A DNA stretch of 11,046 nucleotides, from contig CBDCLR010000002.1 in the NCBI GenBank assembly GCA_965218695.1, positions 1 to 11,046 on the forward strand, read 5' to 3'. The translations under genes were made by a program, and so were the position numbers. Position 1 is the stretch's first letter, and each line of letters begins with the position of its first letter. This document shows, in pieces, positions 1 through 11,046 of the stretch. The notes beneath the pieces were generated by a model, which searched no databases, was not told where the DNA came from, and worked only from the letters and a program-made list of their open reading frames with translations. The stretch is from Nitrosopumilus sp. Lineage in GTDB: Archaea > Thermoproteota > Nitrososphaeria > Nitrososphaerales > Nitrosopumilaceae.

Positions 1-1
1 G

Positions 2-214
2 ACGATGGATCTGTCGTTGGCGTGCGGCAGCGAAGACTCTAGGCCGACCGACACTAGCCGGTTGACGGGGGAGCAGCATGTGTTCATCACGGAGCCGGCC
101 GACTTTGACTTTGGGCCGATGCGAATTGACGAGTGCGAAATGTTCATCAATTATGTCGACTGGCCATCGCCGGACGTTGAATCCATGAGCGTTGATTTCT
201 TCTGCCACTGGTAG
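2..214 (+). CDS. 3' end of a hypothetical protein running in from the left edge (partial)
   Basis: Frame is open from the window start to TAG at 212-214 (…DLSLACGSEDSRPTD…VDFFCHW). Acidic, protein-like composition. No recognisable family. Confidence 0.5.
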   Translation, partial: TMDLSLACGSEDSRPTDTSRLTGEQHVFITEPADFDFGPMRIDECEMFINYVDWPSPDVESMSVDFFCHW

Positions 215-780
215 GAATGGCATGGGCGGGGCTGCCAAGAGCTAGGAGCATAGATCTCGTACCCGGCTTCGCGCTCCTGCCATGTGCCGACGGCTTGACC
301 GCAAAACGAAGCTATATCTAGTAGTATGACCAAATAATTACAGAAACTTTTACTGAAAACAATATTTTTTTTACATGTAAATTATTATTAATATTTCCTG
401 TCAAGGGAGCTGAAGCTCTCGGTAGGCGATTCTGTCTGGGAAATCCAGTAGGTACGATCCATGATGGCAGGCTTGCAAGATGCGAAGGTTTTGTCCTAGA
501 GGTACAGATCAGAGGGCGGCTTGATGCTCCTGTCCGTTTCAGGATCCGGTCCGGCTCCGAATCTTGGGCAAGTCACTCGTGTCCAGCCACGATTCAGGTA
601 CCGCCCCAGACCCAAGCGCCGTGCTCTAGGTCAGCGATGGGCCAACACGCCGGCCAAGTCACCATAACTTTGGGCTCCTAGGCGCCTCGGCAGGTTACTC
701 CGATAACCTCCTACGGGACCACTATCCCATGTCGGCAAGTCTTTACGGAGCCGTCCCGTAAAGTCACGTATCTGGCGTGA

Positions 781-2193
781 TCATTCTGCATCCCTCAGAT
801 ACGCCTCTGGGTGCAGATCCCTGTGCTCCTGATAAAACATGGTCTCCTTAGTGTCCAGGTACAGCATGATGCCGGCATCCTCCCTAAAGTGTCCCCAGCC
901 GGTGATCATGGCCGGACCCTCTCTTACGGCCCCTATCTCGATGTCGTAGGTTATCGATTCCCCGCTTTCCAGATGCATGTCCGAGACGTGCCTGTAGTCT
1001 ATGGCGGTGTCCGTCCCGGGATGGTACACCGTCCTGTATGGCATGCCGTGGGAGTTCACGATCTCAAAGTTCGGACTTAGCTGCCATCCCGGATAGGATC
1101 GTTCCTGCCGTCCCACGGTACTGATTGGATGGTCGTTTGTGTATCCTATTTTTACAGTCGCAGTCTCGCCTACGCTTGGGAGGTTGGACATGCAGATCCT
1201 GGGCGGCGTCCCCCTTGATTCCGAATAGACGGATGCCGCAGATGGCTCTGTCGGGCAGGTGGACGACCAGTTTTGTACGGTATCCAGGAGGACAAATCCC
1301 CTCAGCTCAAGCTTTTCCAGCGATGCGCCAAAGACGCAGGCGGGCCTCCCGGATGGCGACTGCACCAGCAGCATCTCGTTCCGGCACTGCACCTGGTCTG
1401 TGGGTATCTGCATCTGCAGCTGCCTGCCTGGTGAGAGCGCCGCGTTCGCATCATGGCCTGCCAATCCTGCCCGGTCCAGCATGTGTTGAATCTGCGGCAT
1501 GGTAAAGGCCCGGGTTCCGGCTATGAAAAAATCCACAGCCTCAGATACGGAATACTCTTCCCCCTTAATGTGTGCAGCAATGGAGTTCATGGTGCTATAG
1601 ATTTCGCTCCGTTTGCTCAGCGCCTGACTCTGTTCCTCTGTCAGCGGCATGGGACGCGGCTCCTCGCCATCGTCTCTGGGCTGCGAGGGAGGGGCACGCG
1701 GCTCCGGATGGAGCCTCTTGTATTCGTCATAAAGCATGGTGTTATCAGAATCCAGATACAGTCCGATGTGGCCCTCATCCCCGTGTCCCCAGCCGGTGAT
1801 CATAGCCGGACCCTCGCTTACGGCCCTGATCTCGATGTTGTATGTTATTGACTCTCCGCGTTCTAGCGGCGTATGAGCGGCATGCACGTGTCTTCTGAGA
1901 TTGTCCGCTGCCGAGTCGTATACCGGCCTGTACGGCACGCCGTAGGAATCAACAATCTCCAGATTCGGACTTACGTGCCACCCTATGGACGGAATGTATG
2001 TACCGAGCAGGAAATCATTCGTGTATGATATTTCTACAAACGCAGTCTCGTTTATGTTGGGCAGGTTTGATATGTGCATAGCGGGCGCAGGTCCCCTTGA
2101 GGGTGGCGTCGCATGGACGGGGTCTGCAAGCACGGCAGCAGCTGCCACCAGCCCGAATACCAATACCATCGATGCCGGTATTGCACCCATCAT
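781..2193 (-). CDS. Secreted/surface protein with two Ig-like repeats, copy A (~470 aa)
   Basis: Likely start is ATG 2193 (MMGAIPASMVLVFGLVAAAAVLADPVHA, a signal peptide), about 20-25 bp after a TTATA box. Internal repeat SNLP..ETA.V.I.YTN…GW..SPN.EIV.S.G.PYR.VY…LE.GESITY.IEI.AV.EGPAMITGWGH…LYLD…LHPE occurs twice. Central SPGRQ…C…PACV…EKL..RGF motif. Paralogue at 3866-5293. Confidence 0.85.
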   Translation of the reverse strand: MMGAIPASMVLVFGLVAAAAVLADPVHATPPSRGPAPAMHISNLPNINETAFVEISYTNDFLLGTYIPSIGWHVSPNLEIVDSYGVPYRPVYDSAADNLRRHVHAAHTPLERGESITYNIEIRAVSEGPAMITGWGHGDEGHIGLYLDSDNTMLYDEYKRLHPEPRAPPSQPRDDGEEPRPMPLTEEQSQALSKRSEIYSTMNSIAAHIKGEEYSVSEAVDFFIAGTRAFTMPQIQHMLDRAGLAGHDANAALSPGRQLQMQIPTDQVQCRNEMLLVQSPSGRPACVFGASLEKLELRGFVLLDTVQNWSSTCPTEPSAASVYSESRGTPPRICMSNLPSVGETATVKIGYTNDHPISTVGRQERSYPGWQLSPNFEIVNSHGMPYRTVYHPGTDTAIDYRHVSDMHLESGESITYDIEIGAVREGPAMITGWGHFREDAGIMLYLDTKETMFYQEHRDLHPEAYLRDAE

Positions 2194-2460
2194 GACTCCT
2201 GAGGCGCGCTCGTATAAGAGTTGTAAAACTCGCGGTCTGGCACCTGCCAACACAAGAGAACCGGCCCGCCTAGTCTATTGCATAATTCATCTTACTGGAC
2301 TTGGACATGCACGAATCATGTGTGTACTGTGCTACGCCGTGCCTGCCTCCATGTCTATCAGCTTGTTGTACGTGGCCACTTTGATCCCGACCTTTGGGCC
2401 ATATTCTTCTACTTGGGCAGTACAGGCGCTCCCCAAACATCCTGTAAAAAGGCAGAAAAC
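786..2460 (-). repeat. Left arm of ~1.7-kb inverted duplication
   Basis: Reverse complement aligns with ~3595-5273. Identity ends at …GATGCAG (786 vs 5273) and fades inside the IS5 remnant. Confidence 0.95.
2211..2220 (-). promoter_or_regulatory. Putative archaeal TATA box (CTTATACG) of copy A
   Basis: TTATA about 20-25 bp upstream of ATG 2193. Identical at 3841-3848 in copy B. Confidence 0.5.
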
Positions 2461-2550
2461 ACGATCTACGCCAGCCATCTCCTGCCGTACCCGACCCTCT
2501 TCTTACAATCCTCCCGAGCATGCTCCTTCTCACCGTCTGACATTTTCCAC
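2273..2550 (-). mobile_element. IS5-family (IS903-like) right-end remnant with decayed transposase C-terminus
   Basis: Minus-strand translation across a stop and frameshifts gives KKRVGYGRRWLA*IVFSAF…RMFGERLY…IKVATYNKLIDMEAGTA*, matching the Y..R...E..F...K..FG motif of IS5/IS903 transposases. End GTCTATTGCATAATTC (2273-2288) resembles the IS903 IR GGCTTTGTTGAATAAATC. Confidence 0.75.
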
Positions 2551-2822
2551 ACACGACTGAGGGGCTAGCCGCCAAGCCGGTTCCTGACGTGGGATTTCTA
2601 TTCTACATGTAGGGAAATACAACGTTTTCTCTAACTTATTGCTAATATTCTTATAAGATTTGCATTATATGAACCTGCCGGAAACGGGGCTGGCAGCCTG
2701 CGAGCCTGCGCACGCGTTCCCGCGCCGGCGGCCCGGAAGCCCCACCAATAAAGGCACGGCAGGAGGCATGCAGGGGCGGGATGGCCAGAATTACGCACCA
2801 GCCCCCGGCATGCCAGACCGCA

Positions 2823-2845
2823 TTTATAAGTAAGAAAAATCTTAC
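2823..2845 (+). promoter_or_regulatory. TA operon promoter: TATA box TTTATAA and palindromic operator GTAAGA-N4-TCTTAC
   Basis: TTTATAA at 2823-2829, about 25 bp before ATG 2853. Perfect 6-bp inverted repeat at 2830-2845 between TATA and start, where TA autorepression operators typically lie. Confidence 0.6.
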
Positions 2846-2852
2846 ATGACGT

Positions 2853-3122
2853 ATGTCAGAACCAATAATGAGGACCGTGACCGTTTCAGAGAAGGGCCAG
2901 ATCTCGATACCACGGGACATTAGGATGCAGCTAGCGGTTAAGAGGGGTTCGAAACTGGTGCTCGTCCTGAAAGGCAAAAAACTCCTGATCAGCAGGGCAT
3001 CTGACATATCGCAATTGATTGAGGACGGCTTTGATGACGTGGTACGGCACTCTGAATACTCGCTGAAGAAGATATGGGACAACGAGGAGGACGAGGTATG
3101 GAACAGGTATCTAAAAACGTGA
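2853..3122 (+). CDS. AbrB/MazE/SpoVT-family antitoxin
   Basis: N-terminal TVTVSEKGQISIPRDIR swapped-hairpin signature, acidic C-terminus (SLKKIWDNEEDEVW), overlaps the toxin gene. Confidence 0.9.
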   Translation: MSEPIMRTVTVSEKGQISIPRDIRMQLAVKRGSKLVLVLKGKKLLISRASDISQLIEDGFDDVVRHSEYSLKKIWDNEEDEVWNRYLKT

Positions 3123-3454
3123 TCCAGCAGCGCTGCGTTATCATACTGCCGTTTCCATTCTCCGACCTGCAGCGGAAGAAGGCCAGGCCGGCAATCGTCG
3201 TATCAAACAACGGATACAACAGGAAATCAGATGACGTAGTGGTCGTGCCGCTCACGTCAAACCCAAGGCCGTCAGAATATGGCGTGCCGGTTACAAACAG
3301 GGATATGGAAGACGGAAGGCGGATTGTTGACAGTAATGCAAGGGTTGACAAGATATTCAGCGTGGAGAAAAGGATCATAGCGAAATGCATAGGAAAGGTA
3401 GACAGAAAAACTCACGCCGCCATATGCAAATTGCTCTCCGCCCTTACCGAATGA
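3098..3454 (+). CDS. mazF: PemK/MazF-family endoribonuclease toxin
   Basis: PFPFSDL…KARPAIVVSN..YN….VVVVPLTS signature. Start is ATG 3098 (GAGG upstream) or GTG 3119 overlapping the antitoxin stop (GTGA). Confidence 0.9.
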   Translation: MEQVSKNVIQQRCVIILPFPFSDLQRKKARPAIVVSNNGYNRKSDDVVVVPLTSNPRPSEYGVPVTNRDMEDGRRIVDSNARVDKIFSVEKRIIAKCIGKVDRKTHAAICKLLSALTE

Positions 3455-3518
3455 GGCTCTGGTAAATTCTAGTGATCTCTGTCGTTTACTGTTCAAAAGT
3501 GTGTTTTTGGATCTTCTC
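3455..3518 (+). repeat. Truncated copy of the GGCTCTGG element long end
   Basis: GGCTCTGGTAAATTCTAGTGATCTCTG…TGTTCAAAAGTGTGTTTTTGGATCTTCT matches 7494-7556. Begins on the base after the mazF stop. Confidence 0.85.
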
Positions 3519-3594
3519 GTTTCTTTTATATAGCTTTTTTGGGCCACCGCCAGCAGATTGCCAGCATCCCAGCCCTCGAAGATTACACAGGACC

Positions 3595-3786
3595 CGTTTT
3601 GCGGTTCTTTAAGAGGATGTTTGGCAAACATCTGTACTCGCTCAAGTGGAAGAACATGATCCAGGAGGTCAGGATCAAAGTGGCCACGTACAACAAGCTG
3701 ATAGACATGGAGGCAGGCACGGCGTAGCACAGTACACGCATGATCCGTGCATGTCCAAGTCCAGTAGGATGGATTATGCAACAGAC
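3595..3786 (+). mobile_element. IS5-family right-end remnant (second copy)
   Basis: FFKRMFGKHLYSLKWKNMIQEVRIKVATYNKLIDMEAGTA* followed by IR GGATTATGCAACAGAC (3771-3786). Inverted homologue of 2273-2460. Confidence 0.75.
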
Positions 3787-5273
3787 TAGGCGTACCAGTT
3801 CTCTTGCATTGGCGGGTGCCAGACCGCGAGTTTTACAACTCTTATACGAGCGCGCCTCAGGAGTCATGATGGGTGCAATACCGGCATTGATGGTATTGGT
3901 AATCGGATTGGTGGCAGCCGCTGCCATGCTTGCAGACCCCGTCCATGCGACGCCGCCCTTATTGGGAGATGCGCCCGCGATGCGCATATCAAACCTGCCC
4001 AACATAAACGAGACTGCGTTTGTAGAAATAACATACACGGACGTTTTCCTGTTCGACGCATACCCTCCGTCCAGAGGGTGGAGCGTAAGTCCGAATCTGG
4101 AGATTGTTGATTCCTACGGCGTGCCGTACAGGCCAGTATATGACTCGGCAGCGGACAATCTCAGAAGACACATGCATGCCGCTCATACGCCGCTAGAACG
4201 CGGAGAGTCAATAACATACAACATCGAGATCAGGGCCGTAAGCGAGGGTCGGGCCACGATTGCCGCCTGGGGACACGTGGATACGGGTCACATCGTACTG
4301 TATCTAGATTCTTATCACACCATGCTTTATGACGAATACAGAAGGCTGCATCCGGAGCCGCGTGCCCCTCCCCCGCAGCCCAGAGACGATGGCGAGGGGC
4401 CACGTTACATACCGCTGACAGAGGAACAGAGTCAGGCGCTGAGCAGAGAGCAAGAAATCGATAGCACCATGGGCTCCATTGCCGCACACATTCAGAGGGA
4501 AGGGCATGCCGCATCTGAGGCCGTGGATTTTTTCATAGCCGGAACCCGGGCCTTTACCATGCCGCAGATTCAACACATGCTGGACCGGGCGGGATTTGCA
4601 GGCCATGATGTGAACGCGGCGCTCTCACCAGGCAGGCAGCTGCAGATGCAGATACCCACAGACCAGGTGCAGTGCCGGAACGAGATGCTGCTGGTGCAGT
4701 CGCCATCCGGGAGGCCCGCCTGCGTCTTTGGCGCATCGCTGGAAAAGCTTGAGCGGAGGGGGTTTGTCCTCCTGGATACCGTACGAAACTGGTCGTCCAT
4801 CTGCCCGACAGAGCCATCTGCGGCATCCGTCTATTCGGAATCAAGGGGGACGCCGCCCAGGATCTGCATGTCCAACCTCCCAAGCGTAGGCGAGACTGCG
4901 ACTGTAAAAATAGGATACACAAACGACCAACCAATCAGTACCGCGGGACGGCAGGAACGATCCTATCCGGGATGGCAGCTAAGTCCGAACTTTGAGATCG
5001 TGGACTCCCACGGCATGCCATACAGGACAGTGTACCATCCCGGGACGGACACCGTCATAGACTACAGGCACGTCTCGGACATGCATCTGGAAAGCGGGGA
5101 ATCGATAACCTACGACATCGAGGTAAGGGCCGTAAGAGAGGGTCCGGCCATGATCACCGGCTGGGGACACTTTAGGGAGGATGCCGGCATCATGCTGTAC
5201 CTGGACTCCGCGGAGACCATGTTTTATCAGGAGCACAGGGATCTGCATCCCGAGGCGTATCTGAGGGATGCAG
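3595..5273 (+). repeat. Right arm of ~1.7-kb inverted duplication
   Basis: Aligns with the reverse complement of 786-2460, with no indels visible in the coding part. Confidence 0.95.
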
Positions 5274-5293
5274 GATTGATGTGGACCCCATAA
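3866..5293 (+). CDS. Secreted/surface protein with two Ig-like repeats, copy B (~475 aa)
   Basis: Start is ATG 3866 after TTATA (3842-3846), with a signal peptide and the same architecture as copy A. The last residues (LMWTP*) are contributed by an IS3 end. Confidence 0.85.
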   Translation: MMGAIPALMVLVIGLVAAAAMLADPVHATPPLLGDAPAMRISNLPNINETAFVEITYTDVFLFDAYPPSRGWSVSPNLEIVDSYGVPYRPVYDSAADNLRRHMHAAHTPLERGESITYNIEIRAVSEGRATIAAWGHVDTGHIVLYLDSYHTMLYDEYRRLHPEPRAPPPQPRDDGEGPRYIPLTEEQSQALSREQEIDSTMGSIAAHIQREGHAASEAVDFFIAGTRAFTMPQIQHMLDRAGFAGHDVNAALSPGRQLQMQIPTDQVQCRNEMLLVQSPSGRPACVFGASLEKLERRGFVLLDTVRNWSSICPTEPSAASVYSESRGTPPRICMSNLPSVGETATVKIGYTNDQPISTAGRQERSYPGWQLSPNFEIVDSHGMPYRTVYHPGTDTVIDYRHVSDMHLESGESITYDIEVRAVREGPAMITGWGHFREDAGIMLYLDSAETMFYQEHRDLHPEAYLRDAGLMWTP

Positions 5294-5418
5294 AATGAGA
5301 CCGATTTTTCCACGATTTTACAGAGATCGATCCCCCATTTATGCGTCTCCTCCCATGATGTCAGGAACTCCTTTGGCTGGACATACCTGAGTGCAGAGTG
5401 CAACCGGTCCTGGTTGTA
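5277..5418 (-). mobile_element. IS3-family right end with transposase C-terminal remnant
   Basis: Minus strand reads YNQDRLHSALRYVQPKEF (the YN..R.HS.L.Y..P.EF motif of IS3 integrases). Terminal TGATGTGGACCCCATAAAATGAGACC from 5277 is IS3-IR-like (5'-TG). Confidence 0.75.
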
Positions 5419-6513
5419 TGGTGACACGTCAAAGTTTTGCCTGATTTTGACTCACCAACCGAAATGTTTCTAGATCTCAATCTGCTGGGTCGGCTATGGA
5501 CGAAACAGACTGGGAAGGATTCAAGAAAGCGTATCGGCAGGAAAAGGATCCCAGAGTACGGGCGCGAATGCTTGCAGTATGCATGGTTCATGTACGGAAA
5601 AGAAGCGTAGAGGACACTGCCGACCTCCTCATGCAGTCGCCCGACTGGGTACGATCTGGATTCGAAGGTACGACGGAGGCCTTGACGGCCTCTTGGACCT
5701 TCCCAGATGCGGCAGGCCAAGGAGCATTCCAGCATCTACACTCAACAGGATAATTTTCGATCTTGGCAGTTCAAGAATCACTCCCGTCATGCTACAGCAG
5801 GTCATGCACGAAAAGGCAGGCAGAAAGCTGCACATAACATACGTCAGAAAGATCATGCGCCGGCATGGCCTCTCCCCGAAGGCGTCACAGAAGATCCATA
5901 TCAGGAGAGCCAACGGCAAGACTGTAAAAAATTGGCAGCATGACATCAAAAAGTGGATTTCACGCATGGAAAACGAGGGATTCGTCGTGGTCATGGAGGA
6001 CGAGGCGTTTTTTGTGCATGACGCGGCAACAGGACGCAAATGCTGGCCGCCCGTGGCAAGCCCGGTAACGTGCCCCATACCGGAAGCCACAGGAAGGTCG
6101 CAGCATACGGATCGATTGCAAGGGACGGGAGGCAATTCTTCCGAACCTATGACTGGTTTAACGCAGAGACCCTTGCCAGATACCTGAAGGATTTGCAGGG
6201 ACATTTTGGAAGGGTTACCGTGATAACGGACGGGGTCTCCCCGCATCGGGCACAACTGGTCAGGCAACTGTTGAGGGAAAACAGAAACATCAGAATCAGA
6301 CACTTCCCCCGGGGCTTGCCATATCTTAACGCAGTGGAAGAATGCTGGCACCAAGGAAAACGCATTCTGCCTGTCTCCGAGTATTACAGAACGTTCTCCG
6401 ACCTATGCCGTGCCGTGTCCACGCATTGCCGAACGGCCAGATTCAACTTGGAGCTGTTAAAATATGCAAACCGAAAAACGAAATTGATCTCTAAAGACTT
6501 TTGATCGTCACTA
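5419..6513 (+). mobile_element. IS630-family insertion sequence (~1.1 kb), flanked by TA
   Basis: TA at 5417-5418 and 6514-6515. Imperfect IRs TGGTGACACGTCAAAGTTTT and (reverse complement) TAGTGACGATCAAAAGTCTT. Confidence 0.85.
5496..6504 (+). pseudogene. IS630 transposase, two frameshifts (~5652, ~6045)
   Basis: Three successive frames: HTH (EKDPRVRARMLAV…), then GLDGLLDLPRCGRP…MEDEAFF, then VITDG..PH…PYLNAVEECW (DDE triad). The second break lies inside the catalytic domain. Confidence 0.85.
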
Positions 6514-6642
6514 TACTGCTTCAACGTGGTAGACATATTCACCAGAAAATGACTGGCCTACAAGTTCGACACCATGACCACCAACAATATCGCCATCGAG
6601 TCGATAGTGGAGGCTGTCGCAGTGGCCAAGCCGGATTGCACG
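6514..6642 (+). pseudogene. IS3-family integrase-core (rve) fragment
   Basis: Reading from the TA: YCFNVVDIFTRK*LAYKFDTMTTNNIAIESIVEAVAVAKPDC, matching the Y...V.D.F.R…AY integrase-core strands. In-frame TGA at 6550-6552. Confidence 0.65.
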
Positions 6643-6644
6643 AT

Positions 6645-6851
6645 CCCACGTCGAGGCTGTACACACAAGACACTGACGCTTTCACGCTTCCTGCGATCCC
6701 TGCCGCATTCGCGATTATCGGCATCGTTTCTGCAGCTGCCTGAATGCTAGCCAAGGGCAGCAAGCACGGAAGGCTTTTTGCCGCCTTGTCCGGCACCGGA
6801 ACCTTTTTTGCATTTGCCGGAATAAAGCTGATTATGGAGGGTATGGGCTGA
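6645..6851 (+). pseudogene. 3' fragment of a membrane protein gene with internal stop
   Basis: FTLPAIPAAFAIIGIVSAAA*MLAKGSKHGRLFAALSGTGTFFAFAGIKLIMEGMG* has two hydrophobic helices. Its stop (6849-6851) is 1 bp before the next ATG, which is operon-like. Confidence 0.4.
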
Positions 6852-6852
6852 A

Positions 6853-7098
6853 ATGAAGGCCGGACTCGTGATGTTGTGCGCGGGGGTCGTGGCACTGTCT
6901 GCTGCAACGCTATTTCTTGCAACAAACGACGTTGCAGGATACTCCTACATTCCACTTGACTGCAAAATAAAAAATGATCTTGGCTACTTCTCTAGGGAAA
7001 ATCCCCTTGATCCCCATTCAGAGGAATTTGCCGACAGGGAATCGCTCAAGCTCCTGACGGACTGCTTTAAAAACAGCCATCCGGCAATGTTCCAATAA
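6853..7098 (+). CDS. Small secreted/membrane-anchored hypothetical protein (81 aa)
   Basis: MKAGLVMLCAGVVALSAATLFLA signal/TM segment, GGAGG about 12 bp upstream, two Cys in the mature part. Confidence 0.6.
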   Translation: MKAGLVMLCAGVVALSAATLFLATNDVAGYSYIPLDCKIKNDLGYFSRENPLDPHSEEFADRESLKLLTDCFKNSHPAMFQ

Positions 7099-7404
7099 CC
7101 CGTCCAGCGTCAGCCCTGTACGGCAGGCGGGTTGCCGCGGGCCCGTTCTGGCCCGTGCTATAGCTACACGCCTAAGTTCTTGCAGTGTTAAATTTACCTG
7201 TAGTGATATTGGTCGATTTCAGTCTCAAATCAGGCACAAACGGATCCTAGATATAGTCAATCATTGGAATCCTGTGGTCAATAGGTGCACGAATTTATGA
7301 TTTTGGCTATAGTAGTCAGCCGGGCCGGCCGCACCGGCTTCATCGGCCGCATGGAGACCGCTTTTGACTGGGGCGAGATCGCGGAATGCCGCGCGGGTTT
7401 GATG

Positions 7405-7493
7405 GGCTCTGGTAAATTTAGGTGATCCCTGTAAGTCACTGTTCAAGAAGTGATCTAGACTGGGCTGAGGATCACCTGAATTTAACAGCAGGG
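7405..7493 (-). mobile_element. Divergent member of the GGCTCTGG element family, left piece (interrupted)
   Basis: GGCTCTGGTAAATTTAGGTGATCC…TGTTCAAGAAGTGATC…GGATCACCTGAATTTAACAGCAGG. Appears to continue at 10953. Confidence 0.7.
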
Positions 7494-7646
7494 GGCTCTG
7501 GTAAATTCTAGTGATCTCTGCCGTTCACTGTTCAAAAGTGTGTTTAGGATCTTCTTCAGATTCAATCCCGTCGCATTTCATCACGGTGTTCAAAAGTGTG
7601 GTGCCTTCCACAAGACTGTTCAAAAGTGAGCTGAGCTGTACTTGCA
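7494..7646 (+). repeat. GGCTCTGG element long end, copy 1
   Basis: Terminal GGCTCTGGTAAATTCTAGTGATCTCT plus TGTTCAAAAGTG at 7529, 7587 and 7617. Confidence 0.9.
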
Positions 7647-7848
7647 GGCTCTGGTAAATTCTAGTGATCTCTGCCGTTCACTGTTCAAGAGTGTGTTTTA
7701 GGATCTTTTCCGGATTCAATCTCGCCGCATTTCGTCATGGCGTTCAAAAGTGTGGTGCCTTCCACAAGGCTGTTCAAAAGTATGTTGAGTCGCTCTTGCA
7801 CCTTGGTGGTAAATTTTGGTGATCTGATCACCAAAATCTACCAGAGCC
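7647..7848 (+). mobile_element. MITE-like GGCTCTGG element, copy 2 (tandem with copy 1)
   Basis: Starts GGCTCTGGTAAATTCTAGTGATC and ends GATCACCAAAATCTACCAGAGCC (imperfect 23-bp TIR). No coding capacity. Confidence 0.8.
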
Positions 7849-8380
7849 ATATCGGAGACCGCGCCCAGCGTGATCTGCACCAGCACGATGCAGTTTGCTG
7901 ACCAAACATTCGAGGAGAGCGTCGAGAAATCCGGCCTGATCGTCGTTGGAACCGTGGTGGACGTGGGAATCAAGGTATTCCCGGAGGACATCATGGACGT
8001 GGACGAGGACGGCAACGAGTACGTCCTGGAGCACAACGGGATCCCGAGGGCGGAGGTAACGGTTCAAATTCAGGAGGTACTAAAGGACGATGTAGGCCTG
8101 ACTTCTGAGACCGTGACATTCTATGACGACGTGAACGACGCGATCGGGGAAAGCGACAGCCAAAAGGCCAAGTACATCTCGCAATACGCCATAGACTACC
8201 AGAAAGGCGACAGGGGACTCTTCCTCATAGACAACGACAGGGGGCTGAGCATGCTCGGCTACTCCTCGTACTACGATACTGGAGGGAAAGGAGACCATAA
8301 CCACGGAATTGGACAAGCTTCTCGGGAAGGAGTCGCTTGACCTGTCTGAAGCCAAAGAGATCGCGCAAAACGACGGTTAA
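7849..8380 (+). pseudogene. Acidic hypothetical protein, 5'-truncated and frameshifted
   Basis: Frame is open right up to the element end at 7848 (ISETAPSVICTSTMQF…). After YSSYY (~8275) another frame continues ILEGKETITTELDKLLGKESLDLSEAKEIAQNDG* to TAA 8378-8380, just before a T-tract. Confidence 0.65.
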
Positions 8381-8390
8381 AAACCACCAA

Positions 8391-8402
8391 CTCTCTTTTT
8401 TT
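8391..8402 (+). terminator. Archaeal oligo-T terminator
   Basis: CTCTCTTTTTTT about 10 bp after TAA 8380. Confidence 0.5.
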
Positions 8403-8510
8403 CATGATACGCTAATGGATTTCATGCACATCCGATGATGCCATGCATCAGGCGCTAGTTCAATCCAGATTGAAGATTTTGTTATTACGATCTGACGTGC
8501 ATACAACGCA

Positions 8511-9644
8511 ATGAATAGAACAACAGCGACGATCTTTGTAGCAACACTGGCTGTGGGATTGATTGGATCTACCTTTGCGCTGTCGCAAGACATTATGGCG
8601 CAGGGCGGCATCGGGCAAAACACCATAAAATCCGAACCGCCGACATTCGACACTCCTGACATACAGCGGATGACAGAGATTGTGCGACAACTACACGACG
8701 AGGCGACGACAGAATCCGAGAGGGCGGAACTGATTGAAGAAGCACAACAGATCAAAAGATCTCACGAGCAAAGGTTCGACAGCACGGCAAGACAGGCAAT
8801 GCTGGACAAGAAAGACGTGATAGTCGAGTACATATCCGGCAACCTGAATCTCAGGTCGTTTGACGACTTCACGTCAGAGTTTCCAGTCTCCGGCCTGTAC
8901 GTGGACAGCGCCACCAACAAGCTGGTAGTCAACGTCTTCCCGGACGAATTCGACAGCAACGCAGAAAGCGTGCTGCAAAAGGTCAGGGAACTCGTGGGCA
9001 TGGACATCGACATCACAGTACAGCCGATGCCGGCAATAACCCCGCAATGCTCCCAAACAGGAAACTGCGAACCGGCCCAAGGGGGAGTCAAGATCTCAAC
9101 GGCGGAGGGCGCATGCAGCATGGGCTTCAAGGCAATGCGCAACGGTGACATCGGCTTTGTGACTGCGGGACACTGCACCGACGGCAGCACGGACGCGACC
9201 GTAGGCCAGCCAAACTACTACTACTGGGATCACATCGGTTCGGTTACTGCCAACAGCTACAGGTTCGGAAGCTCGGCTGACGCAATGTTCGTGGAGGCAG
9301 ACGAGAGCATCAGTGACAGGATATACAACAACATCGATATCAACTGGGCAGGAAGCACGGGATTGTTGGACGGGGTCCACATGGAAGGGCACACCTCGAA
9401 GGGAGTGTTAGGAGTCGTGGTGGACGTCTCGTACAGCTCCTACGTTGACAGCGTCTGGATAAACGACATGGCAGCGACGACCTATGATGGAGACGGTGGC
9501 GACAGCGGTGGACCCGTATACGGCTACATCCCGTCAACGAACTTCAAGGGAACACACGTAGGATCTAACGGAATAATATCGACGTCCTCGAAACAGGCAA
9601 ACATACTAGATGAGATCTCCGGCTTGTCTTGGAGATTCACCTAG
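8511..9644 (+). CDS. Secreted S1-family (chymotrypsin fold, alpha-lytic/streptogrisin-like) serine protease with prepro region
   Basis: Signal peptide and long pro-region. Catalytic motifs CSMGF…FVTAGHC (His), ADAMFV (Asp) and GDSGGP (Ser). Confidence 0.9.
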   Translation: MNRTTATIFVATLAVGLIGSTFALSQDIMAQGGIGQNTIKSEPPTFDTPDIQRMTEIVRQLHDEATTESERAELIEEAQQIKRSHEQRFDSTARQAMLDKKDVIVEYISGNLNLRSFDDFTSEFPVSGLYVDSATNKLVVNVFPDEFDSNAESVLQKVRELVGMDIDITVQPMPAITPQCSQTGNCEPAQGGVKISTAEGACSMGFKAMRNGDIGFVTAGHCTDGSTDATVGQPNYYYWDHIGSVTANSYRFGSSADAMFVEADESISDRIYNNIDINWAGSTGLLDGVHMEGHTSKGVLGVVVDVSYSSYVDSVWINDMAATTYDGDGGDSGGPVYGYIPSTNFKGTHVGSNGIISTSSKQANILDEISGLSWRFT

Positions 9645-10163
9645 CCTTTTTTTTAAATACAGCACCGCCAATCCCGCTATGACGACGACCAGCGGGTAAA
9701 CCAGCGGGTCTACTGACCGTACTTGGGGAGTTATGTGGCCGCCTACCTGTGTCACTTGGAGCATGTCAACCAGAAAGTAAGACAGCGCGGCAGACGCCCC
9801 CACTGCTGCAAACTTTACCGTCCTCTTGAACAGCTTCTTCAGGGCACCCTCGCTTTCCGTCCCCTCTGGCAGCACCAGGATGCCCGGATGTACCCTGAAA
9901 AACCTGTGCTCCTTTCCCTTCTTGGTGATCCTCCCGGTTCTTACCTCGACCAGCCCGATCGACTCCATCTTTTTGAGGTGGTGGATGACCAGGTTGGCCC
10001 TGAGGTTCAGCCTCCTTGCAATGTCGTTCGTGTAGCTCTCCTTATGGATTAGCAGCCTTATGATATCCCTGCTTGACTTGTTGCCAAGCAGTTCGCCCAA
10101 AATCTTCAGCTTGTCGTCATCAGAATAAAAGACATTGATCCTGCCAAACTCGTCATCTACCAT
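9606..10163 (-). CDS. Membrane-anchored ArsR-type winged-HTH transcriptional regulator
   Basis: ELLGNKSSRDIIRLL….YTNDIARRLNLRANLVIHHLKKMESIGLV winged HTH, plus two C-terminal hydrophobic segments (FAAVGASAALSYFLV; LVYPLVVVIAGLAVLYL). TTATTATAAG about 20-30 bp upstream. Confidence 0.85.
   Translation of the reverse strand: MVDDEFGRINVFYSDDDKLKILGELLGNKSSRDIIRLLIHKESYTNDIARRLNLRANLVIHHLKKMESIGLVEVRTGRITKKGKEHRFFRVHPGILVLPEGTESEGALKKLFKRTVKFAAVGASAALSYFLVDMLQVTQVGGHITPQVRSVDPLVYPLVVVIAGLAVLYLKKRLGESPRQAGDLI
9645..9654 (+). terminator. Oligo-T terminator of the protease gene
   Basis: CC followed by T8 immediately after TAG 9642-9644. Confidence 0.5.
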
Positions 10164-10360
10164 GGTTGTTGGAATAGCTTTGCTTATAATAAGCAGATCT
10201 GGGGTTCCGCATGATTCTCTGGTGACGTCTGGGACTGAGGCAAGCGGCCGGCACGCACCGTTATATATCTCCTGTATGTGTTCACGTCGTGCCTAATTTC
10301 GTTCACTCGGGGGTAAATTTTGCTTAAACCACAGATCCAAATAGGATGACGATTTAGGCC

Positions 10361-10603
10361 GGCTCTGGTAAATTTTGGTGATCTCGGCCGTTCGCTGTTC
10401 AATAGTGTGTTCTAGGATCCCCTCCAGATTCAATCCCGCCGCATTTCGTCACGGTGTTCAAAAGTGCGGTGCATTCAACAAGGCTGTTCAAAAGTGAGCT
10501 CGCTCATGTTTGCACCTTGGTGGTAGATTTTTGTGATCTCGGTCCATTCTTTTCTTGACCCTGGTAAATTTTGGTGATTTGATCACCAAAATCTACCAGA
10601 GCC
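10361..10603 (+). mobile_element. MITE-like GGCTCTGG element, copy 3
   Basis: GGCTCTGGTAAATTTTGGTGATC…three TGTTCAA boxes…two internal TIR-core copies…GATCACCAAAATCTACCAGAGCC. Confidence 0.8.
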
Positions 10604-10754
10604 GCAGGCCTCATAGGGTACAGGAAGAGCGGCGGCAAGATCATCACTCAGCCAAACTGCCACAAATGCAGGGCAGGGCTGTCCAAAAGCCCTAAAAAAC
10701 GCACGGGGGCAAACCGCAAAAGGATGGCAAAAAGATCCGTTCTCATGGGCACGA

Positions 10755-10952
10755 TCCAGAAAAGATCGAACTGAGATCACGAAAATCTACCACCAAGGTG
10801 TAAGTATAGCTCGGCTCACTTTTGAACAGCCTTGTGGAGGGCATCACACTTTTGAACACCATGACGAAATGCAACGGGATTGAATCAGGAGAAGATCCTA
10901 AAACACACTTTTGAACAGTGAACGGTAGAGATCACTAGAATTTACCAGAGCC
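10755..10952 (-). repeat. GGCTCTGG element long end, copy 4 (inverted)
   Basis: Reverse complement of 7494-7646 / 10361-10557. Three CACTTTTGAACA boxes. Ends GATCACTAGAATTTACCAGAGCC. Confidence 0.9.
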
Positions 10953-11015
10953 CAGCAGGATCCGCAGCTCACATTTGAACACCGGGCCAGGACGGATCAC
11001 GACTTTTGAACGGCA
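10953..11015 (-). repeat. Divergent GGCTCTGG-family element, right piece
   Basis: CAGCTCACATTTGAACA and GATCACGACTTTTGAACG boxes about 30 bp apart, colinear with boxes 2-3 of the family end. Confidence 0.6.
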
Positions 11016-11046
11016 GAACGGCGCCGACGAGAACCGCAGAAAACCA

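What the first reader, a model, noticed from the sequence alone, without database searches (positions are those of the whole stretch)
7405..11015. The unit sits inside a related element of its own family, at the internal copy of the terminal motif (self-targeting/nesting)
Seen: joining 7485 to 10953 and reading the minus strand gives GTTCAAAAGTCGTGATC…TGTTCAAATGTGAGCTG…TCCTGCTG-TTAAATTCAGGTGATCC…GGATCACCTAAATTTACCAGAGCC. This is colinear with the family order of box 2, box 3 (GTGAGCTG), internal motif (CCTTGGTG-GTAAATTTTGGTGATC) and inverted terminus. The duplicated 8-mer corresponds in register to CCTTGGTG, and copy 2 joins copy 1 (7646/7647) at the edge of that same 8-mer. Inference: the internal degenerate terminus acts as a built-in landing site, allowing arrays and nested cargo to accumulate. 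This is reminiscent of IS26 targeted cointegration but among non-coding ends.
Basis: partly seen in the sequence, partly recalled or inferred. Interest (0 to 1): 0.75.

Follow-up and report, generated by a model that had tools for sequence, protein, structure and literature searches.

The report
Mini-transposons that land inside relatives' ends
A family of tiny gene-less jumping elements in ammonia-oxidising archaea keeps inserting into its own relatives at a fixed distance from a resident end sequence, which builds nested, cargo-carrying stacks and suggests that a short DNA site can steer where the element lands.

Summary
Nesting is confirmed. With the 3.46-kb unit (7494-10952) and one copy of its 8-bp duplication removed, the flanks match an uninterrupted 241-bp sister element in a Cenarchaeum MAG at 154/168 nt. 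Self-targeting is real: 9 of 42 family termini follow another family site, against a 1.4% background. The landing site is not the edge of the internal motif, though. Most nested junctions fall 18-21 bp from a resident site's GTGA(T/G)C motif, which for a terminal repeat means an 8-bp target at positions 30-37 (or 29-36). The focal insertion fits the rule through box 3 (20 bp). Copy 2's junction uses a different 8-mer. A fresh duplication and 63%-identical partners rule out IS26-type conservative targeting. Termini look like archaeal IS6-like ends, but no cognate transposase was found. Closest precedents are IS30/IS911 end-targeting and the P-element self hot spot. Verdict: a new variant of a known kind.

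The parts
7405..7493 (-). Outer element (subfamily B MITE, 241 bp when intact), right-end portion: terminal repeat 7405-7427, inverted box near 7435-7450, internal motif core 7470-7486
   Evidence: 95.5% to L004:11391-11303; motif scan
7486..7493 (.). Left copy of the 8-bp target duplication (ancestral form)
   Evidence: Identical to the single copy in intact L004
7494..7646 (+). Copy C: left-type end (terminal repeat plus boxes 1-3), truncated by copy D; left boundary of the mobile unit
   Evidence: 92% to copy F over about 150 nt
7639..7646 (.). 8-mer target used by copy D's left end; junction 21 bp from box 3's GTGAGC and 9 bp outside the (lost) internal motif
   Evidence: polarity of the junction read from the sequence
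7647..7848 (+). Copy D: complete 202-bp MITE; internal motif 7802-7824 plus terminal repeat 7826-7848 form a 47-bp palindromic right end; no flanking duplication
   Evidence: equals type E minus the 41 bp between two direct cores
7831..7838 (.). Family hot-spot 8-mer in D's right end (positions 30-37 from the internal motif); empty here, occupied in a related copy
   Evidence: P0001 (98% to the cargo ORF) begins with a left-end peptide joined to the last 18 nt of this end; inferred from protein
7849..8380 (+). Cargo gene 1, unnamed family; 5' end (about 30 codons with a hydrophobic leader) cut off by D's right end; frameshift near 8270
   Evidence: Full-length homologs P0002-P0005 of 200-209 aa
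8511..9644 (+). Cargo gene 2: probable secreted chymotrypsin-type serine protease (377 aa)
   Evidence: Weak hits only: streptogrisin B E=0.002, Pfam Pro_Al_protease E=0.005; His and GDSGG motifs seen by eye
9606..10163 (-). Cargo gene 3: ArsR-type winged-helix regulator with C-terminal hydrophobic segments
   Evidence: Pfam HTH_20 and HTH_5 above cut-off
10361..10603 (+). Copy E: complete 243-bp MITE in direct orientation to D; no flanking duplication
   Evidence: 88-92% to L007 copies
10604..10774 (-). Remnant of the passenger-bearing interior of copy F's long element, cut by E's right end
   Evidence: 10643-10952 is 84% identical to L002:9717-10023, a 904-bp element with passenger ORFs
10775..10952 (-). 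Copy F: left-type end with boxes 1-3 and internal motif; right boundary of the mobile unit
10953..10960 (.). Right copy of the 8-bp target duplication (one substitution)
10953..11046 (-). Outer element, upstream portion: box 3 (10981-10970; its GTGAGC starts 20 bp from the junction) and box 2 (11012-11001); predicted to end near 11112
   Evidence: 87% to L004:11310-11224
3455..3518 (+). Lone truncated left-type end of the same family, directly after the mazF stop codon

Best explanation
The repeats are non-autonomous miniature elements (47-243 bp, plus longer passenger cassettes) with 23-bp terminal repeats and arrays of tip-less copies of the same site at about 27-41-bp spacing. SHOWN: a composite bounded by two left ends inserted with an 8-bp duplication into a subfamily-B relative. 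SHOWN statistically: family ends land in relatives at two fixed offsets from a resident site, mainly an 8-bp target at positions 30-37 (29-36) and less often the 8 bp just outside the tip, and free targets show no sequence consensus. INFERRED: a DDE transposase supplied in trans (most likely an archaeal IS6-like enzyme) binds a resident site, recruits the donor complex and makes strand transfer at a fixed distance from that site, as IS911, IS2 and IS30 do with a recipient end. INFERRED, about 35% within this model: the site is a weak dyad centred on position 15, so it can be bound in either direction. Normal binding gives the outside target; reversed binding gives a cryptic tip at 29 and the target at 30-37 (6+6+8 = 20 bp from GTGA(T/G)C). 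INFERRED: intramolecular events (adjacent deletion, inversion) then strip most duplications and trim cargo genes, leaving stubs of 36-37 bp.
For: Intact empty copy and duplication. 9 of 42 termini follow a strong family site within 24-100 bp, against 1.4% of positions, p about 5e-9. 7 of 10 such junctions lie 18-21 bp from the inner motif (scan-corrected p 4e-5), and 5 of 7 in the three other genomes alone (p 3e-4). In L004 one B copy is flanked by a 37-bp right-end stub and a 36-bp left-end stub once an IS5 is removed. Out of sample, after the rule was fixed: of 59 junction rows from 58 ENA ORFs, 23 scored 26 or more (shuffle 95th percentile 25, maximum 31 of 150). Of these, 18 are at the hot spot, 4 lie 8 bp outside a tip and 1 is elsewhere, against a null share of 0.028. 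Both sides of the same 8-mer are seen (18-nt and 37-nt stubs, and reads starting at terminal-repeat position 11), with several incoming and host subtypes. 28 free flanks show no information content above random. Only 2 of 25 end pairings keep a duplication, as reported for replicative IS26 (PMC4471558 passages). A fixed distance from a subterminal binding site is documented for IS911 and IS2 (PMC7780238 passage).
Against: No transposase was found between such ends in 227 locus ORFs scanned (of 272 listed) or in those, so the enzyme and its binding are untested. 3 of 10 DNA junctions miss the window (30, 32, 72 bp; the last is the focal unit's other end, and the first two may be one ancestral event). 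ORF-derived junctions are inferred from peptides, biased to open frames, and not all independent: 14 after merging shared flanks and about 8 after merging by incoming and host type. Seven of the 18 score only 26-30, near the null tail. Two sub-threshold rows (P0029, P0012) may be 19-nt and 16-nt stubs, off the rule. The dyad is weak: centre 15 is best of 16 at only 42% complementarity, and the reversed site at 29 ranks second by PWM. The C/D junction lies 1 bp from two different predictions.
Confidence: 0.68

Rival explanations
1. As in the P element, the ends simply contain a preferred target sequence or DNA shape (for example the A/T tract in the 47-bp palindrome), helped by survival of insertions in dispensable DNA.
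For: A P-element hot spot at bp 19-26 of itself and 8-bp-spaced double insertions are explained that way (PMC2577343 passages). Most protein-derived hits fall on one 8-mer in the palindrome.
Against: The seven hot-spot 8-mers seen in DNA share no sequence, and their A+T share (0.50) equals that of free targets (0.51). Free flanks show no consensus (28 flanks). The same offset recurs in left ends, box 3 and other end types with unrelated sequence at 30-37.
Confidence: 0.14
2. A few ancient junctions created doubled ends (stub plus terminal repeat) that later spread as units, or the 36-37-bp spacing is native end architecture, so the apparent hot spot is inherited.
For: L003 has the same doubled end twice. 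The 47/49-bp cases look homologous across genomes. The L012 outer stubs moved as a unit with an 8-bp duplication. Several ORFs share junction type or flank.
Against: The focal event has a duplication and an empty homolog. About 8 distinct incoming-by-host-by-side classes share the offset, and even 7 of 8 gives p about 1e-10. The same end types also occur with free flanks.
Confidence: 0.09
3. One reading: the 5' edge of the internal degenerate terminus is the landing pad, used by IS26-like targeted cointegration.
For: The focal target covers register 0..7 of the motif and the C/D junction is at its edge. One L004 target covers -1..6 of box 1. C/D can be read as 9 bp outside the motif, near the 8-bp outside class.
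Against: 0 of 59 ORF rows and no other-genome junction at that register. The C/D target is a different 8-mer. A new duplication and 63% identity contradict the conservative IS26 route.
Confidence: 0.07
4. Chance nesting in an IS-rich region, or misassembly of repeats.
For: The loci are crowded with IS5, IS630 and IS66 remnants.
Against: Duplication plus empty homolog; p values; the loci come from chromosome-length records.
Confidence: 0.02

Closest known systems
IS30 IR-targeting and IS911/IS2 targeted strand transfer (copy-out/paste-in families)
   Same: Insertion is directed by a resident end, at a fixed distance from its subterminal binding site (PMC9333248 passages; PMC7780238 passage). 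The minor class here (two ends back to back, 8 bp apart) has that geometry.
   Different: Those reactions hit the flank outside the end, with short spacers. The main class here lands inside the element, also from tip-less internal sites, and can give a full 8-bp duplication.
IS6/IS26 family, especially the archaeal IS6-like group and its MITEs
   Same: 8-bp direct repeats; GG tip and G7; cTGTt/caaa-like variants; G10 absent and a longer repeat, as described for archaeal members; duplications rarely kept; two IS6 MITEs of 227 and 336 bp are on record.
   Different: Arrays of subterminal sites and a palindromic right end were not mentioned in the passages read. The unit is bounded by inverted, like ends. 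IS26 targeting is conservative and needs identical ends. No linked transposase was found.
Drosophila P element self-insertion hot spot (bp 19-26 of the element)
   Same: An 8-bp-duplication transposon with a hot spot within its own end and double insertions 8 bp apart (PMC2577343 passages).
   Different: That hot spot is attributed to a target sequence motif; here no target motif was detected and the offset tracks a binding-site-like motif across unrelated sequences.
IS1595 family (ISPna2 group; end formula GGCnnTG recalled, not from a call)
   Same: 8-bp duplication and GGCnnTG tips would fit; passenger cassettes are known in that family (recalled).
   Different: The one IS1595 transposase in the loci (L004:14304-15233, NF033547 160 bits) lies outside the neighbouring family end, which points away from it.

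Membership tests
MITE / non-autonomous IS derivative | Short element with terminal inverted repeats and no transposase gene | tested here: met
   23-bp repeats bound 47-243-bp copies; an open internal frame shows no codon-position bias, 32/27/28
MITE / non-autonomous IS derivative | Evidence of mobility (duplication, empty site) | tested here: met
   Focal 7/8 duplication and empty homolog L004; L012 outer unit 8/8
IS6/IS26 family (archaeal IS6-like group) | 8-bp direct target repeats | tested here: met
   2 of 25 pairings keep one, both best read as 8 bp (7 and 9 bp are the exact-match lengths)
IS6/IS26 family (archaeal IS6-like group) | GG tip, G7, cTGTt and caaa motifs | tested here: inconclusive
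   G1 39/41, G2 37/41, G7 41/41, but the termini were selected on these bases; T8 only 10/41 and C10 8/41
IS6/IS26 family (archaeal IS6-like group) | IS6-type DDE transposase gene between the repeats | tested here: inconclusive
   None found. An IS6-like remnant (L001:5345-6037, NF033587 E 8e-9, below cut-off) has a family-internal 17-mer about 140 bp downstream but no clear terminus
IS6/IS26 family (archaeal IS6-like group) | Movement by cointegrate formation | not testable with these tools
   Scarce duplications and truncated neighbours are consistent with it, not proof
IS6/IS26 pseudo-compound transposon | Flanking copies in direct orientation | tested here: not met
   The duplication-flanked unit is bounded by inverted left ends C and F; the direct pair D/E has no duplication
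IS26 targeted conservative cointegration | No new element copy or new duplication; identical reacting ends | tested here: not met
   New 8-bp duplication; host and donor subfamilies 164/261 identical; criteria
IS30/IS911-type end targeting | Insertion next to a resident end, forming a back-to-back end junction | tested here: inconclusive
   Met by the minor class (L011 = P0058, P0010, P0025, P0055); not met by the main class, which lies inside the end
IS30/IS911-type end targeting | [quoted passage not shown] | tested here: met
   18-21 bp from GTGA(T/G)C in 7 of 10 DNA junctions and 18 of 23 scoring ORF rows; protein binding to the motif is inferred
IS1595 family | IS1595 transposase bounded by these repeats | tested here: inconclusive
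   The only copy in the loci is not bounded by them; only about 200 kb from 3 genomes was seen

The most novel reading that the evidence does not exclude
A single DDE transposase of an archaeal IS6-like family uses any 23-bp end site, even one without a cleavable tip, as a two-way landing beacon. Bound normally, it directs insertion 8 bp outside the tip; bound in reverse, it directs insertion to positions 30-37 whatever the sequence there. The subterminal arrays would then be built-in docking slots that stack cargo cassettes like an integron without an integrase, and a 23-bp tag could be used to aim insertions.
Probability: 0.28. Interest if true: 0.78.

Novelty: new variant of a known kind. 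Interest (0 to 1): 0.58.

Why it matters
Self-targeting by insertion sequences is known (IS26, IS30, IS911), but in the forms I read about it acts at or outside the tip. A sharp, sequence-independent hot spot inside the end, in a probable IS6-like archaeal family, gives a testable handle on how such transposases engage a second element end. The review read treats that step as a model only. It also explains how these archaea pile cargo (here a protease and a regulator) into already dispensable DNA. If the offset follows the site, a short tag could position insertions without RNA guides or accessory proteins. Ten literature searches found no description of this family or offset; the library lacks most subscription journals and ISfinder was not available.

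Tried and rejected
Rfam: no match in the window. Plasmid blastn with copy D: 9 chance-level hits. An IS6 reference plasmid named in a paper was not in the collections. IS1595 (L004) rejected as a demonstrated partner because the adjacent end points away. IS5, IS66, IS630 and IS3/IS481-type elements in the loci have unrelated repeats or none detected. C/D as a slippage duplication rejected: C and D are 88% identical and D starts with a true tip. A 7-bp duplication reading rejected because both homologs (L004, L007) carry the base found in the left copy. A coding role for the open frame in left ends rejected. 'Internal motif is a fossil insertion at the hot spot' left open: 36 bp from box 3 in D/E types but 27 bp in B. 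Target-sequence consensus not found. P0056 (score 28, offset 45) judged a false hit because its flank is an IS630 fragment, but kept in the counts. P0022, P0026 and P0040 read by eye as 37-nt stubs but scored below threshold and were not counted. The 6 short ORFs were read by eye only; none is nested. Cluster members of P0001 could not be listed. Metagenome and viral contig collections stayed unchecked. Terminal 13-mers found only unrelated papers. No structure prediction was run, as there was no cognate protein.
Full report
Anatomy. The window holds several copies of one non-coding repeat family with a 23-bp terminal repeat (consensus GGCTCTGGTAAATTYWRGTGATC), three internal boxes (CTGTTCAAAAGTG) and an internal copy of the core whose first six bases differ. 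From left to right: outer end 7405-7493; copy C 7494-7646 (truncated); copy D 7647-7848 (202 bp); cargo; copy E 10361-10603 (243 bp); a remnant 10604-10774; copy F 10952-10775 on the minus strand; and more of the outer element to the window edge. D equals E minus the 41 bp between two direct cores. The cargo is a 5'-truncated, frameshifted gene of an unnamed family, a probable serine protease (weak hits) and an ArsR-type regulator. F continues at 84% into a 904-bp passenger-bearing element in L002, so E's right end cut into F's interior. One scan of GTDB genomes gave 13 loci from three MAGs titled Nitrosopumilus sp. (two) and Cenarchaeum sp.. None carries the cargo, so the source genome was not recovered; an ammonia-oxidising archaeal host is inferred from these relatives.

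The observation. L004:11151-11391 is an uninterrupted copy of the outer element. It matches the two window halves at 95.5% and 87%, overlapping on eight bases. The rejoined window sequence aligns at 154/168 nt, score 266 against a shuffle maximum of 27. The single target equals the left window copy. So the unit 7494-10952 inserted with an 8-bp duplication into a relative, and the duplicated 8-mer does cover register 0..7 of the internal motif. The host is a separate subfamily (B), colinear with E at 164/261 columns. At 7646/7647 the retained eight bases are 7639-7646, so copy D used register -8..-1: the same coordinate on the other strand, but a different target.

Is self-targeting real? Of 42 termini in the window and loci, 9 have a strong family site 24-100 bp upstream in the same direction, against 1.4% of positions (p about 5e-9; accumulation in dispensable DNA would lower but hardly remove this). 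After adding two termini found by hand, 10 of 44 qualify. Measured from the resident site's GTGA(T/G)C motif, the distances are 18, 19, 19, 20, 20, 20, 21, 30, 32 and 72 bp. Seven of ten in any 4-bp window has p 4e-5 under uniform placement along intact copies; five of seven in the other genomes alone has p 3e-4. The 72 is the focal unit's other end, and 30 and 32 may be one inherited event. For hosts that are terminal repeats the rule means stubs of 36-37 bp. In L004, removing an IS5 that split the B left repeat leaves a B copy between a 37-bp right-end stub and a 36-bp left-end stub. Weaker sites give 37/37 in L003 and 37/35 in L012 (not counted). One pair sits back to back 8 bp apart (L011).

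Out-of-sample test. After the rule was set, P0001, a 98% relative of cargo gene 1, proved to start with a translated left end joined to the last 18 nt of D's right end, which is the predicted 8-mer. I then searched with a profile of outward-reading end peptides. This returned 58 ORFs among 7999 scored candidates (capped) and 6 among 167. Matching each flank peptide to every offset of 31 host ends gave 59 rows, 23 of them scoring 26 or more (150 shuffles: 95th percentile 25, maximum 31). Eighteen are at the hot spot: eight 18-nt stubs, seven 37-nt stubs, two reads from repeat position 11 and one from position 29. Four are back to back at 8 bp, one of them probably the L011 junction itself, and one is elsewhere. 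Hot-spot registers make up 2.8% of detectable offsets. Merging shared flanks leaves 14 of 15; merging by incoming and host type leaves about 8 classes, and even 7 of 8 gives p about 1e-10. Limits: junctions are read from peptides, open frames are favoured, seven hits score near the null tail, and two sub-threshold rows may be off-rule.

How it probably works. Free targets have no consensus (28 flanks) and the hot-spot 8-mers share no sequence, so position, not sequence, sets the site. The focal insertion is 20 bp from box 3's GTGAGC; it meets the internal motif because B spaces these two sites 27 bp apart. In D/E types the internal motif does appear to direct landing, but 30-37 bp downstream, inside the right terminal repeat. 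I infer that transposase bound to a resident site captures the donor complex and transfers at a fixed distance, as reported for IS911 and IS2 (PMC7780238, passages) and IS30 (PMC9333248, passages). The two target classes are mirror images about position 15, the centre of the conserved core 7-23. Reversed binding would give a cryptic tip at 29 and a junction 6+6+8 = 20 bp from the motif, the modal value. Sequence support for the dyad is modest (best of 16 centres, 42%; reversed PWM second best), so tandem packing or a footprint edge remain possible. Only 2 of 25 end pairings keep a duplication, which resembles IS26's intramolecular rearrangements (PMC4471558, passages).

Comparison. The termini fit the description of archaeal IS6-like ends (PMC6807381, passages and section 14; PMC7986276, passages and section 22), but no transposase was found between them. 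An IS6-like remnant in L001 has a family-internal 17-mer downstream, and one ORF shows a B end abutting a related transposase tail; both are only suggestive. The IS1595 gene in L004 lies outside the neighbouring end. IS26 targeted cointegration is excluded for this event: it is conservative and needs identical ends. The P element has a hot spot at bp 19-26 of itself, attributed to a target motif (PMC2577343, passages). A survey of thaumarchaeal mobile elements does not use the word MITE (PMC6563490, passages). No supplements were read; the repeat alignments in those papers' figures and supplements could bear on the family assignment.

Verdict. Interest 0.58.

Noticed in passing
window 783-2393 and 3666-5276: 1611-bp inverted duplication (94%) of a 490-517-aa gene that itself has an internal repeat of about 890 bp; no Pfam match. 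It brackets the mazEF region.
   Followed up: no
window 3539-3786 (copy near 2273-2449): IS5-family transposase tail (NF033579 E 0.003) with a probable terminal repeat near 3774-3786, included in the inverted duplication; a different family from the MITEs.
   Followed up: partly
window 2853-3454: MazE/MazF-type toxin-antitoxin pair; a lone family end starts directly after the mazF stop codon.
   Followed up: partly
window 5496-6504: Frameshifted IS630-family transposase in three pieces.
   Followed up: no
L001:9977-10023, L002:9120-9166, L010:11566-11612: 47-bp palindromes of two head-to-head terminal repeats one base apart, free-standing or as right ends; possibly the smallest mobile unit of the family.
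   Followed up: partly
L012:9964-11186: Two 97%-identical MITE copies in inverted orientation inside 37- and 35-bp stubs of another end type; the whole is flanked by a perfect 8-bp duplication.
   Followed up: partly
L004:10038-11157: An IS5-family element inserted into the tip of a subfamily-B terminal repeat with a probable 3-bp duplication.
   Followed up: yes
L001:5345-6260: IS6-like transposase remnant with the family's internal 17-mer about 140 bp downstream; a lead to the cognate enzyme.
   Followed up: partly
L005:12329-17774: CBASS-like cluster (SMODS, HORMA, AAA ATPase, SAVED) interrupted by an IS, about 2 kb from a family end.
   Followed up: no
L003:9964-11196: Cassette with doubled inverted ends (outer repeat, 37 bp, inner repeat) around a 306-aa passenger gene with Cys-x-x-Cys motifs and no family match.
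   Followed up: partly

Follow-up and report, generated by a model that had tools for sequence, protein, structure and literature searches.

A probable non-autonomous cargo transposon with long inverted arms in a Nitrosopumilus genome

Introduction

Repeated DNA makes up about a quarter of the genome of the Nitrosopumilus sp. studied here, and one locus raises the question of whether a group of genes without a transposase has moved as a single piece and, if so, by whose enzyme. The locus spans positions 7494-10952 of the window, which is the whole stretch of 11,046 nucleotides analysed. The original prediction described it as a MITE-built unit whose cargo had been mobilised in trans. We find that it is very probably a non-autonomous cargo transposon, either a mobile insertion cassette or a MITE-flanked composite, which was moved into a repeat by a DDE transposase acting in trans. 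It has defined ends, an 8-bp duplication, empty-site paralogues and no transposase inside, and its architecture recurs with other cargo.

Inverted arms define the ends of the unit

The 26-nt end GGCTCTGGTAAATTCTAGTGATCTCT is present without mismatch at 7494-7519 on the forward strand and at 10927-10952 on the reverse strand, just as the original prediction had it. Further exact sites lie at 3455 and 7647, and the chance expectation for this sequence in the window is 0 matches (200 shuffles). The inverted arms agree at 98% over 53 nt (7493-7545 versus 10901-10953) and at 89% over an inner stretch of 104 nt (7543-7646 versus 10799-10902), and BLAST aligns 7493-7671 with 10953-10773 at 88.4% over 181 nt. 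The arms, earlier put at ~150 bp, are real and measure about 180 nt at 88% likeness. Each carries a terminal inverted repeat of 23 nt, GGCTCTGGTAAATTYTRGTGATC, as well as three copies of the 12-mer box TGTTCAAAAGTG at fixed offsets; this box is found 14 times in the window, where 0.07 occurrences would be expected. The ends and arms of the unit thus stand far above chance. An Rfam search of the window gave no match.

The outer left arm (7494-7646, forward strand) begins with the terminal inverted repeat (7494-7516), followed by a 130-nt core that contains three boxes; it has no inner end and forms a head-to-tail junction with the copy at 7647-7848. The outer right arm (10750-10952, reverse strand) is inverted, with its terminal repeat at 10930-10952 and three boxes, and its homology reaches 10670 in one paralogue (C1:520629-520913). 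On the left, a partial and a complete copy precede the cargo. On the right it is followed by the outer arm, which has no inner end, and one more complete copy is located within the unit.

The unit interrupts another repeat and is flanked by an 8-bp duplication

The unit is flanked by CAGCAGGG at 7486-7493 and CAGCAGGA at 10953-10960, which differ by one substitution (7/8). Both flanks belong to an interrupted ~245-bp repeat of a sister subfamily, MITE-B, in forward orientation. Its left part (7405-7493) is 94% identical to C8:2163-2251 and 88% to C4:25645-25557, and its right part (10953-11046, up to the contig end) is 86% identical to C8:2244-2337 and 90% to C4:25564-25478. The uninterrupted homologous element on whose existence the original prediction hung was found in three paralogues (C8:2163-2407, C4:25405-25645 and C6:24221-24424), which read ...AATTTAACAGCAGGG followed by T(T/C)(C/T)GCAGCTCAC. 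All three hold a single CAGCAGGG at the spot at which, in the window, two copies surround 3459 bp. In BLAST, the matches of the two interrupted parts share exactly 8 bp on C8 (2244-2251) and on C4 (25557-25564). Because the C8, C4 and C6 paralogues carry a single CAGCAGGG, we judge the 7/8 flanking match, already proposed as an 8-bp duplication, to be a true target-site duplication, left when the unit landed inside another small repeat. Since the duplication matches at 7/8 and the arms are 88% alike, the insertion is not recent.

Genome-wide, 45 pairs of oppositely oriented ends (+/-) lie within 12 kb of each other, and their flanks match at more than 5/8 positions only in 7494-10952 (7/8) and in one cargo unit (8/8). 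A control set of 878 unlinked end pairs contained one match of 7/8 and no match of 8/8. The empty allele at the window locus would be ...AACAGCAGGG joined directly to TCCGCAGCTC, and no such locus-specific allele was found in the read data (short assembled contigs). A 7488>10956 joint in two runs, skipping 3467 nt (3459 + 8), probably comes from the paralogues because its sides are only 24-26 nt long. The contig depth of the cargo relative to the left flank differs between runs, and contig depths are no usable measure.

The cargo comprises three genes of non-transposase type

The unit has a length of 3459 bp (~3.46 kb), and its arms enclose 2.5 kb of unrelated genes. ORF 1 (7870-8340, forward strand; 156 aa, GTG start) has no match in Pfam or NCBIfam. 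ORF 2 (8511-9644, forward strand; 377 aa) resembles S1 serine proteases of the streptogrisin/alpha-lytic type and has a long N-terminal region. By phmmer against the PDB, its residues 191-340 match streptogrisin B (E 0.002) with the TAGHC and GDSGGP motifs aligned, and a weak match to the alpha-lytic prodomain stays under the Pfam cut-off. ORF 3 (9606-10163, reverse strand; 185 aa) starts with an ArsR-type winged helix-turn-helix (HTH_20 and HTH_5 above the Pfam cut-offs, NCBIfam ArsR/SmtB below cut-off), which in the translation is followed by two hydrophobic segments, and is a predicted membrane-anchored regulator. The pairing of a protease with a membrane-anchored regulator, as first proposed, is borne out at the level of these predictions. 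So is the transposase-less nature of the unit, as the three ORFs match no transposase family in Pfam or NCBIfam.

The suggested check for cargo at other loci was made by BLAST and located no second copy in the genome. Homologues of the protease occur in 5 of 60 other genomes of the genus, at no more than 36% identity, and no donor locus for it was found among the 60. The unit also contains a 75-85-nt IS-end fragment (10264-10348) that shares 87-90% identity with over 35 IS ends; its source is the commonest IS of the genome, which is 1526 bp long and has GTAAGTGTTCACG ends.

The same architecture recurs with different cargo

Seven further units were identified, two in the window genome and five, from 10 regions fetched, in the congener G002. 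The unit at C1:39290-40581 (1292 bp) encodes a 195-aa membrane protein and is flanked by CCAATCTG (8/8), and that at C8:2135-4665 (2531 bp) is flanked by TGCATGAGC (9/9, the ninth base being ambiguous). The G002 units are 1.2-4.8 kb long and have 8/8 flanks throughout (GTAATTTT, AGTCCGGC, TGATTTGG, CCCAAGGA and CATGTCTG), the unit with CCCAAGGA being nested in the unit with TGATTTGG. Every one of the eight units has inverted arms, and no two of their duplicated 8-mers are the same, which is what staggered cutting at arbitrary targets would produce. The 8-bp duplication length expected of the family holds in the seven further units, including the 9/9 case with its ambiguous ninth base, but does not extend to short single copies, which show none.

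The cargo differs from unit to unit and includes a HEPN and nucleotidyltransferase pair, an ABC ATPase, a PAPS reductase, TnpB with UbiA and UbiE, and a 133-aa ORF. The sole gene common to units belongs to a nested IS of 1607 bp that has boundaries of its own. With no gene in common except this nested IS, the units are non-autonomous.

Candidates for the mobilising transposase

A transposase between such ends, for which the original prediction had recommended a search, did not emerge in the genome or in the collection scans. The about 40 repeat families of the genome include no autonomous element with these ends, and no pair of ends at up to 5 mismatches in the genome encloses a matching transposase. 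An exact-pattern scan of a genome contig collection for the 23-nt end returned 24 loci, all but one in Nitrosopumilus sp. or Cenarchaeum sp. records, with no transposase between ends at any of them. The same scan of a metagenome contig collection returned 25 loci, mostly single matches within ordinary genes, and no autonomous element with these ends. The candidates for the mover are an IS1595-type enzyme, present here as relics only, and the long IS6-like enzymes of the genome.

By ISfinder criteria, IS1595 is characterised by duplications of 8 bp and its ISPna2 group by GGCnnTG ends; the GGCTCTG tips and 8-bp duplications of the units agree with these criteria. We hold it quite possible, if short of probable, that the mover was an IS1595-family transposase since lost from the genome and that the arms represent the termini of an IS1595-type element which was rearranged internally and has passenger genes. 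The genome has three short relics and no intact gene. Two relics start at a common terminus, GGTTCTGTTAACTTAT(A/C)GGCACC, which runs straight into the C-terminal transposase codons and agrees with the 23-nt end of the repeat at 16/23 positions. Protein search detected nothing beyond relics, and DDE_Tnp_IS1595 (PF12762) has no match in the window genome or in G002. An intact gene (Pfam E 8e-34, NCBIfam 160 bits) lies ~90 bp from repeat copies in the related genome L052, but outside the neighbouring end rather than between two ends. G002, moreover, has five perfect duplications yet no IS1595 match, and IS1595 copies with defined ends in two other genera terminate in GGGAATTAT(A/C)GTGAT. Nor did a scan of 30 IS1595 loci yield any relic-type or repeat-type end except neighbouring repeat copies in L063.

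The second candidate, which we consider only slightly less likely, is one of the long IS6-like transposases with zinc-finger or SWIM N-terminal regions, including single-copy genes without ends of their own. Intact genes of this type lie at C1:1109864-1111000, C4:458-1783 and C9:37930-39186, and six copies of a 1697-bp IS are of this type as well. Both ends of this IS contain the 18-nt GGATCTTCTCCAGATTCA, a motif that is also found in the arms of the repeat, and an IS6-like copy in the congener G007 ends in GGTTCTGTTGCATCTTAGTGATA, 16/23 against the end of the repeat. According to PMC7986276, the IS6 family is characterised by 8-bp duplications, GG tips, cTGTt and caaa motifs and a 14-20-bp repeat, and its compound structures by flanking copies in direct orientation. 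The window end GGCTCTGGTAAAT fits these tip motifs in part and the sister subfamily end GGCTCTGTTCAAAT fits them save for one missing base (PMC7986276). The 8-bp duplication of the units agrees with IS6 as well, but the resident multi-copy element duplicates 9 bp (five of six copies here and both clear cases in G002) and has different tips (GGTTCTCC). Furthermore, the arms of the units are inverted rather than direct as in the IS6-type compounds of PMC7986276, and no inverted repeats were seen around C1:1109864 or C4:458. For the 1697-bp element itself, the 9-bp duplication speaks against a role as mover, and the common 18-nt motif keeps it a candidate.

Other partners were rejected. A 339-aa gene with HTH and DDE_3 domains in the C8 unit belongs to a 1.1-kb IS630-type element with its own TATAGTG ends, as does a decayed copy at window positions 5453-6515. 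ISL3 (PF01610) has no match in 4 genomes, and the genome's IS families with 8-bp duplications (GTAAG..., GTATG..., GTAAT... and AACTTTG... ends) are unrelated. C1:520629-528165, considered as a broken autonomous copy, contains nothing beyond nested IS elements and a fragment of TnpB.

Single copies of the repeat carry no duplication

The 202-bp copy at 7647-7848 (forward strand) is complete: one end is followed by the core, by a 23-mer that resembles an end and by the opposite end, and the copy closes with a 47-nt palindrome at 7802-7848. It matches C9:6559-6760 at 99.5% from end to end and represents a type with about 20 copies in the genome. Inside the unit, a complete 243-bp copy at 10361-10603 (forward strand) ends in a palindrome at 10557-10603, and a solo 64-nt arm fragment with the end and first box lies outside the unit at 3455-3518 (forward strand). 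Neither 7647-7848 nor 10361-10603 has a duplication, in line with the original prediction, and the same holds for short single copies and for solo palindromes of 47 bp: no short +/- pair in the genome exceeds 5/8. The lack of duplications at short copies is odd if the same enzyme moves them. Flank matches of 7/8 do occur among single copies, between the left flank of C3:10361 and the right flank of C9:6760 and between C1:1563027 and both C1:39281 and C1:40581. As signatures of inversion or flank exchange, these 7/8 matches are too few for a conclusion.

From the reading of a MITE-built unit with cargo mobilised in trans, then, the two-armed movement stands, but the short single copies, lacking duplications, do not fit it, and the term "MITE-built" may suit the architecture of the unit better than its history. 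An alternative that we regard as improbable makes the ~200-nt arm a free-standing transposon end module, which would spread by recombination or targeted insertion without duplications; copies facing each other would make the intervening DNA transposable, and end-less IS6-like or IS1595-like genes of the host would drive the units. If so, symbiotic ammonia-oxidising archaea would hold a standing system for turning arbitrary genes into mobile cassettes, with cassette genes that include proteases, toxin-antitoxin pairs, TnpB and transporters.

We give very little credence to an autonomous unit in which a protein such as that of the 156-aa ORF, which matches no family, is a new kind of transposase, as the cargo of the other seven units is entirely different and includes no homologue of this ORF, and BLAST locates the cargo nowhere else in the genome. 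That the 7/8 flank match is a coincidence among independently inserted copies, without movement as a unit, is scarcely credible: many copies crowd this region and the left flank is formed by the tail of a neighbouring repeat's degenerate end, but the paralogue comparison refutes the idea, as all three paralogues run from the single CAGCAGGG straight into the sequence after window position 10960, and seven other units have perfect flanks.

Discussion

We therefore return to the non-autonomous cargo transposon as the favoured reading of 7494-10952. Its two ~180-nt inverted arms derive from one repeat family. A DDE-type transposase encoded elsewhere, perhaps of the IS1595 or IS6 type, would have bound the two outermost ends, possibly with the TGTTCAAAAGTG boxes as protein-binding sites, and everything between these ends would have moved as one piece and been inserted through a staggered 8-bp cut into another small repeat.

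The kind of element is known, and the family is new, in Nitrosopumilaceae-type archaea; our literature searches turned up no account of such repeats for the lineage. MITEAba12 is reportedly part of a bacterial MITE-flanked composite transposon. As in such composites, a pair of inverted non-autonomous repeats brackets the cargo and one duplication surrounds the whole, but the single copies here lack a duplication of their own and one arm of a unit often lacks an inner end, for which reason two independent insertions do not simply account for the arms. Siguier et al. (2009, cited in PMC3129680) reportedly described IS1595-family elements that have passenger genes ("transporter IS"). The units share with them the 8-bp duplication, a GGCnnTG-like tip, passenger genes between the ends and, in the window genome, IS1595 relics with a related terminus, whereas all units lack an IS1595 transposase and the window genome has no intact one.

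Mobile insertion cassettes are exemplified by MIC231 of the Bacillus cereus group. With this kind of element, whose concept is set out in PMC3129680, the unit shares the IS-type inverted ends, the target duplication, the passenger genes unrelated to transposition, the lack of a transposase and the presumed dependence on an enzyme made elsewhere. The present unit differs in that its genome has no cognate IS carrying its ends, in that these ends are ~180-nt arms with three subterminal boxes, often complete small repeats or 47-bp palindromes, and in its Nitrosopumilaceae-type host. The IS6/IS26 pseudo-compound transposons (PMC7986276) likewise have GG tips, an 8-bp duplication and cargo between copies that often lack duplications, but the flanking copies of our unit are inverted, its arms contain no transposase, and the resident IS6-like element duplicates 9 bp.

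The unit provides a clean, internally controlled case of passenger genes moved by borrowed transposon ends in this archaeal lineage. The presence of a duplication always at cargo units and never at single copies poses a concrete mechanistic puzzle that is open to bench work. Judging by the eight units found in two genomes, each with a cargo of its own, the repeat family seems to reshuffle accessory genes, those of defence type among them.

Ends, target site and anatomy of the unit

The 3459-bp unit (7494-10952) is delimited by a 26-mer present on the forward strand at 7494 and as its exact reverse complement at 10927-10952, with further exact sites at 3455 and 7647, a site with 3 mismatches at 10361, and 0 matches expected from 200 shuffles. 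Between the outer inverted arms, identity is 98% across 53 nt and 88% across 181 nt, confirming the original observation of exactly complementary ends inside long inverted arms. Direct reading of the flanks, CAGCAGGG and CAGCAGGA, likewise confirmed the originally noted match of 7/8.

The DNA left of 7494 is not unique. Positions 7405-7493 come from the left side of a sister-subfamily repeat ~245 bp long, which continues at 10953-11046. BLAST placed these halves on C8:2163-2251 and C8:2244-2337, and on C4:25645-25557 and C4:25564-25478, respectively, and on both contigs exactly 8 bp are shared by the two matches. The uninterrupted paralogues on C8, C4, and C6 read ...GATCACCTGAATTTAACAGCAGGG followed immediately by T(T/C)(C/T)GCAGCTCAC, whereas the window carries the identical left text, then 3459 bp, and then CAGCAGGA-TCCGCAGCTCAC, the right copy of the duplication showing one G-to-A change. 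The 8-bp duplication, claimed as target-like, is thus a true one, with the classical filled-site versus empty-site pattern in which the paralogues serve as the empty site.

The repeat family supplying the arms has ~20 copies in the genome. The full short copy at 7647-7848 (202 bp) begins with a 23-nt end, GGCTCTGGTAAATTYTRGTGATC, and a 130-nt core; an internal end-like 23-mer (CTTGGTGGTAAATTTTGGTGATC) comes next, separated by a single base from the opposite end, so that the copy closes with a 47-nt palindrome; such 47-bp palindromes are also found solo. Each arm bears three TGTTCAAAAGTG boxes at fixed offsets, with 14 boxes in the window against 0.07 expected. No Rfam family matched in the window. 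Matches to the family were found in 4 of the 41 genomes searched, including that of the window: the congener G002 holds 32, a second congener (G007) has only the palindromic end, and G018 gave one marginal match (21 nt, E 6e-4). Public records with exact matches to the end are metagenome-assembled genomes of Nitrosopumilus sp. and Cenarchaeum sp., which places the host among the ammonia-oxidising archaea of that family.

Recurrence of two-armed units

Flanking duplications were measured genome-wide for every +/- pair of ends at most 12 kb apart (45 pairs), and the two-armed architecture was found to recur with matching flanks. Flank identity exceeded 5/8 in just two pairs, the window unit (7/8) and C1:39290-40581 (8/8, CCAATCTG); among 878 unlinked control pairs, one reached 7/8 and none 8/8. 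In the C1 unit (1292 bp), the left arm is plain and the right one is formed by a complete inverted copy; the unit's sole gene encodes a 195-aa membrane protein. Another unit, C8:2135-4665, whose ends are of the sister subfamily and whose flanks both read TGCATGAGC (9/9, the ninth base being ambiguous), escaped the automated test owing to the greater divergence of its left end. Ten regions examined in G002, which are not a census, yielded five further units, each with 8/8 flanks: 4789 bp (GTAATTTT), 3470 bp (AGTCCGGC), 4744 bp (TGATTTGG), 3414 bp nested inside the 4744-bp unit (CCCAAGGA), and 1248 bp (CATGTCTG).

No flanking duplication was found at short single copies or solo palindromes in the window's genome. 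Yet the copies are delimited precisely by their ends, as at 7647-7848 and C9:6559-6760, which share 99.5% identity over 202-203 nt and are unrelated outside that stretch. Decay was ruled out as the cause, since the copies are 75-90% alike yet their flanks match at only 5/8 or less. Exchange of flanks by recombination among copies is possible, weakly hinted at by a few 7/8 cross-matches, as is spread of single copies by a different mode. Recombination of a terminal end with the end-like 23-mer inside a copy could account for head-to-tail joins, for example at 7646/7647. At locus L013 (C1:1562826-1565123), a putative aspartate-semialdehyde-dehydrogenase-like, housekeeping-type gene (375 aa) has a repeat copy on one side and a solo palindrome on the other, with no flanking duplication.

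Cargo genes

The window cargo contains no transposase, as originally proposed. Its three products are a 156-aa protein without Pfam or NCBIfam relatives, a 377-aa S1-type serine-protease-like protein (streptogrisin B match, E 0.002, with TAGHC and GDSGGP motifs aligned), and a 185-aa regulator in which two hydrophobic segments follow an ArsR-type winged helix toward the C-terminus. BLAST at other loci of the same genome found no second copy of this cargo. Among 60 further genomes of the genus, five encode relatives of the protease, all of them distant (at most 36% identity), and the 2.5-kb cargo is present on assembled contigs from three studies with 3-5 differences. The cargo of the remaining units includes a HEPN/nucleotidyltransferase pair, an ABC ATPase, a PAPS reductase, TnpB accompanied by UbiA and UbiE, and small ORFs. 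The only gene common to two units is that of a 1607-bp IS, which is 100% identical and has its own limits and is therefore a later guest. An IS630-type gene in the C8 unit was ruled out as the unit's own, belonging to a nested 1.1-kb IS with TATAGTG ends. The units are non-autonomous.

A 4.6-kb unit with GGTTCTGTTAACTYATC... ends and a perfect 8-bp duplication (TGAATTAT) at C1:2386415-2390994 contains, besides two nested IS, only a gene for a 399-aa TnpB-like protein. TnpB is also found in a G002 unit (L029, 1093-5881); therefore, TnpB rides as cargo in DDE-type-ended elements.

Mobile DNA of the genome and candidate transposases

The genome (2.63 Mb, 9 contigs, 52.8% G+C), of which the window is a complete contig (C3) of 11,046 bp, contains 461 repeat loci ≥500 bp long, totaling 635 kb or ~24% of the sequence. 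Dozens of IS families are present, many with 20-30 full-length copies and one with up to 78 repeat intervals; a single IS630-type transposase gave >100 tblastn matches. Within the window, a decayed IS630-type element (5453-6515), with HTH and DDE_3 in different frames, has just 67-69% identity to the many active copies. Positions 783-2393 and 3666-5276 are the arms of a 1.6-kb inverted duplication and are 93-94% alike. Each contains an internal ~890-nt tandem duplication and encodes a protein of 490-517 aa, for which a WING-49 domain is the sole family match; the 1.27-kb spacer contains a solo arm fragment (3455-3518).

GGCTCTG ends occur in none of the catalogued repeat families, as surveyed across families and duplications, and PF12762 (IS1595) and PF01610 (ISL3) had no match in the genome. 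An IS1595-type and an IS6-like enzyme are candidate movers of the units, with similar odds. A protein search with an intact IS1595 gene from a related genome detected three relics, two of which begin at a common terminus, GGTTCTGTTAACTTAT(A/C)GGCACC, followed by the last ~50 transposase codons; by our count, this terminus matches the repeat's end at 16/23 positions, favoring the IS1595-type enzyme. However, G002 has no IS1595 match despite its five perfect duplications, and in the related genome L052 the intact IS1595 gene is located immediately outside one end rather than between two. The two relics with the common terminus (25 nt), at C1:452491-452642 and C1:747074-747259, are internally deleted, and the genome has no intact IS1595 gene.

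For an IS6-like mover, long IS6-like transposases are present, and a 1697-bp IS (C1:35519-37215 and five other copies; 404-aa SWIM/zinc-finger transposase) has in both its ~58-nt ends an 18-nt sequence, GGATCTTCTCCAGATTCA, in common with the repeat's arms and also found in the ends of C1:2255829-2260054. An IS6-like copy in G007 ends in GGTTCTGTTGCATCTTAGTGATA, again 16/23 against the repeat's end. IS6 elements are described as having GG tips with cTGTt and caaa motifs and 8-bp duplications (PMC7986276), but the duplications of the 1697-bp IS are 9 bp in both the window's genome and G002. Moreover, the copies in IS6 compound structures are described as directly repeated (PMC7986276), whereas the unit's arms are inverted. 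Two intact long IS6-like genes, C1:1109864-1111000 and C4:458-1783 (379 and 442 aa, SWIM and zinc finger), showed no surrounding inverted repeats when these were looked for, and could be either domesticated genes or components of some larger element; one of them adjoins a tRNA-like sequence. Beyond IS1595-type and IS6-like enzymes, there is room for an enzyme absent from these assemblies.

Classification of the unit

The empty-site paralogues, the recurrence, and the lack of a transposase support the interpretation that the cargo moved as a unit between two copies of one end. With its IS ends, its passenger genes, the lack of a transposase, and a presumed movement in trans, the unit qualifies as a mobile insertion cassette as described in PMC3129680; it also resembles bacterial MITE-flanked composites. 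In the consulted passages of a MITE review (PMC10969869), archaeal MITEs are named only from Sulfolobus, Halobacterium, Haloquadratum, Desulfurococcus, and 'several other archaeal genomes'. A literature search for MITEs in Thaumarchaeota and sponges yielded one unrelated paper. We call the repeat family undescribed on the basis of that review and that search alone. Collectively, the kind of element is known, and, judged against this limited literature search, the repeat family is new and has some unusual anatomy.
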